This document shows positions 1 through 64,000 of a stretch of 64,000 bases of DNA, piece after piece. Position numbers and translations under genes: made by a program. Each line of letters starts with the position of its first letter. The stretch's first letter is position 1. The notes below the pieces were generated by a model, which was not told the origin of the DNA, searched no databases, and saw nothing but the letters and a program-made list of their open reading frames with translations. The stretch spans positions 115,038,485-115,102,484 of the forward strand of contig NC_068986.1 in the NCBI RefSeq assembly GCF_001194135.2, given 5' to 3'. The DNA comes from Octopus bimaculoides (lineage: Eukaryota).

Positions 1-1256
1 TGCAGCAGATGGTGATTATCCTGCTACATTTCTTTATGCTGCTTGATGACTAACACTAGGGACTGGTTCCAGCTCCACTTAGCCACACTTTTAGATTCTC
101 ACCCTCGTTAGGAAGGGCATCCAGCTGTAGAAACTCTGCCAGGTCAGATTGGAGTCTGGTGTAGCCAGTCCCCAGTCAAATCATCCAACCCATGCTAGCA
201 TGGAAAGCGGATGTTAAACGATGATGATGATGATGAAGCCTGATGGAGCTGCTACTCACCCATCTTCATATTCATAATAGCTAATTGTGACTGTTTATTG
301 CTCACTTCAATAGCTGATGCCTCTGTTTGGTATATTAAGGGTACTTACTGCTCCAATCATTCTAACCCCTTCTTCTCATCTTTAGTAAGGGGGAACACAC
401 TGCTGTCATTTTGAGCACATTTTTTCCCTCTCCAAGTCTTGATCTAACCTGACATACAACTACCAAATACTGCAGACTCCTCTTCTCATTGATGACGGTT
501 CATACCCAAGGTCTGTTCTCTGTATCTGAAAGCAAGTGTGCAATCAGAATATGACAGGTTCTTGCACATAGGCCTTTCCACCAAAATACCCCACTAACAA
601 ATGCACTGATACCAGTAATACACTGGTGTTATTTAACCACAGGTCAGCAGTGAATAAGTACATATATTGTTTTTTATAAGAGAAGGATGAAACTTAAGGA
701 AAATTTTGTTGTTTACTTTTGGTGACAACATTGAGGTTTGTGTGACGAACTGGGCTAATTTTATACATAGGCACGAGTGCAGCTGTGTGGTAGGAAGCCT
801 GCTTCCAACCACATCGTTCTGGGTTCAGACTCACTAGATGGCACCTACTGCAAGTGACTTCTGCTATAGCTTCAAGCAGACCAAAGCCTTGTGAGGGAAT
901 TTCATAGATGGACACTGAAGGAAGCTTGTCATGTGTGTGTGCGTGTGTATATCTTTGTGTCTGTGTTTGTCCAACCTGCACTGCTTGACAACTGGTGTTA
1001 CTGTGTTTACATCCCTGTAACTTAGCAGTTCACCAAAAGAGACCGATAGAATAAACACCAGGCTCAAAAAGGAAGAATCAAACACTAGCATTGATTCGAT
1101 CAACTAAAAGTTCTTCAAGGTAGTGCCCCAGCATGGTCGTAGTCTAATGACCGAAACAAGTAAAAAAACAGAAGATAAAAAGCTGCAACCTTGAAATAAA
1201 AGGGGAAAAGAAAAGCGAAAACCATAATTCCATGATGAATAAATGAGATGAAAACG

Positions 1257-1262
1257 TTTATT
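1257..1262 (-). promoter_or_regulatory. Candidate SAE1 polyadenylation signal AATAAA
   Basis: tttatt on + strand, about 80 nt downstream of the SAE1 stop. Usage not verifiable from sequence. Confidence 0.55.
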
Positions 1263-1340
1263 TCTGATGAAATGACAGCAAAGAAAATGGATTTGTGTCA
1301 GAAGGAATGGTTAGGGAAGGAAGGGCGTCTGTGGTTTTCT

Positions 1341-1427
1341 TTAACCAATTTGTTCCACCAGCCCAGTTCCGTTGATTCCATCAAAGAAGAAAAAGTTGTT
1401 ATGAGGTTTGTCTTTCTGTGAGACAGC
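1341..1427 (-). CDS. SAE1: SAE1 exon 9, terminal (AVSQKDKPHNNFFFFDGINGTGLVEQIG*)
   Basis: gtcttttcag| acceptor; TAA at 1343-1341. Confidence 0.95.
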   Translation of the reverse strand, partial: AVSQKDKPHNNFFFFDGINGTGLVEQIG

Positions 1428-4400
1428 CTGAAAAGACAAACAGACAGAATGAGAGTTTAGAAATGAATGATGAAGTTGAATATCTAAAGCAGGGATGGGT
1501 AACATTTCCTCAACTGGGGGCCCTGCATTCTACCATTTCCATGTGGGAGAGGGCCACATGATAAAACACATCATCATCATCATCATTTAACGTCCGCTTT
1601 CCATGCTAGCATGGGTTGGACGATTTGACTGAGGACTGGTGCAACCGGATGGCTACACCAGGCTCCAATCTAATTTGGCAGAGTTTCTACAGCTGGATGC
1701 CCTTCCTAACGCCAACCACTCAGAGAGTGTAGTGGGTGCTTTTACGTGTCACCCGCACGAAAACGGCCACGCTCGAAATGGTGTCTTTTATGTGCCACCC
1801 GCACATATTGATAGATAGATATTTGTATCCTAGACACTGAAAATCAGTTTGTACATATTTACAAATGTAGTTGGATGTGTGTGTCTGTATATATATATAT
1901 ATATATATAAAATACACACACACGTCCATAACACTCATACACGTATATGCGCATAAGGGTAATTTGTAACGTATATACCACGTAAAGGTAATTTGTAAGA
2001 TAACTTTAGAATATCTGTTGGCTGTTCCTTTCCAATTTACTTTAGCAGAAATATTACTTGCCCACTTTACACTCAATGTTTTTGCAATTCTTCTTCATTA
2101 TATTTGTCTTAGTAGGAAATTAGTAACCTAGAAACTCGTCAAGGGCCAGATACAGCCCGCAGGTTGCCCATGCATGATATAAAGTTTGGGAGGTCAAAGG
2201 TGAGGAGTGAACCACTTGATCCCTATGCTACTGAACACTGTGTAGATAGAGATTCATAGGTGTGTAGAGCAAATGTATACACGTGTATATATATTATGGG
2301 TACATAATGGTGTATATGTTGGGTTTATATAAATGTATGGCTGTATATGTGTGAATGTGGGTGTGTATCAGGGACATGCCACCTCGGTAGGCAGTGCCTA
2401 CCTTAAACAAAATGGATCAATAGCAACATTCTCCTTTTACGGCAAAATGTGCAACTAATTAAATAAAATTATGAAAGTTACTCTGATTACTATGCATAAA
2501 ATGCAAATATTTTATTGTTTTGTAGATTATCATCATCATCATCATCATTTAACGCTCGCTTTCTATGCTAGCATGGGTTGGATGATTTGACTGGGGACTG
2601 GCGAAGCGGATGGCTGCACCAGGCTCCAATCTGATCTGGCAAAGTTTCTACAGCTGGATGCCCTTCCTAATGCCAACCACTCCAAGAGTGTAGTGGGTGC
2701 TTTTTACATGCCACCAGCATGGGAGCCAGTCAGGTGGCACTGGCAACAGGCATAATTCATCCCTGCCTTTCAATCTCAGTATTAAAGCTACACATAATAC
2801 TGCTGTAATACACGTGCTGCGTACATTCCTATAACATTTTCTTTATGTGCTACAAAGGCAGAAGTAAATCTGCCTTCAACTCAGTCACGTGCCAGTGTTT
2901 TGCTTATTTTCGTGTGTTTTACTACATAAACGTCACCAACTGCCTACCCTGAGTAATTACTGATGGCACACACACATATATACTCTTTTACGTGTTTCAG
3001 TCATTTGACTGCGGCCATGCTGGAGCACCGCCTTTAGTCGAGCAAATCGATCCCAGGACTTATTCTTTGTAAGCCTAGCACTTATTCTATCGCTCTCCCT
3101 TTTGCTGAACCGCTAAGTTATGGAGATGTAAACACACCAGCATCGGTTGTCAAGCGATGTTGGGGGGACAAACAGACACACATACATATATACGACGAGC
3201 TTCTTTCAGTTTCCGTCTACCAAGTCCACTCGTAAGGCTTTGGTAGGCCCGAGACTATAGTAGAAGACACTTGCTCAAGGTGCCATGCAGTAGGACTGAA
3301 CCTAGAACCAAGTGGTTCGTAAGCAAGCTACTTACCACACAGCCACTGCTACGCCTATATATATTATATTTATAGATAAATTCTTCTATTTTACATAATA
3401 TCAAGGCCTCATTCATTCTTTTGTTGTCATATTATTACTATCAATAATATATATATTTATGTATATAAGGTCCAGAGATCGAGGTGTAGGAAGAAAGTTA
3501 GCTTAAATCAATCCGTAATAAACATAAAAAAACAACTTCCAGGGACAATGTTGTGGTTTATTGAGATAGAAGGTTGTGGATTTTTTCGTATTGAAGTATG
3601 ATAAACTGAAAAAAAGATTCTGATTGTATCTTCCATGCATTAATATCTACCTCCTTGCAACAATGTAAACTTTCATTTAATTAAGATCCCTTTGACCTGA
3701 AGAGTAGCCTGCGGTATATACACCTCACTTGGGTATTTAACACTCCTGAGGTTCTGTTCGCTATGAAGCATATGTAGCCTGGAGTTTATCAACTCCATTC
3801 CGTAACTCTTGTGCCGGTGGCATGTAAAAAATCACCCACTAAACTCTTGGAGTGGTTGGAATTAGGAAGGTCATCCAGCCATAGAAACCTTGCTAAATCA
3901 AATTGGAGCCTGGTGCAGCTCCCCAGCTTACCAATTTCCAGTCAAACTGTCTAACCCATGCTAGAATTGGAAAACGGACATTAAATGATGATGATGATGA
4001 TGATAATATATGGGGGAGGAGAAAGAGAGGGGGTCACTCAAGCTGCAAATCTCCGAAACCGGAGCTAACAAGCGGTAAGGTGAATATGTAAGTGATTTGG
4101 CAGAGAACATACTTTGTGGTATTTAATTCCAGTCCTTGTGTTTTAGGTTCAAATCCTGCCAAGGCAAACATTGCCTTTCACCATCTCCTTTCATTGATCA
4201 GTAAAGACAAAAAGAAAAACCAGAGACGAATAAAGAATGTTGAAACACTTACCTTAATGATTTCTTGACTGAGGACTCCCCCCACAATGGCAGAAACAGG
4301 ACAGAGTTCAGCAAAACAATGGCTAAAAGACAGAGAGAGAGAGAGAGAGAGAAGAAAGAGTGACTTCAGGCTGATATATATATATATATATTGTGGATGG

Positions 4401-7400
4401 CATCAGGTGTAAAGCCTTTAATCACTCCAATATAACGAAGCTTGATTATGATTGAATGAATGGGAGATCTTTTAGGTCATTCACAAGATCAACTAAATAA
4501 CTAAGGTCAGTCACATGACCAGTTTATGGAATAGCCGTACAATTACTGAAAGACAGAAGTTTAATCAACTGATCAAAATAATGTCAATCTAATCACTTAA
4601 AAGACTGTAATGTCGGCTGTGTAGTAAGTAGCTCGCTTACCAACCACATGGTTCCGGGTTCAGTCCCACTGCGTGGCATCTTGGGCAAGTGTCTTCTACT
4701 ATAGCCTCAGGCCAACCNNNNNNNNNNTGGCATCTTGGGCAAGTGTCTTCTACTATAGCCTCAGGCCAACCAAAGCCTTGTGAGTGGATTTGGTAGACGG
4801 AAACTGAAAGAAGCCTATCATATATATGTATGTGTGTGTTTGTTTGTGTGTCTGTGTTTGCCCCCCCACCCCAACATCGCTTGACAACCAATGCTGGTGT
4901 GTTTACGTCCCCGTAACTTAGCGGTTCGGCAAAAGAGACCGATAAAATAAGTACTAGGCTTACAAAGAATAAGTCCTGGGGTTGATTTGCTCGACTAAAG
5001 GCGGTGCTCCAGCATGGCCACAGTCAAATGACTGAAACAAGTAAAAGAGTATTAGAATATATTTGAGAGTCTCTTGTTAGTATATTGAGTGGCTGCACCC
5101 TAAATACATCCATAAAGATTGACTAATTAATGAAAAGCGGTCGTTAGTGATGAAGTCCTACTCCCCAAATTTTAGTAGTTGGTCCATGCAGAAATTTTCT
5201 GCAGTGTAATTTTATTTTACCTGTGATAAAAATACACGTACAACAGATGGAGAATAAAGCCATAATTATTGATTACTACATTATTCAAGTTAATAAACCT
5301 TTTGTGATGTGTAAATAGATTTCTTTCATGCCTTGGTAGCAAAACGTGTGTGTGTGTGTGTGTGCATAGCTTAGAGGCTTAGAGGGAACAGTGCTTCTAA
5401 CGTCATTGCAACGACAACAGCAAAACAAGTGAGTGTGCTTGCACATGTGGACAGCTTAGAGGCTTAGCCAACACAATGCCTACAACCATCACCACTAATA
5501 CTACTACCACTACTATTAACAGGGATGAAGACAGACAAATATCTAAGGCAACATACTCCCTACAGGCACTGGGCAAACATTTAACAGCAGGAAACTGGAT
5601 CTAACCTGCCCCCAACTGTTCTACTCCACTTACAAACACTACCGCACTGCACCACCTTCCTGAATAAGCTCACTTGGCCACACTCCTGTATTGCACAATT
5701 CCACATACAATGGCCGCACTATCGTAGTGTGTTAAATGTGACCAGAATGGAGAAATATGGTCATGTCCAGTGTTGGTGGTAAGTTCACAGCTGTATCTTA
5801 CACCAGTTTCGCATAACCAGCCCCAGCCCATTCAAAAGTACCTTGGATCATAGGGCGACCAGCTGTGCTTGAGGAGACCTATTGAGTCAAGTACATCAAC
5901 ATCAAAATGAAAATCAAATGGAAATTGTAGTTGTGATCCCGGTGGCACATAAAAAGCACCATCTGAACGTGGCTGATGTCAGTGCCGCTTTGACTGGCTT
6001 CCGTGCTGGTGACACATAAAAAGCACCAACCAATGGTCATTGCCAGCCTCCTCTGGCCCCTGTGCCAGTGGCATGTAAAAATCACCCACTACACTCTTAG
6101 AGTGGTTGGCGTTAGCAAGGGCATCCAGCTGTAGAAACACTGCTAGATCATATTGGGGCCTGGTTCAGCCTCCTGGCTTCCCAGACCCCAGTCGAACCGT
6201 CCAACCCATGCTAGCATGGAAAATGGATGTTAAACGATGATGATGATGATGACCTGTTGAGAGTAAATGTTAGTGAAATCTGTCCCACATCACCGAGGTA
6301 ATAGGGGGCTGCCTAACATAGAAATAGTAGAAGGCTGCTTAACATAACAGAGTTGTATAAAGGATGGCTAACAGAACAGAAATGCTGAGGACTGTCCAAC
6401 TCAGGGTAGCTAGGGGCTGACCAGCATATCAGTGAGAGGACTCAGGGTTGGCCACAACAATTACCTGACAAAATAGTCTGTGAGAACTTCTTGCTTTACT
6501 GACAAACTCTCCAATACTTCAGTCCGTAGCTTCATTAACTCCTCCATATCTGAAGTTTTCGATTTAACTGATGGATGTCGACCATGTCTCTCCAGGAATT
6601 TCAGCATCACTGAAAGTAGTAATAATAATAATAATAATCATCTGGGATATGCCAATACACACAGATAAAGAAATTAAGGCTAATAGGCCAGATTTAGTTG
6701 TCAGAGATCACCAAGAAAAAAAAAAAAAATGCTTTTTAATCGATGTATCAATACCAACAGATGACAATGTTTCTCTAAAAGAAACAGAGAAACCTTCAAA
6801 ATACAAAGACCTGGAAATAGAAGTAACTCGAATGTGGAATCTAAAAACAGAAACAATTCCTATCATAGTAGACGCATTGGGTGTGATAAAAGAATATTCA
6901 GACAAATATGTAACAAAAACACCAGGACTTACAAGTATATACAACAAACAGAAAATAGCACTACTAAGCACTGCACACATTCTACACGGCCACAAATGCT
7001 TTTAGCAGGGACAGGCGGAGTAGACGGACCCTGAGAGGACTAAAGAAAAAATTTGCTTCAGTATCATTTGAACTCAAGATGCAAAGTGTGTATGTAATCC
7101 ATTTTCCTCCTCTAACAATTCTCATAATCAGAATAGCAATCAGTTTTAAGCTGGGCACACCATCATCATTTAGCGTGCACCTCCCATCCTGGTATGGGTG
7201 GGACAGTTTGACAGGAGTTGGCCAGGCAGAAGCCTGCACCAGGTTTTAATGTGTGTTTTGGCAGGATTTTTACAGCTAAGCCAGAAATTTGGGGAGAGAA
7301 ATAAACTGATTACACTGACCCCAATACTTGATTGTTGTTCATTTTATCAACCCCAGAATGATGAAAGGCGAAAACGACCTCGGTAGAAATTGAACTCAGA

Positions 7401-9219
7401 ATTAATAAGAGGCATAAACAATGAAAACATAGGCTGTGTTGAAGCCAACATGAGTGTCATTATATGGTTGACCATCGTGAGAGAAATAGCAGTTAAATAC
7501 CTGGGATATGTAATTCTAGCCAATGCATGCCTGAAACTAAGATTTGATGGTCAAGAATGAAATACATTTGATCACAGGTTTGTTGGGTTATCGTCGTTAA
7601 TCTGCAGCTGAATAATGACACTAAGAGGATAGGTAAGTTTCTAGCCATGAAATATAACAAATATTACCTTGCATGATAAAATAAACCTTGGCAGTCCTCT
7701 TCAGACGCTTCTGGTTCTCTTCAGTGCTCCAGTCAAATTTTAGTGCAGACTCAAATCGGACAAACTCACTCGACTGCAACAGAAAACCATCAACGGGTGT
7801 TAAGGTAGGGGAAAGAGTTTGTGACGAAGCAAAACACCTTCGCAACCATAAACTTCTCAACTGTGAAAGCATCGGATCTCACAGGGCCAACTGGTAAGAA
7901 GAGGGGCTCAAATTAGGGTGAAGAGTCTATCGATTTCTTTATTGCCCACAGGGGGCTAAACATAGAGGGGACAAACAAGGACAGTCAAAGGGATTAAGTC
8001 GATTACATCGACCCCAGTGCGTAACTGGTACTTATTTAATCAACCCCCAAAAGGATGAAAGGCAAAGCCGACCTCGGTGGAATTTGATCTCAGAATGTAA
8101 CGGCAGATGAAATACCACTAAGCATCAACATTAGTCATCAGTCATCCATCAATCGTCATCATTATTCTTAAATCTGTATTTCTGTGCTTGCAGGGGTCAG
8201 ACAAAACTTCACTGAGGCAGAATTAGAATTTATATGGTCAAAGGCCTTTCTTGATGTTAACCTTGATCATGCAACAACGACCAGACTGGAGCTGCAGATA
8301 AGTAAAACAGTCTGTATGAATGGTGAGGCTTTTATTTGGTCGGTGCAGCCACAGAAAATGGTGAAACCACATAAGGTAATGCCATCCACCAGTGCTGCTG
8401 ATTATTTTCTCAGGTGATATAGTCAGCATGTAACGAGCATGTATCGGCAACACAAGATCTCTCTCTGGATGTTATTAGCAGTTTAAAGGTGATCTTTAAA
8501 CTGCTAATTTATTCAACATCATTTTAACATCCACTTTCCCACGAAGAAGACCCAACAAGCTGAGCAACATTGCAGTCATGGCAGATACTGGTGTCATGCA
8601 TATGGCACATGTGCCGGTGGCAAATAAAAGCATCCATTACACTCTCAGAGTGGTTGGCATTAGGAAGGGCATCTAGCTGTAGAAACCATGCCAGATCAGA
8701 TTGGAGTCTGGTGCAGCCTTCCAGCTTACCAGCCCTGGTCAAACTGTCCAACCTGTGCCAGCATGGACAACGGATGATGATCCCGAAAGGATGAAAGGTA
8801 AAGCTAAACCCCGAAATGTAAAGACAGGTGAAATGCTGTTTGGCACATTCTCTGGTATATGACCGATTCTTGCAGTAACAAGAGTCAAGTAATTATCAAA
8901 GCTAAGTACACCATATCTAAGATGCTCATTGAGACGGAACCAGAATTATTTCAAGACAAATTTGGCGTTAGGAAGGGCATCCAGCTGTAGAAACTCTGCC
9001 AAATTAGACTGGAGCCTGGTGTTGCCATCCGGTTTCACCAGTCCTCAGTCAAATCGTCCAACCCATGCTAGCATGGAAAGCGGACGTTAAACGATGATGA
9101 TGATGATGATGATGAAATCATTGTAATTGACTGGATGGGAGCAAAGTTGTAAAAGGGAAACAAAAAAACAAGTTAAGTGAGTTTCAAATAAAAATGATCT
9201 ATTTTGCCTCCATCCATAC

Positions 9220-9261
<42 letters not shown>

Positions 9262-12200
9262 GGTGACGAGCTGGCAGAATCGTTAGCACGCAGGACAAAA
9301 TACTTAGCGGTATTTCGCCCGTTGCTATGTTCTGAGTTCAAATTCTGCTGAGCTCGGCATTACCTTTCATCCTTTTGGGGTCGATAGATTAAGTACCAGT
9401 TAAGTACTGGGGATTGATGTAATCAACTCATCTTCTCCCACAAAATTGCTACCCTTGTGGCAAAATTTGAAACCATTATTATTATTATTGCATGTGTGTG
9501 TCTGATAGTACACACAAGACAGAGAGGGAGAGTGTTAAATGGAGGTCATGTGATTGATTTCTACATCACACCTCTTTTCTTGCATTTATAGAGAAGAGAG
9601 GAGATACATTAATGTAGGGGCAGTAGGGGGTGGAGAGACGTTTATGTAGAGGCGGTGGGAGGAAGGACATTAGCATAAAGCTGATAGAGGTGGTGGGAGA
9701 AGAGACATTTATGTAGCAGTGGTAGGAGGAGTGACACAAACGTAGAGGTGGTGGGAGGAGATATGTGGTGGTGGAGGAGGGAAAGACATTAACATGGTGG
9801 TGATAAGAGGAGTGACATCAAAGTGTGGGTGGTGGAGGGAGATAGACATTAACATAGAACTGGTGGGAGGAGAGATTTATGTAGCAGTGGTAAGAGGAGA
9901 TGTGTTAATGTGGTGGTGGAGGGAGATACATTAACATATAGCTGGTGGGAGGGGAGAGAATTACGCAGAGGTGGTAAGAGAGATGTTAACATAGTGGCAG
10001 TGGAGGGAGGGAGGGACATTAATGTAGATGTGGTGGGAAGCAAAACAATTAGCATAGAGGTGGTAGTGATGGTGGGAGGAGACATTAATCAGATGACAAA
10101 TAGGCGGGGGGGGGGTCACAGTGAGAGTGACAGAAGAAACAAGACAGAATCACCTACATTTTTGACAACAACAGTTTCCATGGCGATCTTAGCCCTCTTC
10201 TCTTTGGGTTCACCATTCTCACTTTCTTCTGTTTCCTTGGGTTTCGGTTTGGGAATTTCTCTGAAAGACACAAGCGCAGCAGAGCGTGTACACAAAGATG
10301 CAACAGCAACATGATGCAGTAATGTTCAAGTGACCATCCCCACAGAGTAAAGACGGACTGGAGTGGAACCACTCAGTCAAAGTGGCAGCTTGTATGGGAT
10401 GGGTTGTAGTAGTTTAACCCCAGCTCAGCTCTTATCAAGCACAATTATGATTAAAGTATTCCAACCATGACTATCCTGTATTAGTTTCAGACAATATAGC
10501 CAGAACTACATTATCCAAAGTGTCCTTCCTAATTTTGAAGATGGTATGGTCAGGTTTAACAGAAATTGACTGCTGTTTCTAATACTTTGATTGACCATTT
10601 GGAGGCTCTCTTGCTGGGATGTGTTGTGTAGTGTGATGATGATGGTATGCCCTGTGGTAGTGTTAATGTATTACAGTGGTTCCCAACCTGGGGTCTGCAA
10701 AGGTGGTATTGGGGGTCAGTGAATTGAATTCAAAATTTTTGATACACACACACACACACACACAAAGATAAGTATATTAAAAGGGGTCCGTAGGAAAACT
10801 CATTTAAATAAAAGGGTAGGGAATCACAGGTGTAGTATGATTATCAAACCATGTATCTCAACAGAAATATGGTAACGAAAAGGTTAAAATATATAATAGA
10901 CAAACAATTCTTAACCCTTTCGATACCAACCTGGCTGAAACTGGCTCTGGCTCAGTAATACAAATGTCTTGTTTTCATAAGTTCTGAATTAAAATCTTCT
11001 GCCAAACCTTAATCACAATTTATGCTCCTAATACTAGTTTAATGATAACTAAGTTATTTTACTAAATTCTTTGTTATATTTAAAGTAATTGAAAGAAACA
11101 CAGAGCATCTCAATAGAAATATGGTAACAAAAGGGTTAATTAATCACGATTGACATAAAGACTCCCTCTCCTTATACACACAAAGAGAAATATGCCCACG
11201 TACATAAAGAGGGAGATCACGCGGGAGAGAACGAGAGGAAAGTTAAAATGTCTGATGTTGAATAAGTCTGTATTGAATCAGTAGCGCCGAAGAGGTAGCA
11301 CCAAAATAGCTGTGCCAAAATGTCCCAAACCTGAAGTGGAGAATTATGATGATGATGATGATGATGACTAACAACAGGGTACTTACTCAGCAAACTCATG
11401 GCTGCCAAGATCAGAGAACATGAAACCAAAATATCCAAAGGCATCAGTAGCGAAGAACTTGATGTTATGCTCATGGCAGAGTTTGTTGATCCGACAGAGA
11501 GCATTACGGCAAGATGAGGTGATGCAGATCACATTGAACTGCTGGAAGAAGGTGTCAGGTTTGTCATCAACATTTGATGTATCAACTGTGATCTTAACAA
11601 GAGGATTCAGCTTCTGAGTGGCTTCCTGCGATGCTTCAGCACGCTGCAACAAATGGAAGAGAAATAAAATATATACAGTTGTGCTGGTGGCACGTAAAAA
11701 GCACCATCTGAACATGGTCAATGCCAGTGCTGCTTGACCAGCTCCCGTACTGGTGGCATGTAAAAAGCACCATATGGGTGTGGTCGATGCCAGTGCTGCT
11801 TGACTGGTCTCATGCTGGTGGCACATAAAAGGCACCATCCAAGCAGAGTCAATGCCAGTGGTGCCTGACTGGTCCTGTGCTGGCGGCATGTAAAAAGCAC
11901 CCATTACACTCTCTGAGTGTTTGGCATTAGGAAGGGCATCCAGCTGTAGAAACCTTGCCCGATCAGATTGGAGCCTGGTGCAGCCTCCTGGCTTGCCAGT
12001 CCCCAGTCCAACCATCCAACCCATGCCAGCATGTAAAACGGATGTTAAACGATGATGATGATGATGACAGTCAAAAACTGGTGTATATAGCAAGGCATGT
12101 GTATACACACACCTATCATCATCATCATCATTCAGCCTGTTTTCTATCCTGGCAAGAGCTGGCCAGTTTGACAGGAGATGCTGAGCCAGAGAAGTGCATT

Positions 12201-14136
12201 AAACTCTAACATACGCTTTAGTAGGGTCTCTACAGCTAGATGCCTTTCCTAATGCCAACCCCTTTACTGAGTGTACTGGGTGCTGTTTTATGGCGTTGGC
12301 ACTAGTCAAGTTAACAAGTAACTCATAAGACAAGATCCCCTCGAATGAGTGGGGGCTAGCTTTGTGCCATATACACATATATACTTATATTCTCCATCAT
12401 CCCCAGTTACATATGTCCACAATGCCCATGCTAGCATGGATTGGATTGCCCTTCATGATGCCAATGAAATTAGCAGACCCTGTGTGTGTGCATATCTATG
12501 TAAATATATATAAATGCATATATATATATATTTCATCATCGTCGTTTAACGGCTGCTTTCTATGCTGGAAGGCTGCACCAGGCTCCAATCCGATCTGGCA
12601 AAGTTTCTACAGCTGGATACGCCAACCACTCCAGGAGTGTAGTGGGTGCTTTTTACAGGTCACTGGCACGAGGGCCAGTCAGGTGGGACTGGTATCGACC
12701 GCACTTGAATGGTGCTTTTTACATGCCACCGGCATGGGACCAGTCAGTCGGCACTGTGTGTGTGTAGTACTGAAAAACAACCTTAAGATGCTGAACCTTT
12801 TAGGCGAGATGACTGGCACCCTGCTGTACTCAAGAAGACCTGTATTCCACAGCAGAAATTTTAAGGCTGGTCCCTCTGGTGGTGAAGAGCACTCATGTGT
12901 CATGTAAAAGCACCCAGTCCACTCTGAAGTGGTTGGCATTAGGAAGGGCATCCAGCCAGAGAAACCATGCCAAATCATACTGGAGTCTAGTGCAGCTCTC
13001 CAGCTTGCTAGCTATGATCAAACTGTACAACAATGCCAGCATGGACAATGGACATTAAATGATGAAGATATATATATACACACACCTATTTATATACATA
13101 CACACATCTTTCTCCTCCTCTCTCTCTATACACATACACACACAGTCTCCATTGGTCAACTTGAGGTGACAGTAAAGGACACTCCCACAAAGTGTTGCTC
13201 GATTGGGTCAGACAAGGAACTATGAGGTTGCAGAGTGGACACTGCAAGCACATAGCCATGTCTATATTCATTTCCACAATACAGAAATTCATTAGAATAA
13301 TAATAATAAGAAGAAGACTGAGAGAGAAAATGTGGAGGCTGCAATGTGCAATACTTACATTACGTCCAACATCATCTCTAGATACCAAGAATTGGTTGCA
13401 GCGGTCTTCTTCAGTCACCTGTAAGGTAGACAATGGCAAGAGAAAGATTCATTACAATGAAGAAAAAAAGAAGAAAAAAAACCAATAAACCAGTAAATTC
13501 ATCTTTGCAGTATGTTTATTAATATGTACTTGTCATTAATGCCATCTTTACAAAGTATGTATTTATACTCAAGGTTCAATAAATAATATTGCTAAAATAC
13601 CAAACCTGCCACATGTATTTATGTAAAACCCATCAAATTCCTCACAATCGTCACTATCTGTTTCTAAAAGTTTCTCATACATATCACAAGATTCATCACA
13701 TATGCCATCATTGTAAGGACTCCAGTCAGATTCTGGTGAATTGACTTTGACTTTGTAGTTGCTGTTGTACAGAATATCGTCTTCGGTACCATCCATGGTA
13801 TTAGCAATACTATACTTTTTAAATGATTTTATCACATTTTCTACTTCAACTTTGTCACACGCCTTTATAACAAAATCACAAAGAACATCACATGCATAGC
13901 TCCACCATTTGTAAAAGATTTTTCTCCATTCATTCCATTGCTCTCTTACATTAACTCTGAATGGTTTGTTTAAACTGACAGCCTGTGTCATGCTGAATCT
14001 CCCCCGAGAACTATGTTAAGGGTACATGTGTCTGTGGAGTTCTCAGCCACTTGCATGTTAATTTCACGAGCAAGCTGTTCCGTTGATCGGATCAACTGGA
14101 ACCCTCATCATTGTAACTGATGGAGTGCCACGATAT

Positions 14137-14185
<49 letters not shown>

Positions 14186-17100
14186 TGATTGTGTGTATGT
14201 TTGTGTCTCCTTATTTTGACATGATTGTTGAAAATAAAAAGTCATTCATTTCTGATATTTTGCAGAAACATGTTGTTTGGCCATGGCAAAATATTACCTG
14301 GTTGTTTGGAAACAGGTAAGACACTCTGCCTCAATAGACTCTATCTGGCCAAGGTGAGCATGGAGAAGAGGACATTAAAAACGATGATGATGATAATATA
14401 GCACTGGAGGGAAATAATATATAAAGTTTATGTATTTAGCCCCGGGTTGAAGAAGGAAGAAGCTGCAACCTTCAACTCTAGACTTTGATAGATATACATC
14501 AACAGCCTTTCCTGTTTATATAACAAAAGAAAATTGACAGAGAAAGAGAGTGCTTTATCACCTTTTTATGATCCAACAGTGTGAGGGAGTTAATTCCAGA
14601 AAGGACAATATTCTTAGCAACCTCAGCTCCAAGACCTGACAATCCAACCAGAAGGACTTTTGCTGCTCGCAACCTAAAAATAGAAAATGGCATCAGAACA
14701 TCTGCAAGATGCACAAGTCAATGAGATCCTCTAGGTGATTTCTTAACCTGTTCAAAATCTTCATATTCTATCATCTTAAATTGGAGACATTGGATGGCGT
14801 TAGGAAGGGCATCCAGCTGTAGAAACTCTGCCAAATCAGATTGGAGCCTGGTATAACCATCTGGTTTCACCAGTCCTCAGTCAAATCGTCCAACCCATGC
14901 TAGCATGGAAAGCGGACGTTAAACGACGATGATGATGATGATGATGGATGGTGTTATCCAAGGTACACTAAGCTCGAAAACAAACCTGGATGATCAGCGA
15001 TAAACTGCTTTTAATAAGGGCTCCACAACATGATGTTAATGCTCAATGTGACAAGGAAGATAAAGACATTTTGGATTCCCATTCTTCCTTGTCACTCATA
15101 TCTCTGTCTTACAGGGATGGTTGTGGATTTAAGGAGCTCCTTTGGTAATGGTCATTTACTACATCCTCAAGCTGACCAAAGCCTTGAGAGTTAAACTTGA
15201 TACACACAAAATGCATGGAAGACTTGTTCCTTGTCTTGGGTGGTAGACTTAATCTGATGGCCAAAGAAAAGGATCAAAGTTGAGACCAAAAGAGTTTTGA
15301 TTGCAGCACCAGACTAAAGCCTTACCAAATTCTGTAGCCTCAAACAAGTGGTCTTATTCAAGATGAGAAGCTGTGAGTAAGTAACAAATCAGCTATGAGT
15401 TGTCAGTTAAATATTGGGTACTTAAACGGTAATGACATTTTTGATAAATAGCAAAAGATGGAAGAACTATCAACTGAAGACCATTGACCATATATAGTAA
15501 AGTTCACAGAGATGTCATCATCGTTTAACGTCTGCTTTCCATGCTAGCATGGGTTGGACGATATGACTGAGGACTGGCAAACCAGATGGCTGCACCAGGC
15601 TCATATCTGATCTGGCAGAGTTTCTACAGCTGGATGCCCTTCCTAACGCCAACCACTCTGAGAGTGTAATGGGTGCTTTTATGTGCCACCGGCACAAGGG
15701 CCAGTCAGGCGGTACTGGCAACAACCACACTCAAGGTCCGTCATCAGAAAGGGAAAGACGATAGCACTGAAAATATAGGCACTATCATGCTATTAGCTGT
15801 CAGAAGTGAAAGTGCTCACTGCTAGTGAAGTATCTGTCTGTCTGCCTGTCTGTTGCTGGCCTGTCGATTCTTTGGCTACTGACAGCTAATACCATGACTG
15901 GCCGAAGCGAGCTATTTGTCTGTCTGTCTCTCTCTCTATCTATCTATCTATTATTCGAAAGTTCGCGCGTCCGAGCTAGCTAGTCGTGAGTAGAAAACAC
16001 AAATTTAATATAAAAACATATTTCCTGAAATTGCAAATTATTTAAAATATAAAAATATAATTTTCAACAGAGAGAATTTATCAAAATAGAAAACAAATGA
16101 GGTTTGAAGTTTAAAAATAATAGGATCGACCACTCACGACTAGCTAGCGCGGACGCGCGAACTTTCGAGTAATAGATAGATAGATAGAGAGAGAGACAGA
16201 CAGACAGACATATAGCTCGCTCCGGCCAGTCATGGTATTAGCTGTCAGTAGCCAAAGAATCGACAGGCCAGCAACAGGCAGGCAGACAGACAGACAGATA
16301 CTTCACTAGCAGTGAGCACTTTCACTTCTGACAGCTAATAGCATGATAGTGCCAAAATATAAGTACTGTTACCCCAAAAGTATATAAACTTATTTGAATT
16401 TGAAAAATGGGAACAATTTTTGCTGATGCAAATCATGATTGTCTTCCTTAGAGTTTAGTTGTTATTTGCCATTGACTATATGGCTAGTAAGTTAGTATAA
16501 ATTAACAGATATAATTAGAAGTGGATCTAGAGAAAATATAATAGTTAAGATGAGAATATAGAGAAAGACAAAAGGCGGTGAGCTGGCAGAGTGGTTAGCA
16601 CGCCGGGCGAAATGCTTATTTCGTCTGTCTTTACGTTCTGAGTTGAAATTCCGCCGAGGTCGACTTTGCCTTTCATCCTTTCGGGGTGGATAAATTAAGT
16701 ACCAGTTGCGTACGGAGGTCGATCTAATCGACTGGCCCCCTCCCGCAAAATTTCGGATCTTGTGCCTGGAGTAGAAAAGAATATAGTGGGAGACAAAAAA
16801 GTCTTCCTACAGCGAAAATGTCGCAATGAGATATAAGCGTTGAAACCAAATTAGTCACTAAAAAGTAACCCTTTTGATTTCCACTGACTATCGCTTTATG
16901 TGTTTTCAGTCAGTATAAAAAAGAAAATATGTGACTAGTCTAATTATAAATAGAAGGGTCGAAATCAGAGGTACTATAAACTGAAGAGACAACAGAAATT
17001 CATCGTGACCGCCAAACGGAATAAGTTTGACAAAGTGGTACATTAAACTCAAAGATTGCCTATGGCAGTTGTATGCTCACAGTGCTAATTCATGTACTTG

Positions 17101-17996
17101 GATAATTAATAACCACGTCTCGCTCACGTTCGTTAAGTAAAGTGATCACAAAATACTTGGACGATCCGACTGAAGTAATGGGAATGTCGCACTAGCTGCG
17201 AGAAGACCGGAAATCTAAAAACTGAAATCCCCATTCTGAGATGTTACAGTACATAAGATTTTCGTTTCGGTACTCAATTCCGGTTTTTGGCTTAAGCAGC
17301 AACACACACTGCTTCTAATTCATAAAAGAACTCATTGATTGATGGTTAAACGTGATATGTACTAATAATCGAATGAGAATAAAGTATAGACTGATATGAA
17401 AAATTAGAACCAAACCGGAACGAAAACAAATAAAATTGTAGGAAATTATAAATATTGGAACGAACGCAAAAACGGAAAGAGATGAACGAAAATGTAACAG
17501 ATTAAAAAAAAAGGTTGTTTGATCTACACATTTTAGTCGATCGATTCCTCACCAATTCGTTGTATATCTCTTAGTTCTATAACCATTTGTATTGTTAGCA
17601 GGTGCGTGAGTTAGAGAGAGATATATTATTAATAGCAGTTACTAGATTTAAAGACCACCTCGCAAGAAATTTATACATACATATCAGACTTTATATACAA
17701 AATAAGGAATGAAAAGAGACGTGTCTGTAGCGGAGATGTTGATGATAAGAGAGTAAAGGCGTGAATGGGAAGCCGGGTTGTGGAGAAAGAAAGACTTGCG
17801 AGATGGACATGTGGTTGACGGGAGTGAGAGGTTTTCAAAGTAATCAAGGAGAAAAGGTTTCCATGGCTGCTGTGTTAGGTGTTGCTTAATCATTGAGGTG
17901 CAGGTTTGTTTACCTTTTCTGTGCTTCCAGACCCCACAGACGGATTTGTCTGTCGTACAAAGCAGCTTCGTCTTCGCTCAGTCTCTCTTCCACCAT
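1341..17996 (-). CDS. SAE1: SUMO-activating enzyme subunit 1 (AOS1 homolog), complete 9-exon gene, 340 aa
   Basis: Exons rebuilt by hand: 17996-17914, 14673-14562, 13418-13359, 11643-11387, 10260-10158, 7773-7668, 6609-6465, 4322-4253, 1427-1341. Total 1023 nt, all GT-AG with matching phases, ATG to TAA with no internal stop. Motifs YDRQIRLWG, VLLVGLSGLGAEVAKNIVLSG and AVSQKDKPHNNFFFFDG are recognisable SAE1/Aos1 sequence. Confidence 0.97.
4253..4322 (-). CDS. SAE1: SAE1 exon 8 (HCFAELCPVSAIVGGVLSQEIIK)
   Basis: gtcttttag| acceptor, |gtaagt donor, 70 nt; conserved PV.A.VGG.L.QEI.K motif. Confidence 0.95.
4611..5050 (+). mobile_element. tRNA-derived SINE, family B (near full length)
   Basis: tRNA-like head with B box ggttcagtccc, a ccttgggcaagtg-type core, an internal (TG/TA)n tract and a gaaacaagtaaaagag tail. 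Further copies near 781-1170(+), 2990-3355(-), 21284-21478(+), 21815-22020(-), 38603-38752(-), 39165-39300(-), 52630-52775(-), 59495-59700(-) and 61555-61732(+). Confidence 0.85.
6465..6609 (-). CDS. SAE1: SAE1 exon 7 (VMLKFLERHGRHPSVKSKTSDMEELMKLRTEVLESLSVKQEVLTDYFVS)
   Basis: tactttcag| acceptor, |gtaatt donor, 145 nt, phase 1-2. Confidence 0.92.
6640..6985 (+). mobile_element. R4/Dong-like non-LTR retrotransposon fragment (restriction-like endonuclease domain)
   Basis: WDMPIHTDKEIKANRPDLVV..FLIDVSIP.D.N...KE.EK..KYKDL.IE..RMW..QKIALL.TAHIL is the PD-(D/E)xK RLE domain. Preceded by (TAA)n. Confidence 0.88.
7668..7773 (-). CDS. SAE1: SAE1 exon 6 (SSEFVRFESALKFDWSTEENQKRLKRTAKVYFIMQ)
   Basis: ttctgttgcag| acceptor, |gtaata donor, 106 nt. 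Confidence 0.93.
9600..10090. repeat. Degenerate purine-rich tandem repeat (~27-30-bp unit, gacattaacatagaggtggtgggaggaga-like)
   Basis: Recurrent gacatt/gtggtgggagg blocks in SAE1 intron 5. Confidence 0.7.
10158..10260 (-). CDS. SAE1: SAE1 exon 5 (EIPKPKPKETEESENGEPKEKRAKIAMETVVVKN)
   Basis: gtctttcag| acceptor, |gtaggt donor, 103 nt, phases fit; charged linker with a KRAK NLS-like motif. Not in the correct frame in the ORF track. Confidence 0.88.
10674..10829. mobile_element. hAT (Charlie-like) MITE
   Basis: CAGTGGTTCCCAACC...GGGAATCACAG termini; flanking 8-mers atgtatta and gtgtagta match 6/8 (degenerate TSD). Confidence 0.65.
10915..11135. mobile_element. piggyBac-like MITE with TTAA target duplication
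   Basis: TTAA|CCCTTTCGATACC...GGTAACAAAAGGG|TTAA. A second right-end fragment lies at about 10850-10887. Confidence 0.8.
11387..11643 (-). CDS. SAE1: SAE1 exon 4 (RAEASQEATQKLNPLV...FGFMFSDLGSHEFA-E)
   Basis: ttgttgcag| acceptor, |gtaagt donor, 257 nt; C-terminal part of ORF 11383..12108. Confidence 0.96.
13359..13418 (-). CDS. SAE1: SAE1 exon 3 (VTEEDRCNQFLVSRDDVGRN)
   Basis: ttacag| acceptor, |gtaagt donor, 60 nt, phase 0-0; matches the E1 QFL...VGRNRA motif. Confidence 0.93.
13626..13979 (-). mobile_element. pogo/Tigger-type transposase C-terminal remnant
   Basis: VSLNKPFR..VREQWNEW...V.KA.D.V..E.V.KSFKK..I.N.MDGTEDDILY matches pogo DDE_1 C-termini. Truncated by a SINE tail at about 13977. 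Confidence 0.78.
14562..14673 (-). CDS. SAE1: SAE1 exon 2 (LRAAKVLLVGLSGLGAEVAKNIVLSGINSLTLLDHKK)
   Basis: tttttag| acceptor, |gtgata donor, 112 nt; GxGxxG-type nucleotide-binding loop of the ThiF/E1 fold. Confidence 0.96.
15778..16353. mobile_element. Foldback/MITE element with about 215-bp terminal inverted repeats and an 8-bp TSD
   Basis: Arms 15778-15991 and 16132-16353 are near-perfect reverse complements around a 140-bp AT-rich spacer. AAAATATA is duplicated exactly at 15770-15777 and 16354-16361. Confidence 0.92.
16572..16782 (+). mobile_element. tRNA-derived SINE, family C (Deu/Nin-like central domain)
   Basis: Head ggcggtgagctggcaga...gagtt(c/g)aaattcc plus gcctttcatcctttcggggt.gataaattaagtaccag, which from recall resembles the Deu/Nin SINE domain. 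About 20 copies, e.g. 7940-8125(-), 9260-9490(+), 19405-19645(-), 20460-20675(+), 39805-40030(-), 42990-43800(+), 44660-44860(-), 53310-54490 and 58600-59028(+). Confidence 0.85.
17914..17996 (-). CDS. SAE1: SAE1 exon 1 (MVEERLSEDEAALYDRQIRLWGLEAQK-R)
   Basis: aaaaATGG start context; donor AG|gtaaac, phase 2. Not in the ORF track. Confidence 0.95.
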
Positions 17997-18024
17997 TTTT
18001 CAAGCTATGTCAATGAAGTTTCTC

Positions 18025-18045
18025 ATTGGTCGAAATCTGACCAAT
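18025..18045. promoter_or_regulatory. Inverted pair of CCAAT boxes just upstream of the SAE1 ATG
   Basis: ATTGGTC-gaaatct-GACCAAT, 29-49 nt upstream of the ATG. The flanking region is relatively CpG-rich. Confidence 0.5.
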
Positions 18046-19952
18046 CAGAGAGTAACGTTGTAGTTTAGCTTTCTGCTGAAACTGAGACTCTTTTGTCAAC
18101 AACACATTGTTTATTGTTGATAAAGTTTCAGGTCGTCTCCCATTGAACAAATCTATGATCAGAGGCATTCCAGCTGTGACCATCCTGCCTCTCTTGGACT
18201 ATATTGGCTAAGTTGTGATTTGAAGTAAATTTGGCTGCTATTTCTAATCACTTCAACAACCACATAGAGGTTCCCCTCTTGTTAATCTTTCCAGACTGAT
18301 AAAACGCTTATGTAAAATAATGAGTTAAAAATATCAGTCGACTAAGATTATCCACGTAATTAAATGACAAAAACTTCCTTTAGAATGCTGAAAACGCACT
18401 CACCAACTTTGATAATGTCAGCTCGTGCGAAATTTTGGGAAAATAAATAAGATGCTGACAGGAGTTCTCTCCCTTAGAGATCTGTGTTAACACTCATTCT
18501 TAAAACCTGCATTCAACCGCAGCCAACAGTGGTTTTAGGTTCAGTCCCATTGTATGGCATTTGGGGCCAATATATCATCTACTATAACTTAAGGCCGGCT
18601 AAAGCCTTGTGAGCGAATTTGGTAGATAGAAATTTAAATTGTGTAAACACACACATTCATGTGTGTGTGTATTGCATATCCTTACTGCCAAATCTATTGT
18701 TGTTGGCACTCCGTCGGTTACGACGTCGAGGGTTCCAGTTGATCCGATCAACGGAACAGCCTGCTCGTGAAATTAACGTGCAAGTGGCTGAGCACTCCAC
18801 AGACACGTGTACCCTTAACGTAGTTCTCAGGGATATTCAGCGTGACACAGTGTGACAAGGCTGACCGCGAGTCCACTGCCCTAACCACTGGGCCATTGCG
18901 CCTCCACTTCCAAATCTAACATTAAATAAAAGACACGAGTAGTAATTATTATTACGCAGTACACGTTTATTTTGGACTTTCAAAACCTNNNNNNNNNNNN
19001 NNNNNNNNNNNNNNNNNNNNNNNNNNNNNNNNNNNNNNNNNNNNNNNNNNNNNNNNNNNNNNNNNNNNNNNNNNNNNNNNNNNNNNNNNNNNNNNNNNNN
19101 NNNNNNNNNNNNNNNNNNNNNNNNNNNNNNNNNNNNNNNNNNNNNNNNNNNNNNNNNNNNNNNNNNNNNNNNNNNNNNNNNNNNNNNNNNNNNNNNNNNN
19201 NNNNNNNNNNNNNNNNNNNNNNNNNNNNNNNNNNNNNNNNNNNNNNNNNNNNNNNNNNNNNNNNNNNNNNNNNNNNNNNNNNNNNNNNNNNNNNNNNNNN
19301 NNNNNNNNNNNNNNNNNNNNNNNNNNNNNNNNNNNNTATATATATATATATATGTATATATATATTGAAAAATATCATGAATAAAATCACAATTTTTCTT
19401 GACCTGCTTAATCTTATTTCTTTACTGCCCACAAAGGGATACACACAGAGGGGACAAACAAGGACAGACAAACGGAATAAGTCGATTATATCGACCCCAG
19501 TGCGTAACTAGTACTTATTTAATCGACCCCGAAAGGATGAAAGGCAAAGTCGACCTCGGCGGAATTAGAACTCAGAACGTAGCGGCAGGCGAAATACCGC
19601 TAAGCATTTCGCCCGGCGTGCTAACGTTTCTGCCAGCTCACCTGCTTAATCTGTCTTCTAAGTAGGTTTATTTCAACATACCCCACCATCCCTTTATATA
19701 TGAACAAACAAGTAAGAATATAAGTGTGAAAAAGTTCTAAGTGCTGTTGGTTGTATTCATCGTGCTACCTGACTTGTACGAATCCTAAATGGGTCTAAAG
19801 AAAAGATCTTCTTGTCCTTGAGTCTGAGGAAACGGTCAAATGCTACTGTAGGGATGAGCTGACTCAAATTTACTATTTGCTCTCTTGAAACGTCCAACAA
19901 TATAAGCATTGGTGATATAGCTTTGATAATAATAATAATGATAATAATAATG

Positions 19953-20006
<54 letters not shown>

Positions 20007-20079
20007 TTGTCATAGGTGCCCTGGGAATGACAGCGAAACGGGCTGATTGCTACNNNNNNNNNNCAAAAGTCAAACATAA

Positions 20080-20188
<109 letters not shown>

Positions 20189-22227
20189 GGATGGTGTAGG
20201 GCGGCGAGCTGGCAGAATCATTAGCACACCGGGAAAAATACCGTTACGTTCTGAGTTCAAATTCTGCCGAGGTCGACTTTGCCTTATATCCTTTCGGGGT
20301 CGATTAAATAAGTACCAGTCACGCACTGGGGTCGATGTAATCGACTTAACCCCTTTGTCTGCCCTTGGATGGTGTTGAATTCTCTCTCTTTCTCTCCAGC
20401 ATTTTAATCGATCGAATATGGAATCGGTTAAATAAACTTAATTGATGCACTGCAGCATTTTAGGCGAGCTGGCAGAATCGTTAGCACGCCGGGCGAAATG
20501 CTTAGCGGTATTTCGTCTGGCGCTACGTTTTGAGTTCAAATTCCGCCGAGGTCGACTTTGCCTTTCATCCTTTCGGAGTCAATAAACTAAGTACCAGTTA
20601 CGCACTGGAGTCGATGTAATCGACTATCCCCCTCACTCCAAATTTCAGGCCTTGTTCCTAGAGTAGAAAGGATTTTAGGTTTGCTGTTTTATTTGATGTG
20701 GGGGCCACATGGCTTAGTGTGATGCACTCACGATCATAAGATTGTGGTTTCGATTTCTGGATCACGTGACGCGTTGTGTCCTTGAGCAAAACACTTCATT
20801 TCACATTAGNNNNNNNNNNNNNNNNNNNNNNNNNNNNNNNNNNNNNNNNNNNNNNNNNNNNNNNNNNNNNNNNNNNNNNNNNNNNNNNNNNNNNNNNNNN
20901 NNNNNNNNNNNNNNNNNNNNNNNNNNNNNNNNNNNNNNNNNNNNNNNNNNNNNNNNNNNNNNNNNNNNNNNNNNNNNNNNNNNNNNNNNNNNNNNNNNNN
21001 NNNNNNNNNNNNNNNNNNNNNNNNNNNNNNNNNNNNNNNNNNNNNNNNNNNNNNNNNNNNNNNNNNNNNNNNNNNNNNNNNNNNNNNNNNNNNNNNNNNN
21101 NNNNNNNNNNNNNNNNNNNNNNNNNNNNNNNNNNNNNNNNNNNNNNNNNNNNNNNNNNNNNNNNNNNNNNNNNNNNNNNNNNNNNNNNNNNNNNNNNNNN
21201 NNNNNNNNNNNNNNNNNNNNNNNNNNNNNNNNNNNNNNNNNNNNNNNNNNNNNNNNNNNNNNNNNNNNNNNNNNNNNNNNNNNGTATGTTTGTGTGTCTG
21301 TGTTTGTCCCCCCAACATCGCTGGTGTGTTTACGTCCTCGTAATCTAGCGGTTCGCAAAATAGACTGATAGAATAAGTACTAGGCTTACAAAGAATAAGT
21401 CCGGGGGTCAAATTGCTCGACTAAAGGTGGTGCTCCAGCATGGCCACAGTCAAATGACTGAAACAAGTAAAAGAGTAAATTCTTTTGTAGTTTTTCTATT
21501 TTACTGTGATTTTACACTGAATTTATACTGAATTCGTTCAGTGTTTGAAATTAGGATTTACAAATTGAACGCGTGCCAGAAATTGAATCAACGATCTATG
21601 TGGATTATTATGGCATTCACTGGACAATTCTTGTTGATAGTAAGGTTCACAGCTTTCGCCCTATTGCTATTAACATTAAATAATCTTAGTCTTTCCAACT
21701 TTGGTGACTGGGTTTCAGTGAGGAGATTTAGTTACATCGGAATATATCCGTTGTTTCTTACAAAGTTGACTTTAAAGACAAGACCCATTCTAATCAGCAT
21801 CATTAAAATTCCTATTACTTGTTTCAGTCATTAAGACTGCGGCCATGCTGGGGCACCGCTTTGAAGAATTTTCAGTCGAATGAATTGACCCTCAGGACTT
21901 ATTTTCTTGTAAAGCCTGGTACTTATTCTATCGGTCTCTACACCGAACAACTAAGTTACAGGAACGTAAACATACCAACACCGGTTGTCAATCGGTGGCG
22001 GAGCCAAACACACACACATACATGTATGTGTGTGTGTGTATATATATATATACATATACATATATAAAGGTTATGAAGGGTAATGGAGTTAACCAGACCA
22101 TAAAGATAGAGGTACTACCGAGTAAGTGCTGTATACCGACTAGTTTTGCCCCAGATGTGGTTATAACATGAATGGGGAATATAACACGAGTCGTGTATTA
22201 GCGTGTGTATATATAAAAAAAAAAGGT

Positions 22228-22608
22228 GGAGGCGCAATGGCCCCATGATTAGGGCAGCGGACTCGCGGTCATAGGATCGCGGTTTCGATTCCCAGACCGG
22301 GCGTTGTGAGTGTTTATTGAGCGAAAACACCTAAAGCTCCACGAGGCTCCGGCAGGGGATGGTGACGAACCCTGCTGTACTCTTCCACCACAACTTTCTC
22401 TCACTCTTACTTCCTGTTTCTGTTGTGCCTGTAATTCAAAGGGTCAGCCTTGTCACACTGTGTCACGCTGAATATCCCCGAGAACTACGTTAAGGGTACA
22501 CGTATCTGTGGAGTGCTCAGCCACTTGCACGTTAATTTCACGAGCAGGTTGTTCCATTGATAGGATCAACTGGAACCCTCGACGTCGTAAGCGACGGAGT
22601 GCCAACAA
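22228..22608 (+). mobile_element. tRNA-derived SINE, family D1 (full length)
   Basis: ggaggcgcaatggccc...gtttcgattcc head (A and B boxes) and a ...cgacggagtgccaacaa tail. Other copies at 44946-45315(-), 18697-18907(-, internally deleted) and 13977-14131(+, tail only). Confidence 0.85.
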
Positions 22609-23042
22609 ATTGTTAGGAAGATTCTAATGATTTCAAACTTTGGCACAAGGCCATCAATTTAAGAGAAAGGTATAAGTTGATATCATCGACTCCAGTGCTT
22701 GACCGGTATTATTTTATCGATTCCGAAGAGATGAAAGGCAAAGATTACACTTAAGCGGATAAGTGCACGCACACGCGCACATTTAACATCGAGTGAGTAA
22801 GCTGGAATAAAGAAAGGATATTTGCTCTATCGGAAAAGCTTTTAACAGCAACCAAATTTCGTTAAATTGATTGTTCTATATCAATGATATTTTAATGAAG
22901 GTAATTGCTTGATTGTGACATTTCTACCTTTATTTAGCATTTAAAAATTAATTTCACAAAATTTGGTTGGATTGAAAAAAAAATATTAGAAGGGAAATAA
23001 CTCTCTATATACTCTAAAAGTTTAAGTACAGTTTACATAAGA

Positions 23043-23347
23043 ACACTCCGTCGGTTACGACGACGAGGGTCCCAGCTGAACAGCTTGCTCGTGAAATTAA
23101 TGTGCAGGTGGCTGAGCACTCCACAGACACGTGTACCCTTAACATAGTTCTCGGGGATGTTTAGCGTGACATAAAGTGTGACAAGGCCGGTCCTTTGAAA
23201 TGCAGGTACTACTCATTTTTGCCAACTGAGTGGACTGGAGCAACGTGAAATAAAGTGTCTTGCTCAAGGACACAACGCGTCGCCGGGAATTGAACTCACG
23301 ACCTTACGATCGTAGGCCGGATGCCCGAACCACTAAGCCACGCGCCT
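23043..23347 (-). mobile_element. tRNA-derived SINE, family D2 (different head and core, same tail as D1)
   Basis: ggcgcgtggcttagtgg...gagttcaattcc head; tgtgtccttgagcaagacacttt...ctccagtccactcag core (Meta-like, from recall); D1-type tail. The same head and core with a different tail (D3) occur at 38105-38362(-) and 45330-45572(-). Confidence 0.8.
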
Positions 23348-23702
23348 TCACACAGTTTACATTGTGAGAACACATTCCTTCATCAGCCGTCGATTAGAGA
23401 TCGTTACGATTTCAGCACAATCCCAAAGCACTGTCCGGGTTCTTCTGGTTCATACTGTTGCACGCTTTTTGCTTCTATTACCAATGCAGTCATTACACAA
23501 AGTCGTCTGCGATTGTAACTACTCAAACTATTTTTTGTCTAACTATTCATTCCGTGATCCCAGCTTTGGTTTCTCTCTCATTAACTTCAGTCATATCCAC
23601 GATAAAGCAATTTATTCCTCTCCCTCTCCATTTCGCAAATCACCGCTCTATTGTCCACCACCCTTACAACTTCAATGCCGGTCAGGTAGGACCAATGTCT
23701 CA

Positions 23703-24081
23703 ATTGAACGGTTGGATTTAGCAACAAACTCCGCGTTTGGGAAACTTAAAAAACAAGTGTGGTCAAACAGAGTATTTGAAACTTTCCAATCAAGCTTTGC
23801 ATCTAAGATACCTGCGTTACCACATTCCTGTTATACTTGTCAGAGACATAGGTGCTATAATAAGGGCACGCTAGAATGCTTGAAAAATTCCGCCAGGCAT
23901 GTTTAAGGTTTAGATCAAGTATGAGTTGGAGATCTTTTGTTCTTGACACGTATGTGCTGGAAAGGTTCGGCTGTTTCAGAATGGGAATTCATCTTGTCAA
24001 GTACGAACCACGATAGAGGGGTCATCTCATCCGTCTTCACGTTTCGGAAGATTGAAATCATGAAGACTTTATGGTGAATTA
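23703..24081 (+). mobile_element. Old RTE (BovB-like) LINE RT C-terminal fragment with stops and frameshifts
   Basis: ERLDLATNSAFGKLKKQVWSNR, then after a frameshift LLYLSET*...LEKFRQACLR...SW...VLER...GHL.R...KTLYGEL, collinear with the RTE consensus. Confidence 0.75.
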
Positions 24082-27000
24082 AATCTCGAAGTGCATCATT
24101 AGCATTACGTAAAAAAAGAGAAAATGGAAGAAAAAATGTCACGAAAAACAGCTTCGAATCCTTGAACTTTAGTACTGTTTATTGTGACCGTTTCGCATTG
24201 AATAGAAGTGAACAACAGTGTGCAACCAGAGACCAGAAAGAAAGAACAGCCTACAGTTTGAAAAAGAAATCAAATTGTTCCTCAAATAATAAAACTTAAT
24301 TCGCTTAAATTCCAAGTTATTGACGTTCTGTACAGTAAAGTGTGAGTGAGTGAGTCAGCGTGTGTGTGTGTGTGTGTATGTGTTGGTCTACAGTTTTTTG
24401 GTATTTATTAAGGACTTAAAAAAACAGACACAAGATTGTCAAGGGAAATAACTCTGCTTACATTAGCTATAAATATTGGAATTGATATTCAGAGCTATCT
24501 CTTTTCTTTCTGTTGTAGTGCTGCGGTGTCCGAAGGCGATAATAAATGGATAGGGAATAAATGGTATTGATGATAATCCTGATGATTGTGGTGATGGTGA
24601 TAGATGAGTGACCGTGGTGATAGTGTAATGATTTCTTTTTCAAACTGTAAGTTGTTCTTTCTTTTTGATTTTTTGGTTACACTCTGTCAGTCACTTCTTT
24701 GATGACAATGATGGTAATACTAATGATCGTGGCCATAATGATGGGAAAACAAAACTAAACCATTAACACGAGAATTGGTTATCAAGGGTGGCAGAGTTAT
24801 TTCCCTTGTCAATTTGTTCCGTTTTTGTTTTTCTTTCTTCCTTCTACAAACTAACAATATATGTTACAAAGTTAATGACTCTGGATATTAAATATCACCA
24901 CTTTTCTAGATCTTGCTTTCTTTTTATCCTTGTCTTCATCAAGTTTCTTCTTCAATATCTCCATTCAACTCCACATGCTTTCTTTACATACAGAAATCGT
25001 TCTCCTTGCACTGTTCCTCAATTCGGTGTTCACTGACCGTCACACTCTACTTCTCTCTCGGTTTAGTTTGGATTTCTCTTTCATCTTAGTAAATATTTAC
25101 AACCGCAACAAAAGTGATAGATTGGCCTAATCGCTAGAGTGACGAACAAAATGCTTTATCCTACTGAGTTATGTAATTTTTATGATCTGAGTTCAAAACC
25201 TGCAATGGCAGGTTTTATCTTTTCTCCTCCTGGTGTTGATAAAATAAGTACCATTGGACTACTAGGATCAATACAATCGATTGGGGCTCTCTCTCCGGGA
25301 AATCTGAAGCTTGGTTATTCTAGAAATCCAAAATACCCATCCACTATTCAATCACATTTTTCCAGTCTTGCTATACCTCTCACTTCCAATGGTCATAGCT
25401 TTTTTCCTTTTTATCTGCCATAAAACACCATCACACTTCTTACAGCCATATGTTTTCAGGCAAACACTTTTGCTAGCAGAAGCCCTCTGGAGGCCTTCTT
25501 TATTCTAGCTACATAACTTTTATTAAAACAGCTCATGGCTGGCACCAAAACACCAAACAAACTAGGTGATTGCCTAAAGTGCTAAAATGTGGGGGTGCCT
25601 CACAAACTCTGAATTAAAAAATATAGAAACTTTGTAATAAAGGGAACAGGAGGGGTCACTCTCTGAACAGAAGAGGATGGAGGACAGCTATGGCTAGAGA
25701 TGAGGGTAGACAAGGAGGACTGTGTTGTGATACGAACTGTCAAATGATTTAGTATGGAACATTTCAAAATTTGTCAACCAACAAGTTTATTCAGTGATAT
25801 ATGGGATCACAAAACTATAGATTTCTTGTTCCCAACTTATAATTTTCGGGGGTGCATTGTCAGCTGGTGTAAAACAAGGTGATAACAATGAGGGAGCTTA
25901 AGAAAATGGGCCGAACATTGTATAGGGCCCTTATTATATCACCTAGAGCAGTGCTACTTAAACTGAAAATACTAACCCCCCNNNNNNNNNNAACTTTTTG
26001 GTTTTTCTCACTTTTCATTAATCAGAAGACAAAAGCCATTCCTATAATTTGTTTTTCCTTATGGCATTGGGCAAGTTTAAAATGTTTTAAACTTATCTTA
26101 ATTTTATCAAATATAACAATTTTGTCTGCTCCTTTTTCGGTCCTTTCAGGTTCCACCACTCAGAAGAGCTTGGTGGTCCTTTTCTATTAGAAACATTGAC
26201 GAAGGTAATGTATTATCAGCAACATCAGGAGAGCCAACTGGATTATGAATGTCTTCTCTTTATTAAAAACAAATTCTATTTCCCAGTGAATCTCCTTTGA
26301 GTTCTGCATCATTTGTGTATCTGTTGTTTATTCCATGTCCATATTATTGACTTCCTACCAACTTGATTTCTTACATTGTCAGCAAGGCCACTGTTCATTA
26401 TAAATAAAAGTATGTTGTTATCTTTTTTTTTACTAATTTAAAAGGTTTGCTACATATTTTTTTTTTGGTAGCTCTTCAACAGATTCAGAACTAAAAATCA
26501 GATCTTTAGTAAACCCACAAGAATAACCTAGTCTAAAGGCATAGTTTAACCTTCTTTGCCATCTTTATCTGTAAATAAGGAGAAAGCACAAAATCTCTGT
26601 GCCTGTTGGAAATACATGGCATGTTATATACCTCTGCCAATTTATTGTATCTTAAAAGCATGAAACTATTTGTAGCTCTTTTGTAACTGTGAATATTAAA
26701 TGATATACAAATATTCTATAATTATAATCAGGGGTCAGCTAATTGCTTTATCACACACCAAATTTAGAAATAGGAGTTAAAATGCCTTTTCTGCTACTAT
26801 AAAGATCTCCCAGACAATAACACACTTTTTTTATGTAGGCAAAAAGAAAAAAGTAACGAATCCACAAAACTCAGATTAGCTACATATGCGTTTCGGGATT
26901 AAAGTAAAGTTATATTTACTTACTTATTTCCCATCTTCAGTGCAGCATTTTAAAATATAAATCTGAGAGTGTTAGGATTAAATATGCATGCGATCAAGCG

Positions 27001-27600
27001 TCATCGCACAACTGATATTCAACCAACACTTTCAAAAATATACAACCGAACGTGAACACGTACTCATCCTTAATACTCATGTGTGCGTTATGAGCACTCC
27101 TGCAGAAACTGCAGTTTCCAATCAGGGAGTAAATTATATTTCAAGAATAATAATAAAGAGAAGTAAAACTAATTAAGTAATCAATTAATTAATAATTAAT
27201 AATTTTACCAAGTAGTTTGGTACGTTAAAATAACCTTTTTTAGGTAAACTTATGCAAAATATTCTATAATTATAATCAGGAGTCAGCTAATTGGTTTACC
27301 ACAAACCGAATTTAGAAATAGGAGTTAAAATGCCTTTTCTGCTACTACAAAGATCTCCCAGACAATAACACACTTTTTTATACACACACACTTAAAACTC
27401 TTCCCCAGCACAGAAAAGTTCTTCATAGAAAACACAAGAAAAAGTTCTAAGCATAACATACAATTCTGAAGAAAACAAGAACCCAATATCTTTAAATAAT
27501 GTTTATTAACGAAATCATTTATAATAATAATAATTATAATAATAGTAATGATATATATACACATACATATATATAAATTTATATATACATATATATACAT

Positions 27601-27650
<50 letters not shown>

Positions 27651-28333
27651 CACTCAGTTTTTATATATACTTTATATATACACGCATATCTTTAGCTTTC
27701 ATTTGTTCAGGATCCTTAATTATTAACCCCTCGTTTGGTTGTTTTCATATGTTTTACTGTGAGAGTGAGGGTGGGTGGAGGAGTGCCGGAGGAGGGGAGA
27801 GACAGAGGAGGTAAGAGACAGTGGAAGGAGGAATTTGGATGGGTAGGTTGGGAGGATCCACAGTGTTTTCATTCATAAAGTGTTGAAGGTAACATTGAAT
27901 CGTGGGGTGGGGGGTAAGGAGGGGGGCAGATGATAATATAGAGCTCTCTTTAAGGGACATTGTTCAAATATGGGAAGATGTTGGGGGTGGGGTACAGGGG
28001 TAGGTAAAGATTTGTGTTTGTAAGATTTTAAATGATGTGAGGTGATGGTCTCCAAATAGGTTGACCTTCTCAGTACAGAATACATACACACACATATATA
28101 AGCACACACACATATATGTGTGTGTGTGTTTATATATATATATATACACATATATATAAAAGCTTGATTTTGCTGCCCCCGCTTTTCCATGTTAACATGG
28201 AAGGATGGTAGGATTAACGAAGCCGTTTGTTTAACAGACAGAGGCTCTTCCTGTCACCTGTTCTATTTTAGTCCCTTCTTACAACACACATGGACACACA
28301 GTATTTACTTTAAAACCAGGATATATATATATA

Positions 28334-28767
28334 TCATCATCATCATCATCGTCGTTTAACGTCCGCTTTCCATGCTAGCATGGGTTGGACGATTTGACTG
28401 AGGACTGGTGAACCAGATGGCTACACCAGGCTCCAATCTGATCTGGCAGAGTTTCTACAGCTGGATGCCCTTCCTAACGCTAACCACTCCGAGAGTGTAG
28501 GGGGTGCTTTTACGTACCACCAGCACGAAGGCCAGTCAGGAGGTACTGGCAACGGCCACGCTCAAAATGGTGTATTTTACGTGCCACCTGCACAGGAGCC
28601 AGTCTAGCGGCACCGGCACAATCTCGCTTGAATGTCTTTACACGTGCCAGGAAGGCGATGCTGGGTACAGGTGCCATCACGATTTCGCTTTCGCTTGCCC
28701 CAACAGGTCTTCACAAGCCGAGTTTCGTGTCCTGCATAGGAGGCAGTCCAGCGGCACTGGCAACGAT
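28334..28767 (-). mobile_element. Young 5'-truncated copy of the RTE-type LINE tail (family A, about 28 copies in the window)
   Basis: catcatcatcgtttaacgtccgctttccatgctagcatgggttggacgatttgactgaggactgg is nearly identical at 1569, 9000-9115(+), 14795-14945(+), 15516, 42775, 47560-47805(+) and 59729-59862. More diverged copies are scattered throughout. Confidence 0.88.
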
Positions 28768-29740
28768 ATATATATAGTTGCAAAGGAGTGGAAAATGGAC
28801 ATTGAAGGAGGGATCTATGGGAAGGCTAGAAAGAAGACGAGTGAGTATTCTCTACTGAATCTGTAATGTTAATGGACATAAAAGATGAAGCATAAATGAG
28901 CCGAGAGAAAAAAAAATATACGTATAAAATAAACTGGAATCAGACGGGGTGTGCAAGAGAGAAGACTGCACCATAATGGAGATGAAAGTCGGGTAAAAAA
29001 AGGGCCAAGGGATACAAGTGAAAAGAACCTGTCGAAGAAAGGAAGACTACAGAAAAGATGAAGACATGATGGAAGATGATTTAAGGAAGGTGAATTGCAC
29101 AAAGGCGATGACTTAAAGAGTGCAACATGTGGCAAGATGCTTTAGTAAAGAAAATCTATCCAACCCACACAAGCTTAAAAGAAATTGATGTAAAGTGATG
29201 ATAATATATGTGTGTGTGTGTGTGTGTTGAAGGTGTGTATGCAATACAAGAGACATGCAACACCACTTGACCTTTGGTAGACATGTACATATTTAATTTT
29301 CACTCTTTGGAGTGAATGAGAACATGCTGTTGTTATTAATTCTATAGAAAGATTTATATGCAGTTTTAAATGTCAGGTGTATGTCTGTGAGTGCATTATA
29401 CACCCACCCACAGATATACACACAGGATATATGTATATATAGACACATACAAACATATATATATGCACACACCTATATGTTTCTATACATAATTATATTC
29501 AATTATAGTTTTAAAGATGAGAATTCACTGCACAAGTCTTGTTTCTGAGATATTTTGAAGGACATGAAAGAGACAGGAAACTCAGAGAAGCAGCAGCAAC
29601 ACGGTCAGGCCTCAGCTACAGAAAGAATAACTATACTCTACTGCATGGAGTCAGTACTTTTCCTATTGTTTCAGCATCAAAATGCATATAAATGAGGCAT
29701 GACTACATAGATTTATACACACACACATGGATGTATATGC

Positions 29741-29773
<33 letters not shown>

Positions 29774-29859
29774 CAAAGGGCTCAGAGCGAGAGATCTGAG
29801 AGTCTTGACTCTCAAGATAGTTAATCAGTAACTGAGAGTCCCAGTAACAATGTGTGCGC

Positions 29860-29890
<31 letters not shown>

Positions 29891-31012
29891 CATACATTAT
29901 ACACACACACACACATACATACATATGCACAAACACATCGATATGTGTGTGTGTGTATGATAGACTTTCACTCTTTCCATCTCTCAGATTATACTCATAG
30001 GACATTGGTCAATCCAAGGGTTTGGTGGATGACACATGCCAGGAATGCTGTATGATGTGTTTGAACCTAGAATCAAATAGCTGCGAAGCAAACATCATAA
30101 CAACATGTCTAAGGCCCGCATCACCTCTAAATCATGTATTGAGTGTCACCTCTATAGCCTGTACAAGTACATCATCGATATCTATTATATAGAGTGTGTT
30201 ATGTATATATAAAGTAGACCTTGTAGAATGTGTCAATGTCAATAACGGAACAAAAACATTCAGCTTTGGGTTTCATGTTTTATGGCAAAACCAAGTTCTT
30301 CAAAAGTGGAAAATTTGAAATCAATTGATTTCATATATTTACACATCTGCATACATACAAAGATAGATATATATACACATATATACATTTATGTTTGACA
30401 GTTCACTATGTAGAAAAATTGTTTAATTTAGCAAGTGACCACATATTTATCTCAGAGCTTGCTGGTTGTGATGGTGGAGGTTTTGCCCTATAAAGAAAGG
30501 CATTGCAGCCACTGCGACGCCACTTTGTTACAGATTTGTAAGGCCACATTATATAATGTGTCCTTTCCTTTTTTTTTAAAGATGGCTGGGTAAAACTTTG
30601 AGGGAAAATTTGGCTGCTACTTCCAGTAGAGGCTCCCTCGTTGTAAGAAATGATAGAGGTGCTCTGTAAGAAATGACAAATTCCAACCATAAGATGGTTA
30701 AAAAAAAAAAAAAAAAAAAATTCTCCAAGAAGCTGTGAATTTAACAATATCTGAACAAGCTCAGTCATCTGTCAGGATCAGTAGAATTCCACAGAGAGGA
30801 ACTGGGAAATGCCATTCCCTATCTTGAAGTAGAAGTCTTCTTAATAGAAGCACTGGCAACAGCAGATGATGTGTGCTGCTAAAAGATTTACCGAAACCAA
30901 AAGTTGATGACTGCTACAGGAAATGAGAAAAACCTGCTAAGAAATGTCCAGTTTTATATATATATACATATACACATACATACAGAGTTTTCACCTTTAT
31001 TTACAGTATGTG

Positions 31013-31056
<44 letters not shown>

Positions 31057-31211
31057 AGTCGATGTGAAAATGTTGACTGTTAACAAAGTTATATATTTTT
31101 CAGTTTCTCAAATTTCTTTTCAATTCCATTTTTTTTTTATTGTTTATAATAAATTTTTTTTTACATGTATTGCTTATATTTCATTTCTTTTTGTTAAGTG
31201 TTGTTGTTGTT

Positions 31212-31420
31212 GCTTAGCTCCAGGCCAGCCCTGATTGATCAGAGCTCTGATCAAAGGTAATCCAAACACGGCCATCCTGTCTTTTTTTTTGTACACCAGG
31301 AACTACATTGTTACATGAAAACGTCTTTGTTTAAGACAGCAGTGCGGGATTCGAGGGAGATATGACTGTTACATCTAGCAAGTCCACTCACCCTCTTGTG
31401 GAGAATCACGAGAATTCTTT
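31212..31420 (+). mobile_element. Older SINE-like repeat, family F
   Basis: Diverged copies sharing ttagc(c/t)ccagg...gatcaaagg(c/t)attcc...catcc(t/c)gtct...ttggctg(c/t)tatttctagca at about 10395-10610, 18130-18285, 56040-56250 (+) and 45830-46040 (-). Confidence 0.6.
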
Positions 31421-31752
31421 TCTGTAGACATAAAAAACAAAAAAACATTGGCAACTGTGCACATGCATGCGTGTGTGTGTGTGTGTGTGTGTCTGTATGT
31501 GTGTGTGTGTGTGTCTGTGCACATGTGCACTTTCTGGTTGGCTTGGAATCAGTGGAGAACAGGGAGCAGGATGGCATGTTGTGTAGCAATTTGAGGGTCT
31601 GGGCCCTTCAACTTATCTGTCCTACATGGACCATTCCTGCTGTAAAGTGGGTTCCGAAACTTCCGTACTTGGATAAACATCAGGGTAGAAACGGTAGGAA
31701 TGAAAGGTGAACTGGAGTTTCTTCTTGGTTTGGTCCCCCGATGATGAACAGA

Positions 31753-31791
<39 letters not shown>

Positions 31792-31922
31792 AACACACAC
31801 AGACACACGTGTGTGTATATATGTGGGTCTATACACATACACACACACACACACAAACACATATAAAAATCCTGCTCTCTCTCTCTCTCCCCACACACCC
31901 ACAATCTGTTATTTTGGTTTAC

Positions 31923-32030
31923 GGCAATGTTTCTTGAGTAAAAACACGCAGATCATTGACCCAATAATAATGGCTGTCAGTGGAACGACGACAGTGATGA
32001 TGATGATGTTGTTGTTGTTGGAGGTTTCAT
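31923..32030 (-). CDS. CRIM1: CRIM1 transmembrane exon (DETSNNNNIIIITVVVPLTAIIIGSMICVFLLKKHC)
   Basis: gtctctttcag| acceptor, C|gtaaac donor, 108 nt, phase 1-1; about 24 hydrophobic residues followed by a KK stop-transfer signal. Confidence 0.82.
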
Positions 32031-35000
32031 CTGAAAGAGACAATGAGAATGGCTGTTACTGGAACGATGAGAGTGATGAGGGTGTTGATGTTGTTGTTGT
32101 TGTTGTTGCTGTTGGAACTGGCGGAAGATTTATCTGAAAATATTCAAATAAAAACACGCACGTGATTAATTGAAAGAAGACAAAGTAAATCAATGCAACG
32201 ATTTCTTAACGAGGCATCAATTGAATCTGAGTTTGTGGAAAGGCACTGCATGTAGAGTGGAGTATCTTGCTGAAGGTTGTAACTTAGAGAGCTTTTCCAG
32301 TTTGCAACAACTGGGAGAGGTTACACACAGAAGTTACATGCAGTGGAGATTACATGCAGTGGAGATTATATGCAGTAGAGGTTACATGCAGTGGAGATTA
32401 TATGCAGTGGAGATTATATGCAGTAGAGGTTACATGCAGTGGAGATTACATGGAATGGAGATTACATGCAGTGGAGGTTACATGCAGTGGAGATTACATG
32501 GAATGGAGATTACATGCAGTGGAGGTTACATGCAGTGGAGATTATAAACACTGGAGATTACAGAGAGTGGAAATTACATGCAGTGGAGATTATATGCAGT
32601 GGAGATTACATGCAGTGGAGATTATATGTAGTGGAGGTTACATGCAGTGGAGATTACATGGAATGGAGATTACATGCAGTGGAGATTACATGGAATGGAG
32701 ATTACATGCAGTGGAGATTACATGCAGTGGAGGTTACATGCAGTGGAGATTACAGAGAGTGGAAATTACATGCAGTGGAGATTACAGAGAGTGGAAATTA
32801 CATGCAGTGGAGATTATAAGCATTGAAGATTATATGCAGTGGAGATTATAAGCATTAGAGGTGATATGCAGTGGAGATTATAAGCATTGGAGATTAAATG
32901 CAGTGGAAATCATATGCAGTGGAAATCATATGCAGTGGAGATTACACAGAGTTGGGGTTGAATACGATGGAGGTTACATGCAGTGGAGGTTGAACACAGA
33001 AACGCTGAATAAAAATTGTTTGAAATTGCAGTTTTAAATGTTTTCACTTCAATCAAATTATTAGTAGTCAAGTCATAGAAATCAGGATGAACATCAGAGC
33101 TTCCCACTTCCATCCCTTAAAATATCAGACTTCATTCTGTTTCAGAAACTCTCAGATCTACCTTTCTAAGTCATTCATCTCCAGAGCTTCAGCCCTTACA
33201 TGACAGTTCTCTATCATATTTATTTCTCTGGAGATTCATTTAAACATGTCAAGCTAAGGAAGATCGCAGCCATCCATCCATACAGGTATCCATCCATACA
33301 TCCTTTATGGCCATTCTCCCCCCCCCCACTTCCTTCCCCAGCTGAGAGGGCTTTGTCTTGCAGGTGCTAGTGCTGCATAAAATACACTTGTGCTGGTGCC
33401 ACGTAAGATGCACTTGTGCCAGTGCCACATAAAAGCGCCCAGTACAATCTGTAAAGTGGTTGGAATTTGGAAGGGCATCCAGCTGCAGAAACCATGCCAA
33501 AACAGACAACTGGAGCCTGGAAAGCTCTCCGACCTGACCACCTCCTGGCAAACTGTCCAAACCATGCCAACATGGAAAATGGACATTAAACGATGATGAT
33601 GATGATGATGATGATATCATCACCATTTAATGTCTGTTTTCCATGTTGGCATGGGCTGGAAGGTATGGTAGGAGCTGGAAAGCCTGACATGTTAGATGAT
33701 GGTGATGGCGATGATGACAATGTTGATGGTAGTTGTTCCAGAGACCAGTTTGAGAAATATTGTTGTTTTCTTTAGGCCATCAGAGACATCCCAAAATGGG
33801 TGAAACGTTGAGTTTTAGTCTGAAACTCTTCTCTGCCCCACCCTCAATGTTCATTGCTACCAAGTAAAGCGAGAAGGAGAATCGATAATGTACATACCTG
33901 CAGTAATTCCGGTGGCATATGATGTTGGTTTTTTATTGACCTTTTCTTTGATGACTTCTGGAGGACCAACTGTGGTCAGTACAATGGGTATTTCCTTGGA
34001 TACGATTGACTTGGCTGTTTTAGTTTCATTATCTGGCAAAGAAGAAACAAAGAAGTCAGTCCGGTGTGTGTGTGTGTGTGTGTGTGTGTGCTGATGTCCG
34101 TATGTCTTCATGTTGACACAACTCATGTCAAGATGTCGCTATTCCTTGTGATTATGGTATGGTTTATGTCCTACAGAAAGAAAATTCTGATTGCTTGGTG
34201 GTTCATGTTAAATCACTGAATAAAAGGGATAGGTTTTGAACCTGAAATGACGTGGTTGCATGGGAAACTTCTTAAACCTCACAGCCATTTTAAAAATGAC
34301 AACGATGACCACCCCCACCACCACTACCACAAATCCCTAAAATGAAAAGGATTTTTACTTACCCAGACAGACTGCACAACACTGTCCTTTACGGAAAGAT
34401 GCCTGTTGACATTTCATGGGTGGACAATTCTGTGAGAAACAGTTGATACGTCCGTTTCGACACATACAGCTTTGGCAGGGACTCACACGCCATACTTCAC
34501 CATGTTTGAATGATGTCTCGCCTCTACAATACTTCAAGTGAGGCTTACTGACCGATGCCGGTTTGTCTGGGTATTGATCTGGTGAAGAAATAGACACAGA
34601 GTCAAGGACCTATGCAATAAATAAGTAACATCATGCACACACACACACACACACTTTCTCAAGCCCTGGGACTCCTTAGTCTGGTTCCCCAGTTTCTATG
34701 GCCGATATGTGACTGAGATCACAACAATCCCTCTGGATGACAAGATGCTCTACTATAGGGTTCAAGACCAACAATTTTTGAGGGGAGGGGAAAAGTCAAT
34801 TACACTGACTCCATTATGTGACTGGTATTTTATTTCATTGACCCTAAAGGCATGAAAGGCCAAGTTGAGCTTGGCAGGATTTGAACCTAGAACGTAGAGA
34901 GCTGCAAGAAATGCTGCTTAGCATTTTGTCTTTGTTTGTAAGTATGTGTGTAAAAAGCACCCAGTTCACTCTGTAAAGTGGTTGGCATTAGGAAGGGCAT

Positions 35001-37031
35001 CCAGCTGTAGAAACCAAGTTAAAACAGACAACTGGGACATGGTGCAGCTCTCCAGCCTTACCAGCTCCTGTCAAACTGTCCAACCCATGCCAGCATGGAA
35101 AATGGACATTAAATGACGCTGCTGCTGATGTATGTAACAAGTAAAAGCATAGAGGTATTGGGCATTACATTTAGTCGTCCCACTGAAGCAATGCTCCTTT
35201 CCAGCCAGTTTTTGCATCAGTATTGGCTAATTATTTACATTATTTACATTTGACGGATATTTGTCCTCATCTTGTTTGTTGTTAACACAATGTTTCGGCT
35301 GATATACCCTCCAGCCTTCATCAGGTGTCTGGGGGAAATTTCAAACCTGGGTTCTCATTCCTAAGGTATATTGTTGTTCTTCTTATTACTATTACTATTA
35401 TTATTATTCATGTCACTGCCTGGAATCGAAGTCGGAATCTTGGGGTTAGTAGCCCGCGCTCTTAACCTCTATGCCATATGCCCGTGGGCAATTATGGAGT
35501 GAATTTTAGGGCTTATAAATCTAATATTTTCCAATCCTTCTTTACTCATAATAATAATAACATTGAAGAAATAGCTTAGGAATGAGAACCCAGGTTCTAA
35601 ATTTCCCCAAGACACCTGATGAAGGCTGGAGGGTATATCAGCCAAAATATTGTGTTAACAACAAACATGATGAGGACAAATATCCGTCAAATGTAAATAA
35701 TACAAATAATGTAAATAATGCAAATAATGTACATAATTCCTCATCTCTTAAATATAGAACAACATTTCGTCTATCTTTACGTTCTGAGTTTGAATTCCAT
35801 GGAGATTAACTTTGTCTTTCATCGCATTCGGGTTGATAAAACAAATAGCAATTGTGTACTGGTTCTTATTTATTGATTCCAATAGAAAAAAAGCAGGCAA
35901 ATCTCTCTAAAGAACATATTAGTCAATGTAGTCCTGGATACACAATGTCTTGACAAAATGATAGTTGGAAAATCTCTTTTGATTAATCTACATCGAACAG
36001 GCCTGATTGAGGGTCAAACCACAACTGCAAAGTTAATATGAATTGATGAAAGAATTGAACTTACTTGGACAAAGTGGACAACACTGATCCGATTGTTGTA
36101 TTGGATAATGACATAACTGTGGTGGACACTTCTCTGTTGTACACAATATGATACCATAATGACATATGCAGCTGGTGCACTTGCCCAACTGCCACACCTC
36201 ACCTTCAACATAATCGTTACCGTTGTTACCATGACATGTCCGCTGTTGAGTGGAGCCCTTAATTAGGAGAGTGTCAGTACCTGCAGGTAAATACAGAAAA
36301 CAAGGATTTAATAAATTGATGTTGAAGGGAGTCAGAGAATGTTTGAGGAAAGAAAGACATGGGTATTTAATATACTGATGTTAAAGTGAGTTAAGGCCTC
36401 CAAGAAAATACAGACAGTAATGTTCTGCTTCAGATTGGAATCATTTTTTTTGTCCCTGACCCAGGAAAGATGACAGGTAGAACTAAATTTGGCAACATTT
36501 GAATTCAGAGCACAGACAGTCATGAAAACACCACAAGGTATTCCCAAGCAAACATTCTAACAATTCTGCCATTTATGGTATATTGCGTAAAAGACTGACG
36601 ACTAAATGGAGGAAGTTGGTTGTGGTGAAGGTAGAAAACGAAGGAAGAATTGGTAAGAAATAGCGATATCAGGTCTAAGAATGTTGGAGCCTTGCAAATC
36701 TATTATCAGGAAAAACAAAGTTAACACAGCAGCGAGAAAGATAGTGTTAGGTAACACGGAACAGCCATTATGATGACGATGATGATGATGATGAAGATGG
36801 TGGTGGTGATGATGATGATGATGTTGAAGATGAAAATTTGTGAAATAGCAAACATACACAGCTTTTTCAAAAGTTCTCTATCAAAATACTACGGTTTAAT
36901 TGTTGTCTGTGTTTTGAGTTACAACAGAAAGACTTTGTTGTAGTTGATAGTCTGGCATGCGGTTTGTTGAAATTAGACTAACATGTGTGTACGTGTGTGT
37001 GTGTGTGTATGTGTGTGTGTGTGTGTGAGAA

Positions 37032-37062
<31 letters not shown>

Positions 37063-38064
37063 GAGATATGGAAAAGTTTGCTAGAATAGTTTTTGCATCT
37101 GACACAACTAGTTTGACATTGTCTCAATTCCTACAATGGAAGTGTTGTGTCTGAGAGACTGTTGGCTGCTCTGCCGGGTAAATGGTAAATAATAATGAGC
37201 AAGATTACGCAGCGCACACACTACAATCATATATACACTGATAAAGTATGCCTAGATACATATAGTACAAACATATACACTACACACACCTTTATATCTC
37301 TCATCATCATCCGCATTTAACATCCATTTTCCATGCTGATATGGGTTGGACAGTTTAACCAGAGATGGCCAGCTGGAGGGCTGCACCAGGTTCCAGTCTA
37401 ATTTGGCTTGGTGTCTACAGCTGGATGCTCTTCCTAACACCAACCACATTACAGAGTGGCACTGGGTGCTTTTAATGTGCCACCAGCACAAGCGCTTTCG
37501 CATGGCACCAGCATGCGTGCTTTTTGCATGGCATTGGTACAAGACTCTTGGAAGCCAGTTCTCTTCACCAGGAGGAGTGACTTCAACACTTCTGCTGTGG
37601 AGGATGGGACTTCTTCAATACAGCAAGGCACCAGATAATCTGGTTCTTTGTCATCTCATCTGAAAGGTTCAACATCCTGATGTCGTCCTTCAGTACTTCA
37701 TCCCATATCTTTCTGGGTCTCCCTCTTCCACGAGTTCCATCCATTTTGAGAGATTGGTACTTCTTTATGGAGCTGTCGGCATCATATGACCAAACCAGCA
37801 CAGTCTTCTCTCTGGCACACAGCATACAATTCCCTTTATGCTTAACTTCTCTTCCAAAACACTAGCACTCTGTCAAACATGTACACTCACATTACACATC
37901 CGGCAGAGCATACTAACCTCATTCCTTTCTAACCTTTGCATGTCCTCTGCATTCAGGGCCCACATCTCACCACCCTGTAGAATTGCTGTCTCTATAAATG
38001 CATCATACAATCTTCCTTTTGTTTGGAGATAGAAACTTTTGGTTGCCCATAGAGATAAAAGCTC

Positions 38065-38117
<53 letters not shown>

Positions 38118-41100
38118 GCACCCTTTTAAAGCCTAACCAGGCTCATGGGCCCAGTTTCCCGGTTTCAATGGTATATGTGTTCCCCAGTAGGACGGGACGC
38201 TAGTCCATCGCAGTGTTACTCATTTTTGCCAGCTGAATGGACTGGAGTAACGTGAAATGAAGTGTTTTGCTCAAGAACACAATGCGTCGCCCGGTCCAGG
38301 AATTGAAACCACAATCTTACGATCATAGTGCTGACACCCTAACCACTAAGCCACGCACCTCCACATATATATATATTTACATTCCACGAAGAATGTAAAT
38401 AATGAACATAATTCCTCATCTCTTAAATATAGAACTGTATTGCCCGTATAATAGTATAATACAGAATGTTGTGTGTGAGTTTTACCTGAGAATGTACCTT
38501 AAGAATGTAAAAATATAAAACAAAGCCATGTAGGCCTACAGGCCGACTTACGACCATTCAGGCGGAACCAATTGTGGTTGTAAGTCAACGACGACTTGTA
38601 CTGACGGGCTTCTTTCAGTTTCCGTCTACCAAATCAACTCACAAGGCTTTGGTTGAGCTGAGGCTATAGTAGAAGACGTTTGTCCATGCAGTAGGACTGA
38701 ACCTAGAACCATGTGGTTGGGAAGCAAACTTCTTACCACACAGCCATGCCTACATATCACAACACACACAGTCATAGCATAACCATAAATCTCTGGGCTT
38801 TGCCTTTTTTAAAGGTGTTACTTACCTGCGCATGATGGGCAGCAGTCCCCAGGTCGGAATATCGGGTTGTGACACTTTGGAATGTTACAGGTAATTAATG
38901 AGCAAAGTTCTTGTCCCTCCCTACAGTAGCACTCACGGCAACCATCATACCACATGTCGCCATCTTTGTAATGTCTTCCATTGGACATGCAGCTGCTTGG
39001 TAACCATAGCGATGATGATGTTGGGGTCTGAAGGGTTGACGACTTTCTGTTATATAACTCATCTGAAAGAACAAATAAAAATTCCTTGAAATATTCATGT
39101 TGTTAAGGTTTGACTGATTGGGGGGGGGGGAGGATAACATTAAATATTCTTTTCTTTTATCTTTTATTTTACTTGTTTCAGTCATTTGACTGTGGCCATG
39201 CTGGAGCACCATTTTTTAGTCGAGTAACTCGTCCCCAGGACTTATTCTTTGTAAGCCTAGTACTTATTCTATCGGTCTCCTTTTGCCGAACCACTAAGTT
39301 ACGACAACAGATGGTTATAAACAACAACATGCCTCAGATTCACAGAGTCAGTATTTATTTTCTATTTCCAGTGCTTGGAAGTGAAGTGTGTAGAGTGTGG
39401 ACGTTGCATGTGCCTGGCGAGTGGCATCTGTGGGACCTGATTTTTGGAAAGAGGGATAAAATTGCAAGGAGCAAGGCCTGGGGAATGTTGTGTTTGGACA
39501 AAAATTGCTGCACAAGCTGTGCTGACTGGACAGGTGCATTGTTGTGGTGGAATTGCCACTCACTGGTTGCATGTGATCACGCTCTACACACTTCCAAGCA
39601 CTTTTATAAACAATGGAAGGGAGCAAGAGTGTTAGAATCTAGTGTACCTGTGCGACACGGTTCAGGATCGATCTGTGCCAAGCAGTTTCACTCTGAGTAC
39701 TTTAGCTCAGTTACCATAGCAACAGTCTTGATACTTTTTGATCAGACCTCATAAACACACAAACATATACACATGCGCACACATTACAAAGATAATATTT
39801 TTTTCTTTATTACCCACACGAGGCTAAGCATAGAGGTGATAAACAAGGACAGACAAAGGGATTAAGTCAGTCAGATCGACCCCAGTGTGTAACTGGTACT
39901 TATTTAATTGACCCTGAAAGAATGAAAGGCAAAGTCGACCTCGGCAGAATTTGAACTCAGAATGCAACGGCAGACGAAATGCTGCTAAGCATTTCACCCG
40001 GCATGCTAACGATTCTGCCACACTGCCTTAAATATTACAAGGATATAATATTAAATGTGTTGACAACATATTCTTAGCAACAACATATCTCAAGACAGTA
40101 TTTAACTTTCCACTTACCTACACACATACATAACTTGCAGCCCCTGCGGTTGGTTATAAAGCCGAAAGGACAACGCTTGGTGCAATGTATGTATGGACAT
40201 GTGTGACATTTGCAACGAAGACAACCGTTTCTGGTGCGCTTGTAGCCGAACTTACAGCGGCGCTTACATGAAGTGATGGCAGGACATTTAGAGGGAGCTG
40301 CGGCACATTTACAGGTCTGGCGGTTCTTTTCATCCACTTCGTAACCATATTTACAGGAAATGGAACAATTGTCTGAGAATGAACAGAGATATTAATTAAA
40401 TATAATAATTATAATATAGATGATATGGTAACAAGATAACGAGGACTAAAATATATGAAATGAATGAAAGGATGACAGATGGGGAAGGGCAATAAGGGAA
40501 ATCAGTTTCTTTGTAAGATATTACAATAGGTTTAATTGAACTAGTATTACTGGTACTTCTGACTCCAGCACTGATAAATGATTTGAATCAGAAAACAAAA
40601 GAACAAGATGCAATTCTATATGGTGCGATGGGTCACCGCTTTATATTTTTAATTTTGTGCATTGTTTGTTTTTGATTTTGTTGACTACACAGTATAGTAG
40701 GGTCAGTTGGGCACTATCTGTGAGAAAAACAGCACCATGACACAATTCACTTTGCCAGAAATTTGGAAACAACATGCTGTATTGCTTGCTTTACATTTCT
40801 AATATGAACAGATGGTGAACACAGAACAACCGTTGGCTTGCTGTGTCCCCAAAACATGTACTGAGAGTGATAAAAATCAAACATCCAGTCAACATCATAG
40901 CATTTGGAGTGATCACTAGTGATGGTGACGTTATGCTTCCATTCACCTTCCCACAAGGCCTCAGACTCAACACAGAGGCCTACATCAACTGCCTGGAGGA
41001 GTTAGTGCTGTCCTGAGTTGAGAGGCTGGCTGCTGGAAGATCCTATGTCTGACAACAGGATTCTGCACCATGCCACACAAGCAGGAGAACCCAGTTATGG

Positions 41101-42564
41101 CTGTTAGACAATTTCTGCGACCACATCATCCCTAACATCTGGCTATATACGACATGATCTGTGTCCTTATATGTTCAGCAACATTCGTCCTAAACCAAAA
41201 CTGCCATGTTACGTTGGCAAATAATCTTTACTCAGGATAGTCTTCCATTGCACCATTCCTGCCAAATTATCATCTTAATAAAGTAGAAGACCTTAAAATT
41301 ATAGGAAGCTTACGGAACACATACCTGTGACCTTACCTCTGACATAAGTTACTGGTGAGGAATGGTAATAACCAGGAGTTAAAACTGGACCTTACAGACT
41401 TTGCTTGTCAGGAATTTATTGGCAAAGAACCAAAGAACCACCAGGTTTTTGTTTTTAATGATTCATATTTTTCTCTCTTTTGATTCTATTCGTGATTTAA
41501 GTATAAGTGTTATTGATTTTGATCCTTGGGTCGCCCTCCTAGAAAAGGTGCATAGCCAAGGGGTCAAGGTGTTGCATTCAGGGTTGTAGGATTGTGGTTT
41601 TGATTCACAGATCAGGCAAAACATTTGTTTCTCTTTGTTTAATCCTATTCAGCTGTAAATGAGCAAACCCTGTATTGGAATCACATCCTGTTCAGGGAAG
41701 AGGACGTTGTGATCTCAGCCCTTTATATGCCATGGAAACCAAGTAAGTAACTGTGAGGGGTCAAAGACAGTAACGTCCAGAGGTTGATGATAATGATGAT
41801 GTTCCTGCTGCTGCTGATGAAGTTGAAGATGACGATGATGGTGGTGCTGATGATGCTGATGTTGACGATGGTGGTGCTGATGATGCTGATGATGTTGATG
41901 ATGAAGTTGAAGTTGATGATGACGATGATGGTGGTGCTGATGATGCTGATGTTGACGATGGTGGTGCTGATGATGCTGATGATGTTGATGATGAAGTTGA
42001 AGTTGATGATGACGATGANNNNNNNNNNNNNNNNNNNNNNNNNNNNNNNNNNNNNNNNNNNNNNNNNNNNNNNNNNNNNNNNNNNNNNNNNNNNNNNNNN
42101 NNNNNNNNNNNNNNNNNNNNNNNNNNNNNNNNNNNNNNNNNNNNNNNNNNNNNNNNNNNNNNNNNNNNNNNNNNNNNNNNNNNNNNNNNNNNNNNNNNNN
42201 NNNNNNNNNNNNNNNNNNNNNNNNNNNNNNNNNNNNNNNNNNNNNNNNNNNNNNNNNNNNNNNNNNNNNNNNNNNNNNNNNNNNNNNNNNNNNNNNNNNN
42301 NNNNNNNNNNNNNNNNNNNNNNNNNNNNNNNNNNNNNNNNNNNNNNNNNNNNNNNNNNNNNNNNNNNNNNNNNNNNNNNNNNNNNNNNNNNNNNNNNNNN
42401 NNNNNNNNNNNNNNNNNNNNNNNNNNNNNNNNNNNNNNNNNNNNNNNNNNNNNNNNNNNNNNNNNNNNNNNNNNNNNNNNNNNNNNNNNNNNNNNNNNNN
42501 NNNNNNNNNNNNNNNNNNNNNNNNNNNNNNNNNNNNNNNNNNNNNNNNNNNNNNNNNNNACAAT

Positions 42565-42612
<48 letters not shown>

Positions 42613-45600
42613 GAATAAAGTTACAGATTGAATTTACCTGGCTTTCACACAGTTTTTACCAAATTTGCTCAAAAAGGCATCAATAACCAAAAGAACCAGT
42701 CAAGTGATTGGTTGATGTAATTAATTAACCCCACACACCAGCTGGCTTTGTTTCTAAATTAGAAACAGTTATCATTATCATCATCATTTAACGTCCGCTT
42801 TCCATGCTAGCATGGGTTGGACGATTTGACTGGGGACTGGCGAAGTGGATGGCTACATCAGACTCCAATCTGATTTGGTAGAGTTTCTACAGCTGGATGC
42901 CCTTCCTAACGCCAACCACTCTGAGAGTGAGATGGGTGCTTTTTATGTGCCACCGGCACGAGGGCCAGTCTGGCAGTATTACAATTATAAGGCAGCGAGC
43001 TGGCAGAAATGTTGCTGATATGCTTAGTGGTATTTCGTCCATCCTTACTTTCTGAGTTCAAATTCTGCTGAGGTCGACTTTGCCTTTCATCCTTTTGGGG
43101 TCAATAAATTAAGTACCAGTTGCATACTGAGGTTGATCTACTTGACTGGCCCCCACCCCAAAAATTTCAGGCCTTGTGCCTAGAGAAGAAAAGAATTAAC
43201 CCCCCACATCCTTTCAAGGTTGATAAAATAAATACCAGTTTAATACCAGGAGTTAATCTAATCTACTTACCTCCTCCTCTGAACTTGCTGGTCTTGTGCC
43301 AAAATTTAAAATCATTATTATTATCATTTATTATCTTTGCACAGCTTCTAATGCTGGAGATGTACTACAGTGTCAGCCGTTAACTACCAGTGAACTAAGG
43401 TAACATCCCTTATTTTTCGAGCACCTTCCAGAGTATTCGAGCGGTTCCAAGCAGTGCTTTTTTTCTGCATGGGCTCCACCCTTATTGCAACCCTTATTTG
43501 TTCCATGTACTTCTCAAAAAAAAAAAAAAAAAAACGCAAAAAAAAGAAACAACTTGAAAATCCCGCCCAAATTATTATTAAGGTGACAGGCTGGCAGAAC
43601 CATTAGCATGCTGGCAACAAGCTTAGCAGCATTCCATCCATTGTTTTTATATTCTGAGTTCAAATGCTGCGGGGTTTGGACTTTGCCTTTCATCCTTTTG
43701 GGGTTGAGAAAATAAGGACCAGTTGAGTACTGGGGTTGATATAATCAACTTACTCTCTCCTCTGAAATTGCTGGCCTTGTGCCAAAATTTGAAATCATCA
43801 TCATCATCATCATCGATGATGACGATGATGATGGTGGTGATGATGGTGATGGTGATGATGATGATGGTGATGATGATGATGGTGATGGTGATGATGATGG
43901 TGATGGTGGTGGTGGTGGTGATGATTTTTAATAATAAGGTTGCAAAATTTGGGAGGAGGAAGTTCCGTCACTGATATTGAACTCAGCATAAGACTGGTTG
44001 TTTATTTGACCAACTCTTGAAGGAAGAAAGGCAAAATGGACCTTAGTGTGGTTTGAACTCAGAATATAGAATTAGAAAAAAATACCACAAGGTATTTTGT
44101 TCAACACTCTGCTGATAGCAATAACAATAATAATACTAATAATAATAATAATGAGGGATAATAACGATAGATAATAGCGACTAATTCAGGGTTTTAATAA
44201 AGAAAAGAAAAAAACAACAACAAAAGAACAAAAACAAAGAGAAACAAACAAAAAATACTTTGCAGGTAGGAAGAATGACAATAATGAGAACTTACTCTCA
44301 CAGACTGGACAGCACTGTCCTGGGACACTTCGGCCATTTGGACAGCGAACGGAACACATTTCGGTCTGACATTCTACAACACCATTATTACATTGACATG
44401 ACAAACAACCTTCTTCTTTCCATTTCTCAGAATTCTTGTAAAGTCTGTCACCATTCATACAACCTTCGGTGAGGAATAATTAAATAATTACATGTCAAAT
44501 TAGAATTATTAATTTATTACTGACATTAGTCCCATGGTGGTAAATTACGGATGAAAGAACGTTACTTATTTTACTGACCCCAGGATGTTGAAAGTCACAG
44601 TTATTGAGATTTGAACTTGGGATACAAAATAAGGTAATCGAATAAAAATCCTTTCTGTTATAAGCACAAGGCCTGGATTTTGTGGTGAGGGGGATTGTCG
44701 ATTACATTGACCCCAGTGATTCACTGGTACTTAATTTATCAACCCCAAAAGGATGAAAGGCAAAGTTGACCTCAGCGGAATTTGAACTCAGAACATAGTG
44801 ACGAGTGAAATACCATTAAGTATTACATCCAGTGTGCTAACGATTCTGCCAGCTCGCCAATTTAATCTAATCGAATAATGTCATCAGTCTTAGACACAAA
44901 GGGAAAAGAAACGGTCAGATATATCAACCCTAGTATATGTCGTGACACTCCGTCAGTTACGAGGACGAGGGTTCCAGTTGATCTGATCAACGGAACAGCC
45001 TGCTCGTGAAATTAATGTGCAAGTGGCTGAGCACTCCACAGACATGTGTACCCTTAACGTAGTTCTCAGGGAGATTCAGCATGACACATAGTGTGACAAG
45101 GTTGGCCCTTTGAAATACAGGTACAAGAGAAACAAGAAGAGTGAGAGAAAGTTGTGGTGAAAGAGTACAGCAGGGTTCACCACCACCTCCTGCCGGAGCC
45201 TCGTGGAGCTTTAGGTGTTTTCGTTCAATAAACACTCACAACGCCCGATCTGGGAATCAAAACTGCGATCCTATGACTGTGAGTCTGTTGTCCTAACCAC
45301 TGGGCCATTATGTCTCCACAGTACATGTAAAGTGAAGAATCTTCCCAGTCATATAGACTCATGATGGCTGGTCTCCTGGTTTCTATGATGTCCCCACCTG
45401 GATGGGACACCAGTCTGTTGCAGGAATACTCGGTTCTACCAGCTGAGTGAACTGGAGCAACATGAAATGAAGTGTTTTGCTCAAGAACACAACGCATCAC
45501 CCAGTCCAGGAATTGAGACCACAATCTTACGATCACGAGTCCACCACCCTAACCATTAAGCCATGCACCTACACCCTAGTACATGACTGGTGCTTTATTT

Positions 45601-46919
45601 TATCGACCCTGAAAGGAAGAAAAGCTAAGTTGATGTAACCAGGATTTGAGCTCAAAACATAAAGAGCATAAAAAAAGGATTAAAAAAATAATTCTGGGTC
45701 CTAAATGGCCAACATTACATGTTTTATTTCCCTAAAGTTTTTTTTTTTTTACCTGAATATGATCTGGTGAAATTGATTGCATCTAATATATCCCTGTGTC
45801 TTTTATGCCATCAACTATGGTAACTAAATACTTCCAGGAATTTAATCCATTTCTCCAGTGTTACAGATAAAGGCATTTTGTCTGCAGACAAAAGGTCTTT
45901 AGCTGCATCAGAAAATGGTAGCCAAATCTTCCTCAAGTCACACTATTCTTTTAAAAAAATAAGACATACAAAAACAGTGTAGTCTTTGATATACAAAAAG
46001 GCAGGAGGGTCATGGTTAGATCACTTTTGATTATGGCTGATCTGCTGAACTTCTATGTGGTCCTTCAACCTGCCAAAACTAGAATGTAAATCTCCTACAA
46101 ATATACACCCTGTATTTTATCTTCTGCTTCTTTCAGTCTGTAGCCATGTTCGGGTACCAACTTGAAGGGTTTTAGCTGAATGGATTGACCACCAGAACTA
46201 ATATTTTCTGAAGTCTGGTGGTACTTATGGTATTGGTCTTTTTGTTTTTTAAACCAAACTGCTAAATTATGGGGACATAAACAAACTAATACTGGTTATC
46301 AAACAATGGTAGGAGACAAACACAACACACACACATGATTACATGATGAGCTTCCACCTAGTTTCTGACAACCAAATTTATTCACAAGGCATTGGTGAAA
46401 GGGGCTATGGTGGAAGACACTTGCTCAAGGTGCCACACTGTGGGATTGAACCCGAGACCATTAGGTTGCAAAGCAAGCTTCTTAAGCACACAGCCATGCC
46501 TGTGCCTATCATTTAATATATATCAAGCAATGAGACAGCCATAGCTGGAGAGACTAGCTCTAAGGGATAAGTGATACATACCTTTGCAGACAGGACAGCA
46601 CTGTCCTTGTGGGACGGTCATCCAGCCACACTGGAGGGGCTTGCATTTCTCCTTCTGACAAGAGATCAGACCATTGTTACAGCTGCATTTGGTGCAGTTG
46701 TCATGCTTCCATTCAGCAAGATGTTGGTAGATTCGTCCATCAGAAAAACAAATGTTCCCTACAGAAGGAAAGAAGTGGAGGGTGGGGGGAGAGAGGAAGA
46801 AAGAGAACAGAAAATGTATAAATACAAGCAAAAACAAATTACAAAAATATATTTTATTGTTTGTGGGAGAGGTACAGCTCATAGCTTTCACTTTCTTTTG
46901 AATATACATCAAAGCTTTG

Positions 46920-46950
<31 letters not shown>

Positions 46951-49900
46951 AGTGTGTATATGCACCTGTCTATATATGTGTGTGTATATACATATGTCTG
47001 TGAGTGTATTTGAATGACTGCAGGTGTGTAAACACCCAGTTCTCTACACAAAGTCATGTAAACACACAAACCTCTACATGTATTACAATAATTAACTTGC
47101 TCCAGATAAACACAGATGTGCTGGCGCCACATGAAAAGCACCCATGGTGGCACCATGTGAACAGCACCTGCTCTGGTGTCACATAGAAAGCACCCAGTAC
47201 ACTGTGTAAAGTGGTTGGCATTAGGAAGGGCATCCAGCTGTGGAAACCATTACAAAACAGACAATTGAAGTCTGGTGCAGCTTTCTGGCTGGTCAGCTCC
47301 TGCCAAACTCATGCCAGCATGGGAAACGGATGTTAAATGATGATGATGATATACACACAAATGCATACTTGTATTTTACACACATACACACACACATTCA
47401 TCAGATCAGGTCTCCTGCCCCTAAATAGTTCACTATTTTGATACTTGGCTTTCTATGGCTCCTTGCGTAATGTAACCATTAGTCAGAATAGACAGGCAGA
47501 AGTGAGGGCTCTCCTCTCTTGGAAGACCAGAAAATATCATGAGTTGGCTCCTGTGCAGGTGGCATGTAAAATACACCATTTTGAGCGTGGCCGTTGCCAG
47601 TACCGCCTGACTGGCCCTCGTGCCGGTGGCACGTAAAAGCACCCACTACACTCTCTGAGTGGTTGGCTTTAAGAAGGGCATCTAGCTGTAGAAACTCTGC
47701 CAGATCAGATTGGAGCCTGGTGTAGCCATCTGGTTTCACCAGTCCTCAGTCAAATCGTCCAACCCATGCTAGCATGGAAAGCGGACGTCAAACGATGATG
47801 ATGCCCTTTCTCCTGTGATAACCACCACCAAAACGCACACACACACACAAAAGTGTAACACCTGGAATGTCTCAACTTACCGTTNNNNNNNNNNNNNNNN
47901 NNNNNNNNNNNNNNNNNNNNNNNNNNNNNNNNNNNNNNNNNNNNNNNNNNNNNNNNNNNNNNNNNNNNNNNNNNNNNNNNNNNNNNNNNNNNNNNNNNNN
48001 NNNNNNCGTTATCCATTTACACTGCAAACTTCTGCATGTCTGCCGCTGGCAATAAGTCAGGCCATTCTTGCAGCTGCATTTGGTGCAGTTGTCCAGTTTC
48101 CACACATCTCCATGTTGGTAGGATTGACCACGAGAAAAACAGCTGTTCCCTGTCACAACACGAAAATAGAAGAGGGTTAGAAGGGGTTAAAGAGGGAGTT
48201 GGAGGAGAGTTCAGAAGGACGGGGGGGGGGTGAGGAGGGGCTTAAACACATGTGGGTGTGGGTGTACTACTACAACAGACCATGTATACTATCACATACA
48301 CACATCACCTCTAACTGCTGCTGCTGTTACTGCTACTGCTACTACTACTACTACTACTACTACTACACAATAAGTACCACAAACTACTACACACACATAG
48401 ACTATCACAAACCATCGCATACATGTATACATACATACACCAACCCTCAACTCAATCAGTGAGGGACAGCTACATGGACGCTGATCAGCTAGAAATGGCA
48501 GTCAAATCTCCTTCAAATCACACCTGCTGCCTTAAAAAAAGGGTGCATTGGACAATTAGATGATAGATATATAAGTTGGGATGGGCATGAGTAGAGTGTA
48601 GATTATAAACCTACACAGTGAGAGCTAACCTACAGCTAGCTCTCACCTCCTCTTTTTATCGTCTCATGTACTTACTGTTAACACATTTGAATTTATCACA
48701 GCAGGAACCAGGCTGGTTGGTCGCCTTCTCCACCACCTCAATTCTATAGTTTTTAGAGCATTCAACAGCAGGGCACCTGTCTCTGTGTTGGCACTGGCAC
48801 CTGAAACAGGGACAAAGAAAAAGAGAGAGAGACAGAGTGAGATATGACAGGTAATATTATATTAAACTGATCACACACACACACACAAAGTGGCAACCAC
48901 ATAGAGATAAAAACACAAACATAGAATCAATGCTTACACAGATTCTGCAGAGCAACAGCCATCCTTGCTGAGTTTTTTCACCGTGTTGACACTGTCCTTG
49001 GGACAGGATTTTGGCTTAGGGCATCTCACCAGCAAACAATTTCCTGCAAGAAAAAAGAATCTACATATTTGTACTTTTAAGTAGAGAATAATGAAAATAA
49101 GGGCCTTATGAGGGGAACTACAAAGAAAGGACAAAGAAGAGGTGTACAACGGGGAGTAGGTAGGAAGGTAGATGAGAGGCATGCGAGAAGCATAAGATAC
49201 TTGCTCAAGGTGCTGTGCAGTGGGGCTTAAACCCAAGATCGCATGGTTGGCAAACAAGCTTTTTAACCACACAGCCACACCAATATTTTTCTATAGGTGT
49301 AAAATCTTTGTCAACTGATCAAGCAGGTTTGAATAGAATATACTCTACTGATGAGGTATAGTGGACCAAAACATGTCCATAGTTATCTGCCTTGCTGCAA
49401 TTTCCCCTAAGCATGTAAATTAATTTGGTGAAATAAAGACTTCATTTAAAAAAAAAAATATATGTTCCTTTTTCTTTGGGAATTGCTAACAATGACCACT
49501 AGGTTTTTGTTTTCTTCCTCCAACTAAAAGAGGACACTTCAATTAAAATTTTTTTGCATCAAACATGGAATACCCCCCACCCCCACCCCTTAATTTAGTC
49601 ACCATAGTAACAGGCAAGAAGATGATGTTGGTCAGAAGAAAGAACCTCAATTGAACCAACTGATAATTTATTTGTAAATTAAGACGAGGAACTGAATGGC
49701 AGAGCAGTGTGATAGGTAATGGTGTCAGCCAGCGGTCAGTCCAACCAGCAAGCAGTTGGTAGGAAAATTCTTCAAGTCTCGTAAGTTATTTTTTCAGTTG
49801 TTCTAAAATAAGAGCTTACTATTCTGTTAATACTTTTTATGCATTTTATGTGCGTGTGAGCAACTGTTTCTATATAGCTATTCATATGTCCATTTTCCAT

Positions 49901-50684
49901 GCTGGCAGGGGTTGGACAGTTTGACTGGATCTGGAGAGCCAGTGGCTACACCAGGCTCCACTCTGATCTGGCAGTGTTTCTACAGCTGGATGCCCTTCCT
50001 AACGCCAACCACTCCAAGAGTGTAGTAGGTGCTTTTTACGTGCCACCAGCACAGGGGTCAGTCAGGCGGACCTGGCATTGATCACATTCAAATAGTGCTC
50101 TTTAGGTTCCACTGGCATGGGGAGCCTGTCAAGGGGTACTGGCAGCAGCCATTTTTGGATGATGTCTTTTACGTGCCACCGGCACGTGAGCCAGTCAGGG
50201 AGTACTGGCATCGATCACATTTGGATAGTGCTTTTTACATGTCACCGCCAATGGGGGCCAGTCAGGCAGTCCTGGCATATATNNNNNNNNNNNNNNNNNN
50301 NNNNNNNNNNNNNNNNNNNNNNNNNNNNNNNNNNNNNNNNNNNNNNNNNNNNNNNNNNNNNNNNNNNNNNNNNNNNNNNNNNNNNNNNNNNNNNNNNNNN
50401 NNNNNNNNNNNNNNNNNNNNNNNNNNNNNNNNNNNNNNNNNNNNNNNNNNNNNNNNNNNNNNNNNNNNNNNNNNNNNNNNNNNNNNNNNNNGTGTAGTGG
50501 GTGCTTTTACGTGTCACCCGCACGAAGGCCAGTCAGGCGGTACTGGCAACGGCCACGCTCGAAATAGTATCATTTAAAATAGTTTGATTAGGTGCTCAGA
50601 TACATGTGTGTGTGTGTGTGCATGCATGCATAAATATATGCACTCATCTGACCAGTGCACCCATGGAAAAATGGCCGTTAAACA

Positions 50685-50760
<76 letters not shown>

Positions 50761-51016
50761 CACAAACACATATCAATCTATCTATTTATCTGTCTATATA
50801 TATATCTATACACACACACATATACAGTTAAAATTTACAGGAAAACAAAAGATGAAGATAGGTATATGAACAACAAGCAGGTGTATTAGTTTAATGCTAG
50901 GGAAAAATGAAAAAGTCTTTTATGTTTTGAGCCTATGCTCTTCGACAGAAAGGAACACAATGAAATAAACAGAGAGAGAGAGTAAAAAAACTTGTGGATT
51001 TAGTAGTTAAAAGAGT

Positions 51017-51056
<40 letters not shown>

Positions 51057-52562
51057 AATAGACACATAGATATACACACTCCACACGAATAGATTTCATT
51101 ATTGCTATGTCATACAGATTAACTTAACCTTTCATCCTTTCAGTATCAAAATAAAGTACCAGTCAAGTACTGGGGTCAATGTAATTGACTGTCCCACTTC
51201 ACCTCAAAACGCTGCCTTTAGAACTAAATTAGAAATTATTATTATTATTATTATTATACTTATTATTATTTTCCAAAGTCATATGAAATAATACGTCTTA
51301 AAATTAGCTCCATCACGAGGAACATCACAGTCACACCATGCTTTCCACTCTGCAGAGATGAGGCTTCAGAAACGCAGTTTAATTTCCACTTATGCTACAG
51401 TTATATTTTACGCATTACAAAACTGCTCTCATGCTACATGTGATTAATAAACATTATGCAACACCATATAAACTGAATTTGGAAAGACAGTGGATATTGT
51501 GTTTAACAATACATTAATAGCAGCCACTTACTGAACATCATTCATTAAATTCCATATATTAATTAGTATTTTTATAATGAGACTGAAATCATTTACTTCT
51601 TGGTTTAATGAATAATAATGTCAGTTTTAGTTCATCTCTTGCCTATCCAGAGGCCACATTCCTGTTATTTGCACTAGTATCAAAAGCAGTGGCTCTAGAC
51701 CCTTTTAATATCAGGGCCAAATCTAGACCTGGATTTTTTTAGGGGGCTGCACCACAAAAAAGTAAAACAAAAGTCTATTAAAGGAACATATATTAAATTT
51801 ATAGAGAGAAGACTGTCAAGGGTCACCAGAAGGATGCTTGAGGGCCACATGAGGATCAGGGAGCTGTGGTTGGTAACTGCTGATCTAGTCTTCTTCAGTT
51901 GTGGCTTGTTAAGGGTTTTCTGCACCTGTAAAGTTCCTTGCAGACATGGACATGGTTTACATGTGGGACAACTAGCAGCTGCCCATGCATGCATGTCCAC
52001 TCCCACCTCTCCTCATGCCACCAATGATGTCTGAGGGGAAACCCAAGGTCAATACAGTTTCTTTGTTATTGTTATCACAGATGTGACCACCAGACTGCAA
52101 AGACCAGGTACAGTTTCCATAAAACATCCTCTCTGTTTTCCATTACAGTTCTATAATTCCACCACCCAGAACTGGTACCCTTTAAACAATCTGGAAAGGA
52201 TAAAATTAAACTCAGAATGTAGGGAGTCGTGAGAAACTATAGTTTTAAATTTTGGAATAATGACAACAATGTTAGGTGAGGGGTCAATCAATTACATCAA
52301 ACCCAAATCCCAACCGATACTTCTGTCACTGACCCCAAATGGATGAAAGGCAAAGTTGACCTTGGTAGAATTGGTGCTCAGAATGTAGAGAACTGGAAGA
52401 AATTCCATTGAGCATTTTGTCTGCTGTGCTTAAGATTCTGTCAGCTTGCCACCTTAGGTCATAAGAAATAATGCAAGACATTTCCATCTAGTTTTTATAA
52501 TGATTCTTCAATTTGACTATACATATATGTAAATATATATATGTATGTATATCATCATCATC

Positions 52563-52594
<32 letters not shown>

Positions 52595-55500
52595 TATGTG
52601 TGTGTGTGTGTGTTTATACACACACACAACAGGTTTCTTTTAGTTTCCGTCTACATAATTCACTCATAAGGCTTTGGCTGGACCAGGGCTATAGTGGAAG
52701 ACACTTGCCCAAGGTGCCATGCAGTGGGACTGAACTCGGATCCAAGTGGTCAGGAAGCAAATTTCTTACCACAATGATCAAATAATCAAAACTGCTTTGA
52801 TATATATATATAGAGAGAGAAGCTTTGTTTTGTATGTCCTTCACATCACTAGTCTATAATCTATTTGCTCTATAAACCTTGGACAGGCCAGTATTGAAGT
52901 TTGTATTCTACAAAGCAGAATATATTGAGATGTATTCCTAAGTAATATTAATTTGTCAGCCTGTCTAGCTATCTCTTGCTACTATATTTAAATCACCACC
53001 ACCACCACCACCACCACCACCACCGCCGCCGCCAGGGAGATAATGTACAGATTACCTTTACCACTATCACCTCCTCCTCCACCATCATCATACAGATGCC
53101 ATCATACAAAGACGCAGAAATGTAAAGAATCTCAATGTCATTACATTTAACAAGACATTCGCAGGTGTGGGAGGAGTGGTGGCAGGTAACTGTTATAGTG
53201 GTAGTGGTAACTGTGGTGAAGTCAGTGGTGGTGGTGGTGGTGGTGGTGGTGGTGGTGGTGGGTTAATGTTATACAAATGTTAATATCATACACATTGGCA
53301 GAATCTGTAGAGCATCAGATAAAATGCTTTCTGTTATTTGTTTTTGGTTCTTGAGGTTCTAAGTTCAAATTCCACCAAGGTTAACTTTGCTTTTCATCTT
53401 TTAGGGAATTGGGGGGTGTTAATAAAATACCAGTTAAATTTTGGGGGTCAGTTTAATTGCTTAAATCCTTTCCACAACTTTCTGGAAATGTACCTGTATT
53501 AAAAACTGGGTGGTTGGATTAGAAGGATCTGTTCAATGTTGGACAAAGTGCCTTCTGGTTATTTAGGGATGGTTCTTTGCTTTCTGATTTCAAATCCCGT
53601 CAATGTAAACTTTGTAATTCATTCTTTCGAGGTCAATAAAATTATTTTATTTCTTTCTTTCTTATCTTTTATGTAAATCCTCTCACAAACTGTCTATTCT
53701 TCTGACATCCCCCTCACCTATGCCCAGGTGGCTAACAAAAGAAATTATTACTATTATTATTATTATGATTATTATTCAAATGCTGTCAAGGCTGACTTTG
53801 CCTCTCATCTTTTGGAGTTGATAAAATACATACCAGTTAAATACTGGGGGTTGATGTAACTGATTATCTCTCTCCCCACAAATTTCAGGCCTTGTGCCTA
53901 TAGTAGAAAGGGTTATTACTACTATTATTATTATTATTATTATTTATTATCATTATTATTATCGGTGAGTTGGCAGAATTGTAGGCATGCCAGACAAAGT
54001 GCCTAGTGGTATTTCATCTGTCTTTATGTTCTGAGTTCAAATTCTACCGTGGTCGACTTTACCTTTCATCCTTTGGGGGTTGATAAAACAGGTACCAGTC
54101 GAGCATCCAGTGTTGATATAATTAAGTTCCCACCCACCTAAAAAAAAAAAAAAAATTGCTGGCCCTGTGCCAAAATTTGAAACCATAACTATTACTGGTG
54201 AGCTGGCAGACTGGCAGAATCACAAGTCTGTCACATAAAATGTTTAAATGGTATTTCTTCAGCTTCTTTATATTCTTTTCTACTCTAGGCTCAAGGCCCA
54301 AAATTTTGGGAGAGGGGGCCAGTCGATTAGATCGACCCAAGTACGCAACTGGTATTTAGTTTATCGACCCTGAAAGGATAAAAGGCAAAGTCGACCTTGG
54401 TGGAATTTGAACTCAGAATGTAAAGACAGACGAAATACCACCAAGCATTTTGCCTGGCATGCTACCATTTCTGCCGGCTCCCTGCCTTCTGGTTCTTTAT
54501 ATTCTGTGGATTCAAATACTTTTAAAATCAACTTTTGCCCTTTTAAGGACATCAAAATAAAGTATTTCTTTTCTCTCAAAATTACTGATCTTCAACCTAA
54601 ATTAGAAACAATTGTTATTATTGTTACAGGGGTTACTATTGTAGTCTAATCAGAGCGGGAATATCAAATGATACAAACAAAACCCTTTATATGCATCAGG
54701 GGCAATCCAACACATTGAACAGAAGTAACTCCATCACACAGAGTAGTGATAATCATCTCTGATACAGTGGTTAATCTTCCTCATGGTGACATAAGGAGAA
54801 GATAATCCTTCATAATTTCACAGCTTCTTCAAACTATCATAAACTATAAAATATACGAAGTCTATCATTTAGGATCAATAGTTAATAGACCTCCAGGGAT
54901 CATTTTGTGGTCATCCTGTCTTTACTGTGGGACATTTTGTTCTAATATTGGTTTAAAATTTTGGCACAAGGCCAGAAATTTGGGAAGAGAGGGTCAGTCA
55001 GTTATATGGATCCTGGTTTCTACTGATAAATATTTTATCAACCCTGGAAGGATCATCATCATCATCATCATCACCACCACTGCCAACACCACCGTTTAAC
55101 GTATATTTTCCATGCTGGCACGGATTGGACAGTTCAACCGGGGTCTGGGAAGCCAGGAGGCTGCCCTAGGCCCCAATCTGATCTGGCAGTGTTTCTACAG
55201 CTGGATGCCCTTCTTAATGCCAGCCATGCTTTTTTACGTGCCACCGGCACAGGGGCCAGAGGGGGCTGGCAATGACCACGATCAGTTGGTTCCTTTTTAC
55301 GTGCCACTGGCACGGAAGCCAGTCAAGGCAGCGCTGGCATCGATCACGTTCAGATGGTGCCTTTTAGGTGCCACCGGCATGGGGATCACAACTACAATTT
55401 CCATTTAATTTTGATGATTTTGATGTTGATCGACTTCCATAGAATTTGAACTCAGAACCTGCTGAAGCATTTTGTCCAGCATGCTAACGATTCCAGTTGT

Positions 55501-57573
55501 CTTACTTTGTCCTAACACTGACAACTTAAACGTTCAGGTTTGTTAAGTAGTAGGACATAGGACAAACACATAACCTCCATTACATTAGGACTTGTAGGTC
55601 CTTACACTGAAAGGTGATCTCAATTGAACAAGTGACCCTTACTTAGATTTATTTTTTTACCTGGCACAAAGTGATCTTGTTAGTGTTAGTTTGGTGGTGG
55701 TTGTTGTTGTTGTTGTTGTGGCACCTTTGTTGTCTTATCTTCTCACATACCCCCCTCCTCCCCCCCACACTCACAATAACAAGGAACAGTAAAAGTGTAA
55801 CAAATGAATACATCAAAGACATCAACACAAACACCAACACACACAAAAACACCATCCCACTAGGTGGCTCCCCCTCCCTCACCCTATCAAAACCACTATT
55901 TAAAACCTAGCCACCACCACTTCCTACCCAACACAAACACCAGCTACACAGGTATGATATATATTTACCTGTTAGGCAAGCCAAGTCAAACCCCACCCCA
56001 CTACCCCTTTCTTGCTTTAATACATGCAGTTCTGACACCTGGTTGTTTAGCCCTAGGTCAATCCTGATGGAGCAGACCTATGATCAAAAATATTCTGGAT
56101 GTGACTGACTTGTCTTTTCTTTTTTAAGTTACCTTTAATTACACTGTTTAATGTGTCCTTCCCTTTCTTAAAAAGGTGGAGTGTCATTTGAGGGAAATTT
56201 GGCTGCTATTTCTACCAGATGGAAAGACCACAGAGAGGTTTCCTTATGACTTGATGGTGGTGTAGTGTAAGATGATAGGGGGGAAAGGGGAGAGAAGGTG
56301 GAGGGGAGAACATGAGATAAATTAAAACATGTCAACAGGTGCCCTCCCTAGTAAGGGGGTGGTGAGGAAGGTGATGTGTAAGGTGGTGGTGGAAGTGTGG
56401 AGTGTAAGGTAGTGGAGGAGGGTGGTGGAGGAGGGTGGTGGTGGTGGTGTGTGGGGTGTTTTGTTATTGTCATGTAAGGAATGTCTTGAGAATGGCTGGA
56501 ATGTGACGAGACTAAAAGATATGTGAGACAATTGGACTTTGGTGCCTCCACACACGGTTCTAATGGTGGGTATGTTGTCTGTCTAAAGATTGAACACAAT
56601 AAAGAGACATGTGGACCCTATTTTAAAGAAAGTAGGGAGTCTGTGAAGGGTAGAATGACCTTATCAACACAAACTACATTGTTGGTTTAAAACTATCATC
56701 ATCATCTTGTCACTATCACCATCATCATCGTTTAGCATTCACTTTTCCATGCTTGGATGGAATTCATTGAAGCAGATTTTCTATAGCCAGATGCCCTTCC
56801 TGTCACCAACCCTTACCTGTTTCCAAGCAAAGTAATGCTTCCACATGTCCAGTTAGGTTTTTTTTCAAAGAAGATTGGAAATGGTGGGCACTGCTTGCAT
56901 TATGGTGATACAACTATCAGATGATGTCAAAGCAGGGAGACACTAACACACACACACATACGTATACATACATATACACACATATACCTGATGGGCTTCT
57001 TTCAGTTTCCAATGATCAAATTCACTTAAAAGGATAGGCCCAGATCTACAGAAAACATCTGCCCAAGGTGCCATGCAGTGAGGCTGAACCAGGAACTTGC
57101 TAGAAATAGCAAATTACATCCTACCATTTTGAAAAAGAGAAAGAAAGACAGTCTTAAACAAACCCTAAAAATAGATGAGGTGGTCACTGTTGGAATACCT
57201 TTCATCAAAGGTCTTTTTCATCAAGTTAATCCTGGGGATTAAGCAACAAAACTTTTAACTCCTTACTCGCAAGATAACCCTAAAACAAAACCCCACACAA
57301 ACTTACTGTTCCGTTTACAGACGAAGTTATCACAGCAATCTCCTGGCTTTCTGGAGCCATGGTGCACTCGCTGCGGCAGATATCCAACAATGCACTTTGG
57401 TATGTTGCAAGCATCCATATTGCACTGACAAGTGAGTCTCTCCTTGCAGCAGCTCTCCATCGATGCGCTTCCGGTTGCACCACTCACATTGGCCACAAGT
57501 AAAGAATCCCTCGGACACTGGTACTTTATTGTGGTATCACAGCCAACATTGCGACATGGATCGGGGATGTCAC
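31923..57573 (-). CDS. CRIM1: Cysteine-rich motor neuron 1-like protein (CRIM1), 5'-partial, 12 exons
   Basis: Exons: 57573-57307, 49043-48938, 48800-48676, 48149-47881 (gapped), 46758-46582, 44463-44296, 40372-40118, 39062-38826, 36280-36065, 34578-34363, 34032-33898, 32030-31923. Every junction is GT-AG with a compatible phase. The order Cys-rich repeats, vWC, antistasin, vWC, stalk, TM is characteristic of CRIM1. Signal peptide/IGFBP exons were not found in 57574-64000. Confidence 0.92.
32317..32997. repeat. 16-bp minisatellite (ttacatgcagtggaga), about 41 copies
   Basis: Directly visible tandem units; the ORF track shows a 16-aa (3-unit) periodic pseudo-ORF in the three plus frames. Confidence 0.95.
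33898..34032 (-). CDS. CRIM1: CRIM1 juxtamembrane stalk exon (DNETKTAKSIVSKEIPIVLTTVGPPEVIKEKVNKKPTSYATGITA)
   Basis: tctttgccag| acceptor, |gtatgt donor, 135 nt, phase 1-1, open frame. Assigned by position and phase only; low sequence conservation. Confidence 0.7.
34363..34578 (-). CDS. CRIM1: CRIM1 vWC exon 5 (YCRGETSFKHGEVWRVSPCQSCMC...RKGQCCAVCL)
   Basis: ttcttcaccag| acceptor, |gtaagt donor, 216 nt. Confidence 0.93.
35231..35483 (-). mobile_element. tRNA-headed SINE-like element carrying a hammerhead ribozyme motif
   Basis: Minus strand: gggcatatggcatagaggttaag...cttcgattccaggc tRNA-like head (35483-35412), (TAA)n, body, then GACAC-CTGATGA-aGGCTG(10 nt)CAGCC-GAAAC-ATT-GTGTT (35329-35284). 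Confidence 0.75.
35284..35329 (-). ncRNA. Minimal type I hammerhead ribozyme motif (stem III imperfect)
   Basis: Intact CUGAUGA and GAAA core; 5-bp stem II; stem I GACAC/GUGUU; loop-less stem III AC-AU with one mismatch. Confidence 0.65.
35547..35760 (+). mobile_element. Headless inverted copy of the same hammerhead element, with its 3' tail
   Basis: Reverse complement of 35231-35410; the core reads CTGATGA...CAGCC-AAAAT-ATT (GAAA mutated). The tail gtacataattcctcatctcttaaatatagaac also recurs near 38390-38437. Confidence 0.75.
36065..36280 (-). CDS. CRIM1: CRIM1 vWC exon 4 (TCHGNNGNDYVEGEVWQLGKCTSCIC...QCCPLCP)
   Basis: tacctgcag| acceptor, |gtaagt donor, 216 nt. Confidence 0.93.
37301..38068 (-). 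mobile_element. RTE/RTEX-type LINE 3' portion: RT C-terminus, 3'UTR and (GAT)n tail
   Basis: Decayed frames TKGRLYDA..TAIL.GGEMWAL.AEDMQRLERNE.SML.RMCNVSVH and RGRGRPRKIWDEV..DD.R.LNL typical of RTE-clade ORF ends. These run directly into the aaaagcacc...catggaaa.ggatgttaaatg...gatgatg tail. Confidence 0.85.
38826..39062 (-). CDS. CRIM1: CRIM1 vWC exon 3 (SCMSNGRHYKDGDMWYDGCRECYC...GDCCPSCA)
   Basis: tctttcag| acceptor, |gtaagt donor, 237 nt; W.DGCRECYC...C.LITC is characteristic of CRIM1 vWC3. The correct frame is not in the ORF track. Confidence 0.94.
39370..39602 (-). mobile_element. mariner-type internal-deletion remnant bracketed by about 30-bp inverted repeats
   Basis: Minus-strand HHNNAPVQSAQLVQQFLSKHNIPQ and HSPGLAPCNF resemble mariner HHDNAPAH...YSPDLAP.DF. 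The ends agtgcttggaagtg..tgtagag and ctctacacacttccaagcact are inverted. No clear TA TSD. Confidence 0.6.
40118..40372 (-). CDS. CRIM1: CRIM1 antistasin-repeat exon (three repeats, the first with only 4 Cys)
   Basis: cattctcag| acceptor, |gtaagt donor, 255 nt; C..RC.FG.....GC..C.C pattern. Confidence 0.93.
40822..41142 (+). mobile_element. Tc1/mariner (maT/DD37D-like) transposase remnant
   Basis: NRWLAVSPKHV.RV.K.KHPV.I..FGVITSDGDVM.PF.FP.GLRLNTEAYI.CLEE.VL.*...YV*QQDSAPCHTSRRTQ.WL..NFCDHI.PNIW, with in-frame stops. Confidence 0.85.
41790..42018. repeat. (GAT/GGT)-rich repeat with a 90-bp higher-order unit, running into a gap
   Basis: Two consecutive identical 90-bp units plus partial copies before the N gap. 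Confidence 0.8.
43335..43570 (-). mobile_element. Second R4/Dong-like subfamily 3' end
   Basis: EKYMEQIRVAIRVEPMQK..ALLGTARILWKVLEK* (one frameshift) plus 3'UTR ending in (TAA)-rich sequence. Confidence 0.7.
44296..44463 (-). CDS. CRIM1: CRIM1 vWC exon 2 (GCMNGDRLYKNSEKWKEEGC...VPGQCCPVCE)
   Basis: Weak ccgaag| acceptor, |gtaagt donor, 168 nt, phase 1-1. Confidence 0.9.
46582..46758 (-). CDS. CRIM1: CRIM1 vWC exon 1b (NICFSDGRIYQHLAEWKHDNC...VPQGQCCPVCK)
   Basis: ttctgtag| acceptor, |gtatgt donor, 177 nt, phase 1-1. Confidence 0.93.
47881..48149 (-). CDS. CRIM1: CRIM1 vWC exon 1a (NSCFSRGQSYQHGDVWKLDNCTKCSC...WIT-gap), interrupted by an N gap
   Basis: gtgacag| acceptor; a G|gtaagt donor lies just beyond the gap. 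vWC Cys pattern. Confidence 0.8.
48676..48800 (-). CDS. CRIM1: CRIM1 exon (CQCQHRDRCPAVECSKNYRIEVVEKATNQPGSCCDKFKCVN)
   Basis: gtttcag| acceptor, |gtaagt donor, 125 nt, phase 2-1. Not in the ORF track. Confidence 0.9.
48938..49043 (-). CDS. CRIM1: CRIM1 exon (NCLLVRCPKPKSCPKDSVNTVKKLSKDGCCSAESV)
   Basis: ttcttgcag| acceptor, |gtaagc donor, 106 nt, phase 1-2. Confidence 0.9.
51687..51882. mobile_element. Decayed hAT-like MITE
   Basis: CAGTGGCTCTAGACCCTTTT start and gagggccacatg...ggttggtaactgctg end resemble Charlie-type MITE termini. TSD poorly preserved. Confidence 0.45.
57307..57573 (-). CDS. CRIM1: CRIM1 exon: Cys-rich N-terminal repeat (DIPDPCRNVGC...KPGDCCDNFVCKRN)
   Basis: gtttttcag| acceptor, |gtaagt donor, 267 nt, phase 1-1; the KPG.CCD...C motif resembles vertebrate CRIM1. 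Confidence 0.92.
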
Positions 57574-57850
57574 CTGAAAAACAGCAGACACACAGACAGA
57601 TATATACTGATGGGCCATAACAGTAAATACATTGCAAAGCATGTTATGTGTGTGTGTATGAGTGTGAGAGTGTATATACAGTGTGTGTGTATGCAAAAGT
57701 AGGTGTACAGTTAAGTGTCACATCAATGTTATAATAATTAATTCATCAAGGTTATTAGCATATTAAATTAGTTAGTCTCAGTTTTGATATTTTCAGTGTC
57801 ATTAAACATTAAAGTACATTTATCATTTCTACATCTCTCTAAAGGAGACT

Positions 57851-58186
57851 ATGGCAGTCCAGAAAAATAGGACAAATGCTGCCACTGATTAGCTCCAAGA
57901 GGCCATGACCTCTAGCTAGCTATGTGACACACAAACCTGTGTCCATATATATAAACCTTTGAACAGTCAACAGCAATGCCTGCTGGATTCGACTACTCCA
58001 CATTGATAAGGGGTAAATACCCCGAAACTAGTCTGTGGATGTCTGAACCAGTATGGGGAAGATGATGTCCTCACCTGTTTCAAGGTTGTAATGGACACAG
58101 GTTTGTGTGTCTCATAGCTAGCTAGAGGTAATGACCTCTTGGAGCTAATCAATGGCAGCATTTGTCCTATTTTTCTGGACTGCCAT
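57851..58186. mobile_element. MITE-like element with 96-bp inverted arms
   Basis: atggcagtccagaaaaataggacaaatgctgcc...gtgtccat (57851-57946) mirrors 58091-58186 with few mismatches; 144-bp spacer. Confidence 0.8.
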
Positions 58187-59728
58187 GTTAGCTTGGCAAT
58201 AACTATTAATACATTTATCATAACTATAATAATAATTTTATCATAACTTTTAATTTTTTTTGATAAAAATAAAAGAGTATTGTACATGTTTTCCTTTCCT
58301 TTTTTTTTCTCATAACTTTATGCCTACTTTTGTACTACCCTGTATGTGCCTATGTGTGCATGCGTAAGTGTGTGAACGAACATGTATGTGTTTGAAGGTG
58401 TTTATGTATGTATTATCTGCAGCTTTTAGTGCTCCAAATTGGATATACAACTTATGCGGGTGTCTTTTAAAAAAACATTGGTTTAAAAAGCCACATCAGA
58501 CGCCATGATGGTTCTAAGATATAGGTACAGGAGGAGGTCAAACACTGCATAACGGAGTAGACAACCACCATGTATGTATTAATATTTTTGAATGTTAAGA
58601 TGGTGAGCTGGCAGAATCGTTAGCACACTGGGCGAAATGCTTAGCGGTATTTCGTCTGCCGTTATCATCTGAGTTCAAATTCCGCCGAGGTCGACTTAGT
58701 CTTTCATCCAACGGGGTCGATTAAATAAGTACCAGTTACGCACTGGGATCGATGTAATCGACTTAATCCCTTTGTCTGTCCTTGTTTGTCCCCTCTATGT
58801 TTAGCCCCTTGTGGGCAATAAAGAAATAAGAAACGTTAGCACGCCGGGCGAAATGCTTAGCGGTATTTCGTCTGCCGTTACGTTCTGAGTTCAAATTCTG
58901 CTGAGGTTGATTATGCCTCTCATCCTTTCAGGGTCGATAAATTAAGTACCAGTTGCGTACTGAGATCGAACTAATCGACAGGCTCCCTCCCCCAAAATTC
59001 GGGCCTTGTGCCTAGAGTAGAAAAGAATGCTTGAATGTTGTATGTGGGAGTGAGTGAATGTGTCTGTATGAGTGTGTGTGGATGAATGAGTGTATATGAG
59101 ATTATGTGCATGAGTGTGTGTGTGTACTTTAACAACTCACGCCCCACCCCCGTGCAATGGTGGGTGCAACACCAGATATAATAAAGTATTCACCAGTTCA
59201 TTCCTCCCTCTGCTTCCATGAATAAACGGAGAGGTTTTTGATTAGTTCACATCTAGTTTTACCACAGGGAAGGCCATTGTTTTCAATGAGCCCAATATAT
59301 GACAGGTACTTATTGAAGGAGCCACTATGTGATCACCCTCTTGTTAGATAGAGTAACCAAACCATCCCCCAATTTGTCTTTTACTTGTTTCAGAATAAGT
59401 CCAGGGGTTGATTTCTTCTACTAAAAGGTGGTGCTCCAGCATGGCCACAGTCAAAATGACTGGAACAAGTAAAAGAATAGAAGTATACGTATATACTCAT
59501 TTACTTGTTTCAGTCATTTGACTGTGGCCATGCTGGAGCACAGCCTCTAGTCGACCAAATCGACCCCAGGACTTATTTTTTGTAAGCCTAGTACTTATTC
59601 TATCGATCTCTTTTGCCGAACCATTAAGTTACGGAGACGTAAACACACCAGCATCGGTTGTCAAGCGATGTTGGGGGAACAAATAGACACAAACATATAA
59701 ACATATACACACACATACATACATATAT

Positions 59729-59785
<57 letters not shown>

Positions 59786-62173
59786 GTTTAACGTCCGCTT
59801 TCCATGCTAGCATGGGTTGGACGATTTGACTGAGGACTGGTGAAACCGGATGGCAACACCAGNNNNNNNNNNNNNNNNNNNNNNNNNNNNNNNNNNNNNN
59901 NNNNNNNNNNNNNNNNNNNNNNNNNNNNNNNNNNNNNNNNNNNNNNNNNNNNNNNNNNNNNNNNNNNNNNNNNNNNNNNNNNNNNNNNNNNNNNNNNNNN
60001 NNNNNNNNNNNNNNNNNNNNNNNNNNNNNNNNNNNNNNNNNNNNNNNNNNNNNNNNNNNNNNNNNNNNNNNNNNNNNNNNNNNNNNNNNNNNNNNNNNNN
60101 NNNNNNNNNNNNNNNNNNNNNNNNNNNNNNNNNNNNNNNNNNNNNNNNNNNNNNNNNNNNNNNNNNNNNNNNNNNNNNNNNNNNNNNNNNNNNNNNNNNN
60201 NNNNNNNNNNNNNNNNNNNNNNNNNNNNNNNNNNNNNNNNNNNNNNNNNNNNNNNNNNNNNNNNNNNNNNNNNNNNNNNNNNNNNNNNNNNNNNNNNNNN
60301 NNNNNNNNNNNNNNNNNNNNNNNNNNNNATATATATATATATATATATATATATAGATATATATATATATATACACATATATACACACACACACACACAC
60401 ATATATATATGAGGTCTGCTTTGGTATGGTTTCTTGTAGCTAGATACCTTTCTTAATGCCACCCACTTCATAGAGTGAACTAAGTGCTTTTTCTGTGGCA
60501 TTAGCATCTGTGAGGTGGCCAGGTAACTTTTAAGAGAAGACCACCCAGATGAGGAAGGGGTGTAGCATCGAATGAAGTGGTTTTATGCCAGGTGATGAGA
60601 GGCTTAAAGCATGATAGAGGAACAACAGAATAATTGGCACTATGCCAAAATTTGAAAAAAGCATCCAATACATTCTGTGAAGTGGTTGGCATTAGGAAGG
60701 GCACCCAGTTGTAGAAACAAAGCGAAAACAGACAATGGAACCAAGGGTGACCCCTGGCCTTGCCAGTTCCGGTCAAACCGTCCAACCCATGCCAGCATAG
60801 GAAATTGATGACGACGGTGATGATGATGATGATGTTCATTCAGAAAGACAAAAGTTTTACTAACATTTTATGGTAAAATCAAACCCATCACAGCTCCCAA
60901 AAGGTGTCTTATTATAAGGGATTTACTTTGTTACGCCAATCAGTCGGAAGAGAGAGAGAGAGAAGATAGTAGTGATGACTTAGTCAGGGCATGTTCCAAA
61001 GTTACAGGAGGAAAATACAAGTGATAGAGAGGTGGGCAGGGTAAGTGGGTAGGTATGTTAAGTTCACAGGGAGGGGTAAGGAGAGTGGGAAATGGCAGAG
61101 ATGTGGAATGCGGGGAAGGGGTGAAAGCTGTCAAGTGATCATCATTGGTCCTCTTTCAGAGCCTCTCATTACTCTCACACCCTTTAACACTTTCCCCTCT
61201 ACCTCATGTCCCTTTTGTCATACAACCCTTCTATCACTTGGCAATAAACACACACAATCACACATCATCATCATCATCGTCATCAATATAATCACAGGCA
61301 CTCACCAGACATACAAACAATGCTTAGTGGATAGGGTATTCAGCTGACAACCATAAGGTTATGAGTTCAATTCCTAGCTGTGTGTTGGGTTCTTGAGCAA
61401 GACACTTTATTGCAAGTTGGTCCAGTCTACTCAGCTGGTAAAAATGAATTGTACCTGTAATTGAAAGGGCCAGTTTTGTCATATTCTGTGTCACACTGAA
61501 TCTCTCTGAGAACTACTTTAAGAATATGCATGTTTGTGGAGTACTCAGCCACATTACTCGCTTGACAACCAATGCTAGTGTGTTTACGTCCCCGTGACTT
61601 AGTGGTTTGGCAAAAGGAGACCGCTAGAATAAGTACTAGGCTTACAATGAATAAGTCCTGGGGTCGATTTGCTCGACTAAAGGCGGTGCTCTAGCATGGC
61701 CACAGTCAAGTGACTGAAACAAGTAAAAGAAAATAAATGAGCATTACATCTGACAGAGTAATCTGACTGCTAAAGGGTTAAATGAATGGAAACAATTGCT
61801 GACACTCAACAAGTGTCATGGGGGGGGGGGCTACAAAGGGGGCAGTGATCCATCTCTGGGACTGTGCTTCTATTGGGTCACGAACATAGACATCCTAACC
61901 ACATCCAGAGAAAGGCAAAACATGTTAAGACTAATTAGCAGAGATGTTATACTGAGATCTGGTGACAATGAGTATTCTGAAATGTCAGGGATATTTCTTA
62001 GGATTCTTGCAGAAAACAAAACAGCACTTCTTTCTGTATTCTTCAATTTCTTAGCTATAGTAGTTTGGGCATTATACCAAATCCACCAATTACCACAAGA
62101 ATAGTTATTATTAATATTATTATATTCTGGCCTTGTGCCTATAGTAGAAAGAATAATAATAATAATAATAATA

Positions 62174-62224
<51 letters not shown>

Positions 62225-62230
62225 TATTAT

Positions 62231-62777
62231 TGAGTGAGAGAGCAGTGCATGCCATCAAAGTGACACTGGGGTAAAATATACAAAGCCCAATATACCCATC
62301 ATGACTACCCGTCTGATAAGGGTGCACCAAGCACATGCACCACAACCATATGTGCGAGACATGGTGATCTCATATCAAGATAAACAGCGCATGACCTTGC
62401 AAGTGAGGCCCAGTTAGAATTTTCTTCAGGTTAAGTAGCTCTCTCCTAATCAAAAGGTCCCTAAATAAGGCTTGCTTTAAGGATGTTGAACGAAACACCT
62501 ATATTTCCAGAGGTGAATTATTCCAACCTCAAGAATTCCTCTCAACATATAGCTATGATGCTCCCCACCACTTCTGTTCAAGGTCAGAGATGCACATATC
62601 ATCAGCTACCAAAGGACATGCTCAACTGGTTAAGGTCAAACAAATGACAAGCAAATCTGTGGTACTGAGCAGAATATTTGCTGTAGCCCATCTTTTACAT
62701 GAAGACAAAACAAGGTACATGATAACACTTCCAATCAGTTAAGATCAGAAACCATGAGAGCCACTGCTTGGTACTGC
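62231..62777. mobile_element. Unclassified ~550-bp insertion between (TAA)n tracts
   Basis: Non-coding block abruptly bounded by (AAT)n at 62153-62222 and (TTA)n at 62779-62814; short gcagtgca/ggtactgc terminal symmetry. Only one copy in the window. Confidence 0.4.
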
Positions 62778-62814
62778 TATTATTATTATTATTATTATCA
62801 TTATTATTATTATT

Positions 62815-62998
62815 GTTCAGTATTTTTATTTTTATAACGTGCTTTCACTTCACTACCGAGCGCAGCTCTGTGCGCCTTGGGTATGTGCTGTGGTTTGCTG
62901 TGGTGCTCTTATGTTTACTGTGTTGAAAGTGTTTTGCGTAGGATGTGTGCAGTACCCAGTAGTGCAATTTTCTGTATGTTATATATATTTGTCAGTCC

Positions 62999-63000
<2 letters not shown>
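62815..63000 (-). mobile_element. R4/Dong-like element 3' end, same family as 6640-6985
   Basis: PGLTNIYNIQKIALLGTAHILRKTLS* plus 3'UTR, with (TAA)n on both sides. Confidence 0.85.
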
Positions 63001-63062
<62 letters not shown>

Positions 63063-63567
63063 GACTCTCATAGTGTGAAAAAGCTATCTTGCTTCTATTC
63101 AAGTCTTATCAAATGAAATTTTCATTGAAGTATTTGTTAAGATGACAATAATTGCCTCAGGAAGGTCTTCTCTCGATATACACCAAAATTTGAAAAAGCA
63201 TCCAATACATACTGTGAAGTGGTTTGCATTAGGAGGGGCACCCAGTTGCAGAAACCAAACAGACAATGGAAGCAAGGGTGACCCCTGGCCTTGCCAGTTC
63301 CAGTCAAGCCATCCAATCCATGCCAGCATGGAAAATCGATGACGATGATGATGATGATGATGTTCATTCAGAAAGACAAAAGTTTTACTAAGATTTTAAG
63401 GTGATATCAAACCCATCACAGCTCCCAAAAGAATCGCTAACACCACAAGAATTAGCAGTGAAATAAACCCTCTAATCCCTTAATTAGAGTTTTAACATTG
63501 TTTTTATGATGGGATAATGAAGTCTGGTGTTACACTGCACTTGAATGAAGTAAAACAGGTTAGTCAT

Positions 63568-63603
<36 letters not shown>

Positions 63604-63961
63604 CAGACAGATACAGGCACACACACAACACCACAAACCAATAACATATGTTGGATCAGGGGCTGACCTGGGGCTAAATTACAAAAACCAGGAGCAGTGA
63701 GAGGTGATTCTAAGGAAATTTTACACACTCACACGAACAGATGGTGGGGGTGGTGTGGTGCCTTGTCCATGTGTCTGCCAGATATGGTGTGGGAGGGAGT
63801 TGGGGGTCGGGAGACTGTTGGCAGTGTGATGGTGGTGGTGGGGATTACACAGTGTCTCCCTGTAACCTTCATCTTTAATAGGATTACAAACCTAAAATAT
63901 CTTAACTGAGAACTGACTGCACTTATTGGTTGTAAAGAGATCATAGTTATCTCACACTCCC

Positions 63962-64000
<39 letters not shown>

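Follow-up and report, generated by a model that had tools for sequence, protein, structure and literature searches.

A second splice acceptor in the terminal exon of octopod CRIM1 and its GPI-signal-like protein end

Does the 3' end of octopus CRIM1 encode one way of anchoring the protein in the membrane, or two? The DNA analyzed here (the window) is a 64,000-nucleotide stretch of Octopus bimaculoides contig NC_068986.1, and its content is the 3' end of a gene on the minus strand. A preliminary description of the window assigned this gene to CRIM1 and proposed that a partial duplicate of the exon encoding the transmembrane (TM) segment creates a second acceptor, whose use would replace the TM end with a GPI-signal-like C-terminus. 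The gene assignment is sound. Pfam matched VWC domains in the translations of seven minus-strand exons and the Antistasin family three times on the minus-strand exon 40372-40118, and the VWC domains flank the antistasin-like block as expected of a CRIM1 orthologue. XP_052824467.1, annotated as "cysteine-rich motor neuron 1 protein [Octopus bimaculoides]", ends exactly in the translation of the C-terminal exons of the window. The N-terminus lies beyond the window, and PF00219, the IGFBP-like N-terminal family, is carried by the 90% cluster of XP_052824467.1. Other octopod CRIM1 proteins were found by an exhaustive search of representative proteins with the antistasin exon and by a further protein search. 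The gene spans 154 kb in Argonauta hians, 113 kb in O. vulgaris, and 103 kb in O. sinensis. In the O. bimaculoides window its downstream neighbor is SAE1, at a spacing of 13.9 kb. The window holds nine N gaps, one of which damages another CRIM1 exon.

Two acceptors precede the TM-encoding sequence (Table 1), as the preliminary description had it. Read on the minus strand with a slash at the splice site, the upstream (ALT) acceptor is aatattttcag/ATAAATC (AG at 32135-32134, first exon base 32133), and the TM acceptor 103 nt further on is tctctttcag/ATGAAAC (AG at 32032-32031, first exon base 32030). The string TTTCAG/AT(A/G)AA is common to both. The two isoforms have the linker-exon donor at 33898 in common, and the phase is the same at both acceptors, as had been claimed. 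With the phase-1 G from the linker exon, the ALT acceptor reads DKSSASSNSNNNNNNINTLITLIVPVTAILIVSFR and stops at the TGA 32029-32027, and the TM acceptor reads DETSNNNNIIIITVVVPLTAIIIGSMICVFLLKKHC.... The ALT acceptor has a canonical AG, a pyrimidine tract, a branch-point candidate, and a phase match with the upstream donor. No other AG occurs in the 69 nt upstream of its AG, and its pyrimidine content falls within the range of the undisputed CRIM1 acceptors (14-18 of 20). The splice signals of the TM acceptor lie within the ALT coding sequence: the A of the GTAAC branch-point-like motif is at -26, the AG-exclusion zone is 20 nt, and bases 32059-32031 encode ...VTAILIVSF(R) in the ALT frame. 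The 3' end of the duplicate thus supplies the downstream acceptor with its branch point, polypyrimidine tract, and AG, which extends an earlier observation on the tract and AG. This second role already constrains the last ~30 nt of the ALT coding sequence, and the frame of the stalk is kept cheaply through (AAC)n trinucleotide slippage. The translation of the ALT segment is an exact suffix of O. bimaculoides XP_014774413.1, an older RefSeq model. The locus shows that XP_014774413.1 and XP_052824467.1 are alternative isoforms of one gene.

Table 1. Features at the 3' end of O. bimaculoides CRIM1 (window coordinates).
Feature	Position	Strand	Details
Linker (juxtamembrane stalk) exon of CRIM1	33898..34032	-	Phase 1 in and out; translation within XP_052824467.1 and XP_014774413.1
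16-nt minisatellite, ~38 copies, in the last intron upstream of the ALT acceptor	32334..32946	-	
3' splice-site region of the ALT acceptor	32134..32206	-	AG 32135-32134; pyrimidines 14/20 at -23..-4; TTAAT branch-point-like motif at about -33
Possible third, decayed copy of the 3' part of the TM exon (tentative)	32149..32201	-	Ends in the 12-mer TGCGTGTTTTTA
ALT-specific coding segment	32027..32133	-	32133-32031 (103 nt), extended by the first 4 nt of the TM form (32030-32027); encodes (D)KSSASSNSNNNNNNINTLITLIVPVTAILIVSFR and a stop
Duplicate copy 1 (upstream): (AAC)n stalk and hydrophobic core	32041..32102	-	Aligns to 32020-31962 with one 3-nt gap
TM-acceptor splice signals inside the ALT coding sequence	32031..32059	-	GTAAC branch-point-like motif 32059-32055, pyrimidine tract 16/20, AG
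TM form of the terminal coding exon	31909..32030	-	(D)ETSNNNNIIIITVVVPLTAIIIGSMICVFLLKKHCRKPK, TAA 31911-31909; exact suffix of XP_052824467.1
Duplicate copy 2 (downstream), within the TM form of the exon	31962..32020	-	Alignment to copy 1
(GUU)13-14 tract	31754..31795	-	115-155 nt downstream of the TM stop, presumed 3' UTR

The fate of an mRNA spliced at the ALT acceptor depends on what follows the TM exon. A donor had been placed at 31923, and with it came the alternative that the upstream acceptor makes a poison isoform, targeted by NMD and lowering CRIM1. The ALT stop codon is indeed premature by 118 nt relative to the TM-form stop. The proposed donor proved absent: the annotated CDS runs through the GT at 31923 to ...KKHCRKPK and the TAA. 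This ending is found in the TM-form models of O. bimaculoides, O. sinensis (X1/X3), and O. vulgaris (CAI9723791.1), and the site at 31923 is unused in the models of all three Octopus species. The genomic locus of Sepia pharaonis has the same order, a linker exon and then a terminal TM exon that ends in NKYRKQT and a stop. NMD requires a stop more than 50-55 nt upstream of an exon-exon junction. Without this donor, no further coding exon follows the TM exon, in agreement with the RefSeq and ENA Octopus models and the Sepia DNA, so the premise of the poison isoform fails. Both stops lie in the TM exon, and no junction between coding exons follows to which the 50-55-nt rule could apply; the short form is therefore most likely a productive mRNA rather than an NMD target. 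The ALT open reading frame is kept as far as Argonauta, which is unexpected for a poison segment. We consider an NMD-targeted isoform very improbable.

The ALT isoform had been presented as if new, and it is already annotated in public models of four octopod species. These models end in its tail, which supports the claim that the upstream site is a usable alternative acceptor. In addition to O. bimaculoides XP_014774413.1, homologous tails that end in ...VSFR before the stop are found in O. sinensis isoform X2 (XP_029637484.1; ...DEPSISSKGNNNNNYNNNILITLIVPVTAILLVSFR), in two of the three O. vulgaris models (CAI9723789.1/CAI9723790.1; ...ILITLIVPVTAILLVSFR), and in A. hians GAB1609489.1 (...DKDKTSTSSNNKNNIISIAVPLTAIVIVSFR). 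The proteins of O. sinensis, O. vulgaris, and A. hians thus show conservation of acceptor, frame, and stop. The junction TTTCAG ATGA, read as SFR and a stop, is shared with Argonauta and suggests that the TM copy exists there too. CRIM1 of A. hians is 63% identical overall to that of O. sinensis. That the acceptor, the open frame, and the hydrophobic character (IISIAVPL in Argonauta versus LITLIVPV, upstream of the splice-signal zone) are kept despite this divergence points to selection.

The same conservation could have another cause. The duplication may have left the upstream acceptor behind as a tolerated by-product, with use no higher than noise or a mere choice of gene predictors; the segment would then be conserved for the branch point and pyrimidine tract of the TM acceptor, with the frame held by (AAC)n slippage. 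The 3' third of the ALT segment is the splice signal of the TM acceptor, and trinucleotide repeats make up the stalk. Only the TM form is listed in the newest O. bimaculoides RefSeq annotation, and homology evidence could spread an ALT model among annotations. Against such a by-product, the ALT end is given by at least three independent pipelines in four species, O. sinensis and O. vulgaris both list the ALT form beside the TM form, and Argonauta retains the acceptor, the frame, and the hydrophobicity upstream of the splice-signal zone. The AG-free zone and pyrimidine tract of the ALT acceptor also resemble those of bona fide CRIM1 acceptors. As a rule, alternative forms in Gnomon and PASA annotations need transcript support, and from these evidence-based annotations we infer that the ALT acceptor is used in vivo at a meaningful level. 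In the O. vulgaris annotation, alternative splice forms were added by PASA from Iso-Seq and RNA-seq data (PMC10700109). The evidence of that pipeline also included the O. bimaculoides UniProt proteome (PMC10700109), which contains the ALT-ending model, so one O. vulgaris ALT model could be homology-propagated. The A. hians genome was sequenced alongside RNA-seq of four tissues (bioRxiv 10.1101/2025.05.16.652989). On balance, the by-product, in all its versions together, is an unlikely explanation.

The partial tandem duplicate of the TM exon is evident in the DNA. The 36-nt comparison on which the duplicate was proposed is 30/36 identical, and an ungapped 59-nt match of the two copies at a spacing of 79 is 83% identical. 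The 39-nt non-repetitive core of the TM copy matches 32079-32041 at 33/39 positions; elsewhere in the 64-kb window, with both strands compared, no match exceeds 23/39. This difference establishes paralogy and argues against both chance and mere (AAC)n low complexity. The six core differences between the copies fall at codon positions 1, 1, 1, 3, 1, and 3, with none at position 2, and the amino-acid changes are all hydrophobic-conservative for this reason, as had been noted. The chance of zero position-2 differences is ~0.09, which is weak by itself; the substitution pattern is not significantly coding-like and is compatible with the by-product reading. Artefactual duplication in a gapped draft genome was also considered. 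The N gaps, one of them hitting a CRIM1 exon, are the reason for concern. The copies are only 83% identical, neither adjoins a gap, they show a 24-nt in-frame length difference, and the same ALT tail occurs in three further genomes that were assembled independently. An assembly artefact is thus a negligible prospect.

The 12-mer TGCGTGTTTTTA, reported as recurring upstream, has exactly two occurrences in the window, at 32160-32149 and 31950-31939. The former sits 15 nt upstream of the ALT acceptor and ends a possible third copy. A 19-mer matches at 16/19 positions at a spacing of 210, and a 54-nt gapped alignment to 31989-31939 has P ~0.01 against shuffles, a score equaled by 7% of other chunks of the window. 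These matches are suggestive only of a third, decayed copy upstream of the ALT acceptor. If it is an older copy, its decay stands against the idea that copy 1 persisted as a tolerated by-product. The duplicate is not present in the genomic DNA of the Sepia pharaonis locus. Its presence in Octopus and Argonauta and not in Sepia suggests that the duplication probably arose after the octopod-decapod split. The copies were also considered as mutually exclusive tandem exons, and this arrangement was rejected: copy 1 is without a donor and runs straight into the acceptor of copy 2. The sole GT in copy 1 (CCA/GTAACA at 32059) would give a 29-nt intron.

CRIM1 belongs to a family of secretory-pathway proteins. 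The N-termini of P0152 and XP_052824467.1 have a hydrophobic h-region (…TTFIFLIFALLSTTTS…), judged by eye. At the other end, the ALT tails of all four species have the general shape of a GPI signal, in agreement with the preliminary description. Each consists of a 16-17-residue hydrophobic segment with one trailing residue (Arg), and the segments are marginally hydrophobic (summed Hessa scale -0.15 to -1.6). This length falls within the ~10-20 residues expected of the C-terminal hydrophobic stretch of a GPI signal, for which any hydrophilic tail is minimal or absent. The TM forms have a 23-24-residue segment (summed Hessa -3.3 to -7.5) and then 7-8 basic residues. A hand-made heuristic located the small-x-small triplets SNS, SKG, and STS, which precede the hydrophobic start by 12, 12, and 9 residues, respectively; the spacer is rich in Asn. 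For the sole such triplet of Octopus, the distance of 12 residues is toward the upper limit of what is usual for a spacer. GPI signals are characterized by a small omega residue with an unstructured region upstream and a hydrophobic stretch downstream (PMC10863630). By these features, the ALT tail is a putative GPI-attachment signal. The resemblance of GPI signals to TM domains has led to GPI predictors being called unreliable (PMC10863630). Among the papers listed as mentioning both CRIM1 and "GPI-anchored", none has either term in its title or abstract, and those listed for CRIM1 with "splice variant" and "soluble" likewise have none of these terms there.

The likeness of the two kinds of sequence gives weight to a different fate, in which the ALT isoform is made and is not GPI-processed. 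The product would then be either a tail-less type I protein with a short 16-19-residue anchor, likely retained in the ER/Golgi or unstable, or a secreted soluble ectodomain that fails to integrate. The ALT hydrophobic segment is homologous to a genuine TM helix and still net hydrophobic, its terminal Arg could serve as a minimal positive-inside cue, and sequence hardly separates GPI signals from TM domains (PMC10863630). A soluble or shed CRIM1 ectodomain has been discussed for vertebrates (PMC3299674). On the other side, a segment of 16-17 residues that includes a central Pro and two or three Thr/Ser is short and only marginally hydrophobic for a stable plasma-membrane span, and small-x-small triplets with a polar Asn-rich spacer occur at the right distance in all four species. 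We regard these two outcomes jointly as possible, with a clear minority of the probability and somewhat more of it than the by-product explanation.

The reading that we prefer, with about even confidence, is a conserved switch between TM and probably GPI-anchored CRIM1, of the kind known from CD58 and NCAM, that originated from tandem duplication in the terminal exon. A tandem duplication of ~80-100 bp took in the 3' splice site of this exon, its Ser/Asn-rich stalk, and the TM helix up to about two thirds of its length, leaving a terminal exon with two acceptors 103 nt apart. Splicing to 32030 produces a canonical type I membrane protein whose TM helix has 24 residues and is followed by the basic 8-residue tail KKHCRKPK. 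Splicing to 32133 reads copy 1 in the same frame and continues into the splice signals of the TM acceptor, whose polypyrimidine tract and AG are translated as V-S-F-R; bases 2-4 of the TM form then supply the TGA. The ALT protein ends after its 16-17-residue marginally hydrophobic stretch, and the cytoplasmic tail is absent. Acceptor choice is predicted to toggle CRIM1 between a transmembrane and a GPI-anchored form. The cephalopod cytoplasmic tail has only 7-8 residues, and the switch would therefore alter the anchoring mode rather than cytoplasmic signaling. Such a change would be one of lateral mobility, raft association, and releasability by phospholipase.

Alternative splicing of CD58 (LFA-3) yields a GPI form and a TM form whose tail has 12 residues (PMC8218816). 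As in octopus CRIM1, one gene yields by 3'-end splicing a type I form with a very short tail (12 residues in CD58, 8 in octopus CRIM1) and a second form with an identical ectodomain and without the TM span and tail, GPI-linked in CD58. The anchoring of CD58 is established by experiment, whereas that of octopus CRIM1 is predicted. CD58 is an adhesion ligand of the Ig superfamily, whereas CRIM1 is a VWC/antistasin growth-factor binder. The octopus ALT end also differs in its source, a partial tandem duplication, and in that its last codons and stop are the splice site of the other isoform. NCAM relies on a separate exon dedicated to this purpose, which carries a poly(A) site of its own, and has long cytoplasmic domains, unlike octopus CRIM1 with two acceptors of a single terminal exon and one common 3' UTR. 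The endings of NCAM-120 (GPI) and NCAM-140/180 (TM) are chosen by alternative splicing (PMC2290859), and in octopus CRIM1 splicing similarly picks a GPI-signal-like or a TM ending on a common ectodomain. The locus resembles the tandem duplications that give rise to mutually exclusive exons in that a local exon duplicate is the raw material for isoforms. It departs from them in that the duplicate has an acceptor, lacks a donor, and abuts the second copy; what arises is an alternative 3' splice site, with a stop that depends on the reading frame. It is a compact case of a new protein end created by partial tandem duplication, and of a single stretch that doubles as splice signal and coding sequence.

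Octopus CRIM1 is like vertebrate CRIM1 in its IGFBP-like N-terminus, its VWC repeats flanking antistasin repeats, and its single TM segment near the C-terminus. To our knowledge, no GPI-anchored member of the CRIM1 family has been known, and the octopod short form would be the first if it is GPI-linked. Vertebrate CRIM1 is a proposed tether of BMPs and growth factors, and its highly conserved 82-residue cytoplasmic domain is needed for beta-catenin/cadherin complexes (PMC3299674). A vertebrate-type cytoplasmic domain of ~80 residues is absent from cephalopod CRIM1, which has 8 residues in Octopus (KKHCRKPK) and 7 in decapodiforms (NKYR(K/N)Q(T/A)); other bilaterian CRIM1 representatives have 21-104 residues after the TM segment. 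The short cephalopod tail is a lineage difference and no reason to doubt orthology. At the cell surface, CRIM1 is proposed to act as a tether for BMP and other growth factors, and the cephalopod protein is almost tail-less, with two alternative anchors in octopods. If the short form is GPI-linked, a single splice choice would tune the membrane domain, mobility, and releasability of CRIM1 in octopods.

The presumed 3' UTR raises the question of how acceptor choice could be controlled. Its (GUU)13-14 tract is complementary to the (AAC)n tracts of both copies and is the only (GTT)≥4 tract in the CRIM1 sense in the whole window. A version of the conserved octopod TM/GPI switch in which acceptor choice is steered by long-range (AAC)n-(GUU)n RNA pairing is speculative, and we think it improbable. 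Each copy's coding (AAC)n tract would pair with the single (GUU)13-14 tract ~250 nt downstream, either in competition with the other or both at once, in a docking/selector-like arrangement. Given the heavy RNA editing of this animal, ADAR could plausibly act on the (AAC)n-(GUU)n duplex as well.

The CRIM1 gene lies on the minus strand of the window. Pfam identified VWC domains in the translations of seven exons and three antistasin repeats in a single exon. Searching exhaustively with the latter as the query returned animal CRIM1 proteins, the names coming from cluster look-ups. Two C-termini were spliced from the window. The form from the downstream acceptor (TM) is an exact suffix of O. bimaculoides XP_052824467.1, and the form from the upstream acceptor (ALT) is an exact suffix of O. 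bimaculoides XP_014774413.1 (also UniProt A0A0L8H980). Therefore, the window gene is O. bimaculoides CRIM1.

The two acceptors follow the linker exon, the juxtamembrane stalk exon whose donor is common to both forms, and they are 103 nt apart and in phase. Once the incoming G is added, translation from the upstream acceptor yields DKSSASSNSNNNNNNINTLITLIVPVTAILIVSFR and a TGA stop, and that from the downstream acceptor yields DETSNNNNIIIITVVVPLTAIIIGSMICVFLLKKHC...; the 103-nt segment has stops in both other frames. The ALT acceptor has 14 pyrimidines in 20 positions, is AG-free for 69 nt upstream, and has TTAAT at about −33. The undisputed acceptors of the gene have 14–18 of 20. The TM acceptor has 16 of 20, an AG-free zone of 20 nt, and a GTAAC with its A at −26 that falls within the ALT coding sequence. 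These sequence features fit a working site.

Positions of CRIM1 features and neighboring elements (window positions unless L001, the Sepia pharaonis CRIM1 genomic locus, is named)
Feature	Position	Strand	Detail
Antistasin exon	40372–40118		three repeats
Linker exon	34032–33898	minus	phase 1 at both ends
Upstream (ALT) acceptor	32133	minus	first exon base; aatattttcag/ATAAATC
Downstream (TM) acceptor	32030	minus	first exon base; tctctttcag/ATGAAAC
ALT stop	32029–32027		TGA
TM stop	31911–31909		TAA
(AAC)n tracts	32113–32083 and 32020–32007	minus	one in each duplicate copy
(GUU)13-14 tract	31795–31754	minus	~250 nt downstream
S. pharaonis linker exon	L001 32690–32773
S. pharaonis terminal exon	L001 37788–37907		TM helix, tail, and stop
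(TTTTA)n-type tract	L001 37640–37785		~140 nt
VWC exon	44463–44296	minus	168 nt, phase 1-1
N gap	47885–48006		truncates 3′ end of VWC exon starting ~48147
16-nt minisatellite TTACATGCAGTGGAGA	32334–32946	plus	~38 copies, 83% matches; unit given as read on the plus strand
SAE1 gene	17981–1344	minus	SUMO-activating enzyme subunit 1
SAE1 first coding exon	17981–17913		~13.9 kb from CRIM1 stop

The O. sinensis and O. vulgaris annotations list both the ALT and TM ends. To our knowledge, NCBI Gnomon adds extra isoforms only given transcript support. The O. vulgaris alternative forms were added by PASA from Iso-Seq and RNA-seq, and the evidence in that pipeline also included the O. bimaculoides UniProt proteome (PMC10700109). 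RNA-seq from four tissues was available for the Argonauta hians annotation (bioRxiv 10.1101/2025.05.16.652989). Support for use of the upstream acceptor is indirect and consists of these public gene models, with the O. bimaculoides proteome as a caveat for O. vulgaris. The isoform is already in the public annotations as the older RefSeq model of the same gene, and the preliminary description overstated its novelty.

A donor had also been proposed at 31923 (TGCC/GTAAAC). Three Octopus species have TM-form models that read through this site to ...KKHCRKPK: O. bimaculoides, O. sinensis (X1, X3), and O. vulgaris (CAI9723791.1). Decapodiform transcripts and the S. pharaonis model have the TM helix followed by NKYR(K/N)Q(T/A), and in S. 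pharaonis the linker exon is followed by a single terminal exon. Coding sequence thus ends with the TM exon, and this one final coding exon contains both the ALT and the TM stop. For the ALT transcript, the only consequence is a 3′ UTR longer by 118 nt. The suggestion that ALT is an NMD poison isoform was therefore rejected, since the 50–55-nt rule has no target, barring an unannotated 3′ UTR intron.

The ALT segment and the TM exon align over 59 ungapped nt with 83% identity at a spacing of 79, and with gaps 32102–32041 aligns to 32020–31962. In the 39-nt non-repetitive core, 33 positions are identical compared to 23 of 39 for the next-best match on either strand of the window, and the six differences are all at codon positions 1 or 3. 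TGCGTGTTTTTA occurs in the window only at 32160–32149 and 31950–31939. The two segments are paralogues; the acceptors, frame, homology, and TGCGTGTTTTTA recurrence were all as first described. Just upstream of the ALT acceptor, 32201–32149 (minus) ends in TGCGTGTTTTTA and weakly resembles the TM exon over its 3′ portion (P ~0.01 versus shuffles; an equal score is reached by 7% of the other chunks of the window). It may be a third, older, decayed copy of that portion.

ALT endings are found in O. sinensis isoform X2 (...DEPSISSKGNNNNNYNNNILITLIVPVTAILLVSFR), two of three O. vulgaris models (...ILITLIVPVTAILLVSFR), and the single A. hians model (...DKDKTSTSSNNKNNIISIAVPLTAIVIVSFR). The common VSFR-stop is a signature of the duplication junction because it translates GTC TCT TTC AG of the downstream acceptor together with the first bases, A TGA, of the TM form. 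Its presence in the Argonauta protein implies that the duplication is older than the Octopus–Argonauta split. CRIM1 of A. hians and O. sinensis is only 63% identical overall, so neutral sequence should be scrambled. Despite this divergence the acceptor, frame, Ser/Asn-rich stalk, and hydrophobic character were kept, also in the stretch that precedes the splice-signal zone. No second TM-exon copy was found in the whole 42.9-kb S. pharaonis locus, and the full-length decapodiform cluster members all have the TM end; these observations make it probable that the duplication occurred in the octopod lineage once it had separated from decapodiforms. The (TTTTA)n-type tract preceding the S. pharaonis terminal exon serves as its extreme polypyrimidine-rich acceptor region.

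Acceptor choice would set the CRIM1 C-terminus. The Octopus TM form has a 24-residue hydrophobic segment (summed Hessa scale −3.3) followed by 8 basic residues. The ALT form in the four species has 16–17 residues, Pro and Thr/Ser among them (−0.15 to −1.6), followed by one Arg. An Asn-rich spacer precedes the ALT tail, and a small-x-small triplet lies 9–12 residues upstream: O. bimaculoides has SNS, O. sinensis and O. vulgaris have SKG, and A. hians has STS. A GPI signal combines a small omega residue with an unstructured region before it and a hydrophobic stretch after it, and GPI predictors mistake TM domains and GPI signals for each other (PMC10863630). By a hand-made sequence rule, the ALT tail resembles the textbook signal. 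The observation of the preliminary description is confirmed and its interpretation is supported in part: the alternative acceptor and GPI-like tail stand, and its donor, NMD reading, and novelty do not. GPI anchoring is the likeliest fate of the ALT form, at roughly even chances; alternatively, the product is a tail-less short anchor or is secreted, or the ALT form is a tolerated by-product.

TM/GPI switching through alternative splicing is a known kind of system. The ALT/TM pair agrees with CD58 (PMC8218816) and NCAM (PMC2290859), with the GPI form here predicted from sequence. Origin through a partial tandem duplication affecting the 5′ part of the terminal exon appears undescribed, as do the double role of one stretch, which supplies the branch point, pyrimidine tract, and AG for one form and codons and a stop for the other, and a putative GPI-type ending in the CRIM1 family. 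Among the 10 papers listed as containing both CRIM1 and "GPI-anchored", neither term occurs in a title or abstract. What results is a neat hypothesis in evolution and cell biology about an annotated isoform.

Vertebrate CRIM1 has a conserved 82-residue cytoplasmic domain required for β-catenin/cadherin complexes (PMC3299674), whereas the cephalopod tail is just 7–8 residues, KKHCRKPK (window 31909–31935) or NKYRKQT. Other bilaterian CRIM1-like representatives have 21–104 tail residues, often with an RPKSTNL motif. Because the cephalopod tail is so short, the octopod switch, if true, would change the anchoring mode alone.

The (GUU)13-14 tract is complementary to the coding (AAC)n of both copies, and the 64-kb window has no other (GTT)≥4 tract in this orientation. 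In the predicted MFE fold of 32170–31740, the ALT (AAC)n pairs with (GUU)n over ~31 bp (z = −5.0), so that the TM acceptor and TM coding part lie in the enclosed loop. This pairing could be a regulator of acceptor choice, an ADAR editing substrate, or a microsatellite coincidence.

The minisatellite accounts for one third of the final CRIM1 intron, and degenerate copies extend down to ~32240. VWC exon 44463–44296 is present in O. sinensis X1/X2. O. sinensis X3, the A. hians model, and O. vulgaris CAI9723789.1 and CAI9723791.1 all lack it, a pattern suggestive of a cassette exon whose skipping drops one VWC domain. At the position of O. sinensis ...CKWVTIPVGECCPVCNGNICF..., the current O. bimaculoides RefSeq protein XP_052824467.1 has ...CKWIRNICF.... 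This difference is a gene-model artefact and not biology, because the assembly gap cuts a VWC exon short at its 3′ end. SAE1 shares the strand of CRIM1 and is located downstream of it.
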